Of a stretch of 64,000 nucleotides of DNA, positions 1 through 64,000 are shown one piece after another. Location: the NCBI GenBank assembly GCA_964577805.1, contig CAZOAG010000002.1:7139-71138 (forward strand). The letters are read 5' to 3'. The notes beneath the pieces were generated by a model. It ran no database searches. It was not told the origin of the DNA and saw only the letters and a list, made by a program, of their open reading frames with translations. The translations under genes were made by a program, and so were the position numbers. This DNA comes from an uncultured Opitutales bacterium. Lineage in GTDB: Bacteria > Verrucomicrobiota > Verrucomicrobiia > Opitutales > JAIRKQ01. The first letter of the stretch is position 1. Every line of letters starts with the position of its first letter.

Positions 1-435
1 TTCAAGATGACAGAGCAATCTATGTTGTCGTATATTTCCGGTGCTAGTGAATTATATGTATTATGCTGTTGTTTTGCTGGTGCTTGTTTAGGATTTTGTC
101 TGTTCAATTTAAACCCTGCATCAATATTTATGGGAGATACAGGATCAATTGGATTGGGTGGCCTTCTTGCAATCGTCGCAATATTGTTGCGTCAACCATT
201 TACACTGCTCTTGGTTGGAATAATTTTTGTAGTAGAAGCATTGTCAGTAATGTTACAAATGACATCTAAGAAAATCTTTCGTAGAAAAATTTTTCTAATG
301 TCACCACTGCATCACCATTTCGAACTTAAAGGAAATAGTGAACGTCGTATCGTCAAAGTGGCATTTGCAATACAATGTTTATGTATTTTATTAACGGTAG
401 CCATTATATTTTATGGACCAGAGTACATACATTAA
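1..435 (+). CDS. mraY: phospho-N-acetylmuramoyl-pentapeptide transferase MraY, C-terminal part (5' end outside window)
   Basis: Frame is open from base 1. It carries the MraY C-terminal motifs [13 protein letters not shown] and [12 protein letters not shown]. murD follows directly. Confidence 0.9.
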
Positions 436-1759
436 AAATATTAAAAAAATCGGCATTTTTGGCAATGGGGTGACTGGCAGTGCTGTCGCAAGATTGTGCA
501 AAAAACATGATATCGAATGTAAAACATTCGATGCATATGGACAATGTCACACTTCATTTTCCGATGATGATGCCAAACAATATGATATCATTGTTCGTAG
601 TCCAAGTTTCACAATGACACATCCATGGGTATCATGTGCGATATCAAATGGATGTACTTGTTTGACAGAATTAGATTTTGCATATTGTTTCTGGACCGGA
701 AAAATCGTTGCAATCACAGGGACTAATGGAAAAACAACTACAACAGAATTTTTGACATTTGCGCTGCAAAAATACGGCATCGATGCCAGGAAAGCGGGAA
801 ATATAGGCATTGCATTTTCTGACGTTGTAGCATCCGAACATACAAAAGACACATGGGCGATTGTTGAAGTCAGTTCATTTCAAATGGATGGCACAACATT
901 ATTTTCACCAGATTTCGTTTTATGGACAAATTTTGACAACGACCATCTTGATGTCCATAGCACTCCAAAAGAATATTTTCTGTGCAAATCACAATTGTTG
1001 CACCTGGTACGACGACCAAATCAGTATTCTTCTACTTGTTTCGTCGGTCCAAGTGTTGATGCTTTTGCACATCGTTTTGAACTAGATAATATTCGACAAT
1101 CATATACAATATGTACGGATCATAGTGGATTGCCGGAATCATCTCCATTAAACATTAAGACACAACGCGAAAATTTCGCATTAGTAAATGCATTCTGGAA
1201 AACATGTAAGTTTGAACAATCTGTATTGGAACAAGCGACATTAGAATTTTCTATTCCACCACATCGTCTACAAAAAATTTCTACAATATATTCCAATAAT
1301 ATTGATGCGAACATTACCAAATCGGTAACATTTTGGGATGATTCCAAAGCAACAAATTTTCATGCTCTAAATGGTGCGTTGAAATCATTCGATGAACCTA
1401 TCATTTTAATCGCCGGTGGGAAATCAAAAGAAGAACCAATTCCAGAATTTTTAAATATCATACGGAATAAAGTAAAAGCATTATTAATAATTGGATCTTC
1501 TGGAAAACAATTGTATGATGCTGTAAAGACAGATGATCAGCTATCAAAAAGTATATCGTGTATGTTATTTCATTACAATAATGATGTTCAAACAGTCATG
1601 AATAATATTGTGCGAGAAGCATATTGGATGGCAAAAGACGGTGATAATATTGTATTGAGCCCAGGATATTCCAGCCTCGATTGGTTTAAAGATTATAGTG
1701 AACGTGGAAGATTTTTCCAGAACAGTGTTTTAAGTTTGAATTTGAATAATAAATGTTAG
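413..1759 (+). CDS. murD: UDP-N-acetylmuramoylalanine--D-glutamate ligase
   Basis: 448-aa ORF with the Mur-ligase P-loop [10 protein letters not shown] and an N-terminal Rossmann-like [12 protein letters not shown]. It sits after mraY. Confidence 0.85.
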
Positions 1760-1785
1760 ATAATGAAGAGAGAGTTTTTCCTGAT

Positions 1786-2892
1786 ATGAAAGCGAGACAT
1801 GTATTTATTGCGTTTATCAGCGTGCCATTAGTAATGATGTCAGGCTGTTCTATGATGAACAATAATGATAGCCGACCATCCAATGTCGCTCCAGCTGTCG
1901 CACCACAGGTAGCAGCTGATGGTGCTAGTATGCGGAAAAAACCACGGCAACCAGAACCAGTACAACAAGAACAGGAAATCATAATAGAGCAAATCAAAGA
2001 AGAAAAAGATGTCACTGAAGTGTGTGAGACGACAACATATGTTGTCAAAAAAGGAGATACTATTTATGGGATCGCTCGTAAATTTCATATAAAACCAAAT
2101 GATATCATGCGAACAAATGGTATCGATAAGGACACCACATTGCGCATAGGACAGTCTCTCGAAATTCCATGTTCTAGAACAAATATTTCACAAGCAATCA
2201 TTCAGGAAAAGGAAAATGGTGGCAAAGAATATATTGTTGTTGCTGGAGATTCGTTATATAAGATTTCACGGAAATATGGCATTTCGGTAAAAGAATTGCG
2301 CGATAATAATAATTTATCATCTGATACATTGCTGGTCGGTCAAAAATTAATATTGCCATCGAATGCTCGTGAAACTGTCGCTACAACAACTCCTAAACTA
2401 TCCGGTGATGGAACATATACTGTTGTACGTGGTGATAGCATATATGTCATTGCAAAACGATTTGGGGTATCACAGGCAGACCTCATGCGTGTAAATAATA
2501 TCAGCAGTCCAGAACGTCTACAAATTGGACAAACATTAAAAATTCCTACAAAGGATGCTGTTGTGACAAATAAACCAACGCCTATTGTGCATAATGTACA
2601 ACCGAATATCCAACCTCCAGCAATCACTGATAATGGCAATTTGTACACAATACAGTATGGTGATACAGTATCTGGTATTGCACAACGGTTAAATGTTGAC
2701 AAACAAGAACTCGCAGCGTTGAACAACATTAGCACACAAACACCATTACAAGCTGGTAAACAATTGTTAATCCCTGAGAAGAAAATTATTCAGGAAACAC
2801 CATCAATGACACCTATTTCACATCCAGATGTTATCACTGATGATTTCTTTGACAACTTTGAAGAAATCCCTGTTGTTGAAATCAACAATTAA
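1786..2892 (+). CDS. LysM-repeat lipoprotein (four LysM domains, no visible catalytic domain)
   Basis: Start placed at ATG 1786 (MKARHVFIAFISVPLVMMSGC: signal peptide with a lipobox-like SGC). Four repeats of Y-x-V-x-x-GD-[ST]-x-x-x-IA-x-[RK]...L-x-x-GQ-x-L-x-IP. Confidence 0.8.
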   Translation: MKARHVFIAFISVPLVMMSGCSMMNNNDSRPSNVAPAVAPQVAADGASMRKKPRQPEPVQQEQEIIIEQIKEEKDVTEVCETTTYVVKKGDTIYGIARKFHIKPNDIMRTNGIDKDTTLRIGQSLEIPCSRTNISQAIIQEKENGGKEYIVVAGDSLYKISRKYGISVKELRDNNNLSSDTLLVGQKLILPSNARETVATTTPKLSGDGTYTVVRGDSIYVIAKRFGVSQADLMRVNNISSPERLQIGQTLKIPTKDAVVTNKPTPIVHNVQPNIQPPAITDNGNLYTIQYGDTVSGIAQRLNVDKQELAALNNISTQTPLQAGKQLLIPEKKIIQETPSMTPISHPDVITDDFFDNFEEIPVVEINN

Positions 2893-2900
2893 AATGTAAT

Positions 2901-4076
2901 ATGTTCATTGGTAAATTAGAACGATATTATGAATATTTCAGCCGGCGGAAAGCCGGCTGGTTTATTTTATGCAGTGTACTTACATTAATAGCATGTGGAC
3001 TGGTAACACTATCTAGTGCGAGCTTATCATTTATAAAATCTAATAATTATTTTCTTAAACAGCTAGCATGGTGCGCCATTGGAATACCGTTTTTTCTTTG
3101 CGGAAGTTTAATGGACCTACAATGTTTTAAACGGCATAGTGGAAAAATTTTATTTATATTATCTATTGGGCTGATTTTAGTATTAATCCCAGGTATTGGT
3201 AGATTGGTCAATGGATCCCGTCGATGGATAAGTATTGGCAGTATGAATATTCAGGTATCAGAGTTTGCTAAGATTGCATTGATTGGATGGGTTGCGATGT
3301 ATTGCGAACGTACACATGAATATATGCATACTTTCCGATATGGATTTTTTACACCATTGAGCATCGCCGGAATTGTATGTATAATAATATTATTAGAACC
3401 GGATTATGGCACCGCCATTCTTATGGGAGCAGTAACTTTTACTGTTCTAGTATTGGCTGGTAGTCGTCTATTGTATATGTCATGCGCAATGGGATTAGGT
3501 GGTTGTCTGATCTCGATATTGATATATTTAAACCCTACACGCATGCGCCGCATTGTTGCATTCCTGGATGTTGAAAATAACAAATTGGGCGGTGCATATC
3601 AATTGTGGCAAGGGATGTTAGGGTTTGTATCCGGTGGTTTATTTGGAAAAGGACTTGGAGAAGGTCGTCAACAAATAGTATATCTTCCAGAATCTCATAC
3701 TGATTTTATTTTTCCTATTTTTAGTGAGGAACTTGGCAGTATCGCTGCTATTATAATTTTATGTATATATTTTACACTGTTCATCAGTATCATGATAGCA
3801 TCAAAAAATTTAATCAATAAATTTTACAGATATTTATCATATGGCATTTCTCTGACATTAGCATATCAAGTAGTGATCAATGTTGGTGTCGTTACAGGAT
3901 TGTTGCCAACAAAAGGGATGGTATTGCCATTTATGAGCTATGGTGGGTCGAACCTTGTATTATTATTATTTATGGTAGGATTGGTATTGAATACATTAGT
4001 TTCTGATGTCGAAAATCAACCAACAGAAGATGGTAAATCCCCATCCCGAAAAATGAGAGAATATTGTATGAAATAA
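2901..4076 (+). CDS. ftsW: SEDS-family cell division protein FtsW
   Basis: 391-aa polytopic membrane ORF with SEDS motifs (EPDYGTA, LPESHTDFIF, LPTKGMVLPFMSYGGSN). It lies in the dcw gene context. Confidence 0.85.
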   Translation: MFIGKLERYYEYFSRRKAGWFILCSVLTLIACGLVTLSSASLSFIKSNNYFLKQLAWCAIGIPFFLCGSLMDLQCFKRHSGKILFILSIGLILVLIPGIGRLVNGSRRWISIGSMNIQVSEFAKIALIGWVAMYCERTHEYMHTFRYGFFTPLSIAGIVCIIILLEPDYGTAILMGAVTFTVLVLAGSRLLYMSCAMGLGGCLISILIYLNPTRMRRIVAFLDVENNKLGGAYQLWQGMLGFVSGGLFGKGLGEGRQQIVYLPESHTDFIFPIFSEELGSIAAIIILCIYFTLFISIMIASKNLINKFYRYLSYGISLTLAYQVVINVGVVTGLLPTKGMVLPFMSYGGSNLVLLLFMVGLVLNTLVSDVENQPTEDGKSPSRKMREYCMK

Positions 4077-4105
4077 TTCTTATACAATATTTGTTAAAAT
4101 ATTTT

Positions 4106-6202
4106 TCATTTTTTAATATCGTTAATATTTTGTGCAGATTTTTGTACCAATGGTTCTCCAGTTGGAGAAATAGTATGTGCTGTCACAAAAATCAATAAAT
4201 TCCGTTTTTGCGTAGTTTCACTTTTTGATTTGAACAACTTTCCCAATAATGGCAGACTTCCCAATATCGGCACTTTGTCATGGATTTCTTTTACCTCTTC
4301 ACGGGTCAAACCGCCCATTACTACTGTAGCACCATCACAAATATTTACTTCTGTATGAATCTCTCGTGTTGAAAAAATTGGTTGATAAAACCCTGATGGT
4401 ACTGTCACTGTTGTCCCAGAAGAAACAGCAACATTAACACCACCATATTCTACAAACCCTTCAAATTCTGTCACCTTCGGTTCTAACTGCAAACTGATTG
4501 TTTTATCAACTTCTACTGTCGGGGTCACACTCATTTCAACACCAATATTCCGCATAGTAAAATTTTGTGGTGTGCCAGATGTTATTGTAACACCAGCAGA
4601 ACTTGAAGATGTCCCGAATGATGATCCTGCACCGACTTCAGAATGTGTATCTCCATAATGTTGTGGATATCGTAATTCCATTGCTACTGTAATATCTGCT
4701 GTTTTCCCAGATAATACTGTTAATTTCGGTGCGCTCATCAGGTCAGTCCCTGTATGCTGTTCTAATGCTTGTATTAATACATTGCATTGTACACTGTTCA
4801 ATACTCCTGTAAAATTTGATAATGGGATGGAATCTACCCCTAGATTCAATTGTCCTGGAATATTTGGTGAATTGTTCGTGACAGTGATTGGAACTGCTCC
4901 TGCACTGACAATTTTACCATCACCACTAGAAAAATTATTCGATGCAAATGCTTGTGATAATGTCCTCAAATTATCATGCGCAACACCATCTGATGTCTTC
5001 CCAGTGGTAAAAAATGATTTACTGACATCACGATTGGAAATATTCCATCGAAGGCCCAATTCTTCCAATACTCCTTGTTGTACTTCTAAAAATTTTGTTT
5101 CTATTTCAACCTGCTGTACTTCAGTATATTTTTGCAAAATTCGTCCAATTTTTTCTAGATTTTTATGTGTCGTCGTGACGATTATTTGAGCACCATCGAA
5201 TGCCAATGAATTCATTGTGGTGTTTGAAAAATCTATCCCTGCACGATGAAAAAATTCTTTTATAGCGCATTCATCATCAATGATAGTATTATGATTATCG
5301 TTATATGACATATCATGATGGTTTATTGTTTGAACACCAGTCAATCTGATTAATGTCGCACGTGATATTGGAAAAAATTCTGTCTCGACAATATCTTCCG
5401 CCCGGCTTTTATGATAAAATATTACGGCATCATGTGTTATATCAAATTGCAGATTGGCAGATTGTGATATTAATTCAATAACACGATATAATGATAAACC
5501 TTTTAAATTTAATGAAACATCATGTGCTGCTTTATCAGCACCAGCATCCAATAATATAAAATTTATACATTGTGAAGTCCCACTGCCTGAGGTTTGATAT
5601 TGTTCTGCATAATTCGACAATGTATCAATAACATTCGACAATGGAGCATTAGAAAATTGAATATGTGGGATGATGATATTATGAATTTTTTGAGATAGTG
5701 GATTATTATATAATGTTCTTGTATGAATTTTTTCATCATTTGGTGGAACTGTCGGTAATGACCATTGCGCATCAACATCATTTAATAAATCATCCCGTGT
5801 ACCATCACGGACATCTTGTTCATCATGCGGAAAGATTAATGGTGATGAAATATATTTTGCTGGTAATACATCAGGCATACCATCGATCGGATCATCTTCT
5901 CGACAAGAATTTTCTTCAGTTGTTATCGAATTTTCAACATCCTTATTATTACATTTTTCATGTTTATTAGCAACTTCTTCATAATTGATTACACGTCCAT
6001 CATCAGAAAGATTAATATTCTCATTATATTCACTAATAACACCTGATATTGTTTGATTATGATGTTTTGTCGTATGATGCCTGCCTGCTGTTCGATTATC
6101 ACATACATGATGCATCAATTGATAAATATCATCGCAATATCCATAATGGTATATAAATAATGATATTACAAATACCCCGATCGATCTAATTCCCACCCTC
6201 AC
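4106..6202 (-). CDS. secretin-family outer membrane channel (GspD/PilQ-like), GTG start
   Basis: The C-terminal secretin domain ends GGLTREEVKEIHDKVPILGSLPLLGKLFKSKSETTQKRNLLIFVTAHTISP. An N-terminal signal-like segment is followed by a ~170-aa His/Asn/Asp-rich extension. No partner T2SS/T4P genes are adjacent. Confidence 0.8.
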   Translation of the reverse strand: MRVGIRSIGVFVISLFIYHYGYCDDIYQLMHHVCDNRTAGRHHTTKHHNQTISGVISEYNENINLSDDGRVINYEEVANKHEKCNNKDVENSITTEENSCREDDPIDGMPDVLPAKYISSPLIFPHDEQDVRDGTRDDLLNDVDAQWSLPTVPPNDEKIHTRTLYNNPLSQKIHNIIIPHIQFSNAPLSNVIDTLSNYAEQYQTSGSGTSQCINFILLDAGADKAAHDVSLNLKGLSLYRVIELISQSANLQFDITHDAVIFYHKSRAEDIVETEFFPISRATLIRLTGVQTINHHDMSYNDNHNTIIDDECAIKEFFHRAGIDFSNTTMNSLAFDGAQIIVTTTHKNLEKIGRILQKYTEVQQVEIETKFLEVQQGVLEELGLRWNISNRDVSKSFFTTGKTSDGVAHDNLRTLSQAFASNNFSSGDGKIVSAGAVPITVTNNSPNIPGQLNLGVDSIPLSNFTGVLNSVQCNVLIQALEQHTGTDLMSAPKLTVLSGKTADITVAMELRYPQHYGDTHSEVGAGSSFGTSSSSAGVTITSGTPQNFTMRNIGVEMSVTPTVEVDKTISLQLEPKVTEFEGFVEYGGVNVAVSSGTTVTVPSGFYQPIFSTREIHTEVNICDGATVVMGGLTREEVKEIHDKVPILGSLPLLGKLFKSKSETTQKRNLLIFVTAHTISPTGEPLVQKSAQNINDIKK

Positions 6203-6299
6203 GATACCCTGATGGTAATAAAATCCCTCGTATGGGCCAAGTCATTTTATTCAAGAAATTCTTGAAAATCCTAATCAATGATGCTAAAAAAATCATTTA

Positions 6300-6866
6300 A
6301 TGAATATATTAGTGATATCATCACAATTATTAGGTGATAATGTTGACATGTCCAACCAAGCGTTGATCGATGATATTCACGAAATTTATTTAAATGGGCA
6401 ATTCGATAGGATGGTAATATTACATCATTCTGTCATTGATGTTGATGCCATATTCCCATTTGCTCGATGCCTTACAAAAATTATCGACGATAATGATAAT
6501 ATCATCGATAAAATGATATCATTTTTAACAACATTGACAAATACATTACCTCCCAAATATTTGTTTACAATATTGTGTAAATCCGACATTCAAGCACAGG
6601 AAATCATAAAATCTAGCAAGAAATCTGTACCAATATGTTTTATGGAAGTAGATGATGCCATGCCAGACACTATCGATTTTAAATCATTTCCACAAGATGA
6701 TCTATGGTCCACACCAGATTGTCATTATTTCCGATCACTCATGGCACAATATAAATATACACCATATGAAACGACACCATCAACGAGAAAAATAAACAAA
6801 TTTTATCGGGTGAATATTCATTGCATTAGGAAACCATCCGACAATACGATTTCTCACCAAATATGA
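6300..6866 (+). CDS. hypothetical protein
   Basis: 188-aa ORF with no motif I recognise. Its 3' end overlaps the convergent oppA-like gene by 87 nt, so the extent is uncertain. Confidence 0.3.
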   Translation: MNILVISSQLLGDNVDMSNQALIDDIHEIYLNGQFDRMVILHHSVIDVDAIFPFARCLTKIIDDNDNIIDKMISFLTTLTNTLPPKYLFTILCKSDIQAQEIIKSSKKSVPICFMEVDDAMPDTIDFKSFPQDDLWSTPDCHYFRSLMAQYKYTPYETTPSTRKINKFYRVNIHCIRKPSDNTISHQI

Positions 6867-8381
6867 ATTGGAATCAAAAAATAATGGAATAACTGGCAGT
6901 TCTTGCGCTAAATATGCTTCTGCTTCTTTTATAAGACATTGCCGTGTATATCCGCTATCAACATGTCGTATTTTCTTTATACGGCTGTCGTATGAAATAT
7001 CACTCCATTTTCCAAAATTTTTTATATGTTTGCTAGTAAACATATTTAACATTAATGTTGGATCATCGTATTGTGGCCGTAACTTTACCTTAGCAATGTC
7101 GAACAACATCCTTTTCCGACATGATGCAAATACGGATAATTCTCGATAATCGACAGTGACATTTATTCCTAATTTTTCCCAATCTTTTCGAATTTCTTCT
7201 AAAACGATAGAGTCACGATCAGATTCTGACACATTACACAATATTGATATTGGTGGAACAGGGTGTTTTTCATCATATCCTGCTTCCAATAATAATTGTT
7301 CTGCCTCCTGAAAATTAGAATAAAACAAAGGTTTTACAGCATACTTTTTCTTTTTACATGGAATAACACGTCGTGCACATAATTCAGGATGTTTTCCTGC
7401 AACATCTAAAATTTTATCACGATCAATTGCAAGAGATAGTGCATGTCGTAATTTTTTATTCTGGAAAACAGGATTTTCCATATTGAATACTAAAACAAAT
7501 GAATCCAATGACTGTGATATCATTAATTCATTATTGTCAGAACAATCACCGATGATCCCTGGGTTATCATAATAAACTTCTGCTATATCGATATTACGTT
7601 CTGCAAATGATTTCTCGATGTATACTTGGTTGTTCTCTGACAAAAACATGACAGATTGTAACATGACATTATCTGCATCCCAATATTGTTGATTCTTTCT
7701 TAGCAATAAACATGTCCCTGGTATTCTTTCAGAAAATACAAATGGGCCATTCGAAATAATTCTCAATTTTGCGGCACTTTGACCACCATATGTTTGATTA
7801 TATTGTTTAAATGATGCAACTACTGTATCGTTCAATGGAGACCAACACGGATGCATTAATATTGTTAAAAAATGTGGTGTGGGCTCTTCTAATGTAATTC
7901 GTAATGTTCGCGAATCAATCGCTGTAATTCCGACCTTTGAAAAATCTCGTATTTCACGATTAAAGAATGCACGTGCATTTTTTAATGGGAAAAATAATTC
8001 TGCGAATGGGCACATGAATTTTGATGATAATGCCCGTCGTGCAGAATATACAAAATCTTCTGCCGTTACTGGTTTCCCATTTGACCATACTGCAGTATCA
8101 CGGATAAAAAATTCATATGTTTTTTTATCAGATGATACTGTCCATCGTTCTGCCACTGCAGGAGTTGGTTTCAGAGTTTCAGGATCAGGAATAATTAACC
8201 CTTCAAACGCTGATTGTATGATTTTATAATCACTGCTGTCACAAACTTTTTGTGGATCAGAATACGCCAATTCATTGATAGAACATATTCGAAGGTCCTT
8301 TGACGGTACTGGTTTTTCTTGCTGACATGCAGACAACAACCCACACATCAACATAACCACTGCCAAACGTATGACTTTCAT
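6780..8381 (-). CDS. oppA: oligopeptide ABC transporter substrate-binding lipoprotein (SBP family 5)
   Basis: 533 aa. Signal peptide plus lipobox (MKVIRLAVVMLMCGLLSAC). Size and overall pattern fit OppA/DppA binding proteins. Confidence 0.75.
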   Translation of the reverse strand: MKVIRLAVVMLMCGLLSACQQEKPVPSKDLRICSINELAYSDPQKVCDSSDYKIIQSAFEGLIIPDPETLKPTPAVAERWTVSSDKKTYEFFIRDTAVWSNGKPVTAEDFVYSARRALSSKFMCPFAELFFPLKNARAFFNREIRDFSKVGITAIDSRTLRITLEEPTPHFLTILMHPCWSPLNDTVVASFKQYNQTYGGQSAAKLRIISNGPFVFSERIPGTCLLLRKNQQYWDADNVMLQSVMFLSENNQVYIEKSFAERNIDIAEVYYDNPGIIGDCSDNNELMISQSLDSFVLVFNMENPVFQNKKLRHALSLAIDRDKILDVAGKHPELCARRVIPCKKKKYAVKPLFYSNFQEAEQLLLEAGYDEKHPVPPISILCNVSESDRDSIVLEEIRKDWEKLGINVTVDYRELSVFASCRKRMLFDIAKVKLRPQYDDPTLMLNMFTSKHIKNFGKWSDISYDSRIKKIRHVDSGYTRQCLIKEAEAYLAQELPVIPLFFDSNSYLVRNRIVGWFPNAMNIHPIKFVYFSR

Positions 8382-8406
8382 ATATTATCCAGGATATATA
8401 ATGAGA

Positions 8407-9732
8407 TTAAGCAATACGTTCTACAATTAATTCATTGAGGACCGGTCGCTTCGGGGCCAATCGATATGCATCACGGAAATATTCCAATGCTGGCTCTAAA
8501 TTCGACTCATCATTATAATGTATCATGATCAATGGTTCTCCCTGTTTGATCTGCATACCAACTTTCATAATTCCAGAAACACCAACAGTATGGTCGATTG
8601 TACCATCTTTTCTAGTCGCTAATATTTTTACACCACGTGCGATCATACCAGCATTTACTGTATGAATATAACCACGTTTTTGTGCTGATAATTTTCTAGA
8701 ATATTTTGCTTTTGGATATTGTTCTGGATGGTCGATATATGTAGTATCGCCACCCTGAGCTGCTATCATTTCTTTAAACTTTTCCAATGCTGACCCATCT
8801 GACAACTTTTTAATGATCATTTGTTTTGCTGATAATGTTGAACCAGCTACTCCTGCCAATCGAATGATTTCCATCCCGATTCTTAGGATGAGATCCTGCA
8901 TTTCGGGATCACCATTGCCTTTTAATAATTCTATCGTTTCTTCGATCTCTAGCCATGTACCAACAGTCTGGCCCAACGGTTGATTTGCATCTGTGACCAC
9001 AGCAATACATTTTTTATTCAAACTACGTGCAACACGAGTAATCATACGACCGAGCTGTTTGGCCTGTTCCATGTCCTTAATGAATGATCCATTTCCCCAT
9101 TTGACATCAACGACAACACCATCAGCACCGGAAGACAACTTACTGCCCAAAATACTTCCTGTCATCAATGGCACACTCGGGACAGTACCTGTTGTTTTTC
9201 TAATACCTTCTAAAATGACATCTGCAGGGACAATATTTTCTGGTTGTTCATAATAACAACATCCGACCTTTTTTAATTGTGTCTTAAACTTTTTAGCATC
9301 AAATTTATATTCAAAGCCAGGTATTGATGACATTTTTTCTAGATCAGAAATCACTAATCCCGCACAACTATCGACTAATGTTGGAACAGCAATACCACAA
9401 ACAGCTGCTATAGCAGGCAACACAAACGCTGATTTATCACCAACACCACCGGTAGAACAACGATCAATCTTCGGCCATGAAATACCACCACAATCAATGA
9501 TATCTCCTGATAACATCAATTCTTCGGTCCATGTTGATGCTTCCTGAATCGTCATGTTCTGAAAATATATCGCCATCAAAAATGCCGACAATTGATAATC
9601 TGGGATGCTCTTGGTAATGATAGCATTGGTGATATCACGAATTTCGTTATCAGTAAGTTCTTCACCAGATACCTTTTTTTCGATCAATGCTCCAAATCGT
9701 CTTGTCAAATCATGGTTGTTAGTATCTTTCAT
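8407..9732 (-). CDS. deoA: thymidine/pyrimidine-nucleoside phosphorylase
   Basis: The CSTGGVGDK phosphate-binding motif, a 441-aa length from ATG 9732, and an SD-like gagaggg upstream. The ORF-track start at 9786 is probably an N-terminal over-extension. Confidence 0.85.
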   Translation of the reverse strand: MKDTNNHDLTRRFGALIEKKVSGEELTDNEIRDITNAIITKSIPDYQLSAFLMAIYFQNMTIQEASTWTEELMLSGDIIDCGGISWPKIDRCSTGGVGDKSAFVLPAIAAVCGIAVPTLVDSCAGLVISDLEKMSSIPGFEYKFDAKKFKTQLKKVGCCYYEQPENIVPADVILEGIRKTTGTVPSVPLMTGSILGSKLSSGADGVVVDVKWGNGSFIKDMEQAKQLGRMITRVARSLNKKCIAVVTDANQPLGQTVGTWLEIEETIELLKGNGDPEMQDLILRIGMEIIRLAGVAGSTLSAKQMIIKKLSDGSALEKFKEMIAAQGGDTTYIDHPEQYPKAKYSRKLSAQKRGYIHTVNAGMIARGVKILATRKDGTIDHTVGVSGIMKVGMQIKQGEPLIMIHYNDESNLEPALEYFRDAYRLAPKRPVLNELIVERIA

Positions 9733-10181
9733 AATTCCCCTCTCTGGATTCTCGCACCCCCGCGACTCGCGGTTATGCAATTTCATCGAGAAATGTCAAC
9801 TTATTATTTACTGGACATTAAATCAAATGCGATAAAACAAGGGCATCCTATACTTTATGTCTTTAAAACATAAAACATTTGCAACAACAGCTTTCACGAA
9901 ATTTAAAATCATTACAATTCCAGCAGCGTAGTTTAACTGCCACAACGCTGGGAACATTATTTTTTTTAATTTATATAATCTTATATTAAAATAGAATCTT
10001 TACGTATCGTTTTAATGCTAAAAAGATGTTCATCATCTACACCATCAATAAGTCATTGATGAATGCCAAGTTGGTTGTTAGACGACAACAATGCTCACGT
10101 TAAACGAGTTGAAAATGATCAACAATGTACAAATTCCTAACAGGCTATCATGATCAACTAGATAGAACCTCTGACAGATGA

Positions 10182-11210
10182 TTAAAATAATACAGTAGCA
10201 TTTAATGATAATGCTGACATTACATGTGTTGGAACAACACCAGCATGTTTACAAAAGTCATGGATTAACACGCCATTAGAACGAATATTTTCCGGCATTT
10301 CCCCACCACTAATTCCGGTCATTACTAATATACCATCGATAGAACATCCGATTTCACGACTGGTATTAATAGCTCCCAAAATATCAGTATTTAAAGAATC
10401 TCCTATCATCGCAATACGAGAATTTTTCACATCATCGAATGTTGTGTTCAAAAGTTGTGCCATCCGTTCCATGGCATATTTGTAGATTTGAGGATACGGC
10501 TTTCCAATATAGAATACCTCACCACCCATTTTTTCATATGTTTCACCAAGAAGTCCTTGTTTTACTGTTTTCATTGATACATATGATGTTGCATCGGGAG
10601 ATGGTAACATTGCACATCTTGCATATTTATCTGGGTTAGCAATGACCAATGGTTTATTATACTGTTTGAAAAGATTTAATACTGGAAAATATGGATCTAT
10701 TGTTGTAGTTTCCCATTTACGAACATTATTATTCGTACGAGCAACATACAAATATTGTTTTAATTCATCTGACATTGAATTCCGTTCATCATCAGAAAAT
10801 TGAACATGAGAAATATAAATAAAATCAGCAGATCGAATATCGTCAACCTCTGTATAAGCACCACCTGCAAACGGTGCATCATTCCGAGCACCCACCATGA
10901 AATACGTTTTGGGAGACTGACAGGATCGAAATGTTAATTTACTATTTTGAATAACATCTTGCAAAGCATCGCCTGAACTGACAAAATCAGAAAAGTGTAT
11001 ATTCTTTTTCAAATGTTCACCATCGTATTTGGAAATAATTTCATTCGATAAAAATGATGCGTTCGACAATATGACTACCTTTTTACCAGCAGTAATCAAT
11101 GTAGATAATGCATGTAATGCTTCTGGATATGCCGCGATACCACTCCAAATAACACCATATAAATCTACAAAAAATATATCATATTGATCGATAATATCTT
11201 CAAACACCAT
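10182..11210 (-). CDS. HAD-superfamily (subfamily IIA-like) hydrolase/phosphatase
   Basis: Motif I FFVDLYGVIW (DxxGV) and motif IV IGDSLNTDILGA. 342 aa. Confidence 0.65.
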   Translation of the reverse strand: MVFEDIIDQYDIFFVDLYGVIWSGIAAYPEALHALSTLITAGKKVVILSNASFLSNEIISKYDGEHLKKNIHFSDFVSSGDALQDVIQNSKLTFRSCQSPKTYFMVGARNDAPFAGGAYTEVDDIRSADFIYISHVQFSDDERNSMSDELKQYLYVARTNNNVRKWETTTIDPYFPVLNLFKQYNKPLVIANPDKYARCAMLPSPDATSYVSMKTVKQGLLGETYEKMGGEVFYIGKPYPQIYKYAMERMAQLLNTTFDDVKNSRIAMIGDSLNTDILGAINTSREIGCSIDGILVMTGISGGEMPENIRSNGVLIHDFCKHAGVVPTHVMSALSLNATVLF

Positions 11211-11350
11211 ATGCTCACACTATGCACAATATTGATGCTGGTTGTCAAGTTTAACGCATCATGGCAATTTCAATGCTGATCTAAAAATGGTATAAAATCT
11301 TCATTAGATAATAAATATTTCTACATAAAAATTCTATACGCCATGTGTGT

Positions 11351-11390
11351 AATAAAAATGAGCATTACCTCATGATTTGATAATGCTCAT
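11351..11390 (-). terminator. rho-independent terminator downstream of groEL
   Basis: Perfect 10-bp inverted repeat atgagcatta (11358-11367) / taatgctcat (11381-11390), followed on the minus strand by TTTTTATT. Confidence 0.75.
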
Positions 11391-11421
11391 AAAAACTATG
11401 GAATCTATTTTTAAGATGATA

Positions 11422-13077
<1,656 letters not shown>

Positions 13078-13368
13078 TTATTCTTCTATAATAGCGAGTA
13101 TATCATCTTGACGTAAGACAACTAAGATATCCTTATCCTGTTTAATTTCTGTACCACCATATTTGCTGATGAGGACACGATCACCGACCTTTACTTCAAA
13201 TTCTAATACTTTGCCCTCATCATTTCTTCCAGAACCGACAGCGACAACCATCGCCTCTTGAGATGCTTCTTTTGCAGCATCTGGGATGATAATACCACCT
13301 TTTATTTGTTCCTTATCCTCTATTTTTCTTACGAGGACACGATTTCCTAATGGTTTAATTTTTTCCAT
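13078..13368 (-). CDS. groES: co-chaperonin GroES
   Basis: Start taken at [15 protein letters not shown] (ATG 13368). The track start at 13413 would overlap the dnaK stop. 96 aa, typical GroES length. Confidence 0.93.
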
Positions 13369-13390
13369 AATGTTGTCCAATTTGAAAAAG

Positions 13391-15337
13391 TTATTTATCA
13401 TTGTTCTTATCATCTACAACTTCAAAATCTGCATCGACTACATTATCGTCTTTTGATTTTGCATCACCTTGTTTTTCGCTGGCAGTGTTTGTATTATTTT
13501 GAGCGGCTTGCGCTTGTGAATACAGTTCTTGTGCCATGCCTTGGAATGTTGTCGTTAATTTTTCACGCGCTGCTTTTAAGGCATCCGCTTTAGCATCTTT
13601 GTCATCGAATACTTTTTTCGCTTCTGCAATCGCATCTTCTAATGGTTTACGTTTATCATCTGACAAATTGCCACCAAGGTCTTTTAATTGTTTTTCTGTC
13701 TGATAGATGAAATTATCTAATTGATTACGTTCTTCTACTGCCTCTTTTTGTTTTTTATCTTCTTCAGCGTGCATTTCTGCCTCTTTACGTAGTTTTTCGA
13801 TCTCTTCTTCAGAAAGTCCAGATGCACTAGTGATTGTAATTTTTTGATCACGACCAGTTCCTTTATCCTTAGCCGTTACATGAAGAATACCATTTGCATC
13901 AATGTCGAATGTCACTTCAATCTGCGGAACACCACGTGGGGCCAAAGGAATACCATCCAATCTGAACTGTCCCAATAATTTGTTATCACGTGCCATCGGA
14001 CGTTCTCCTTGCAATACTTGAATATCTACCGCTGTTTGATTTTCAGCATACGTAGAAAATATCTGCGTCTTCTTCGTCGGGATAGTAGTATTTCGTTCGA
14101 TCATTGGTGTAGAAACACCACCAGCCGTTTCTATCCCCAATGTCAATGGGGTAACATCTAGCAACAAGACATCTGTGACTTCTCCTTGTAATACACCACC
14201 TTGTATAGCAGCACCTACAGCGACTACTTCATCTGGGTTGACTCCTTGATGTGGTGTCTTTCCAATGAAATCTTTTGCGATCTCAACAACACGTGGAGAA
14301 CGTGTCATTCCACCAACCAATACAAGTTCGGAAATATCTGACTTGCTTAATCCAGCATCATTTAGACAATTCTTACATGGGCTTAATGTACGTTGATATA
14401 AATCATCACAAATTTTCTCTAGCTGTGACCGCGTCAATGATACATTCAAATGCTTTGGACCATTTGCATCTGCTGTAATGAACGGCAAATTAATATCCAC
14501 TTGTTGTGTTGATGACAGTGCTATCTTTGCTTTTTCAGCTTCTTCTTTTAACCGCTGTGCTGCCATTGGATCATTTCGTAGATCTATTCCATTCTCCTTT
14601 TGGAACTCATCAGCTAACCAATCGATCAATCTGTTATCCCAGTCATCTCCTCCGAGCATGGTATCACCATTCGTCGCCTTGACTTCAAACACACCATCGC
14701 CTATTTCCAAGATAGAAATATCGAAAGTACCACCACCGAGATCATAAACAGCGATTTTCTCATCATTTTTCTTATCCAACCCATATGCTAGTGAAGCAGC
14801 CGTTGGCTCATTAATAATTCGCAATACTTCCAATCCAGCTATTCGTCCAGCATCCTTGGTCGCCTGCCGTTGAGAATCATTGAAATATGCTGGCACCGTG
14901 ATGACTGCCTGTGTTACAGGACATCCCAAATATGTTTCAGCATCTGCTTTCATTTTGGCCAATATCATCGATGAGATTTGTTCTGGCGAAAACTGTTCTG
15001 TCTTGTTTCCAACTTGGCATTCTATCCATGCATCTCCATTTTTCCCTTCGATCACTTTATATGGAAGGTCCTTTACCATATCCTTTATTTCAGAATATTT
15101 ATGACCAATCAGTCGTTTTGCTGAAAAAATTGTATTTTTTGGATTTGTTACTGCTTGTCGTTTAGCTGCTTGTCCAACAACACGTTCTCCTGATTTTGTA
15201 AAAGCAACTACTGATGGTGTCGTTCTTGCCCCCTCTGCATTAGGGATTACAATTGCCTCACCACCTTCCATTACCGCCATACATGAATTTGTTGTTCCAA
15301 GATCAATTCCTAAAATTTTTGATTTTTTACTGCTCAT
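13391..15337 (-). CDS. dnaK: molecular chaperone DnaK (Hsp70)
   Basis: 648 aa with [25 protein letters not shown] and [12 protein letters not shown]. Confidence 0.97.
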
Positions 15338-15660
15338 ATCCTAAATCCTTACTAGAGAAGTTGTAGCAATTTCCATGCCAATATATAAAAATATCCAACC
15401 AAAACAATCATATTGAACTGTAGCCGCGGTGTATATCATTGTCGGATATATTGCCAAACAAATGAAATTTTACATGAAATGAAAACAGCAATCAGCTTTG
15501 TCGCAAAAATATATCCACGTTAATTCCTCACACAACTTGTATTCATTGCGCGCACACAGGCCAAAATGATTTGTGACATACGATTAGTATGGTTAACTAT
15601 TGCTGCGGTAGCAAATCGATGTTATTGTTCTACATCAATATTGCACTGATATTACATTGC

Positions 15661-16935
15661 TTAAAATACCGTATTATCTGGTATTTCCGCATCACGTGTA
15701 ATACACAATATACCATCTTTTACATACATCCCATCTTGACTGTATCCATCTTGTTTTCCAAATGGTGTAAGATGAACATTATTTCCTATACGTGCATCTT
15801 TATCAATAATGGCACGTTTTATTACAGAACGCTCTCCTATTCCCAATGGAATATTATGTGGTGTATCGGATAAAGATTGTACTGAATCGAAATAATCTGC
15901 ACCAAACATCAGGACATCTTCCAAATATGCCCCTGAACGAATAATCGACCGTAATCCTACAACACAACGGTTCAATGTAGCATTCGTGACAATGCACCCA
16001 TCAGATAACAAGGTACGCTCCATGTGACAACTATTCACTTTACATGCGGGCAAATATCGTGCACGGGTATAGATAGGATTGTCTGCATCAAAGAAATCAA
16101 ACTCCGGCACCATATCAGTCAACATTAAGTTCGTTTCGAAAAATGACCGTATTGTACCAATATCTTCCCAAAAGCCATCGAAAACATATCCCTTCATAGA
16201 ATATTTTCCTAACATACGTGGTAAAATATCCTTTCCGAAATCACTACCTGTACCATTTAAAACATCATATAATATTTTGGCAGAAAATGCATATATTCCC
16301 ATTGATGCCAAATAATATGGTGTATTGCTAGTATCTTTCAATTGCTGCCGGATATGTTGTGGAACAGCACAATTCCTTACTAATGCTGGTTGTTGTGGTT
16401 TTTCAATAAACTCTTTTACAGATAATTTATCATCTACTTGCATTATCCCAAATGCACTAATTTTATATTCTGGGATCGCTTTTGATGCTATTGTCAGGTC
16501 AGCCCCACTATCACAATGTTGTTTTACAAAATCTGACAGATTCATACGATATAATTGATCACCAGATAATATTAAAATGACATCATCTGCTTGCGGTTTT
16601 ATATATTGTAAATTCTTTCTTACGGCATCTGCTGTCCCGGCATACCATGCACCATCATGATTCGTCTGTTCCGCTGAAAATATTTCAATACATCCCTTTC
16701 CAAAAGTATCAAATCGGTATGTTGCTTCAATATGTCGATGTAGGGAACGGGTATTAAATTGTGTAAGAATATAAATCCTCGTATATCCTGCGTTCAAACA
16801 ATTGCTTATAGGAATATCAACCAATCGATATTTTCCTGCCAACGGGACAGCTGGCTTACACCGTGTTTTCGTCAACGGATATATTCTGTCACCACGGCCC
16901 CCACCCATGATGATGCAATAAACATTTCTTCCCAT
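15661..16935 (-). CDS. glgC: glucose-1-phosphate adenylyltransferase
   Basis: N-terminal IIMGGGRGDRIYPLTKTRCKPAVPLAGKYRLVDIPISNCLN. 424 aa. Confidence 0.9.
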   Translation of the reverse strand: MGRNVYCIIMGGGRGDRIYPLTKTRCKPAVPLAGKYRLVDIPISNCLNAGYTRIYILTQFNTRSLHRHIEATYRFDTFGKGCIEIFSAEQTNHDGAWYAGTADAVRKNLQYIKPQADDVILILSGDQLYRMNLSDFVKQHCDSGADLTIASKAIPEYKISAFGIMQVDDKLSVKEFIEKPQQPALVRNCAVPQHIRQQLKDTSNTPYYLASMGIYAFSAKILYDVLNGTGSDFGKDILPRMLGKYSMKGYVFDGFWEDIGTIRSFFETNLMLTDMVPEFDFFDADNPIYTRARYLPACKVNSCHMERTLLSDGCIVTNATLNRCVVGLRSIIRSGAYLEDVLMFGADYFDSVQSLSDTPHNIPLGIGERSVIKRAIIDKDARIGNNVHLTPFGKQDGYSQDGMYVKDGILCITRDAEIPDNTVF

Positions 16936-17160
16936 CTATGTTGGCGGATCGTAAAAATTATAAAAAATTTGTCAATATGTCTTCGACTGACAAAAATTCC
17001 GCGCCGGTGGTGAAATATTTTTTACAATGATTGCAAGAAAAAAATGTCGTCCAAAGTGGCAATTTTCGTCTATGAAAATAAAATACCACTTTTCTTGATT
17101 ATGATTAGCGACAAACATTGCAAATCATTTGCATTTTTCTGACAAAATTCCAACCTGCGA

Positions 17161-18486
17161 ATGTTAGTGATGAAGAGCAACGTGTTTGACAAAGATGCGG
17201 TCTTAACGCCCGAACTAATAGACCAAAAATATAAGTATTGGCGATTCCGCATAATTTATTCCCTAATTATTGGATATGCTGCATTTTATTTAGTACGTCA
17301 AAATTTCCAAGTCGCGACCCCAAAGATGCTGTCGGAATTCGGTTGTACAAAAGCAGAAATTGGATGGGTATTTACGGTCTTCTCCTTGATCTATGGGTTC
17401 GGCAAATTTTTTAGTGGTGCGATATGTGATCGTACGAATGCTCGATGGTTCATGACCATCGGGCTATTGGGGTCCGCGGCTTGTAGTATCTGTATAGGAC
17501 TAGCAAATTCATTATGGATATTTATTATATTTTATGCGCTTAATGGAGTGTTTCAATCTGCTGGTTGGCCGCCTGTATCTCGTTTGATGACACAATGGTA
17601 TTCTCCTCATCAATTAGGCACACGATGGGGCATCGTCAATGCTTCTCATCAATTAGGAAGTATTGTCATTCTTCTTTCTGGCTCCAGCATATTAATACAC
17701 ATGGGATGGCGATATGTATTTTTTATCCCTGCCATTGTTGCTGTAATACTATCATTTTTCATATTCAATCGACTACGTGATAACCCACAATCTTTGGGAC
17801 TGCCATCAATTGAAGAAAAAGAAAATTTGTTTAATGAATCTAGTCATGACGACAGAGAAGATATAACATTTAAAGAAGTATTTTTCGAACATATTTTGCC
17901 AAATAAAGCATTATGGTATGTTTGTATGGCAAATTTCTTTGTTTATATCATCCGCATGGGATTTTTTAATTGGGCACCAACATTTTTACAAGAGGCCAAA
18001 GGTACTAGCATAATGGGAGCAGCATATTTGAACGTTGCATTTGAATTTATGGGTGCTGTCGGTGGTTTTGTTGCTGGATGGGCATCTGATAGGATATTTG
18101 GTGGACGTAGGAATTGTGCATCATTTTATTTCATGGCAGTGTTGATATTTGCATTACTGATGTTCTGGGCAATGCCATCAAACTCTACATTAGTAAATAC
18201 AATATTTTTATTCATTATGGGATTCTTTATTTATGGGCCACAAACATTGGCCGGTGTCGCTGGTGCAGAGTTTGGATCTCGTCGTGCTGCCGCTACAGGA
18301 GCTGGACTGACAGGAACATTTGGATACCTTGGTAGTGCTGTGTCTGGATGGGGTGTTGGTAAAATCGCTGATAAATGGGGATGGAATGCAACATTTTTAT
18401 TTTTTGTAGGATGTGCTGCAGCTGGTGCGTTCTTCTTCATGTTGAATTGGAACAAAACATCACAACGACATAAAATAAAAGCATAA
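17161..18486 (+). CDS. uhpC: MFS hexose-phosphate/organophosphate:phosphate antiporter (UhpC/UhpT/GlpT family)
   Basis: 441-aa 12-TM MFS protein with the family N-terminus YKYWRFRIIYSLIIGYAAFYLVRQNF and the CDRTNARWF motif. Confidence 0.8.
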   Translation: MLVMKSNVFDKDAVLTPELIDQKYKYWRFRIIYSLIIGYAAFYLVRQNFQVATPKMLSEFGCTKAEIGWVFTVFSLIYGFGKFFSGAICDRTNARWFMTIGLLGSAACSICIGLANSLWIFIIFYALNGVFQSAGWPPVSRLMTQWYSPHQLGTRWGIVNASHQLGSIVILLSGSSILIHMGWRYVFFIPAIVAVILSFFIFNRLRDNPQSLGLPSIEEKENLFNESSHDDREDITFKEVFFEHILPNKALWYVCMANFFVYIIRMGFFNWAPTFLQEAKGTSIMGAAYLNVAFEFMGAVGGFVAGWASDRIFGGRRNCASFYFMAVLIFALLMFWAMPSNSTLVNTIFLFIMGFFIYGPQTLAGVAGAEFGSRRAAATGAGLTGTFGYLGSAVSGWGVGKIADKWGWNATFLFFVGCAAAGAFFFMLNWNKTSQRHKIKA

Positions 18487-18501
18487 TATATTTGATTTGT
18501 T

Positions 18502-19248
18502 ATGCGGTGGAAATGTTTTTGTTCATATGATGGGACAGATTTCAATGGTTGGCAGAGCCAACCACATAGAAATACAATACAAGATGTTATTGAGCATCGT
18601 TTAGGAATGATCTTCGAACATCCTGTTCGGATACACGGTTGTGGCCGCACTGACTCTGGTGTTCATGCACGAGAATATTGTTTTCATTTCGACAGTGAAT
18701 GGAGTCATGGCACTGATGCGCTAATACGCGCTTTAAGATGTGGCATTCCAAAAACAATTCAAATATATTCTGCGGAACAGGTACCATTTGATTTTCATGC
18801 ACGATATTCTATAACATCGAAACAATATCGATATTATTTTTTGGAAGGCTATCCATCTCCATTCCAATATCGTTACGTATACGGTCTTGGTCGAAGACGG
18901 TTAAACACTGACAAGATGCATGAATGTGCGCAATTACTTATTGGAACACATGATTTTCAAAACTTTGGTGCACTGCACGATGATAGTGATAATGAACGAA
19001 CAATAAAAACAATTGCTCGCATGGAATGTATTCGCGAAAACAATATGATTACGTTCATCACAGAAGGCAGTGGATATCTATATAAAATGGTACGTATTAT
19101 TGCTGGTTGCTTATTACAAGTAGGTCTTGGCAATCGCCCACCATCATTCGTGGCAGATGGCCTTGTCAATGACTCATCATATGGTAATCTTCTTAGAAAA
19201 GAATGTGCTCCTGCTTGTGGTCTATTTTTAGATAAAGTAAAGTACTGA
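18502..19248 (+). CDS. truA: tRNA pseudouridine(38-40) synthase
   Basis: YDGTDFNGWQSQ and the catalytic GCGRTDSGVHA motif. 248 aa. Confidence 0.9.
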   Translation: MRWKCFCSYDGTDFNGWQSQPHRNTIQDVIEHRLGMIFEHPVRIHGCGRTDSGVHAREYCFHFDSEWSHGTDALIRALRCGIPKTIQIYSAEQVPFDFHARYSITSKQYRYYFLEGYPSPFQYRYVYGLGRRRLNTDKMHECAQLLIGTHDFQNFGALHDDSDNERTIKTIARMECIRENNMITFITEGSGYLYKMVRIIAGCLLQVGLGNRPPSFVADGLVNDSSYGNLLRKECAPACGLFLDKVKY

Positions 19249-19417
19249 TATATATAACAACGGTAAAGTATATTGCATAGAAAACAATACATCTGCAATA
19301 TGCCACTTGTCTGTTAACCCCATCTGCAATATTTGCGTGTAAGACATACTTTTAATATAAAAAAACATTCACATTGCATTCTTTCATGTCATTATTTTTG
19401 TCACTTTTCTTACTACT

Positions 19418-20320
19418 ATGTTCAAATTTTTCAAAAATACAGGCAAGCGACTAAAACAAGCAACTACCAATTTGTTTCATATATTGCTTCCGTCGAAAAT
19501 CGATGCCAAATCATTACAATCATTGGAAGACACATTATTTTCTGCAGATATTGGTGTAGATGTTACAAAAGATATAGTATCACAAGTAAAAGATGAATTA
19601 TCCAATAAAAAATCCATGTCCCGCGAGGACATTTCATCGTTAGCAGCTGATGTTATTCGAAAAAATTTATCTGGATCTGAAGGTAAATTATCGCTATCAA
19701 ACGACGGTCTTACAGTAATTTGTCTCATCGGGACCAATGGGTCTGGAAAGACAACAACCGCAGCGAAACTGGCATATCACTATAAAAATTTAGGATATAA
19801 AGTGTTACTTGGGTCATGCGATACCTTCCGTGCAGCTGCAAATGAACAGCTCGTACATTGGGCACAAACATTATCGATCGACATTGTTGAGAGCCGCCAT
19901 GGTGGAGATTCTGCTGCAGTAGCATTTGATGCTTACCAATCTGCCATTGCTAGAAAAAAAAATCTTCTGATCTTAGACACCGCCGGTAGGTTGCATACCA
20001 AGACCAATTTGATTGGAGAGCTGGAAAAAATTTTACGTGTTCTACGCAAAAAAAACCAAGATTTACCGCTTCATGTTTGGCTCGTTGCTGACAGTACCAT
20101 TGGGAGCAATACAATCAAAGTCTCTCAATCGTTCAATGACAACATTCCATTGACTGGGCTGATAATGACAAAACTAGATGGTACAAGCACTGGAGGAACA
20201 TTGATAGGTACATATAGTTCAGTTCATGTTCCTATCTTCTTTATTGGTACAGGAGAACAATGTACAGATTTACATACATTTTCTATTGAACAATATTTGT
20301 CCAAACTATTACCATATTGA
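19418..20320 (+). CDS. ftsY: signal recognition particle receptor FtsY (short, NG domain only)
   Basis: GTNGSGKTTTAAKLA (G1), DTAGRL (G3) and TKLDGTSTGG (G4). 300 aa. Confidence 0.9.
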   Translation: MFKFFKNTGKRLKQATTNLFHILLPSKIDAKSLQSLEDTLFSADIGVDVTKDIVSQVKDELSNKKSMSREDISSLAADVIRKNLSGSEGKLSLSNDGLTVICLIGTNGSGKTTTAAKLAYHYKNLGYKVLLGSCDTFRAAANEQLVHWAQTLSIDIVESRHGGDSAAVAFDAYQSAIARKKNLLILDTAGRLHTKTNLIGELEKILRVLRKKNQDLPLHVWLVADSTIGSNTIKVSQSFNDNIPLTGLIMTKLDGTSTGGTLIGTYSSVHVPIFFIGTGEQCTDLHTFSIEQYLSKLLPY

Positions 20321-20428
20321 TACACAGTTTATCGAGAAAAATTACTTATATTTCTGAAGAAACACAATTGTGCGGTTAGCGTTTACGTTGGTTATTAGTG
20401 TTGTTTTAATAACACTATTATGCAGATG

Positions 20429-20742
20429 TTATCGACACAGTTATTGATCATATATAGTCAATTTATTTTTATTTCTGATCAAAATATGCCATTTTGTTAC
20501 TAGAAAAATTAGGAAGTACACTAGTTGAACGTTTCATAGCTACCGATTTTTAAATTGGCATTCACAAATGCTATTATTATTCACTGCCAATGTGAATAAC
20601 TCCGTTAATAACTTGTTAGCATTTTGTTAATTTCTATTTTTATTAACAACCATTCACATGCCAATAATCTCTTTATTCACAAGGAAACCATTCGCATTAG
20701 CCAGTATTTTTGGTCCTAAATTGAGTTATTAACTTATTCACA
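20429..20742. promoter_or_regulatory. cluster of DnaA-box-like 9-mers (candidate oriC or DnaA-regulated region)
   Basis: Three perfect TTATTCACA: 20591-20599 (reverse), 20673-20681 and 20734-20742. Near matches at 20429-20437, 20558-20566, 20577-20585 and 20650-20658. Flanked by very AT-rich runs. Confidence 0.5.
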
Positions 20743-20970
20743 ATGCATATTACTACTACTGAAAATATTAATATACATATAGCAGTATTTGATATCACCA
20801 GCATTACAGAAAATATGGTACAAATTTCTATCGTATCTGACGTCAAAAATCTCAAACAAATGCTTAAGTAAAAATATCAACATAAACACGCACCACGCAT
20901 TTTATTGTCAATTAACAATTTTTGTTGTTTAATAGCTTGCAGCTATCAAATAATACCAGTGTATATCAAT

Positions 20971-21738
20971 ATGAATAGTACGATGTGGTCAAATGACGTA
21001 ATATGCAGAATTTTTCATTACAAAAAAGTTACTAGTACAACCGACGTTGCCAAACAACACGTTCGCTGTGGGGAAACAATACCGTTTTTTGTAATTGCAG
21101 ATGCGCAGACGAATGGTCGTGGTCGCAGAGGGAATGTTTGGAATAGCGATAATAACGGAAATTTATATGCGACATACGTATGTTTAGTTGGATATGAAAA
21201 AATTGCAAATATAGCTATATTATCGCAATGTGTAGCGATTAAAATTTGTGATGTTATGTTCCAACAACTGAACATCAATACGAACGTAAAATGGCCAAAT
21301 GATATTTTCATAAATAATAAAAAAGTCGGTGGAATACTGCTGGAGACTATAATTCGTGATAACAAAAATATTGTTTGTATGATTGGTGTTGGTATGAATA
21401 TTTGTCAGTCACCACACCTGCAAAATGCTAGATACGAAACAACATGTATATCGGAATTTAGTGATGCGTTATCATCGTTGAATGATGTAAATCATATCAT
21501 ACTACAGTCGATTGCATCAGGACATGATATGTTTTTAAACATACCACTGGTGGATATAATTGATCAATGGTCCAAGTATGACATGCATTATAACAGGATC
21601 ATTAAAGTGGAATGCGCGAATGGTATTTTCCTCGGACGTAGTATTGGGATCGATGATACCGGTGCGTTGCAGTTGGAACGACAAAACGGTGAAATAATAG
21701 TAGTTAGAGAAACAGATGCGCAAATAAAAATTATGTAA
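20971..21738 (+). CDS. birA: biotin--[acetyl-CoA-carboxylase] ligase
   Basis: The GRGRRGNVW motif and KWPNDIFINNKKVGGILLE. Start taken at ATG 20971, because the track start is a TTG-initiated extension. Confidence 0.8.
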   Translation: MNSTMWSNDVICRIFHYKKVTSTTDVAKQHVRCGETIPFFVIADAQTNGRGRRGNVWNSDNNGNLYATYVCLVGYEKIANIAILSQCVAIKICDVMFQQLNINTNVKWPNDIFINNKKVGGILLETIIRDNKNIVCMIGVGMNICQSPHLQNARYETTCISEFSDALSSLNDVNHIILQSIASGHDMFLNIPLVDIIDQWSKYDMHYNRIIKVECANGIFLGRSIGIDDTGALQLERQNGEIIVVRETDAQIKIM

Positions 21739-21739
21739 G

Positions 21740-21787
21740 GAGATATTATGGATTTGACAAAAATTTGCAGATAATATCTCTTATTTA
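21740..21787 (+). terminator. possible terminator hairpin after birA
   Basis: 10-bp perfect inverted repeat gagatattat (21740-21749) / ataatatctc (21771-21780), then TTATTT. The 21-nt loop is long. Confidence 0.4.
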
Positions 21788-21796
21788 AGACTATCT

Positions 21797-21881
21797 GCTC
21801 AGGTGGTGAAATTGGTAGACACGCTGTCTTCAGGCGGCAGTATCGAAAGATATAGGGGTTCGAATCCCCTCCTGAGCACCA
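21797..21881 (+). tRNA. tRNA-Leu (anticodon CAG), CCA encoded
   Basis: Acceptor GCTCAGG/CCTGAGC, D-arm TGGTGAAATTGGTAGAC, anticodon loop TTCAGGC, long variable arm, T-arm GGGGTTCGAATCCCC, 3' ACCA. Confidence 0.9.
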
Positions 21882-21953
21882 GAGGTTTTATAATATCAAT
21901 TGTAAAAAGATTTTTGTATAAAATATTCGACATGGGTTTGTGTTGAATATACA

Positions 21954-22817
21954 ATGCAGCGCCATCGTATGGTAGAATGTATAGGCAAAAATGACGGGCG
22001 CGATGGTGGTTTGCAACAATCAAGTCAGATTGGTGTAAACACAAAATCGACATTGAACAATCCGACTGAACGGATAGATGGTGGCAACTTAAATGAACGA
22101 ACTTCTGAGCAAGCGCGCCCAGCAAATGGACAGAATACTGGTATTTTTGATTGCTTAAAAATATTAAAGGACAAAAGTGTGCAGGTTGTAAAACCAGCAG
22201 TTGATATTTATAAACAATACCCATTTACTACTTCTATGGTTGTATTTGGTGCAGTTTCTGTTGTAATGCCAGCTACTGGATTGCCAATGATGGTAAAAGC
22301 TGCAGTTGACATTGCCAAGGATAAGTTGTTATCTGCAGAAGTTAGTGAAAGTGAGGCGCAAAATTTTGTTGGTCAGCTTGCAGTTAGTGCGCAACAACAT
22401 CCAATGGTTACAAAAGCAATTTCAACCGCTATTACTACTGGCATTCAAACTGGTGTGTTAAACATTTTGGGCGTGACAAAAGAACAAATGATCGGAAACG
22501 CATGGAATAATGGTTTCAATGCGACATTAGATATGCTCACAAATAATATTGATGCGACTAAAAATTTAGCATATCAACATTCAGTAATTGCACAATGTAT
22601 TACAACAGCACTATCAATAGCCTCTAACATAGCAGTAGGAAAGTATACACAAAGCATGCCTGCTGTACTGGCGGAGTCTGCGTTATCATTAGGCATAGGA
22701 TTTTTCTCTTCACAGTTTGGTACAAGTATTTTTAGTGAAGTGAAAAAGTTGATTGGTTATGGACAACCTGTTCTACAACAAGAACAAGCAATTGTTGATC
22801 ATAAAAATGTTGAGTAG
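21954..22817 (+). CDS. hypothetical protein: hydrophilic N-terminus plus Ala/Val/Thr/Ile-rich hydrophobic helices
   Basis: 287-aa ORF directly after tRNA-Leu. The N-terminal ~70 aa look polar and disordered. Hydrophobic segments follow (TTSMVVFGAVSVVMPATGLPMMV, MPAVLAESALSLGIGFF). Confidence 0.55.
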   Translation: MQRHRMVECIGKNDGRDGGLQQSSQIGVNTKSTLNNPTERIDGGNLNERTSEQARPANGQNTGIFDCLKILKDKSVQVVKPAVDIYKQYPFTTSMVVFGAVSVVMPATGLPMMVKAAVDIAKDKLLSAEVSESEAQNFVGQLAVSAQQHPMVTKAISTAITTGIQTGVLNILGVTKEQMIGNAWNNGFNATLDMLTNNIDATKNLAYQHSVIAQCITTALSIASNIAVGKYTQSMPAVLAESALSLGIGFFSSQFGTSIFSEVKKLIGYGQPVLQQEQAIVDHKNVE

Positions 22818-22882
22818 GTGAGAAGTTAATAATAAGTAATGGAATTTACTTTTCGCTTTGCATGCATACTATCCAATGATTT

Positions 22883-41256: not shown

Positions 41257-42084
41257 ATGTCGCAGAAAATGATAGAGCCTTTCCCGTGGGTCATGGGAAT
41301 TTTAAACATTACACCGGATTCTTTTTCTGATGGGATATCTGATGCTGATCGATGTCCAGAAGATGCCAAAAAAAAATGGTATCAACGGTTGAACAATATG
41401 ATAGCAGATGGTGCACATATCATAGATATTGGTGGGGAGTCTACGCGGCCATTAGCATGTCCGATCACGTGGCAGGAAGAATGGTCCCGTATACAAGAAT
41501 TTTGTTCATATGCTGTCAAACGTGATAATATACTAGTTTCCGTAGATACTTATCATGTTGAAACTGCAAAATTAGCAGTACAATGTGGTGTTGATATAAT
41601 CAATGATATTTCTGGTGTACAAAATTTCTGCAAAATGGCACAAACAATAATTGATACTGATGTGCGATTAGTTGTTACACATAACGTCCGTAGTGATCTA
41701 GAGTTTAGCAATGTTGATGACCCTATCAATGATATAATACGGGCATTTAATGATGTTTTATTACAAGCTGAGCAGATTGGGTTCAATTCATCACGAATAT
41801 TTTTCGACCCAGGGATAGGGTTTGGAAAGACAGTCGATCAAAATTGGAAAATTTTTAATGATTTACATCGATTGGTACAGAGTTTTGAACAACCGATAAT
41901 CTGTGCAGTCTCGAAAAAATCATTCTTAAAAAGTCGGTTGGACGATATTTCCCAGCAATCATTGACAGTAGCAACAGCGTTGTTGACCTACAGTGCTTTT
42001 CGACAGGGAGTACAGATTTTTCGTGTGCATGATGTTGTTGCAAATCGTACAGCACTAAGTATGGCAAAATGTATAGGAACATGA
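41257..42084 (+). CDS. folP: dihydropteroate synthase
   Basis: GILNITPDSFSDG, DIGGESTRP and FDPGIGFGK motifs. 275 aa. Confidence 0.9.
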   Translation: MSQKMIEPFPWVMGILNITPDSFSDGISDADRCPEDAKKKWYQRLNNMIADGAHIIDIGGESTRPLACPITWQEEWSRIQEFCSYAVKRDNILVSVDTYHVETAKLAVQCGVDIINDISGVQNFCKMAQTIIDTDVRLVVTHNVRSDLEFSNVDDPINDIIRAFNDVLLQAEQIGFNSSRIFFDPGIGFGKTVDQNWKIFNDLHRLVQSFEQPIICAVSKKSFLKSRLDDISQQSLTVATALLTYSAFRQGVQIFRVHDVVANRTALSMAKCIGT

Positions 42085-42449
42085 ATAGAATATTTTTTCA
42101 CGATGTTGAAGTGTTTGCACGGCATGGTGTAGATGATTTTGAAAAACAAAATGATCAAAGATTTTTGATATCAGTAATGGCTGATTACGATGCTTCCAAA
42201 GCGATGATTTCTGACAACATATCAGATGCTGTAAATTATGCCGCATTATTGAATATAGTAAAATCAACAGTGATGACGACATCATTTGATCTTCTTGAGC
42301 GGTTAGCGCGATATCTTGCAGATGTTATATTTCAAGAATTTGATAAGATTATGGCGTTGGAAATTATTATAAAAAAATTCCCTATAGCATTATCGGAAGA
42401 ATCATTTGTCGACATAGGGTTTTCTAGCAATTTTGTTCGTGATATATGA
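42081..42449 (+). CDS. folB: dihydroneopterin aldolase
   Basis: 122 aa from ATG 42081 (ATGA overlap with the folP stop). The HGVDDFEKQNDQRFLISV pattern is typical of FolB. Confidence 0.75.
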   Translation: MNRIFFHDVEVFARHGVDDFEKQNDQRFLISVMADYDASKAMISDNISDAVNYAALLNIVKSTVMTTSFDLLERLARYLADVIFQEFDKIMALEIIIKKFPIALSEESFVDIGFSSNFVRDI

Positions 42450-42940
42450 AACATCAATGTTATCTCGGGATAGGAAGCAATTTAGGCGACCGTATAGATA
42501 ATTTATGCAATGCTATAAAATTGTTACAAAATGACAGTATCGATATTATCAAGTGTTCTAATATTTATGAGACCGATCCGAGATATATCACAGAACAACC
42601 ATCATTTTTAAACATTGTATTGGATATTATTACAGAATATTCGCCATTGAAATTATTGAATCATGTGCAAAATATTGAGAATGCTATGTTACGTATCCGG
42701 CAGGTCAAATTTGGACCACGGAATATTGATATTGATATACTGACATACGATGATGTACATGTAAACTCTCTTGAATTGACAATACCACATCCATTAATGT
42801 TTGAAAGAAACTTTGTGCTTACGCCGTTATTGGATGTTCTATCATCTAAAACATTGTACGGGAAAAATATTTCGGAATGTCAAATGTCATGTTGTGATCA
42901 ACAAGTCCGACTATTTTCTTCACCAGAAATATTATTTTAA
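42446..42940 (+). CDS. folK: 2-amino-4-hydroxy-6-hydroxymethyldihydropteridine pyrophosphokinase
   Basis: YLGIGSNLGDR N-terminus, RFGPRNIDIDIL, and IPHPLMFERNFVL. ATGA overlap with the folB stop. Confidence 0.88.
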   Translation: MKHQCYLGIGSNLGDRIDNLCNAIKLLQNDSIDIIKCSNIYETDPRYITEQPSFLNIVLDIITEYSPLKLLNHVQNIENAMLRIRQVKFGPRNIDIDILTYDDVHVNSLELTIPHPLMFERNFVLTPLLDVLSSKTLYGKNISECQMSCCDQQVRLFSSPEILF

Positions 42941-43651
42941 TGGTTGTAAAATTGTGATATAAAAATCTTCGTTAGGCGGAATATTGATCTTTTGTGATGC
43001 TGTTATATCTGTTGTATAGATAATATCTTGGCAACCACGAATGATGACTAATGGGCATTGTTCATTCCCTTCCCCCATCGCATAACATGCCATAGTAGCT
43101 AGTGTATCAGCAATGTTGACATATGTAATTTGTAATGGCCTGCCGAAAATATCATTCTGACCAATACATTCTTTTATCGGTTGAAGCCCGAATGTTCCTT
43201 GTGCCACCCCGATAGTTCCCCGTCGAAATGGTGATATTGTGCTATCGACAGAGATCATTCCCAATGATGATATTTTGAACCGTTCACATAGAATATTATG
43301 AAGATATTGTAACAATGATACTACATCCTGTGGCCATAGAATATAATATCCATTACCATTGCTTTCATCGATGCCAGAATATGGGATTATTGTTCCATCT
43401 TTGACAGTAAGATGTGATTGTGTTATAAATTTATTGTCAGATTCTTGATCGATCAATGTTTGTCTATCAATCGTTCCAATATGAACACATCGTCCTTGTG
43501 CAATCGATAAACATTTTGTAGCGATACACAGGACATCCCCGTTGTTTAAATGAAGGCCCTGTGTGTCGAACAGTCGTAAAATATCATCCTTTGGCGGATA
43601 TAATTTACACGTCTTTATTGGGATGATATTAATCACGTCGATCTGCTGCAA
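42932..43651 (-). CDS. CofE-like (F420-0:gamma-glutamyl ligase family) protein, candidate non-canonical folylpolyglutamate synthase
   Basis: 239 aa. GIDESNGNGYY, DSTISPFRRGTIGVAQGTFGL, and NIADTLATMACYAMGEGNEQCPLVIIRG match the CofE-family pattern. It is convergent with folK. Confidence 0.65.
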   Translation of the reverse strand: MQQIDVINIIPIKTCKLYPPKDDILRLFDTQGLHLNNGDVLCIATKCLSIAQGRCVHIGTIDRQTLIDQESDNKFITQSHLTVKDGTIIPYSGIDESNGNGYYILWPQDVVSLLQYLHNILCERFKISSLGMISVDSTISPFRRGTIGVAQGTFGLQPIKECIGQNDIFGRPLQITYVNIADTLATMACYAMGEGNEQCPLVIIRGCQDIIYTTDITASQKINIPPNEDFYITILQPLK

Positions 43652-44270
43652 AATATTGTTTTAGTCCATCTTGTGATGGTATCATTGACTGGCTGCCTTG
43701 TGTCCAGTTCGCTGGACAGACCTCTCCATATTGTTCAAAGTGCTGTAGTGCATCGACCATACGTAATGTTTCATGAACACTACGACCGAGTGGCATATTA
43801 TTTATGACACAGTGCTGTATGATACCAGTTTTATCGATCAGGAATAATCCACGATATGCAACCCGTTCGCCGGATATTGAAAATGTACCATCAGGATTTT
43901 CGACATATTTACCGGCTAACACACAATAATCTTCTGATATTGTTTTATTGATATCTGATACTATGGGGAATGTTACACCAGCAATACCACCACGTTCACG
44001 TGGTGTTTCCAACCATGCTAAATGGGAATATTCCGAGTCTGTAGAACATCCGATCAATGCTACATTTCTTTTTTCGAACTCATTCAAATACGCTTGGAAT
44101 GATAAAATTTCCGTTGGGCAAACGAATGTAAAATCTTTCGGATAGAAAAATAGAACGACATATTGTTTGTCCCGAAATTGCGACAGTGAGAAGTTAGGGG
44201 TGATAGTATTCCCATTGATGACTGCTGTAGCTACGAAATCAGGTGCTTGAGTTCCAACTAAAGGTTCCAT
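43629..44270 (-). CDS. ahpC: typical 2-Cys peroxiredoxin (AhpC/Prx1 type)
   Basis: [14 protein letters not shown] (peroxidatic Cys) and GEVCPANW (resolving Cys). 213 aa. Confidence 0.9.
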
Positions 44271-44385
44271 GGTGGTGATCTATATATCATGTAAATTTAT
44301 TGCAGTAAAGCGGATTTTTAAAAAAAATGCTTTACTCTCTATATTTATTTTTAAAGTGGACGTTGTTTACACGAATATTGTTGAT

Positions 44386-44487
44386 ATGGGAAATTTAAAG
44401 AAAAAGCGTCGTTTGAAAATGAATAAACATAAACGTAGCAAGCGTTCGAAGTCGAACCGCCATAAGAAACGTTTATGGGGAAATTAA
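44386..44487 (+). CDS. bS22-like small basic ribosomal protein (33 aa)
   Basis: [33 protein letters not shown] resembles the bS22 family (MGS.IKKRRKRM.KKKHRK...). Start is the internal ATG of the 44269 ORF. Confidence 0.55.
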
Positions 44488-44597
44488 ACAACGAGATAAG
44501 TTGTCGGATTTTTGCAACAGTAGGTATGCTGTTGCATTTTTTGTTTGTATGGGAAAATTGATGTTTTCTAGCAGGAAAAAATATTACTATTGTCAAT

Positions 44598-45395
44598 ATG
44601 CGAAATTATTTGGACTTGTTGCAGCATGTTTTAACACATGGTGAAATGCGAGATGATCGTACTGGTGTTGGGACGGTTGGGTTATTTGGTGCTCAATTAC
44701 GATTTGAATTAAAAGAACATTTTCCGATAATTACTACTAAGCTAGTTAATATGAAGGCAGTAATTTATGAACTGTTATGGTTCATAAGTGGTAATACTAA
44801 TGTAAAATTTTTGCAAGATCATGATGTCAAGATTTGGAATGAATGGGCAGATGAGAATGGTGATTTAGGCCGTGTTTATGGTGCTCAATGGAGGACATGG
44901 CAGTCACCAGATGGCAGAGTTATTGATCAATTGGCTAATGTCATTGATCAAATAAAAAATGATCCGTATGGCAGACGACATATTGTATGTACATGGAATC
45001 CAGGAGAATTGGACAAAATGGCATTACCTCCTTGTCACGCATTTTTTCAATTTCATGTATCGTCTGATGGTGGATTAAGTTGTCAATTATATCAACGTAG
45101 TGCTGATTTATTTTTAGGGGTACCATTTAATATTTCATCATATTCTTTATTGACCATGATGGTTGCTCATATTTGTGGATTATATCCTAAAGAGTTTGTT
45201 CATACATTTGGAGATCTTCATATTTATAAAAATCATATTGAACAGGTACGTGAGCAATTATCTCGTCCGACATTGCCATTGCCAACGATGCATATTCGAC
45301 GAAATGTTACCTCTATTGATGATTTTCAATATGAAGATTTTGAACTAGTAGGATATCAACATGGTTCAGCAATTCGAGCACCTATAGCAGTATGA
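44598..45395 (+). CDS. thyA: thymidylate synthase (ThyA type)
   Basis: [26 protein letters not shown], and the PPCHAFFQF catalytic Cys motif. 265 aa. Confidence 0.95.
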
Positions 45396-45904
45396 ATATG
45401 TTATCATCACAATTGATAAGTAATTTATTGCGCAGTATAGATTTACGTGCTATTGCTGCAATGACACAAGACCATGTCATTGGAAACAATGGTAAGATTC
45501 CATGGGCGGTACCAGAAGAGCTGTCATATTTTCGAAAAATGACGGATGGTGCAACAGTTATTGTAGGACGGAAAACCTTTGAATCAATCGGCCATCCGTT
45601 AATAAACCGGAGGAATATTGTTGTTACACAATCTCATGATTTTAATGTTCCTGACATTGAAATAATTCACGATATTAAAAAATTATTACAGATGAATATC
45701 ATCGGTCCTGCTTGGGTATGTGGAGGTGCACAAATATATAAGTTATTATTACCAGCATGTCGGGAATTATATATAAGTACAGTATATGGAGATTATTCTG
45801 GTGATACATTTTTTCCACAATTTGATGACCTATTTTGTGAAGAATCGATAGTTCATAAGACCGATCGATTTATCGCTAAAAAATACCGTAATACATCATA
45901 TTGA
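45392..45904 (+). CDS. folA: dihydrofolate reductase
   Basis: IGNNGKIPW and [12 protein letters not shown] motifs. ATGA overlap with the thyA stop. Confidence 0.88.
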
Positions 45905-45917
45905 TAATGGTTAATAT

Positions 45918-47120
45918 ATGAGAACAATTCGCAAAATACGGTATTTTTATAAAAAATTTATACGTAAATTGCGCAAGGCAATGGAAAATGCTGAAAACTT
46001 CATTGCTGATGTTTTATATGACAGAAAAGATAGTACTGGTGTAAGAATAGCAGCAGGAATATTACTACCATTATCATATATATTTTCTATCATTGTTCGC
46101 TGTCGACAATACTTATATAAAAAAAATATCTTTCAATCAGCATCTGTCGGATGTCCTGTGATTGTTGTAGGGAATCTTACATTAGGTGGTACTGGAAAAA
46201 CACCAGTTGTTGAAAAATTAGCGCGTACGTTGCGAGAAAATGGACGACAAGTGGCGATTTTGAGCCGTGGGTATAAGAGCAAACGTGAGGCTCGCTGGAA
46301 AGTATTGTGGAGATGGTTGACACATAAAAGTGAACCTCCGCCACGTGTTGTCAGTAATGGAAAATCATTATTATTAGGGTCAGAACGCGCAGGAGATGAA
46401 CCATTCATGTTGGCGTCGAATTTGCCCAATGTCGTTGTTATTGTTGATAAGGACCGCGTAAAAGCAGGACATTACGCTGTCAAGCGGTTCAATGCTGATG
46501 TATTAATTTTAGATGATGGTTATCAATATTTGCCGATGCGTGGATATATGAATTTATTATTGATTGATAGTACAAATCCATTTGGGAATGGACATTTGAT
46601 TCCACGTGGAATTTTGAGAGAATCTATCAAAAATATACAGCGTGCATCGTATATTTTATTGACGAAAGCAGGAAATAGTAATGTTGATGATATTATACAA
46701 ACGATCCATCGATATCATCCATCAGTAAAAATTATTCAATGTTCGCATTTACCACGAAATTTGACACAATTGGACAGGAAGGATGTTCGCCCTATTACAT
46801 TTTTGAATGGCAAGAAAATTATGGCATTTAGTGGTATTGCATCTCCTGAAAGTTTTGAAAAGTTTTTATACGACAACCAGGCAGACATTGTATATACAAA
46901 ACGGTTTGTTGATCATCATCGGTTTTCACGTGATGAATTGAATAAAATTTTTGATGTAGCTAGAACAAAGGGTGCTGAAATTGTCGTGACTACGGAAAAG
47001 GATGCTGTAAGAATCCCGAATGATTTTGTTCCACCTATCCCTGCATTTTTTCTCAAGATAGAGATAGAAATAGTATCTGGAGAAGATTTTTTTGATGAAA
47101 TAATTTCCAAATTTGAATAA
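45918..47120 (+). CDS. lpxK: tetraacyldisaccharide 4'-kinase
   Basis: [14 protein letters not shown]-loop, ILSRGYK, and ILDDGYQ. An alternative start at ATG 45981 is possible. Confidence 0.85.
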
Positions 47121-47211
47121 TCATTGTAATAGACATTTTGAAACTAAATAAATGGCGTAGATAATTTGTAATCCACAATATATTCATGCTTGTGTTTCGA
47201 TTACAGTAACA

Positions 47212-47742
47212 ATGAATATTTTAAAATTTAATCATAGAAATGAATTGCGTCAATGGCTGATCTCCAATTGTTGTACAGCAAAAGAAGGTTGGATTATTTG
47301 CTGCAGACGAAACAATGTTCCTCATGGTGCGTTATCATATTTGGATGTGGTCGAGGAAGCTCTTTGTTTTGGATGGATTGATTCGACGATAAAAACAGTC
47401 AATGGTCTGAATTTACAACGAATATCTCCACGTCGAAAAAACAGTCATTGGACGGAACTTAATAAAGAAAGATGTAGGCGATTAGAGCGTTTAGGGTTAA
47501 TGACGGATTGTGGACGGTCAGTTTTACCAGATATGGATGTATCAAATTTTAAGATCTTGGATGAAATTATTGCAGCATTGAAAAACGATAGTACTGTTTG
47601 GGAGAATTATAAAAACTTTCATCAATTGTATCGCAGGGTCAGGATAGATACTATTCAAATTAAACGCAATACAAGTCTGTTTGAGAAGAGGTTGCATAAA
47701 TTTATAGAAAAAACGCGTAAGAATATGATGTATGGTGAGTGA
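47212..47742 (+). CDS. YdeI/OmpD-associated family-like protein
   Basis: 176 aa. The pattern ...EALCFGWIDS...R...WT..N is reminiscent of the YdeI family. Weak call from motif memory only. Confidence 0.4.
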   Translation: MNILKFNHRNELRQWLISNCCTAKEGWIICCRRNNVPHGALSYLDVVEEALCFGWIDSTIKTVNGLNLQRISPRRKNSHWTELNKERCRRLERLGLMTDCGRSVLPDMDVSNFKILDEIIAALKNDSTVWENYKNFHQLYRRVRIDTIQIKRNTSLFEKRLHKFIEKTRKNMMYGE

Positions 47743-47921
47743 AATGATGGCGGGCTATTGATATAAATTTCTAATAAGAAATATTCTCTAAAAGAGTCAT
47801 TTGGCGTTGGTCTAGTTTACTATGATTATGTCGATAGTGTAAGTGTTAAGTTGACCAGGAAATGCAGGTTTTCCAGATTTTATCAGTAAAGCTTTTTAAT
47901 GCCTTTTTCAAAAAATATGAA

Positions 47922-48917
47922 TTAATTTTTTTTAAGTATTAGATTTTTGTAAGCGCTATTTTTTTGCGAGGGATCGAGTATTTGCTTTTGCAATGCTTTA
48001 TCGACAAATAGATGATTGAATGTTGCTGTTCGTTCGTATTGATGATGTTCTGGCTTATAATATACCTCTAATTGCTGATGAACAATACATCGTACAGCAT
48101 TTGCTACCATAATATTGTTTGCCCCGAGATCAATCAACCGTGGTATTGCACCATTAATATCATTAGCATGTAATGTTGCAAAAACCGCATGTCCTGTTAT
48201 TGCCGCTCTGATAGCTAATTGTGCAGTCTCAGAATCCCGAATTTCGCCGATAAAAATAACATCAGGGTCATGCCTTAAAAATGCCCGTATGGCACTAGCA
48301 AATGAAAACCCAATATCATGTCGAATTTGACATTGTGTTATTCCATCAATATGTTGTTCTACTGGATCTTCGCATGTCAAAATTTTAATATCATCAGTAT
48401 TAATAGCTCGTAAAACGCTGTACATTGTTGTTGATTTACCACATCCCGTCGGCCCGACAAAAAGTACTAACCCACTATCATTTATGAAGGTTGTCAGAAA
48501 TGTTTGCAATGATGGGGCCTTTGCCAGGATGCTCGATAATTCAAACCGATCACATGCATTATTCAATACTCGTAATACAATGCTTTCACCAAACTGTGTG
48601 GGTAGACATGATATTCTAAAATCAATGATATTATTATCGATTGTGTATGGTATGCTGCCATCTTGTGGCATTCTAGATTCTGATATATTCAGTCCGGCCA
48701 TCATTTTTAATCGAGAAATGACAGGTTCTGCGATATCAATGTTGTTGTCAGGAAATGCGACTAATGATCCATTAATACGATATCGTATAGAAAATTTATC
48801 ATCATATCGTTCGAAATGAATATCAGATGCACGTTTATGAACAGCAATCATCAAAATATTATCGATATAATCTGCAATGGGAGAATTTTGTGAAAAAATT
48901 ATATTATTTCGTACCAT
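47922..48917 (-). CDS. GspE/PilB-family secretion ATPase, short form (no N1 domain, no tetracysteine motif)
   Basis: ASDIHFE, RMPQDGS, Walker A GPTGCGKSTT, Walker B-like VIFIGEIRD, and the His box ATLHAND. 331 aa. It overlaps the psd stop by 14 nt. Confidence 0.8.
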   Translation of the reverse strand: MVRNNIIFSQNSPIADYIDNILMIAVHKRASDIHFERYDDKFSIRYRINGSLVAFPDNNIDIAEPVISRLKMMAGLNISESRMPQDGSIPYTIDNNIIDFRISCLPTQFGESIVLRVLNNACDRFELSSILAKAPSLQTFLTTFINDSGLVLFVGPTGCGKSTTMYSVLRAINTDDIKILTCEDPVEQHIDGITQCQIRHDIGFSFASAIRAFLRHDPDVIFIGEIRDSETAQLAIRAAITGHAVFATLHANDINGAIPRLIDLGANNIMVANAVRCIVHQQLEVYYKPEHHQYERTATFNHLFVDKALQKQILDPSQKNSAYKNLILKKN

Positions 48918-49809
48918 TATTTATTGTAGCGATTTCATCACCCATTAAGACATATGTTTCCAGACCACGGGATGTATTCATCAATAAATCTTCTGAAAAT
49001 GAGATCTTGTCGGGTTCAAAAAATGTTATTATAGTGGACCCACCAAATTGGAAATATCCCTTCTCTTCACCTTTTAATACCTGTTTGTCTGGCGTAAATG
49101 TCTGACAAATTGTACCACATCCTATTGCCCCAATTTCTACCATTAAAATATCACCACAATGCTCGGTGTGTACGATTGTTGACATCCGTTTGTTTTGTAA
49201 AAATGTTGATAGGCTACCAGCTAATGCAAGAGGGTGTACAGATAAATAATTTCCATTTATAAGAAATGTCTTTTCAGGAATCCCTGCGAATGGGAAATGG
49301 AACCGATGATAATCTGTCAGGCATAACCTGGAGATCAACACACTTCCTTCATGAAACTTTTTAGCAGTCGACCGATCCAATATTAAATCATCTGCTGATA
49401 ATTGTTCTCCTTTAATAAAAAATGTTGATAGATTATTGCTGTTAGAAAATGCCAGATGTCGACCATCACATGGAGAACTAATACTATTACTTCGTGGTGA
49501 TATTGGTCGTGCAGATGGTTTTAATTTCCGTGCAAAGAATTCATTGAATGATAAAAATTCATCTGGTCGTTTTTCGAAAGAATCACTTTTTATTCCATAT
49601 TTATTTATAAATGGTAAGATTTTTTTTCTACTGTTGGGACGCGAGGCGAACCATCCACAAATGATGGAAAAGAACTTCCGTTTTAACATCAATGAAACAG
49701 ATAATTGACCGATGGTAGTTTGATATGCTAATTTGATCCATTTTTCGCCACATACTTGCTCAGTTTCTATTGAGCGGGAATAGCGGTTAAAAAATACAGT
49801 CTGCTTCAT
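48904..49809 (-). CDS. psd: phosphatidylserine decarboxylase proenzyme
   Basis: Self-cleavage motif YFQFGGSTII (G-S-T). Start taken at ATG 49809 (MKQTVFFNRY...), 301 aa. Confidence 0.85.
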   Translation of the reverse strand: MKQTVFFNRYSRSIETEQVCGEKWIKLAYQTTIGQLSVSLMLKRKFFSIICGWFASRPNSRKKILPFINKYGIKSDSFEKRPDEFLSFNEFFARKLKPSARPISPRSNSISSPCDGRHLAFSNSNNLSTFFIKGEQLSADDLILDRSTAKKFHEGSVLISRLCLTDYHRFHFPFAGIPEKTFLINGNYLSVHPLALAGSLSTFLQNKRMSTIVHTEHCGDILMVEIGAIGCGTICQTFTPDKQVLKGEEKGYFQFGGSTIITFFEPDKISFSEDLLMNTSRGLETYVLMGDEIATINNGTK

Positions 49810-49913
49810 CTGGCAACGACAGTAAATCATGCTACCAGAAAAGCAATGCGAAAAATAGCAACCATTTTTATAAAAAATTATAAGATGGTATAACAACTTA
49901 TTAACGTGTTATA

Positions 49914-51239
49914 CTAGGATTCGTCCTTCAATATTTCGATGACATGATGTCGTAATGCGATAATAGCGATCAAATTAGCTATAAGTAATCCGTTAATTAT
50001 TATATCCGCTAATGTCCATGGCAATGTTCCATGCATGTATCCACCGACAGGAATAGCTGCAATAACAACAAATTTAAAATATTTTACCCAATGAGATTTT
50101 TTCGCAAAGAAAAATGCATGTTCTGCAAACCATGCCCATGCTAAAATTGTAGTTAGTGCGAATGTATATATTATTATTTGAATAAAAATTCCAGCATGAT
50201 GAGTATGAAATGCTATATTGAATGTTTGAATGCATATTGCACTGCTATTGAGCGACATGTCTGGGCATGCACAGATTATTAATAATCCTGTTATTGCGCA
50301 TAATCCAGCGACAAAAATTGGTGCGACAATAGCAATAATTCCTTGTTGTTTAGCATGTAATGAAGGATTATTTTCTATTGTATCAACATTAGCATGTGCG
50401 ATGCCAGCAAGCCCTAATCCTATATCTGTAGCGAATAATCCACGAGAGACACCACATCGCAAGGCATGAAAAAATAATATTCCACTACTACCACCAATTA
50501 CTGAGCGCCATCCTATTGCTCCTTCCACGATCTCTCGTAATGCCGGCAAACACCGTTCGTGCAAATTGATAATCCCTACCATACATATTGCTATATATAT
50601 TATTCCGACGAGAGGGACTATACACGACATGAAGCTAGCAAATCGTCGTAATCCACCAAATAAAATAAATGCAACTGGGATTATAAGCGAACAAATGGCT
50701 ATAGGAGTATTATGTGCATTTTGTTGAAATGTTGTAACGAATGCATTAACCTGTACTAAATTTCCTACTGTCAATGCTGCTCCAATTAATAATACAGAGT
50801 AAATTGTTGCCAATTTTGTTGAATTTAATCCACGTGCGATATAGAACATGGGACCACCGATTGATCGGCCGTTTGGTTGATGTTCAGCGAATAATACACC
50901 GAGAGAAGAACAACATAATTTTATTACACTGCACAATAGTGCGACGACAACCATCCACAGAATAGCCCCTGGCCCGCCAGTAGTAATCGCCAAAGCTGTA
51001 CCAGCAATAGTGCCAGTTCCTAAATTTCCACCAATGATCGCTGCAACAGCGGCGAAACTATTGATCTTTTTTTCAGCATGTTGTGGCCGTAACATCAATC
51101 GGACACCGTCAATGAAATGACGGAATTGTGGCCATTTCATTTTTATAGACAGGAAAACTGATGTCGACAATAGTAATGGAATAACGACGACTAAAACAAA
51201 ATATTCCAATGCATCTAACTGTTCGAAAGCAACCTCCAA
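49914..51239 (-). CDS. sodium:alanine (amino acid) symporter family protein (AGCS)
   Basis: 441-aa polytopic membrane protein. N-terminal pattern ...FRHFIDGVRLM...SFAAVAAIIGGNLGTGTIAGTALAITTGGPGAILWM is typical of AGCS. Confidence 0.75.
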   Translation of the reverse strand: MEVAFEQLDALEYFVLVVVIPLLLSTSVFLSIKMKWPQFRHFIDGVRLMLRPQHAEKKINSFAAVAAIIGGNLGTGTIAGTALAITTGGPGAILWMVVVALLCSVIKLCCSSLGVLFAEHQPNGRSIGGPMFYIARGLNSTKLATIYSVLLIGAALTVGNLVQVNAFVTTFQQNAHNTPIAICSLIIPVAFILFGGLRRFASFMSCIVPLVGIIYIAICMVGIINLHERCLPALREIVEGAIGWRSVIGGSSGILFFHALRCGVSRGLFATDIGLGLAGIAHANVDTIENNPSLHAKQQGIIAIVAPIFVAGLCAITGLLIICACPDMSLNSSAICIQTFNIAFHTHHAGIFIQIIIYTFALTTILAWAWFAEHAFFFAKKSHWVKYFKFVVIAAIPVGGYMHGTLPWTLADIIINGLLIANLIAIIALRHHVIEILKDES

Positions 51240-51264
51240 GCGTTTATATTAAAAATCGCACATA

Positions 51265-52617
51265 ATGCGATATATGAAGAATGCTTTCAAAGCGTTATGG
51301 AAAGGTCAAGAAAATTTTCATATTTCCATACTGACATTTTTAATAAAAGTCATAGACCAACATGTTGTTTTTATTGTGAACGGATTTCGTAGTAACATCG
51401 TTTATCGTTTAAAGTCACTGTTGGATGATCAAAAAGCAGGACCATATGATAAAACACCGATCATATGCATATTGATGTTATTGTTTATCGGGATTACTGC
51501 AATTTATTCATCTCATAGTCATTCCGGTGGCTCTCAGTGGATAGCACAATTAGTATGGGCATTTGCTGGTGGTTGTTTGTATTATATTGTTTCACGAATA
51601 GATTATGAATTTTTTGCACAATATGCACATGTATTTTACAACATAAGCATTGTTTTGTTGTTGATGTTATGGACACCATTTGGAGAACGCCGATTTGGTG
51701 CGTTACGATGGGTAAATCTTGGTGTATTTGCTGTACAACCATCAGAACCAGCAAAATTAGGATTTTTATTTATGTTGAGTGCGATGATGGCACGTACAGA
51801 GATATCATCTCTTGGTGGTTCTATAAAAAATCTTGCAAAGTGTTGTTTGGTGTTTTGCATCCCGACGATATTGATATTTTTACAGCCTGATTTGGGGTCA
51901 GCGCTGACATTTCCTGTGATGTTTTTTGCGATGTTGTATATTTCCAAATTATCGAAAAAATTTTTTCTTGGTATAGTTGCCATTTTTTTGATCGCAGTAT
52001 CAATCATAGCGATAGATATATACGGATATCGTAATTTTTTAGATGATAAATTTTTTAGAAATGATGGTGAGCAGACGAAATATGAGGACCGTAGTATTCT
52101 GCCATTAAAAGATTATCAACGAGATCGTATATTGGCATTTTTATTTCCTGATGATGTTGATCCCAATGGCATTGGGGTTAGTTGGAATTTGAGGCAATCA
52201 TTAATTGCTGTTGGGACAGGTGGATTGACAGGCAAGGGGTTCAATAATGGAACGCAGGCACAGTTGGGATATTTGCCGAAATCTGTCGCATCGAATGATT
52301 TTATTTTTTCAGTAATTGCTGAAGAAAGAGGGTTGATAGGGTCACTTTGTGTGATCTTATTATATGTTTTATTGATAGGCAATGGATTGCGAACAGCACA
52401 GCTGTCTCGAGATCGGTTCGGAACATATATTTGTATCGGCACTAGTATTTTATTACTCTTGCATATAGTTGTCAATATCGGCATGACATTAGGGCTTATG
52501 CCGATTACAGGTATTCCATTGCCGTTTTTAAGTTATGGAGGGTCATTTTTATTGATTTGTTGTTTCTTACAAGGAATAACGCAAAGTGTTTATCGATATC
52601 ATAAGTGTTTTGTGTAA
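51265..52617 (+). CDS. rodA: SEDS-family rod-shape/peptidoglycan polymerase RodA-like protein
   Basis: Second SEDS paralog. Motifs QPSEPAKL, LQPDLGSA, LPKSVASNDFIFSVIAEE and PITGIPLPFLSYGGS. Confidence 0.8.
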   Translation: MRYMKNAFKALWKGQENFHISILTFLIKVIDQHVVFIVNGFRSNIVYRLKSLLDDQKAGPYDKTPIICILMLLFIGITAIYSSHSHSGGSQWIAQLVWAFAGGCLYYIVSRIDYEFFAQYAHVFYNISIVLLLMLWTPFGERRFGALRWVNLGVFAVQPSEPAKLGFLFMLSAMMARTEISSLGGSIKNLAKCCLVFCIPTILIFLQPDLGSALTFPVMFFAMLYISKLSKKFFLGIVAIFLIAVSIIAIDIYGYRNFLDDKFFRNDGEQTKYEDRSILPLKDYQRDRILAFLFPDDVDPNGIGVSWNLRQSLIAVGTGGLTGKGFNNGTQAQLGYLPKSVASNDFIFSVIAEERGLIGSLCVILLYVLLIGNGLRTAQLSRDRFGTYICIGTSILLLLHIVVNIGMTLGLMPITGIPLPFLSYGGSFLLICCFLQGITQSVYRYHKCFV

Positions 52618-52674
52618 AAAATAAGATCAACGATAAAATGTCATTTCATAAAAAGTATAGGGGAAAATTTTTTC

Positions 52675-54351
52675 ATGATAGAATTTAAAAAAGAAAATAA
52701 TAGTAACGAAGAAACTTGTACGGATGAAAGGTTTGTTGAGCGGATAAAAGAAGAGGCTGCTGAACGGGCAAAACAACAACCAATGTTACAACGTATAATT
52801 AAATCATTGTCGCGGACAGATCGTACGTTTCGGGAATTGATTTTTAGTAATGAATTGACAGAAAACCGTGTGGCGCTGTTAGAAGACGGAATTTTAGAAA
52901 ATTATGAATTTGAACGTCTAAATGAACGAAGTGATGTCGGTGCGATATATAAGGGAAAGATTCAAAATCTTGAACCAGGATTGAAGGCAGCATTTGTCGA
53001 CATTGGGGAGTCGAAGAACGCATTTTTGCACTACTGGGATATTTTGCCAGCTGTTAGTGAAAAAACATTCGAAGTCACTCGTAAGACAGGGAAAAAACAA
53101 AAACAAATAACATTGAAAGATATTCCAGATTTGTATGCAATTGGTACAGATATCATGGTACAAATTACGAAGGGCCAAATCGGAACAAAAGGTCCTCGAG
53201 TAACAACAAATATAGCACTTCCTGGAAAATGTCTTGTGTTGATGCCATTTTCTGAAGAATGTGGCATTTCAAAAAAAATCGAGGATGAAAAAGAACGTGC
53301 TCGATTGCGCGATATTGTCAATAAGTTGACCATCCCAGATGGCATGGGGGTAATTGTGCGTACAGCTGGTGTAGGGAAAAAAGCACGATATTTTGTACGT
53401 GATCTTCACATGTTATTGCAAGAGTGGCAATCCGTAATGTCGAAATATGAAAATAATGATAAACCAACATTGTTGCACCAAGAGCCAGATTTAGTAGAAC
53501 GTGTTGTTCGTGACTTTTTGACTGATGATGTTGATCGTGTCATTGTCAATGATTCTGCTATTTTGGACAGGATGTTACATGCTGTTGAAATGATATCCCC
53601 ACGGTCCAAGCAAAAGTTTCATTTATTTTCAGAAAATATTCCTGTTTTTGAACGGTTTAATATTGAACGGCAGATAGAACAAACTTTTCGTCGACGTGTC
53701 CCATTATCATGTGGTGGTGAAATAGTCATTCATGAGACGGAAGCATTGACATCAATCGATGTTAATACCAGCAATTTCAAGTCGAAGGATAAAGACGGCA
53801 ATAATTTTATTTATAATTTAAATTTTGAAGCAGGGAAAGAAATTGCTCGTCAATTACGATTACGAAATATTGGTGGTTTGATTGTGATAGATTTTATCGA
53901 TATGGTAAATAAACGCGATCGGAATAATATTTTCAATTTGATGCGTACAGAATTGAGCAAGGATAAAGCACGAGTATTTGTCCTGCCAATATCAACATTA
54001 GGATTGATGGAAGTTTCTCGTCAACGACATTCACAAAGTAACTGTAGTGAAATGCGTGCGATATGTCGTTATTGTAATGGAGATGGGTATATTAAATCTC
54101 CGCGAACAATGTGTAGTGAAATATACCGCAAGATTGCCAGTTGTTTACAACAAAAACGTGAAAAAGTATCGATGGATACACGTGTTCAAATAAAGGTATT
54201 GTTGAACAATGATGTTTTGGATCATATGAAGGGTGACGAAGCGTCATTATTAACAGTAGAAGAACGATTTAATGCAAAATTGATGTTCCGGGCAGATCCA
54301 TCATTGCATATAGAACATTATAAAATCTTGGATGTAACAACGATGTCATAG
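52675..54351 (+). CDS. rng: ribonuclease G/E family endoribonuclease
   Basis: S1 domain (GAIYKGKIQNLEPGLKAAFVDIGESKNAFLH) and catalytic core (TEALTSIDVNT; GGLIVIDFIDM). 558 aa. Confidence 0.88.
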   Translation: MIEFKKENNSNEETCTDERFVERIKEEAAERAKQQPMLQRIIKSLSRTDRTFRELIFSNELTENRVALLEDGILENYEFERLNERSDVGAIYKGKIQNLEPGLKAAFVDIGESKNAFLHYWDILPAVSEKTFEVTRKTGKKQKQITLKDIPDLYAIGTDIMVQITKGQIGTKGPRVTTNIALPGKCLVLMPFSEECGISKKIEDEKERARLRDIVNKLTIPDGMGVIVRTAGVGKKARYFVRDLHMLLQEWQSVMSKYENNDKPTLLHQEPDLVERVVRDFLTDDVDRVIVNDSAILDRMLHAVEMISPRSKQKFHLFSENIPVFERFNIERQIEQTFRRRVPLSCGGEIVIHETEALTSIDVNTSNFKSKDKDGNNFIYNLNFEAGKEIARQLRLRNIGGLIVIDFIDMVNKRDRNNIFNLMRTELSKDKARVFVLPISTLGLMEVSRQRHSQSNCSEMRAICRYCNGDGYIKSPRTMCSEIYRKIASCLQQKREKVSMDTRVQIKVLLNNDVLDHMKGDEASLLTVEERFNAKLMFRADPSLHIEHYKILDVTTMS

Positions 54352-54488
54352 TGTCATAAAGCTATGATATTCTTTCTGGCATGATTCTGAGGCGAGTGTT
54401 TTGATGCAATTGAATTATAATATGAGGTTATAGTTTTCGTGATGAACAAATCTTTCGAGGGATAAACTATTTTATTGATAGAAAAATC

Positions 54489-54517
54489 TTGTTAAGATGT
54501 TGAATGTTTGGTATAAT
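54489..54517 (+). promoter_or_regulatory. sigma70-type promoter with extended -10
   Basis: -35 TTGTTA (54489-54494), a 17-nt spacer, then TGgTATAAT (-10 TATAAT at 54512-54517). Confidence 0.55.
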
Positions 54518-54583
54518 GGTTGCCGCATTTTAGCAGAGAACGGTATTCTGCATGGATGCATGAGAATTCAAAAAGGAGGAAAT

Positions 54584-54622
54584 ATGTGTGACTGTGGATG
54601 CGGCGGCGGAAAGAAAAAATAA
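54584..54622 (+). CDS. 12-codon mini-ORF MCDCGCGGGKKK
   Basis: ATG preceded by AAAGGAGGA at optimal spacing. It lies between a good promoter (54489-54517) and a terminator (54647-54683). Confidence 0.45.
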   Translation: MCDCGCGGGKKK

Positions 54623-54646
54623 ATCATTTCAATGATTTAATGGAAT

Positions 54647-54683
54647 GGCCATTGGTAATCTTACCAGTGGCTATCTTGTTTTT
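54647..54683 (+). terminator. rho-independent terminator/attenuator
   Basis: Stem ggccattggtaa / ttaccagtggc (one G-U pair), 3-nt loop, then TATCTTGTTTTT. Confidence 0.65.
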
Positions 54684-54747
54684 ACGAAAAAATCATTGAC
54701 TAATTTTGTCATTCAATCATCCTTCTTCGAGAGAAGAGGAGTGTGAT

Positions 54748-55251
54748 ATGGCAATCGATACATTCACTGATATTTTGCAAGAATTTGCTAGGAGGATAAA
54801 TTTGATAGGGTTACAAATTGATCCATCTGGGTATTGTTGTTTAGATGTTGACCATGGAACATTGGTACATCTAAAGTATGAAAATAAGCGCGATAATATG
54901 ATTTTTATTTCAGAAATTGGTGAAATTCCTGAAATGAATAAGGGTGCTATTTTGCGATATTTGTTGCGTATGAATGATAATGCTGAAGAGAGCAAGGGCA
55001 TGACGTTATCGTATAATAGTGATAGTAATAATGCTGCAATAGGATATCAGTATCCATTACGGTTTATGGATATCACTAAATTTGAAGAGTTTTTCAAAAT
55101 GTTTTTGGATGAAGTCGAGCGCTGGAAGGGCAAGATGGAGCTATATACTCAAGGAACACTTCCTAATGGTGAAGAAGGAGTAGAAGGTGCTGCAACGACT
55201 GATACAAAATATGATGCTCCGAGCACACCAGCATTTATGATCGGTGCATGA
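54748..55251 (+). CDS. type III secretion class I chaperone (CesT/Tir-chaperone family-like)
   Basis: 167 aa from ATG 54748 (SD agaggag). The pattern FARRINL..LQIDPSGYCCLDVDHGTLVHLKYE...MIFISEIGEIP....ILRYLLRMN....GMTLSYN....A.GYQYPL is typical. Confidence 0.65.
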   Translation: MAIDTFTDILQEFARRINLIGLQIDPSGYCCLDVDHGTLVHLKYENKRDNMIFISEIGEIPEMNKGAILRYLLRMNDNAEESKGMTLSYNSDSNNAAIGYQYPLRFMDITKFEEFFKMFLDEVERWKGKMELYTQGTLPNGEEGVEGAATTDTKYDAPSTPAFMIGA

Positions 55252-55516
55252 TTTTAAAATTTTCTATTCATAATTATTGATTACTGACCGACGGCCTGTG
55301 CAGTTTTTGTGCAGGTTGTTGTGATTTTACGATGAATACGATACCAATCGTTTTATTGATCCCGATACTAGACATATTAATTCTGAATAGTATTTCCAAA
55401 ATGCCATTATATTAGTACGTTAAATCGTTTTTAAATATACAGTTGTGCCATAAAAATTGTTGTAAAGTAATCAGGCGATTATAAATGCCTATTTAGGAGT
55501 TTCCGAAATCATTTTC

Positions 55517-55938
55517 CGGCGACCCTGAAAGTCCGCGGCGACCCTGAACTTGTCAGAAGACACGACACTGGTTGGTCACACGATGGTCTGATTGTGTCAA
55601 ATGTCTTGATTTCACATTTTCGAAGACTTTGTTGTGATAGAAGAGCTGATCTTATAGGCATTATACACGAAGACATTATTTCGCCTGAGAGAAGTACAGT
55701 TTGCCGGTGATTCACGTTTGCAGAGGGCTTTAATTTTCAGCCAAGATGAGATTGTTAGAAAATATGATGTCGCTTGGTTGTCTGATATCGTCGGAATGAT
55801 TTTATTGGTCGGAGTATTACAACCCACCAGGGTTTCTGACAGCATTGGAAATTCCAAATCGCCATAGGATTCCTATTGGCCGATTACTTGCGTCGCCGAC
55901 GATCTGACACTGGTTGGTAACATGAGGATCTGATTTTG
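55517..55938. repeat. direct repeats in the chaperone-pgi gap
   Basis: 13-nt cggcgaccctgaa twice (55517-55529, 55536-55548). 33-nt repeat gacactggttggt.ac..ga.g..tctgatt.tg at 55564-55596 and 55906-55938 (28/33 identical, 342 bp apart). Confidence 0.8.
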
Positions 55939-56040
55939 CAGGAGTATTCCAATTCACAGACAACTTCTATTCGCAGATAATAGCGGATGGTTAATTCTCG
56001 AAACCCGCCGCTCAGATGATATTATTTTTTTGTTTAAGTC

Positions 56041-56106
<66 letters not shown>

Positions 56107-56556
56107 ATCGACCGTCAAGACATTCTATGGTTTTCTACCTGTGCTTTAAATGTCTTTAGAAGTTTGTTTAGAGAACCTTTGAATAACCTTTGAAGTGTAT
56201 TTGCTGTTTCTTTCAACTTTCTTCAAAGTTCAGAATTACATCGAGTATTTTTAGGCCGCCATAAGATATTGCTTGGAGTTGTCATAGAGCTTCGTCATGG
56301 CTTTTTCGGCGCTATTTTGAACTTCCTTTATGGCTTGTTTACCGTGTTTTTTTTGGTTTTTTTAGCCTTTTCTTATAGTTTGTATCTAGGTCTTGATGAT
56401 TGCAAATACGATTTGCAGGCTATGTTTGTAATGATTCATTGGTCGTGTTGTGCTCAGACAATCATTATGGTACGATTTTTGATAAAAATCTAATGGCATA
56501 ATATGTATTCTACATTGCTCTTATGATGTTTTTTTACATATTGCTGTTGATAACAT

Positions 56557-58125
56557 ATGGATATTGCTGAATTTTTCCGACGTTGTTATTTTAGGGATGA
56601 TAAGTTAGGCCTTTCAATTGATTTTAGTCATATTGATTTATCTGATGATTCCGTAGAAAATATGCTGTCCAAACAAAAACGTGCCATGGAAGAAATGGAA
56701 CGCTTAGAAGCAGGAGATATTGTTAATATCGATGAAAATAGGATGGTCGGACATTATTGGTTGCGTGCTCCTGAACTATCCCCTACTGATAATATTCGTG
56801 ATGATATTATCAATATGCAACATCGTATAAAATCATTTGCGAATGATATTCATGCTGGAAATATTGTCGGAGATGGTGGTAAATTTTCGAATATTTTATG
56901 GATAGGAATAGGTGGTTCATGTTTGGGCCCGCAGTTAATCGCTGATAGCCTGTCAAATGATCATTCTATGAAGATTGCATTCATTGATAATACTGATCCT
57001 GATGGTATCGATCGCATATTATCATCGTTAGTTGGAGAACTTGGAAAAACATTAGTCGTTGTTGCGTCTAAATCAGGAAGTACACCGGAACCGCGCAATG
57101 CGATGAAAGAAGTTATTCATGCATATCAATTGGCTGGGCTCTCATTTGCTCGCCATGCTGTTGCAATAACAGGAAATGATAGCTTGCTCGATAAACAAGC
57201 GCGACAAGAAGGGTGGATCGCACGATTTCCTATGTGGGATTGGGTCGGTGGCCGCACTAGTATTTTTTCTTCGGTTGGACTATTATGTGCAGCATTATTA
57301 GGAATTGATATTGAATCATTTCTTTCAGGTGCACATGATATGGATATATTGACACGTCGGAATGATAATAATCCTGCGATGAAACTAGCAATGGCATGGT
57401 ATAATGCATGTGATGGAATTGGACGGAAGGATATGGTTGTATTGCCATATAAAGATCGATTGGGATATTTTGCGCGATATCTTCAACAATTAGTCATGGA
57501 GTCGTTAGGAAAATCACATGATCGCGATGGTAAGTGTGTGAGACAGGGCATGACGGTATATGGCAACAAAGGTACGACGGATCAACATGCCTTTGTTCAA
57601 CAATTGCGAGATGGTATTCAAAATTTTTTTGTTACAATAATTACTGTATTGAAAAACTGCAGCAACCCGTCGATCGATGTTGATAATGACGGTATGACAT
57701 CCGGAGATTATTTAAATGGTTTTGCATTGGGAACAATCGATGCATTGTCAGAAAATGGCACACAAGTTATCCATGTCATATTGGATGATTTTAATGCGTA
57801 TCATCTTGGCGCATTGATTGCATTGTATGAACGTGCTGTTGGGATTTATGCGAGTTTTATCAATATTAATGCTTATCATCAGCCTGGTGTAGAGGCAGGG
57901 AAAAAAGCAGCTGCAAAAGTATTGAAATGGCAGAATGATATTATATCTGCATTGAAGGACGATGGTAATAATGGCATGACATTAAATTCATTTGTTCAGG
58001 ACTTGCCAGATTGCAAAGATCCATCTCTATTATTTAAATTATTGGAACATATGGTAGCGAATGGCATTTTAAAATACGAACAATCAGATTTGATGCCACT
58101 TCAGCGAAAATACGTGATTGCTTAG
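56557..58125 (+). CDS. pgi: glucose-6-phosphate isomerase
   Basis: GIGGSCLGPQ, VVASKSGSTPEP, and GKGTTDQHAFVQQLRDG. 522 aa. Confidence 0.92.
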   Translation: MDIAEFFRRCYFRDDKLGLSIDFSHIDLSDDSVENMLSKQKRAMEEMERLEAGDIVNIDENRMVGHYWLRAPELSPTDNIRDDIINMQHRIKSFANDIHAGNIVGDGGKFSNILWIGIGGSCLGPQLIADSLSNDHSMKIAFIDNTDPDGIDRILSSLVGELGKTLVVVASKSGSTPEPRNAMKEVIHAYQLAGLSFARHAVAITGNDSLLDKQARQEGWIARFPMWDWVGGRTSIFSSVGLLCAALLGIDIESFLSGAHDMDILTRRNDNNPAMKLAMAWYNACDGIGRKDMVVLPYKDRLGYFARYLQQLVMESLGKSHDRDGKCVRQGMTVYGNKGTTDQHAFVQQLRDGIQNFFVTIITVLKNCSNPSIDVDNDGMTSGDYLNGFALGTIDALSENGTQVIHVILDDFNAYHLGALIALYERAVGIYASFININAYHQPGVEAGKKAAAKVLKWQNDIISALKDDGNNGMTLNSFVQDLPDCKDPSLLFKLLEHMVANGILKYEQSDLMPLQRKYVIA

Positions 58126-58843
58126 AAAGGCATTTATTGAGATTCAAATATTGGCCATAGTTGATTTTATTAACTTTGTGCATGAGGTGTGTACGTGCGT
58201 ATGGCATATTAGACAATGCCATATTTACGTGTATTTTCCATAGCACCGGTTGCAATTGGATATATACGTATGGCATGTTTGCAACAATTTGTGTTAAAAG
58301 TTGTATGTGCTGATATTTTTGATATCAAAAGTGCACAACATGAAACACGAAATCATGTTTTTAATGGTTTCATAACGGTGTTTGCAAAGCCCTATGATCT
58401 TGGAATATGCGGAACATTAAATACACGATTTTTTTTATTTGCTTAGATACAATTTCTATGGTTCAAGCATTGTAGTTTCGTATGAACTTACATCTTGCAA
58501 GGCAATCGTTTACATGCCATATGGTAGATGCATGTTTTAACACTATTGGAATGGCAGTTTGTTTTTATGTTGCCAACGATCCATATGGATTAGCTAAAAA
58601 ATACGATGTTTGAATTGGCTAGAAAAAATATGTTTGTTTTATTTTTATAACTGAGATAGCAATAGGCTGGTTTTAGCTTAAATATTTCTGCATAGACAAT
58701 GATTATTGTTTAATGTGCAATTTTAAAATTGCATTACGATGATACATGTCGTAGATGCTCGTCTTGCGCTTGCCTATATTTGCAATATAATCTATATTTT
58801 TATCAATTATATTGATAGCTTTTTATGTTAGCCGGTTCGTATG

Positions 58844-58884
58844 TAAAAAAACAGAACAGGCAGACACATTGCATGTCGCCTGTT
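58844..58884 (-). terminator. rho-independent terminator after the first beta-barrel paralog
   Basis: Stem aacaggc(a)gaca / tgtcgcctgtt. On the minus strand it is followed by CTGTTTTTTT. Confidence 0.6.
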
Positions 58885-58912
58885 GTTTTGTTTAAATAAC
58901 GATACAATTTAA

Positions 58913-59707
58913 TTAGAATGCACAATCAACAGATGCATTGAACCATATCATATTCTTGTGTCCAAGTAAGTTCGCCCAAGCCTTCTTTTTTGCGCTGTTT
59001 CCTTCATATGCAACACCAGCACGTGCTTTTGCACTACCAGTGATGGAATATACTAAATCAGCATTAACTCCATAATATGCATAATCTTTGTCGCCATAGG
59101 TGTTTTTGTTGTATTTGTTTGTTCCGAGTGGTTTGCTGGCACGATCATAACCAATTTTTGCTCCCAAATCAACACTTAGTCCACCAATTGCATATTGTGA
59201 TAAATCGAAAGAATATCCTGCTGCTGCAACGACATTGATTTCTTCACGATCAAAATCATATTCGCAATATAGCGATGGTGAGAACATTACATCAGCTAAC
59301 AACCCTAAATAGATTTCACTTGTATTGCGTTTGTAACCATCCGGAAGGCCATCGTAAAAGTGATGAGTATACCCTGCATCAAGAGTGAACATGTCATTGA
59401 TGTCGTACATACATCCAACATATGGAGCAACGTTGTTGACGCCATCTCCTTTCATGCGCAAAGATGTTTCTGTTCCGACATATGCACGTGCAGCATCAAA
59501 CAATTGGTATGATACTTCTGCTGATGGAACGAAGGCCGGCCCATGAATTGCTTTGCGTCCTTTGTTGACGTGTTCCGTTTCGAACTTCATTCCAATATTT
59601 CCTGACAATTTTGACTGCCATTCCATAGTTTTGACCGCTGCACTGTCATCAGCACACAAACATCCAAGGCTCAATAACCCTGTAGCAATAATAGATAATT
59701 TTTTCAT
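58913..59707 (-). CDS. outer membrane beta-barrel protein (putative porin, TorF/Gcw_chp-like), paralog 1
   Basis: 264 aa. Signal peptide MKKLSIIATGLLSLGCLCA, alternating hydrophobic beta-strand pattern, and an aromatic terminus (NASVDCAF). Confidence 0.7.
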   Translation of the reverse strand: MKKLSIIATGLLSLGCLCADDSAAVKTMEWQSKLSGNIGMKFETEHVNKGRKAIHGPAFVPSAEVSYQLFDAARAYVGTETSLRMKGDGVNNVAPYVGCMYDINDMFTLDAGYTHHFYDGLPDGYKRNTSEIYLGLLADVMFSPSLYCEYDFDREEINVVAAAGYSFDLSQYAIGGLSVDLGAKIGYDRASKPLGTNKYNKNTYGDKDYAYYGVNADLVYSITGSAKARAGVAYEGNSAKKKAWANLLGHKNMIWFNASVDCAF

Positions 59708-60029
59708 ATACTTTCCTTTTTTGTTAGAAACAAATCCAACGCATAAAGATGTTGTTTTGATTTGTGATTGTCAATAATTTTTGCTCAAAATTTTATTGTT
59801 TCCTATGCGTTTTCTGAGAAAAATTATCACAGAATTTAGGTGATACCTTGCAGGATAGAGTGTACGTATCATATCCAAATAGAGTAAAAATGCCAATGTT
59901 TCAGACGTTGGCGTATGACGACAGCGCCAATGGAATGGATGTACAACAATACTTATGTGTCTAATTACAAACCTATCAATTATAAATCTATTGTTAAAGA
60001 TAATGTCTGGGTTGTTAATTTTTCGTTTT

Positions 60030-60069
60030 GAAAAACAAAACAACGAGTGACTACGGAAGTCACTCGTTG
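60030..60069 (-). terminator. rho-independent terminator after the second beta-barrel paralog
   Basis: 12-bp perfect stem caacgagtgact / agtcactcgttg, loop ACGGA. On the minus strand it is followed by TTTTGTTTTT. Confidence 0.75.
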
Positions 60070-60094
60070 CTGTTTAAAAGTTTGAGTCGCGTTT

Positions 60095-60877
60095 TTAGAA
60101 CGCGCAATCAACGGAAGCATTGAACCATATCATGTTTCTGGCATGGTTGCCATTTACCCAAGCGTTCTTCTTTGCGCTGTTTCCTTCATATGATACGCCG
60201 GCACGTGCTTTTGCAGTATCATTAATGGAATATATCAAATCAGCATTGACTCCATAATACATATAATCTTTTTTCCCCATTTTTGCATTGTAATCGATTC
60301 CACCAGGTTTGTTGCATCGATCATATCCTAACTTTGCTCCTAAGTCGATGCCGAGACCACTGATTGCATACTGTGACAAATCAAAATTATATCCCACTGT
60401 TCCTACAAAATTGAAATCTTCTGTTTTGAAATTATATTCTGCATATACTGATGGTGAGAACATGACATCAGTCAATAGTCCAAGATATAGTTCGCTGCCA
60501 TCATAAGATTCTCCAATTTCATTGTAGAAATGGTGAGTGTATCCTGCGTCAACAGTGAACATGTCATTGATGTCGTACATGCATCCAACATACGGAGCAA
60601 CGTCATTGAGGTCATCGTTCTTCGTGCGCAAAGATGCTTCTGTTCCGACATATACACGTGCATCATCGAACAATTGATATGATGCTTCTGCTGATGGAAC
60701 GAATGCACATCCACTAATTTCTCTACGACCGCGATTGACATGTTCTGTTTCGAACTTCATTCCAATATTTCCTGACAATTTTGATTGCCATTCCATAGTT
60801 TTAACTGTTGCATTGTTATCGGCACACAAACATCCAAGGCTTAACAACCCTGCAGCTATAATTGATAGTTTTTTCAT
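60095..60877 (-). CDS. outer membrane beta-barrel protein (putative porin), paralog 2
   Basis: 260 aa, collinear with paralog 1. N- and C-terminal regions are near-identical, and it also ends NASVDCAF. Confidence 0.7.
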   Translation of the reverse strand: MKKLSIIAAGLLSLGCLCADNNATVKTMEWQSKLSGNIGMKFETEHVNRGRREISGCAFVPSAEASYQLFDDARVYVGTEASLRTKNDDLNDVAPYVGCMYDINDMFTVDAGYTHHFYNEIGESYDGSELYLGLLTDVMFSPSVYAEYNFKTEDFNFVGTVGYNFDLSQYAISGLGIDLGAKLGYDRCNKPGGIDYNAKMGKKDYMYYGVNADLIYSINDTAKARAGVSYEGNSAKKNAWVNGNHARNMIWFNASVDCAF

Positions 60878-60905
60878 ATGCTGTACTTACTAGAAAGTTG
60901 CAGCG

Positions 60906-60934
60906 AATAAATGTGCCTATTGCTAGTTTGTCAA
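60906..60934 (-). promoter_or_regulatory. possible sigma70 promoter of paralog 2
   Basis: On the minus strand: TTGACA (60929-60934), a 17-nt spacer, then TTTATT (60906-60911). A TTGACA also lies upstream of paralog 1 (59769-59774), but its -10 is poor. Confidence 0.35.
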
Positions 60935-61234
60935 TGTTTTTTTTGATGATGAGTTGTCGTAGCATAGTAAAAAGAATTGTCAAAGTAGGTTTGATATTTT
61001 GTTGTTAGTTAGTCGACGTTTCCAATAATAGGTTTTTTACAACAGGAGGAGATGAAAACATTGATTGATCAAGTGATACTGCTGTCATAGCCAATAAATC
61101 TGTTTTGAAGACTGTTTTACAATATGCTGATATGTTCTTTGCGAAAAATTTTGATGCGCTGCAGACTGTGTTGCAAGATTCGTCACGAGTTTAATTTTGC
61201 GTTATCGATTTTTTCTTGACAAAACAAAATATGC

Positions 61235-61660
61235 ATGTCATACGGACTGCTCATATTTATGAGAAAAAACTTAGTAAACATTGGTGCGTGCGTACCAGCT
61301 GGGAATCGTGTTGATAAGGCTAATAATTTTGCCAATCGGTATGGAGAGTTTCAAAATGAGCAACCAGCAGTGATTAACAATAAAGAGTTGGATGATGCGA
61401 TGTCGCTGTTGAACCATAGTAAAGAATCAAGTAAAGAATTAAGTAAAGAATTAAGTAAAGGACTTGAAGAACTAGGTAAAGAACTAAGTAAAAGGGGCGC
61501 ACGTAACAAATTTATTAATAGTGATAAAAATCATTCTGAAATTGAAAATGATAAAAATCATTCTGAAGAGAGCCAAGATGAAAACAACGAAGAAAACGTT
61601 ACAGTCATTGACGAAAATGAAAAACAAATTGATGTTAATTCCGGCATGATTTTGCAGTAG
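61235..61660 (+). CDS. hypothetical acidic repeat protein
   Basis: 141-aa ORF with SKE(L/S)SKELSKGLEELGKELSK repeats (12-nt DNA period, ~61418-61495) and a duplicated DKNHSE unit (61524-61570). Confidence 0.4.
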   Translation: MSYGLLIFMRKNLVNIGACVPAGNRVDKANNFANRYGEFQNEQPAVINNKELDDAMSLLNHSKESSKELSKELSKGLEELGKELSKRGARNKFINSDKNHSEIENDKNHSEESQDENNEENVTVIDENEKQIDVNSGMILQ

Positions 61661-61815
61661 GAATAAAATATAGTGATTAGCTATTAATTAATCTGTAAAA
61701 GCGTTTTGATGGTTGGAGAAAGACGGTTTCTGTGGTTGCAAATTAAGCGGCGGCATGGATCGTTGGTTAACATCATGAATGTCGAGATTAATTAATTAGG
61801 TTGAGATGTTGTATG

Positions 61816-61863
61816 CAATTGCCTGCTCACGACAGTGAGTGGGCAGTTGTCGTTTTATATTTT
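61816..61863 (+). terminator. strong orphan rho-independent terminator
   Basis: 15-bp stem caattgcctgctcac / gtgagtgggcagttg (3 G-U pairs), GACA loop, then TCGTTTTATATTTT. It lies ~155 nt beyond the nearest upstream stop codon. Confidence 0.65.
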
Positions 61864-62297
61864 GTGGATAGCACGGTGGTTCTAGGTTGGTTGATCGTAG
61901 TTTGGTGTGACTCAACAATTTATGTTTGTGGGATTAGAAATGTTGCTTTTAGCATTTGGAGACACGAATGAAAGTTGTATCGGAAGCATTAATTGATGCA
62001 GCAGTTGGTTTTGTGGAATATGCAAATCCTTAGTTTGTCGATTGCGTAAATTTTGGTCAAATTATCTAATTTGATTCTAAAAAATATCGATTACATGGAA
62101 GAGTGTTGAGATTATTGAAATGAACCAGCGATAAATTGTATTATATACTATATATAACATTATTGAGATATTGTTGAAGATGCTGCCATGTTACTGTATG
62201 GACTTAAATTTTTGTAATAGTGTACACGTAGCATACTAGCTATATGAAATTATAATTGCAATGATTGGTAATATTACGAAACTCGCATATCCGTTGT

Positions 62298-63287
62298 ATG
62301 GTGCCTTCATTAAGTGAGTTGAATATAGCTATTCGAGAAAATTTTAATTGGATAGAGTTGTTAAGAACGAATATCGGGCATGTTATCATTGGTCAGCGAT
62401 ATATGGTGGATCGTATGTTGGTCGGACTGTTGACCGGTGGGCATGTTCTGTTGGAAGGGGTGCCAGGGCTCGGAAAAACATTAGCGATAAAGACATTGGC
62501 GATGTCAATGGATGCAATGTTTAAACGTATACAATTTACTCCAGATATGCTGTCATCTGATATCATCGGTATGCAGATATATAATCAGAAGACAGGAGAG
62601 TTTTCTGTACAGAAGGGACCAGTGTTCGCCAATATTATTTTAGCAGATGAAATCAATCGTGCACCAGCAAAAGTACAAAGTGCATTATTAGAGTGTATGC
62701 AAGAACATCATATAACCATCGCTGGGATGACATATGATTTGCCAGAGTTTTTTTCTGTTTTTGCTACAGAAAATCCTATTGATCATGAAGGTACGTATCC
62801 ATTGCCAGAATCTCAAATCGACAGGTTTTTATTAAAGTTGAAAATAGAATATCCGTCAAAATTAGAAGAAATTGATATCGTTCGAAATGCTATGAATGGT
62901 GTTCAAGAAAGTGATGTAAAACAAGTTATTACAATGGATGTCATTTTGAAAGCACGGCAATTGGTAAATGCAATTTATATCGATGAAAAAATACAGGAAT
63001 ATATTGTTGATATTGTTACAGCTACTCGTGAGCCAGATGCATATAAATTGGATATTTCACAATATATACAGTATGGAGCATCACCGCGTGCGACTGTGGC
63101 TTTAGCAGCTGCAGCACGAGCATGGGCATTTTTGCAAGGTCGTGGATATGTTACTCCGCAAGATGTTAAGTCAATTGGGGTGGATGTTCTTCGACATCGT
63201 ATTATTACATCATATTTAGCCGATGCAGAAAATATTGCAGGTGAAGTCTTGGCTGCAAGAATTATTAATACTATACGTGTTCCATGA
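62298..63287 (+). CDS. moxR: MoxR-family AAA+ ATPase
   Basis: Walker A LLEGVPGLGKT, Walker B ILADEINRAPAKVQSALLECMQE, and a C-terminal GASPRA motif. Start taken at ATG 62298. Confidence 0.88.
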   Translation: MVPSLSELNIAIRENFNWIELLRTNIGHVIIGQRYMVDRMLVGLLTGGHVLLEGVPGLGKTLAIKTLAMSMDAMFKRIQFTPDMLSSDIIGMQIYNQKTGEFSVQKGPVFANIILADEINRAPAKVQSALLECMQEHHITIAGMTYDLPEFFSVFATENPIDHEGTYPLPESQIDRFLLKLKIEYPSKLEEIDIVRNAMNGVQESDVKQVITMDVILKARQLVNAIYIDEKIQEYIVDIVTATREPDAYKLDISQYIQYGASPRATVALAAAARAWAFLQGRGYVTPQDVKSIGVDVLRHRIITSYLADAENIAGEVLAARIINTIRVP

Positions 63288-63644
63288 TGTCACTGATTGA
63301 TACATTACCAAATTTAGTATGCTTGTATTTATAATGCTTAGCATGGATCGGTTATTTGGGTATTTGTAATGTTAACTGATTCGATGTTCAAATTATTATG
63401 ATGAGTAGGCTCAAACGATGTTAAATAGATTTTTATATAATCATTGTCTTATACATTTTTTATAAAAATTTATGTTAGCATGCTGTAAAAGCATCGAAAA
63501 ACATGCCAGAACTATGATTTTATGCGGGTTTGTTGGTGAATTTTAATAAAAAACACTTGCTTTTTATATATGTGTTATAAGGATGTACACTAGGTATTGG
63601 CGATTGGGCGAATATTAACTGAAACGGCACAAGGAGTCGAATAA

Positions 63645-63923
63645 ATGAATAAAGCAGAATTAATTGATGAAATCAGACGGTTGAGCGGTGATGAATGTTC
63701 AAAAGCATGTGCAGAACGTGCTTTAAATTTTGTGTTGGAAGCGATCATGAACGGTCTGAAAAAGGACAAAAGTGTACAATTGATCGGATTTGGAACATTT
63801 TCTGTAGCAGAGCGTGCAGCACGTACAGGTGTAAATCCAAAGACCAAAGCAAAGATTCAAATACCTGCTTCACAAACTGTAAAGTTTAAAGTTGGTAGCA
63901 AATTCAAAGATTTGATCGCATAA
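63645..63923 (+). CDS. hup: HU/IHF-family DNA-binding protein
   Basis: MNKAELIDEI..., GFGTFSVAERAARTGVNPKTKAKIQIPASQTVKFKVG. SD AAGGAG 8 nt upstream. 92 aa. Confidence 0.92.
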   Translation: MNKAELIDEIRRLSGDECSKACAERALNFVLEAIMNGLKKDKSVQLIGFGTFSVAERAARTGVNPKTKAKIQIPASQTVKFKVGSKFKDLIA

Positions 63924-64000
63924 GCAGCAAATCTTTGAACAAAATCATAGGCATGTTACATTATGCCAATATTGTTGATTTGCGATGCTCTGCTTGTTGA

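Follow-up and report, generated by a model that had tools for sequence, protein, structure and literature searches.

A probable replication origin away from dnaA, in the ftsY–birA gap of an uncultured Opitutales bacterium

The ftsY–birA locus and its DnaA boxes

The window, by which we mean the whole 64-kb stretch of DNA that was analysed (all positions are counted from its first letter), is chromosomal DNA with a base composition of 36.5% G+C, and the nearest relatives of its FtsY come from uncultured Opitutales/Puniceicoccales (Verrucomicrobiota). When the genes flanking the ftsY–birA gap are scanned against Pfam and NCBIfam they prove to be chromosomal housekeeping genes (Table 1). An earlier note on this DNA had reported that the genes flip from mostly minus to mostly plus some distance to the left of this gap, and the position of the flip, ~17 kb, is correct. 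No intrinsic-terminator-like hairpin was found after ftsY (window 20321-20420). Three ORFs to the right of the gap, of 287, 598 and 842 aa (window 21954-24679 and 29159-31687), have no Pfam/NCBIfam match, and the 287- and 598-aa ORFs are the least conserved when compared with contig L001 of a closely related species, with fragmentary matches of 65-83% identity and indels.

The window was also said to be without dnaA and dnaN, and our searches agree. A DnaA domain IV query gave no tblastn match anywhere in the window, and DnaA and DnaN are absent among the ~36 of 56 larger ORFs that were scanned against Pfam or NCBIfam. Neither gene was found within 20 kb to the left of the gap (26 kb when contig L094, which extends the window leftward, is included) or within 43 kb to its right. 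An adjacent indicator gene (dnaA or dnaN), which is a usual but non-defining feature of oriC, was not found at this site.

Table 1. Positions of the genes, DnaA boxes and other elements at the ftsY–birA locus
Feature	Position	Strand	Remarks
groEL, groES, dnaK, glgC	11.4-16.9 kb	minus	
MFS sugar-phosphate transporter, truA, ftsY	17.2-20.3 kb	plus	
ftsY–birA gap			650 bp, non-coding
Whole candidate oriC	20318-20795		non-coding and conserved; begins at the ftsY stop codon and ends where the conserved AT-rich segment ends
Variable left half	20318-20588		weak boxes and AT-rich low-stability tract
Weak box TGATACACA	20318		1 mismatch; overlaps the ftsY stop codon
Weak box TTATGCAGA	20418		1 mismatch
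Weak box TTATCGACA	20429		1 mismatch
Weak box GCATTCACA	20558		2 mismatches
Weak box TTATTCACT	20577		1 mismatch
Conserved core, 207 bp	20589-20795		no indels across three lineages
Perfect box TTATTCACA	20591-20599	-	reads TGTGAATAA on the plus strand; invariant in L001 and L097
Two weaker same-orientation boxes	20640-20658	+	TTATTAACA 20640-20648, CCATTCACA 20650-20658
Perfect box TTATTCACA	20673-20681	+	invariant; 82 bp from the 20591 box in the window and L097
Fused pair	20726-20742	+	TTATTAACT (2 mismatches) shares a T with perfect TTATTCACA (20734-20742); invariant in three lineages; perfect box 61 bp from the 20673 box (window, L097)
ATGC spacer (20743-20746), then ATA TTA CTA CTA CTG	20743-20761	+	five DnaA-trio-like triplets
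AT-rich low-stability DNA	20762-20800		directly after the trios; proposed unwinding element
Fast-evolving spacer, core to birA	20796-20970		48% identical to L001, 67% to L097
birA, then tRNA-Leu, then housekeeping genes	from ~20971, to 64 kb	mostly plus	

A motif scan found all three perfect boxes of the earlier note at the coordinates and on the strands it had assigned to them, and its five near-matches (20318, 20429, 20558, 20577 and 20650) are all in place; three further near-matches, TTATGCAGA at 20418, TTATTAACA at 20640 and TTATTAACT at 20726, had been overlooked. The boxes at 20640 and 20650 differ from the perfect box by one and two mismatches, respectively. The same note had expected TTATNCACA to occur once or twice per window, which is too low: dinucleotide-preserving shuffles give 6.7 ± 2.6 occurrences on both strands. 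As five are observed, the box motif is not enriched window-wide. The gap nevertheless holds the densest cluster in the window, with eight boxes of at most one mismatch per 500 bp compared with four at the runner-up place, and in 5000 dinucleotide shuffles of 20318-20800 (483 bp) neither three perfect boxes nor eight boxes with at most one mismatch were ever reached, the shuffle means being 0.09 and 1.5. The number of perfect boxes, three to four, is modest; their clustering in the ftsY–birA gap is significant, beyond chance, and is of the kind by which an oriC is recognized.

Several smaller elements lie among the boxes. TGATCA occurs at 20445 and 20476, flanking the AT-rich tract of the left half, and the 20591-20599 box, taken with GTTAATAAC at 20605-20613, repeats the right-hand fused pair in inverted form. 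A composite of GTTATTAAC and TTATTCACA is present twice in inverted orientation (20591-20613 and 20723-20742), once with a 4-bp insert, as a long-range inverted repeat of which the related lineage L097 does not keep the weak left arm. Gene callers place a 42-aa ORF (MHITTTENINIHIAVFDITS...) at 20743-20871, starting at an ATG right behind the last box; in L097 the counterpart has 45 aa, in L001 it has 26 aa.

Conservation in related lineages

Same-species Logan contigs are 99-100% identical to the window across the ftsY–birA gap. Two further contigs with the order ftsY–gap–birA allow a comparison over larger distances: L001, from a closely related species (GroEL 99.8% and ProRS-like 95% amino-acid identity), and L097, the BirA of which is 80% identical to that of the window. 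In L001, positions 20321-20790 are ~94% identical to the window, compared with 55-90% at the third codon positions of neighbouring genes, and the 180 nt that follow the conserved block are unalignable. In L097, the core (20589-20795) is 90% identical without indels, and the third codon positions of ftsY, birA and a tRNA-synthetase gene are 70-72% identical. The earlier note had proposed conservation of the boxes in relatives as a check, and both lineages carry the three perfect boxes with the same spacing, the distances of 82 and 61 bp being unchanged in L097. The left half (20318-20588) behaves differently in the two comparisons: it is 97% identical to L001 but only 42% identical, and hence unalignable, to L097, the left half of which carries its own perfect TTATGCACA(-) plus TTTTTCACA.

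When the three lineages are aligned, variable columns number 1 of 53 within the boxes and 35 of 154 outside them (Fisher p = 2e-4). The single variable column in the two boxes at 20640-20658 is 20652, which is outside the box core, and substitutions are concentrated in the spacer 20685-20718, the length of which is kept. A distribution of this kind is what one expects where proteins bind at phased sites, and across these three related lineages the boxes are under purifying selection, as would be expected in an oriC.

The core has a sharp boundary at ~20795, and the 175 nt between it and birA (20796-20970) evolve faster than synonymous sites; this spacer presumably holds the birA promoter. At the other end of the gap, ftsY (window 19400-20100) is mostly 67-82% identical to L001, with 55% identity at third codon positions, unlike the neighbouring genes and the origin block, which are 94-97% identical between L001 and the window. 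The window ftsY is nearer to that of the more distant L097 (88%). From these identities, the divergence of ftsY from L001 looks like an allelic replacement by recombination right beside the origin.

Outside these lineages the arrangement changes. In the L088/L098 lineage, ftsY and birA are not neighbours: contigs L088 and L089 end 122 nt past ftsY, and these 122 nt are unrelated to the origin block, and the birA contigs from the same samples (L098 and L099) have a different gene upstream of birA. Among 22 further verrucomicrobial ftsY loci (44-50% FtsY identity) we found no shared neighbour genes and no box cluster beside ftsY. Three box matches after ftsY in a Coraliomargarita-like MAG (L009, 10936-12036) lie inside a 366-aa ORF and are most likely due to chance. 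Given the separation of ftsY and birA in the L088/L098 lineage and the more distant Opitutales without a cluster on the ftsY side, the location of the origin is specific to a narrow clade.

Proposed unwinding module and strand asymmetry

The five triplets that follow the last perfect box read 3'-TAT AAT GAT GAT GAC-5' on the lower strand. They agree with the box–trio sequence of B. subtilis, TTATCCACAAATCCACAGGCC CTA CTA TTA CTT CTA CTA. DnaA-trios (3'-GAT-5', or 5'-CTA-3' on the box strand) are located downstream of fused boxes, after a short GC-rich spacer and beside the unwinding element, and in H. pylori a 3'-GAC-5' triplet is found together with the box consensus TYATTCACN (PMC8235120). 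Published rules for trio searches specify a box, a spacer of up to 16 bp and at least three NAN triplets (PMC8287927). We applied a stricter rule, which requires three [CT]TA triplets in a row no more than 16 nt behind a box that has at most one mismatch, and the 20734 box with its trios is the sole such site in the window on either strand, where 0.08 are expected per 64 kb. The definition of a basal unwinding system (BUS; DnaA boxes with DnaA-trios) asks for a box with at most two mismatches within 16 bp of at least three consecutive central-A triplets, on the bound strand and in the correct orientation; TTATTCACA + ATGC + ATA TTA CTA CTA CTG conforms to this box–trio rule (PMC8287927), with the orientation taken from PMC8235120. 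The trio module is present in both L001 and L097, and the one change in L097, CTA to TTA, keeps the G/A-A-T form.

Nearest-neighbour calculations on 40-mers place 20740-20800 at the 98-99th percentile of the window for low duplex stability, so that it belongs to the least stable 1% without being the single least stable site. The sequence of the AT-rich segment (20762-20800) is conserved in the three lineages up to ~20795. The AT-rich tracts that had been proposed as an unwinding element in the earlier note are borne out in part: the tract at ~20440-20500 is real, with a duplex instability at the 99.5th percentile of the window, but 20740-20800 is better placed, and unwinding is most likely on the right-hand side of the last box. 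As judged by computation, a candidate AT-rich unwinding element adjoins the boxes, as one does in an oriC.

Raw cumulative GC skew has its minimum at ~17 kb, where the genes switch strand. Because skew follows the coding strand, we fitted GC skew at third codon positions (GC3 skew) of 48 genes with gene strand and the side of a movable breakpoint as factors. The best breakpoint is ftsY|birA (RSS 54.5), ahead of the next gap rightward (55.8), truA|ftsY (68.9) and the 17-kb flip (84.0), the first two values setting the resolution at within one gene. When the fit is weighted by gene length, the model without a breakpoint gives 1584, compared with 588 for the model with one. Rightward of the gap, G prevails over C on the plus strand, also in most genes of the minus strand; leftward of it the plus strand is C-rich, and the plus-strand genes there, including the transporter, truA and ftsY, have a skew near zero or negative. 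The left-side pattern extends 6 kb past the window edge on contig L094, and the signal is strong on both arms, which measure at least 26 kb and 43 kb.

As leading strands are as a rule rich in G, the G-rich plus strand to the right, together with the divergence of the genes from the region, gives the switch the polarity of an origin and not of a terminus. Skew had been suggested as a check on the proposed origin, and in the ~70 kb examined the strand-corrected GC3 switch does fall at the ftsY–birA gap; asymmetry thus switches here with origin polarity, as at an oriC, over ~70 kb and not over the whole chromosome. On a sequence basis of this length, the switch might in principle mark where a large inversion ends, and not the global minimum.

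Interpretation as a chromosomal origin

Directly observed here are the clustered boxes, conserved at constant distances, together with the trio module, a duplex of low stability and the switch in skew, and we infer that DnaA binds here, that the strands would open at 20745-20800 and that the site may be the sole origin. We consider it highly probable that the ftsY–birA gap is the chromosomal oriC, and that this is an ordinary DnaA-dependent origin of the box-plus-trio type which happens not to lie beside dnaA. A replication origin away from dnaA was also the proposal of the earlier note, and the skew switch, the conservation and spacing of the boxes and the trio module all support it.

In the mechanism that we propose by analogy with known origins, DnaA would fill the three TTATTCACA boxes of high affinity (20591, 20673 and 20734) and also the weaker boxes of the same orientation at 20640, 20650 and 20726. 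The fused pair (20726-20742) would then serve as a platform from which an ATP-DnaA oligomer could extend onto the lower-strand trios (3'-TAT AAT GAT GAT GAC-5'), the AT-rich DNA at ~20745-20800 would open, the helicase would be loaded there and forks would depart bidirectionally. The extra low-affinity boxes of the species-variable left half (20318-20588) may raise the local DnaA concentration, as distal boxes do in B. subtilis (PMC6669920). Taken together, the site may represent the first well-supported origin architecture in the Opitutales, one that is uncoupled from dnaA, has its essential function in a ~207-bp box-plus-trio core and has had its accessory box half wholly replaced between species; we put this joint reading forward tentatively, as somewhat short of an even chance.

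The site has much in common with BUS origins such as B. subtilis oriC (incC, boxes 6/7 with trios) and H. pylori oriC2 (ts1/ts2 with trios). In these, as here, fused or overlapping boxes adjoin the unwinding element, and a short GC-containing spacer is followed by 5'-CTA-3' triplets on the box strand and then by AT-rich DNA. A single 3'-GAC-5' triplet is shared with H. pylori, and the window box TTATTCACA fits TYATTCACN (PMC8235120). In contrast to these origins, the ftsY–birA site is not adjacent to dnaA/dnaN, and the box nearest to its trios is the perfect one; usually the upstream box is the better match. Its spacer measures 4 bp from the perfect box and 12 bp from the upstream box, and it has only about five candidate triplets, three of the G/A-A-T form. 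The oriCs predicted by Ori-Finder/DoriC likewise show an asymmetry switch, an intergenic box cluster and DnaA-trios; the present site differs from them in having no dnaA nearby as an indicator, and in being called from a metagenomic fragment instead of from a genome-wide disparity minimum. It is well established that E. coli oriC (gidA/mnmG–mioC) is unlinked to dnaA, that its high-affinity boxes are few and accompanied by weaker ones of the same orientation, and that an unwinding element adjoins them; the Opitutales site resembles it in this but has no 13-mer repeats, no dense GATC array (there are two TGATCA, in the variable half) and other flanking genes. An oriC is not always found near dnaA (PMC10225481).

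The organism's own dnaA was not located. DnaA domain IV of L090, a contig from a sister lineage, returned short fragments only when used as the query, the 6-kb leftward extension of the window (L094) contains no dnaA, and two Logan candidates (P0142 and P0161) were rejected as they come from other samples. Since this dnaA was not found, a rival box cluster beside it may exist. In L090 (1-1885) and a second sister-lineage contig, L104 (1-628), with FtsY identities to the window of 57% and 52%, ftsY is directly preceded by the 3' end of dnaA, in the usual place of dnaN, which suggests that the neighbourhood was once dnaA-linked and has since been rearranged. The dnaA–ftsY gap consists of 1.47 kb of AT-rich non-coding DNA in L090 and only 111 bp in L104; both were considered as origins and rejected, as they have no significant box cluster and no trio module. 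An in-frame TAA (108-110) separates domains III and IV in the dnaA of L090.

Clusters of DnaA boxes may also act as titrating or reactivating loci, as do datA and DARS in E. coli, or form part of a DnaA-controlled promoter, in this case of birA or ftsY. The boxes are indeed far from dnaA and upstream of birA, and three perfect boxes are within the range of datA and DARS, which have a comparable number; with datA and DARS1/2 the site also shares its form, a small intergenic box cluster away from dnaA. However, a non-origin role leaves the replication-type skew switch at the boxes without a reason and the conserved box–spacer–trio–AT module unaccounted for. A datA- or DARS-type locus is a cluster away from the skew switch and without origin function, whereas this cluster is at the strand-corrected switch and has a trio and unwinding module, and on these grounds we take it for an origin and not a titration or reactivation site. 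The promoter variant is further opposed by the ~175 nt of fast-evolving DNA between the core and birA and by promoter-like sites in the block that do not exceed chance; no terminator was found in the block either. We therefore regard a non-origin cluster as quite unlikely. It is very unlikely, in our view, that the site is an origin no longer, or only secondarily, in use or that it marks one end of a large inversion, with the boxes as relics or as half of a split origin and initiation mainly elsewhere. The ~70-kb sequence basis leaves room for this, and the position of dnaA directly upstream of ftsY in L090 and L104 shows a rearranged neighbourhood, but a relic would not keep a 90% identical core, its boxes intact and their spacing constant, when synonymous sites are down to 70%, and the strong skew on both arms (≥26 kb and ≥43 kb) also argues against it.

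The block might instead encode a structured ncRNA or the 42-aa ORF (20743-20871), with the boxes being incidental. The core does fold better than shuffles (z about -3), and 42 or 45 codons are open, without indels, in the window and L097. However, one strand gives as strong a fold signal as the other, which is explained by the inverted box pairs (20591-20613 and 20723-20742), and the left-arm changes of L097 at 20603, 20605 and 20606 are without right-arm compensation; the RNA reading was rejected for these two reasons. There is also no Rfam family match, a search of the Rfam 15 covariance models having given only a chance-level match (E = 0.49, 20 bits vs a gathering score of 75). For the ORF, a hand count in the alignment gives ~13 replacement and 3 silent codon differences between the window and L097, a substitution pattern that argues against coding and led us to reject this reading; the ORF moreover has only 26 codons in L001 and no Pfam match. 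Neither an RNA nor a small protein would explain why substitutions avoid the 9-mers, and we consider both extremely improbable. A mobile-element origin was likewise rejected, as no similarity of the block to plasmids or phages was found.

With the ftsY–birA gap read as the chromosomal origin, general understanding of origins is unchanged; the finding is useful for work on Verrucomicrobiota and is not surprising. In the literature searched we found no described origin from this phylum, which is not proof of absence. The conserved 207-bp core lends itself to assays of DnaA binding and strand opening and is a candidate replicon for vectors in this poorly tractable phylum, and the origin could serve to anchor estimates of growth rate made from metagenomic read depth. 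With it, the PVC superphylum would also contribute an example to the case for a box-plus-trio module that is ancestral in bacteria.

A metagenome scan gave no match to an exact 29-mer of the core and four matches to the three-box spacing pattern, all from unrelated organisms with long tandem box arrays. The arrays on these contigs (L100 2419-2584, L103 12-198, L102 1401-1682 and L101 38-560) hold 10-14 perfect TTATTCACA/TTATCCACA boxes and are of the origin type, but much denser than the ftsY–birA cluster. On L101, ~15 boxes are spaced irregularly and dnaA was not detected. In L100 and L103 the boxes are head-to-tail with a period of 11-12 bp, in L102 the period is exactly 21 bp, and dnaA is present on these three of the four array contigs.

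Follow-up and report, generated by a model that had tools for sequence, protein, structure and literature searches.

A putative 12-codon Cys-Gly-Lys mini-gene upstream of a type III secretion chaperone gene in Puniceicoccales

Stand-alone bacterial genes of about ten codons have a precedent in mccA, the 7-codon gene encoding the precursor of microcin C. Gene callers overlook genes of about 12 codons, and to our knowledge very few genes of this size are known that serve to produce a peptide as such instead of encoding a regulatory leader. A Cys-rich composition with CxC motifs and without hydrophobic residues is a metallothionein-like trait, and the copper metallothionein of Neurospora crassa, which comprises about 25 residues, begins with the sequence GDCGCSG. 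The N-terminus of HypB from Escherichia coli reads MCTTCGCG. The CxxCGC motif of HypB has a picomolar affinity for Ni(II), which is coordinated in square-planar geometry by the N-terminal amine together with Cys2, Cys5 and Cys7; short peptides modelled on this motif likewise bind metal, about seven residues being sufficient for picomolar Ni binding (PMC12284835). Very short Cys-containing ORFs are also known from the mycobacterial 'Cys ribulon', in which polycysteine leaderless sORFs serve as attenuators (bioRxiv 10.1101/834739).

The locus that is compared here with these systems lies in a 64-kb stretch of DNA with a G+C content of 36.6%, referred to as the window, which originates from an AT-rich Puniceicoccales/Opitutales bacterium carrying a type III secretion system (T3SS); a literature search for T3SS-bearing Puniceicoccales returned no paper. 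The mini-gene is surrounded by rodA/ftsW, the gene of RNase G, a type III secretion (T3S) chaperone gene and pgi, and the window additionally encodes two secretins, one of them of the T3SS, as well as housekeeping functions. Neither metal-related genes nor hyp genes were found in the 64 kb, and no maturation genes flank the mini-gene. The mini-ORF was left uncalled in every public assembly of the locus. The mini-gene and its downstream neighbour are composed of the following features:

54482-54517 (+): promoter, consisting of a -35 box, a 17-nt spacer and an extended -10 box (consensus scan and sequence reading)
54482-54486 (+): A-tract of the mini-gene promoter
54489-54494 (+): -35 box TTGTTA, followed by the 17-nt spacer
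54509-54517 (+): extended -10 box TGgTATAAT, with TG at 54509-54510 and TATAAT at 54512-54517
54525-54559 (+): 5'-terminal stem-loop of the predicted mRNA (folding, -11.7 kcal/mol)
54572-54580 (+): Shine-Dalgarno (SD) sequence AAAGGAGGA, the GGAGG of which ends 4 nt before the ATG
54584-54622 (+): 12-codon ORF MCDCGCGGGKKK with its TAA stop codon
54620-54639 (+): small hairpin AAAUCAUUUCAAUGAUUU, overlapping the stop codon and present only in the window species and the relative L011
54645-54684 (+): intrinsic terminator, with a stem-loop at 54645-54674 followed by CTTGTTTTTA
54696-54701 (+): TTGACT box of the predicted chaperone promoter, belonging to the chaperone unit and not to the mini-gene
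54748-55251 (+): CesT-family T3S chaperone gene (Pfam PF05932, E=1.5e-15), the conserved downstream neighbour

Transcription of the mini-gene is predicted to start near position 54524 and to yield a compact transcript of about 160 nt with a 5' UTR of 60 nt, which folds well (z=-3.0) and begins with a stem-loop that is probably an mRNA stabiliser. The mini-ORF corresponds to the tail of a 41-aa ORF in the ORF listing. Three of the 12 residues of the deduced peptide are cysteines, located in the motifs CDC and CGC, and its overall composition (25% Cys, 33% Gly and 25% Lys) includes neither aromatic nor hydrophobic residues. The terminator hairpin is formed by 13 base pairs, five of them GC, with a 4-nt loop and a free energy of -18.3 kcal/mol. 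A preliminary description of this region had read the same set of signals, and all of them were recovered: the promoter (TTGTTA, 17 nt, TGgTATAAT) at 54489-54517, by sequence and consensus scan; a strong SD 4-5 nt before the ATG at 54584, which ranks first among 33 gene starts; the 12-codon ORF with three Cys and four Gly residues followed by KKK at 54584-54622; the stem-loop with T-run terminator at 54645-54684, by consensus scan and folding; and, 65 nt beyond the T-run, the T3S chaperone gene, which Pfam PF05932 assigns to the CesT family. The anatomy alone proves nothing, because promoter and terminator signals occur singly at chance frequency: 18 promoter-like sites were detected in the window compared with 21.3 expected from shuffled sequence, and four terminator-like sites compared with 2.9 expected, neither number exceeding chance.

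The SD sequence is a more distinctive element. The intergenic arrangement of GGAGG, 3-10 nt and ATG occurs only once in the 64 kb, namely in the mini-gene. The calculated anti-SD duplex of the mini-ORF (-11.6 kcal/mol) is the strongest among the 33 gene starts of the window, followed by that of the chaperone gene with -9.5 kcal/mol. The remaining 31 starts, including those of dnaK and groEL, are weaker than -6.6 kcal/mol, and SD use elsewhere in the window is nearly absent according to anti-SD pairing at the 33 starts. The mini-gene thus carries the strongest expression signals of its surroundings and is probably highly expressed and very highly translated.

Comparisons with known families yielded little. 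At the gathering score of Rfam 15, the window contains only tRNA matches, and a search of positions 54300-56600 at E<=10 returned matches at chance level only. Padded peptides of the Puniceicoccales gave no match in Pfam and NCBIfam at E<=10, a profile of the aligned peptides had 0 matches in the PDB, and no described family of such peptides was found in the literature. Two kinds of candidates were rejected: a precursor of the RiPP or microcin B17 type (leader peptide absent, no maturase genes nearby), and a lipoprotein or toxin peptide (hydrophobic segment absent). The mini-gene shares with mccA the tiny ORF, a strong ribosome-binding site, a hairpin behind the ORF and a peptide as product; mccA, however, is located in an operon with the genes for its modifying enzyme and for export, whereas the mini-gene is devoid of flanking maturation genes.

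The gene context was then compared among relatives of the window species by means of the chaperone gene. The 49 chaperone homologues that were detected derive, as far as they are named, from Puniceicoccales MAGs, and a scan of species-representative genomes yielded 22 chaperone loci in MAGs of Puniceicoccales/Opitutales, many of the isolate codes of which we take to denote termite-gut samples; the window species itself is represented by ten further contigs. Among related host-associated Verrucomicrobia, the mini-gene unit directly precedes the chaperone gene in the close relative L011 and in five diverged lineages with chaperones that share 66-71% identity with that of the window. The deduced peptides are:

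L011: identical to the peptide of the window
L013: MCACGKGGCGGKKK
L036: MCACGKGGCGGGGKKK
L016: MACGCGGKKKK
L025: MGCEKGGCGGGKKK
L034: MYCGEGGCGCGKGKK, containing one Tyr

In all units the mini-ORF is located immediately upstream of the chaperone gene and on the same strand. The promoters of the relatives consist of an A-tract, CTTGAY(A/T) and TAnAAT or CAAAAT at the position seen in the window. Each unit of the relatives also contains a short 5' hairpin of lineage-specific sequence (GCCUUCGGGC in L034 and L036, UUGCCUUUGGCAA in L016), and in each unit an A/C-rich stretch has CAAGGAGGA at its end and is followed by the ORF. The terminators of the relatives are unrelated GC-rich hairpins with T-runs at the equivalent position, whereas the changes in that of L011 preserve the stem. 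Conservation in relatives, which had been proposed as a check on the preliminary description, was thus confirmed for the peptide, whereas the hairpin is retained in position and not in sequence. The invariant block of the seven-sequence alignment is AAGGAGGA...ATG...GGATGYGG, the stretch AACAACAAGGAGGA represents the most conserved nucleotide block, and outside of the SD and the coding core, terminator included, the sequences differ between lineages. The aligned peptides comprise 11-16 residues with an invariant Cys, followed after zero or four residues by an invariant G-C-G, usually one further Cys, and a tail of two to four Lys residues. This comparison strongly supports the headline of the preliminary description, according to which the region is a self-contained mini-gene.

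The upstream neighbourhood of the units varies. The neighbour is RNase G in the window, a protein of about 530 aa in L013, L016 and L034, a divergent 855-aa gene in L025 and yet another gene in L036, so that the units occupy four different upstream contexts with a constant chaperone side. Relatives possess an ADH_zinc_N gene 3' of the chaperone gene, and a search of the window revealed no remnant of it. In the chaperone tree, the lineages with the mini-gene are scattered among lineages without it. The mini-gene is missing from the chaperone-upstream position in most sister lineages, including all examined loci of the chaperone homologues P0003, P0004, P0005, P0009 and P0012, and is therefore dispensable or mobile; a second copy was not found in about 294 kb of related Puniceicoccales DNA. 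The simplest history compatible with this distribution would be that of an old mini-gene at the chaperone-upstream position that has been lost or relocated several times.

The substitution pattern of the ORFs points to selection at the level of the encoded peptide. Seven substitutions, without exception at third codon positions, separate the ORFs of L013 and L036; six of these differences are synonymous and one exchanges the stop codon TAA for TAG, such that no amino acid is changed. If codon positions were hit randomly, the chance of this pattern would be about (1/3)^7. The same two ORFs are distinguished by an indel of 6 nt (GGCGGC) that is in frame. Between the window and L011, a single synonymous change is found in the 39-nt ORF, whereas the 60-nt 5' UTR shows four changes and the 61-nt 3' part shows eight, and third-position differences are in excess in most pairwise comparisons of the units. 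The Lys tails are encoded by a mixture of AAA and AAG codons, indicating that the amino acids and not an A-run have been kept. Start, stop, frame and amino-acid sequence are hence conserved with synonymous change in six lineages. The preliminary description had named an ORF broken in relatives between conserved flanks as the observation that would speak against a gene; the opposite was seen, with the ORF intact and the flanks diverging. On these comparative grounds, the mini-gene is very probably a genuine protein-coding gene.

With regard to the function of the product, the preliminary description had offered three readings, of which that of a metal- or redox-binding peptide fits best and that of an attenuator is disfavoured. 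The preference for the former is based on the conserved amino acids, the invariant C...GCG core and the resemblance to HypB and metallothioneins. We tentatively regard the product as a thiolate peptide that binds soft metals and acts as a minimal metallochaperone or metallothionein, and give this assignment a chance that falls somewhat short of even. In this model, a strong sigma-70-type promoter with an upstream A-tract would drive a monocistronic mRNA of about 160 nt, in which a protective 5' hairpin is followed by the only full SD of the region, the ORF encoding MCDCGCGGGKKK and its own intrinsic terminator. The functional product would be the peptide, selected at the amino-acid level. The initiator Met is presumably removed, as would be anticipated with Cys, Ala or Gly at position 2, and the abundant peptide might then bind Ni, Zn, Cu or Cd through the thiolates and perhaps also through the free N-terminal amine. 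Binding could occur either alone or as a small oligomer, with a role as metal buffer or chaperone, and the peptide would be comparable in its action to a minimal metallothionein or to a free-standing Ni site of the HypB N-terminus, with the lysine tail providing solubility and charge. Against metal binding, the peptides of L016 and L025 contain only two Cys residues; with only two invariant Cys overall, the data do not support an N1S3 site that is conserved within a single peptide. The metal-peptide model also leaves the constant adjacency to the T3S chaperone gene unaccounted for. Confirmation of the model would mean that a 12-mer is enough for metallothionein- or metallochaperone-like chemistry, would hint at a larger class of Cys-Gly-Lys micro-ORFs that has stayed hidden, and would provide a tractable peptide for metal and redox homeostasis in uncultured T3SS-bearing Verrucomicrobia.

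The likeness to metallothioneins consists in about 25% Cys in CxC and CG motifs, a Gly- and Lys-rich composition and a stand-alone, presumably strongly expressed gene. High Cys content in CxC, CxxC or CC motifs, low mass and few aromatic residues, as used to define metallothioneins, are all seen in the peptide, whereas similarity to a recognised metallothionein family was detected neither in Pfam and NCBIfam nor in the PDB. All metallothioneins described are moreover two to five times as long as the window peptide, and with two to three Cys a monomer cannot form a metal-thiolate cluster, which would require oligomerisation. HypB and the window peptide have in common the Met-Cys start, the ...C-G-C-G string and three thiolates within the six to seven N-terminal residues. 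The spacing in the window peptide (M-C-D-C-G-C) is nevertheless shorter by one residue than the HypB motif M-C-x-x-C-G-C, i.e. C-x-C-G-C instead of C-x-x-C-G-C, and the relatives display the patterns C-A-C-G-x3-C, A-C-G-C, G-C-x4-C and Y-C-G-x3-C-G-C. The NCBIfam HypB_prefix models matched none of the Puniceicoccales peptides. In addition, the HypB site is the prefix of a GTPase in a hyp/hydrogenase context, while the window peptide stands on its own, with 12 residues that end in a Lys tail; codon 12 is followed by a stop and then by the terminator, without GTPase domain or hyp context. A hypB pseudogene fragment was considered separately and rejected, since six lineages possess an undamaged tiny ORF that is followed by its own terminator. 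Membership of the peptide in the HypB-motif, metallothionein and attenuator families is thus not supported by these tests, although it may work like the first two.

Similar micro-ORFs were sought beyond Puniceicoccales with a pattern derived from six units, consisting of AAGGAGGA, 12-36 nt, GGATGYGGN, 0-12 nt and AARAARTAR. The scan of JGI metagenomes resulted in 34 matches, most of which are chance matches that are out of frame or located within long ORFs; the peptide/SD pattern gave 0 matches in viral contigs. The scanned metagenomes evidently did not include the termite samples of L034 and L036, so that absence from this set is uninformative. Four distinct metagenome sequences are tiny SD-led ORFs that are Cys-rich beyond the demands of the pattern, their likeness to the mini-ORF being partly forced by the search pattern (GCG...KK-stop plus SD). 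The micro-ORF encoding MCKTCGCGKK was present on four contigs with 61-62% G+C, possesses its own terminator and is located 143 nt from a divergent gene encoding a thioredoxin-reductase-like (TrxB-like) protein. A second one, encoding MGCGCGDKKKK, likewise has its own terminator, MCSTCGCGKKKPKK is encoded between argB and argD, and MGKKQCTCGCGCNCHKK just upstream of a gene that was assigned by eye to a putative helix-turn-helix (XRE-type) regulator. In Pfam and NCBIfam, the metagenome micro-ORFs yielded one zf-RING_16 match and one sub-threshold HypB_prefix match, the latter aligning MCSTCGCGKKKPKK with positions 1-11 of HypB_prefix_1 (E=0.013, below the cutoff). Both MCKTCGCGKK and MCSTCGCGKKKPKK reproduce the CxxCGC motif of HypB exactly, and in view of these matches free-standing copies of the minimal metal site seem to exist as genes in unrelated bacteria, the window peptide (C-x-C-G-C-G) being a near variant without full identity.

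A bolder extension of the metal-peptide model, which we consider rather doubtful, is that the peptide represents an abundant encoded thiol, either a counterpart of glutathione and phytochelatin or a minimal metallothionein, and belongs to a wider Cys-Gly-Lys class that includes copies of the HypB heptapeptide. If true, the mini-gene would be among the smallest stand-alone bacterial genes known, and the strict SD dependence within a genome almost devoid of SD sequences, together with the linkage to the T3S chaperone, could tie production of the peptide to the state of the ribosome or to the host-associated state.

As the main rival reading, the peptide might be a gene-encoded low-molecular-weight dithiol that acts via CxC/CGC as a redox buffer or as substrate of a thiol-disulfide oxidoreductase, an assignment we judge unlikely. 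CxC motifs are present in five of the six lineages (CDC/CGC, CAC or CGC), L025 with C-EKGG-C being the exception, and the tripeptide CGC is reportedly a PDI-like redox motif, as Woycechowsky and Raines are said to have described in 2003. The dithiol motif and the thioredoxin-reductase-like gene divergent from the MCKTCGCGKK micro-ORF at a distance of 143 nt keep the redox-buffer reading alive, and the very strong expression signals would be expected of a buffer. The TrxB neighbour, however, is single and anecdotal, and the Puniceicoccales loci show no linkage of the unit to redox genes. By sequence, redox activity and metal binding are indistinguishable.

The attenuator reading, for which the preliminary description had proposed a Cys/Gly-sensing leader peptide, would involve a leader peptide that senses Cys, Gly or Lys, such that ribosome stalling in the ORF controls read-through into the chaperone gene via the hairpin; the evidence makes this quite improbable. 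In its favour, the ORF is always located on the same strand directly upstream of the chaperone gene, and Cys-rich sORF attenuators are known from mycobacteria (bioRxiv 10.1101/834739). The chaperone gene, however, keeps a TTGACN box 42-75 nt upstream of its start in 30 of 30 loci. The mini-gene is absent from 23 of these, and where it is present the box is located downstream of its terminator. From this conserved box a separate chaperone promoter is predicted, and expression of the chaperone gene would be independent of read-through. The distance from the terminator to the chaperone start varies from about 60 to about 140 nt across the units. The alternative anti-terminator pairings that had been suggested as a check turned out to be weak: folding of the seven units up to the 5' arm of the terminator revealed no conserved antiterminator, the gain by alternative pairing of this arm being -1.9 to -7.9 kcal/mol whereas the terminators reach -7 to -18 kcal/mol, and the partners (UTR, ORF or spacer) differ between lineages. 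Weak pairing of the arm with the G-rich ORF, which would favour attenuation, is found in four of the seven units, but is expected from composition.

With respect to trpL-type attenuation, the mini-gene has the terminator, but neither a conserved, mutually exclusive antiterminator nor a downstream gene that is predicted to depend on read-through and is tied to the sensed amino acid; the chaperone gene is outside of Cys, Gly and Lys metabolism. The ORF contains just two to three non-consecutive Cys codons, and the conserved Gly and Lys residues, the latter with mixed AAA and AAG codons, would be superfluous for sensing. As in the mycobacterial polycysteine attenuators, another gene is preceded by a Cys-containing ORF that is very short and lacks annotation. 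The mycobacterial ORFs, in contrast, are leaderless, whereas the mini-ORF follows a leader of 60 nt that contains a perfect SD; their Cys codons are consecutive, whereas those of the mini-ORF are interspersed with Asp and Gly; and they are operonic with genes of Cys metabolism, whereas the mini-gene ends at its own terminator and is followed by a gene with a separate predicted promoter that is not Cys-related. The TTGACN box, the weak and inconsistent pairings, the small number of Cys codons and the missing hallmarks of polycysteine attenuators therefore argue against attenuation.

Still less probable is that the transcript of about 160 nt is mainly a regulatory or dual-function sRNA, or a decoy for SD-dependent ribosomes, with the peptide being secondary. 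The compact transcript with its 5' hairpin and terminator (z=-3.0) is compatible with an sRNA, as is the position of AACAACAAGGAGGA as the most conserved nucleotide block, and the near absence of SD use elsewhere in the window would fit a decoy. On the other hand, no Rfam match was obtained even at E<=10, conservation between lineages is confined to the SD and the coding core, the substitutions in the ORF follow the pattern of a translated sequence, and no target complementarity was identified. The dual-function sRNA of the preliminary description is thus not favoured.

A host-directed peptide with a Cys-rich N-terminus and a polybasic tail, linked to the T3SS via the neighbouring chaperone, is highly improbable. 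The linkage to the T3S chaperone gene is constant across rearrangements, a T3SS secretin is encoded within the window, and MGC... or Cys pairs in combination with KKK resemble eukaryotic palmitoylation and polybasic membrane-targeting motifs; yet 11-16 residues are far too short for a T3S signal and a chaperone-binding domain, and the N-termini (MC, MA, MG and MY) are inconsistent.

Finally, a chance coincidence of signals without a functional gene, for which the random frequency of single promoter-like and terminator-like sites could be cited, is effectively refuted by the comparative data, because the whole unit recurs in diverged relatives, being kept in six lineages with coding-type substitutions, and its SD is unique within the window.

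Shine-Dalgarno sequences are almost never present at the genes of the window, as anti-Shine-Dalgarno pairing is weaker than -6.6 kcal/mol at 31 of the 33 starts, including those of dnaK and groEL. The only two outliers are the 12-codon mini-ORF specifying the Cys/Gly/Lys-rich peptide (-11.6 kcal/mol) and the CesT-type chaperone gene located downstream (-9.5 kcal/mol). Shine-Dalgarno-led translation may represent a special regime in this organism.

The mini-gene promoter of the window shows the canonical 17-nt spacing, whereas 15 nt separate a TTGAY(A/T) or TTGACT box from the TAnAAT box in the termite-gut relatives. The shorter spacing covers the mini-gene promoters of five diverged loci (L013, L016, L025, L034 and L036) and the chaperone promoters of L012-L024, and an A-tract precedes these promoters of both genes. 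A further hairpin overlaps the stop codon of the mini-ORF:

54620-54639, perfect 8-bp hairpin, AAAUCAUU-UCAA-UGAUUU...

This structure is retained with an altered loop in the close relative L011 and is absent from relatives more distant than L011.

Micro-ORFs led by a Shine-Dalgarno sequence were also detected in unrelated metagenome contigs with G+C contents of 42-62%:

L040, 6318-6364 (-), peptide MCKTCGCGKK
L060, 1777-1824, peptide MGCGCGDKKKK
L062, 803-858, peptide MCSTCGCGKKKPKK
L069, 713-781 (-), peptide MGKKQCTCGCGCNCHKK

MCKTCGCGKK and MCSTCGCGKKKPKK are exact, free-standing copies of the CxxCGCG motif from the Ni-binding N-terminus of the hydrogenase maturation GTPase HypB. The MCKTCGCGKK micro-ORF is divergent from a TrxB-like gene, and that encoding MCSTCGCGKKKPKK is flanked by argB and argD.

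The family of CesT-type chaperones, comprising the protein encoded at 54748-55251 and those of alignment A1, shares a fully conserved motif, G-Y-C-C-x-D-V-D, in which two cysteines are adjacent, and His41 is likewise invariant across alignment A1. To our knowledge, this is unusual among CesT chaperones. A connection between the cysteine motif and the Cys-rich mini-gene peptide is pure speculation.

Most of the relatives that were checked carry an ADH_zinc_N gene after the chaperone gene. In the window, 1.3 kb without a long ORF (55252-56556) separate the chaperone gene from pgi, and no ADH_zinc_N remnant was detectable in this stretch, which includes the following elements:

55289-55321, terminator-like hairpin
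near 55550 and 55900, two direct repeats of approximately 30 nt (GACACTGGTTGGT.ACA.GA.G.TCTGATT)
near 56035-56100, array of approximately 11 hexamer units, (CCGAGA)n

Moreover, the window contains two secretin genes:

26809-28671 (+), secretin
4106-6115 (-), secretin

One of the deduced proteins is of the T3SS SctC type with T3S_SPI-1_N0 and Secretin_N domains, the second one being a plain secretin. Together with a T2SSE ATPase gene and a prepilin-like gene located nearby, they fit a host-associated lifestyle of this Puniceicoccales lineage.
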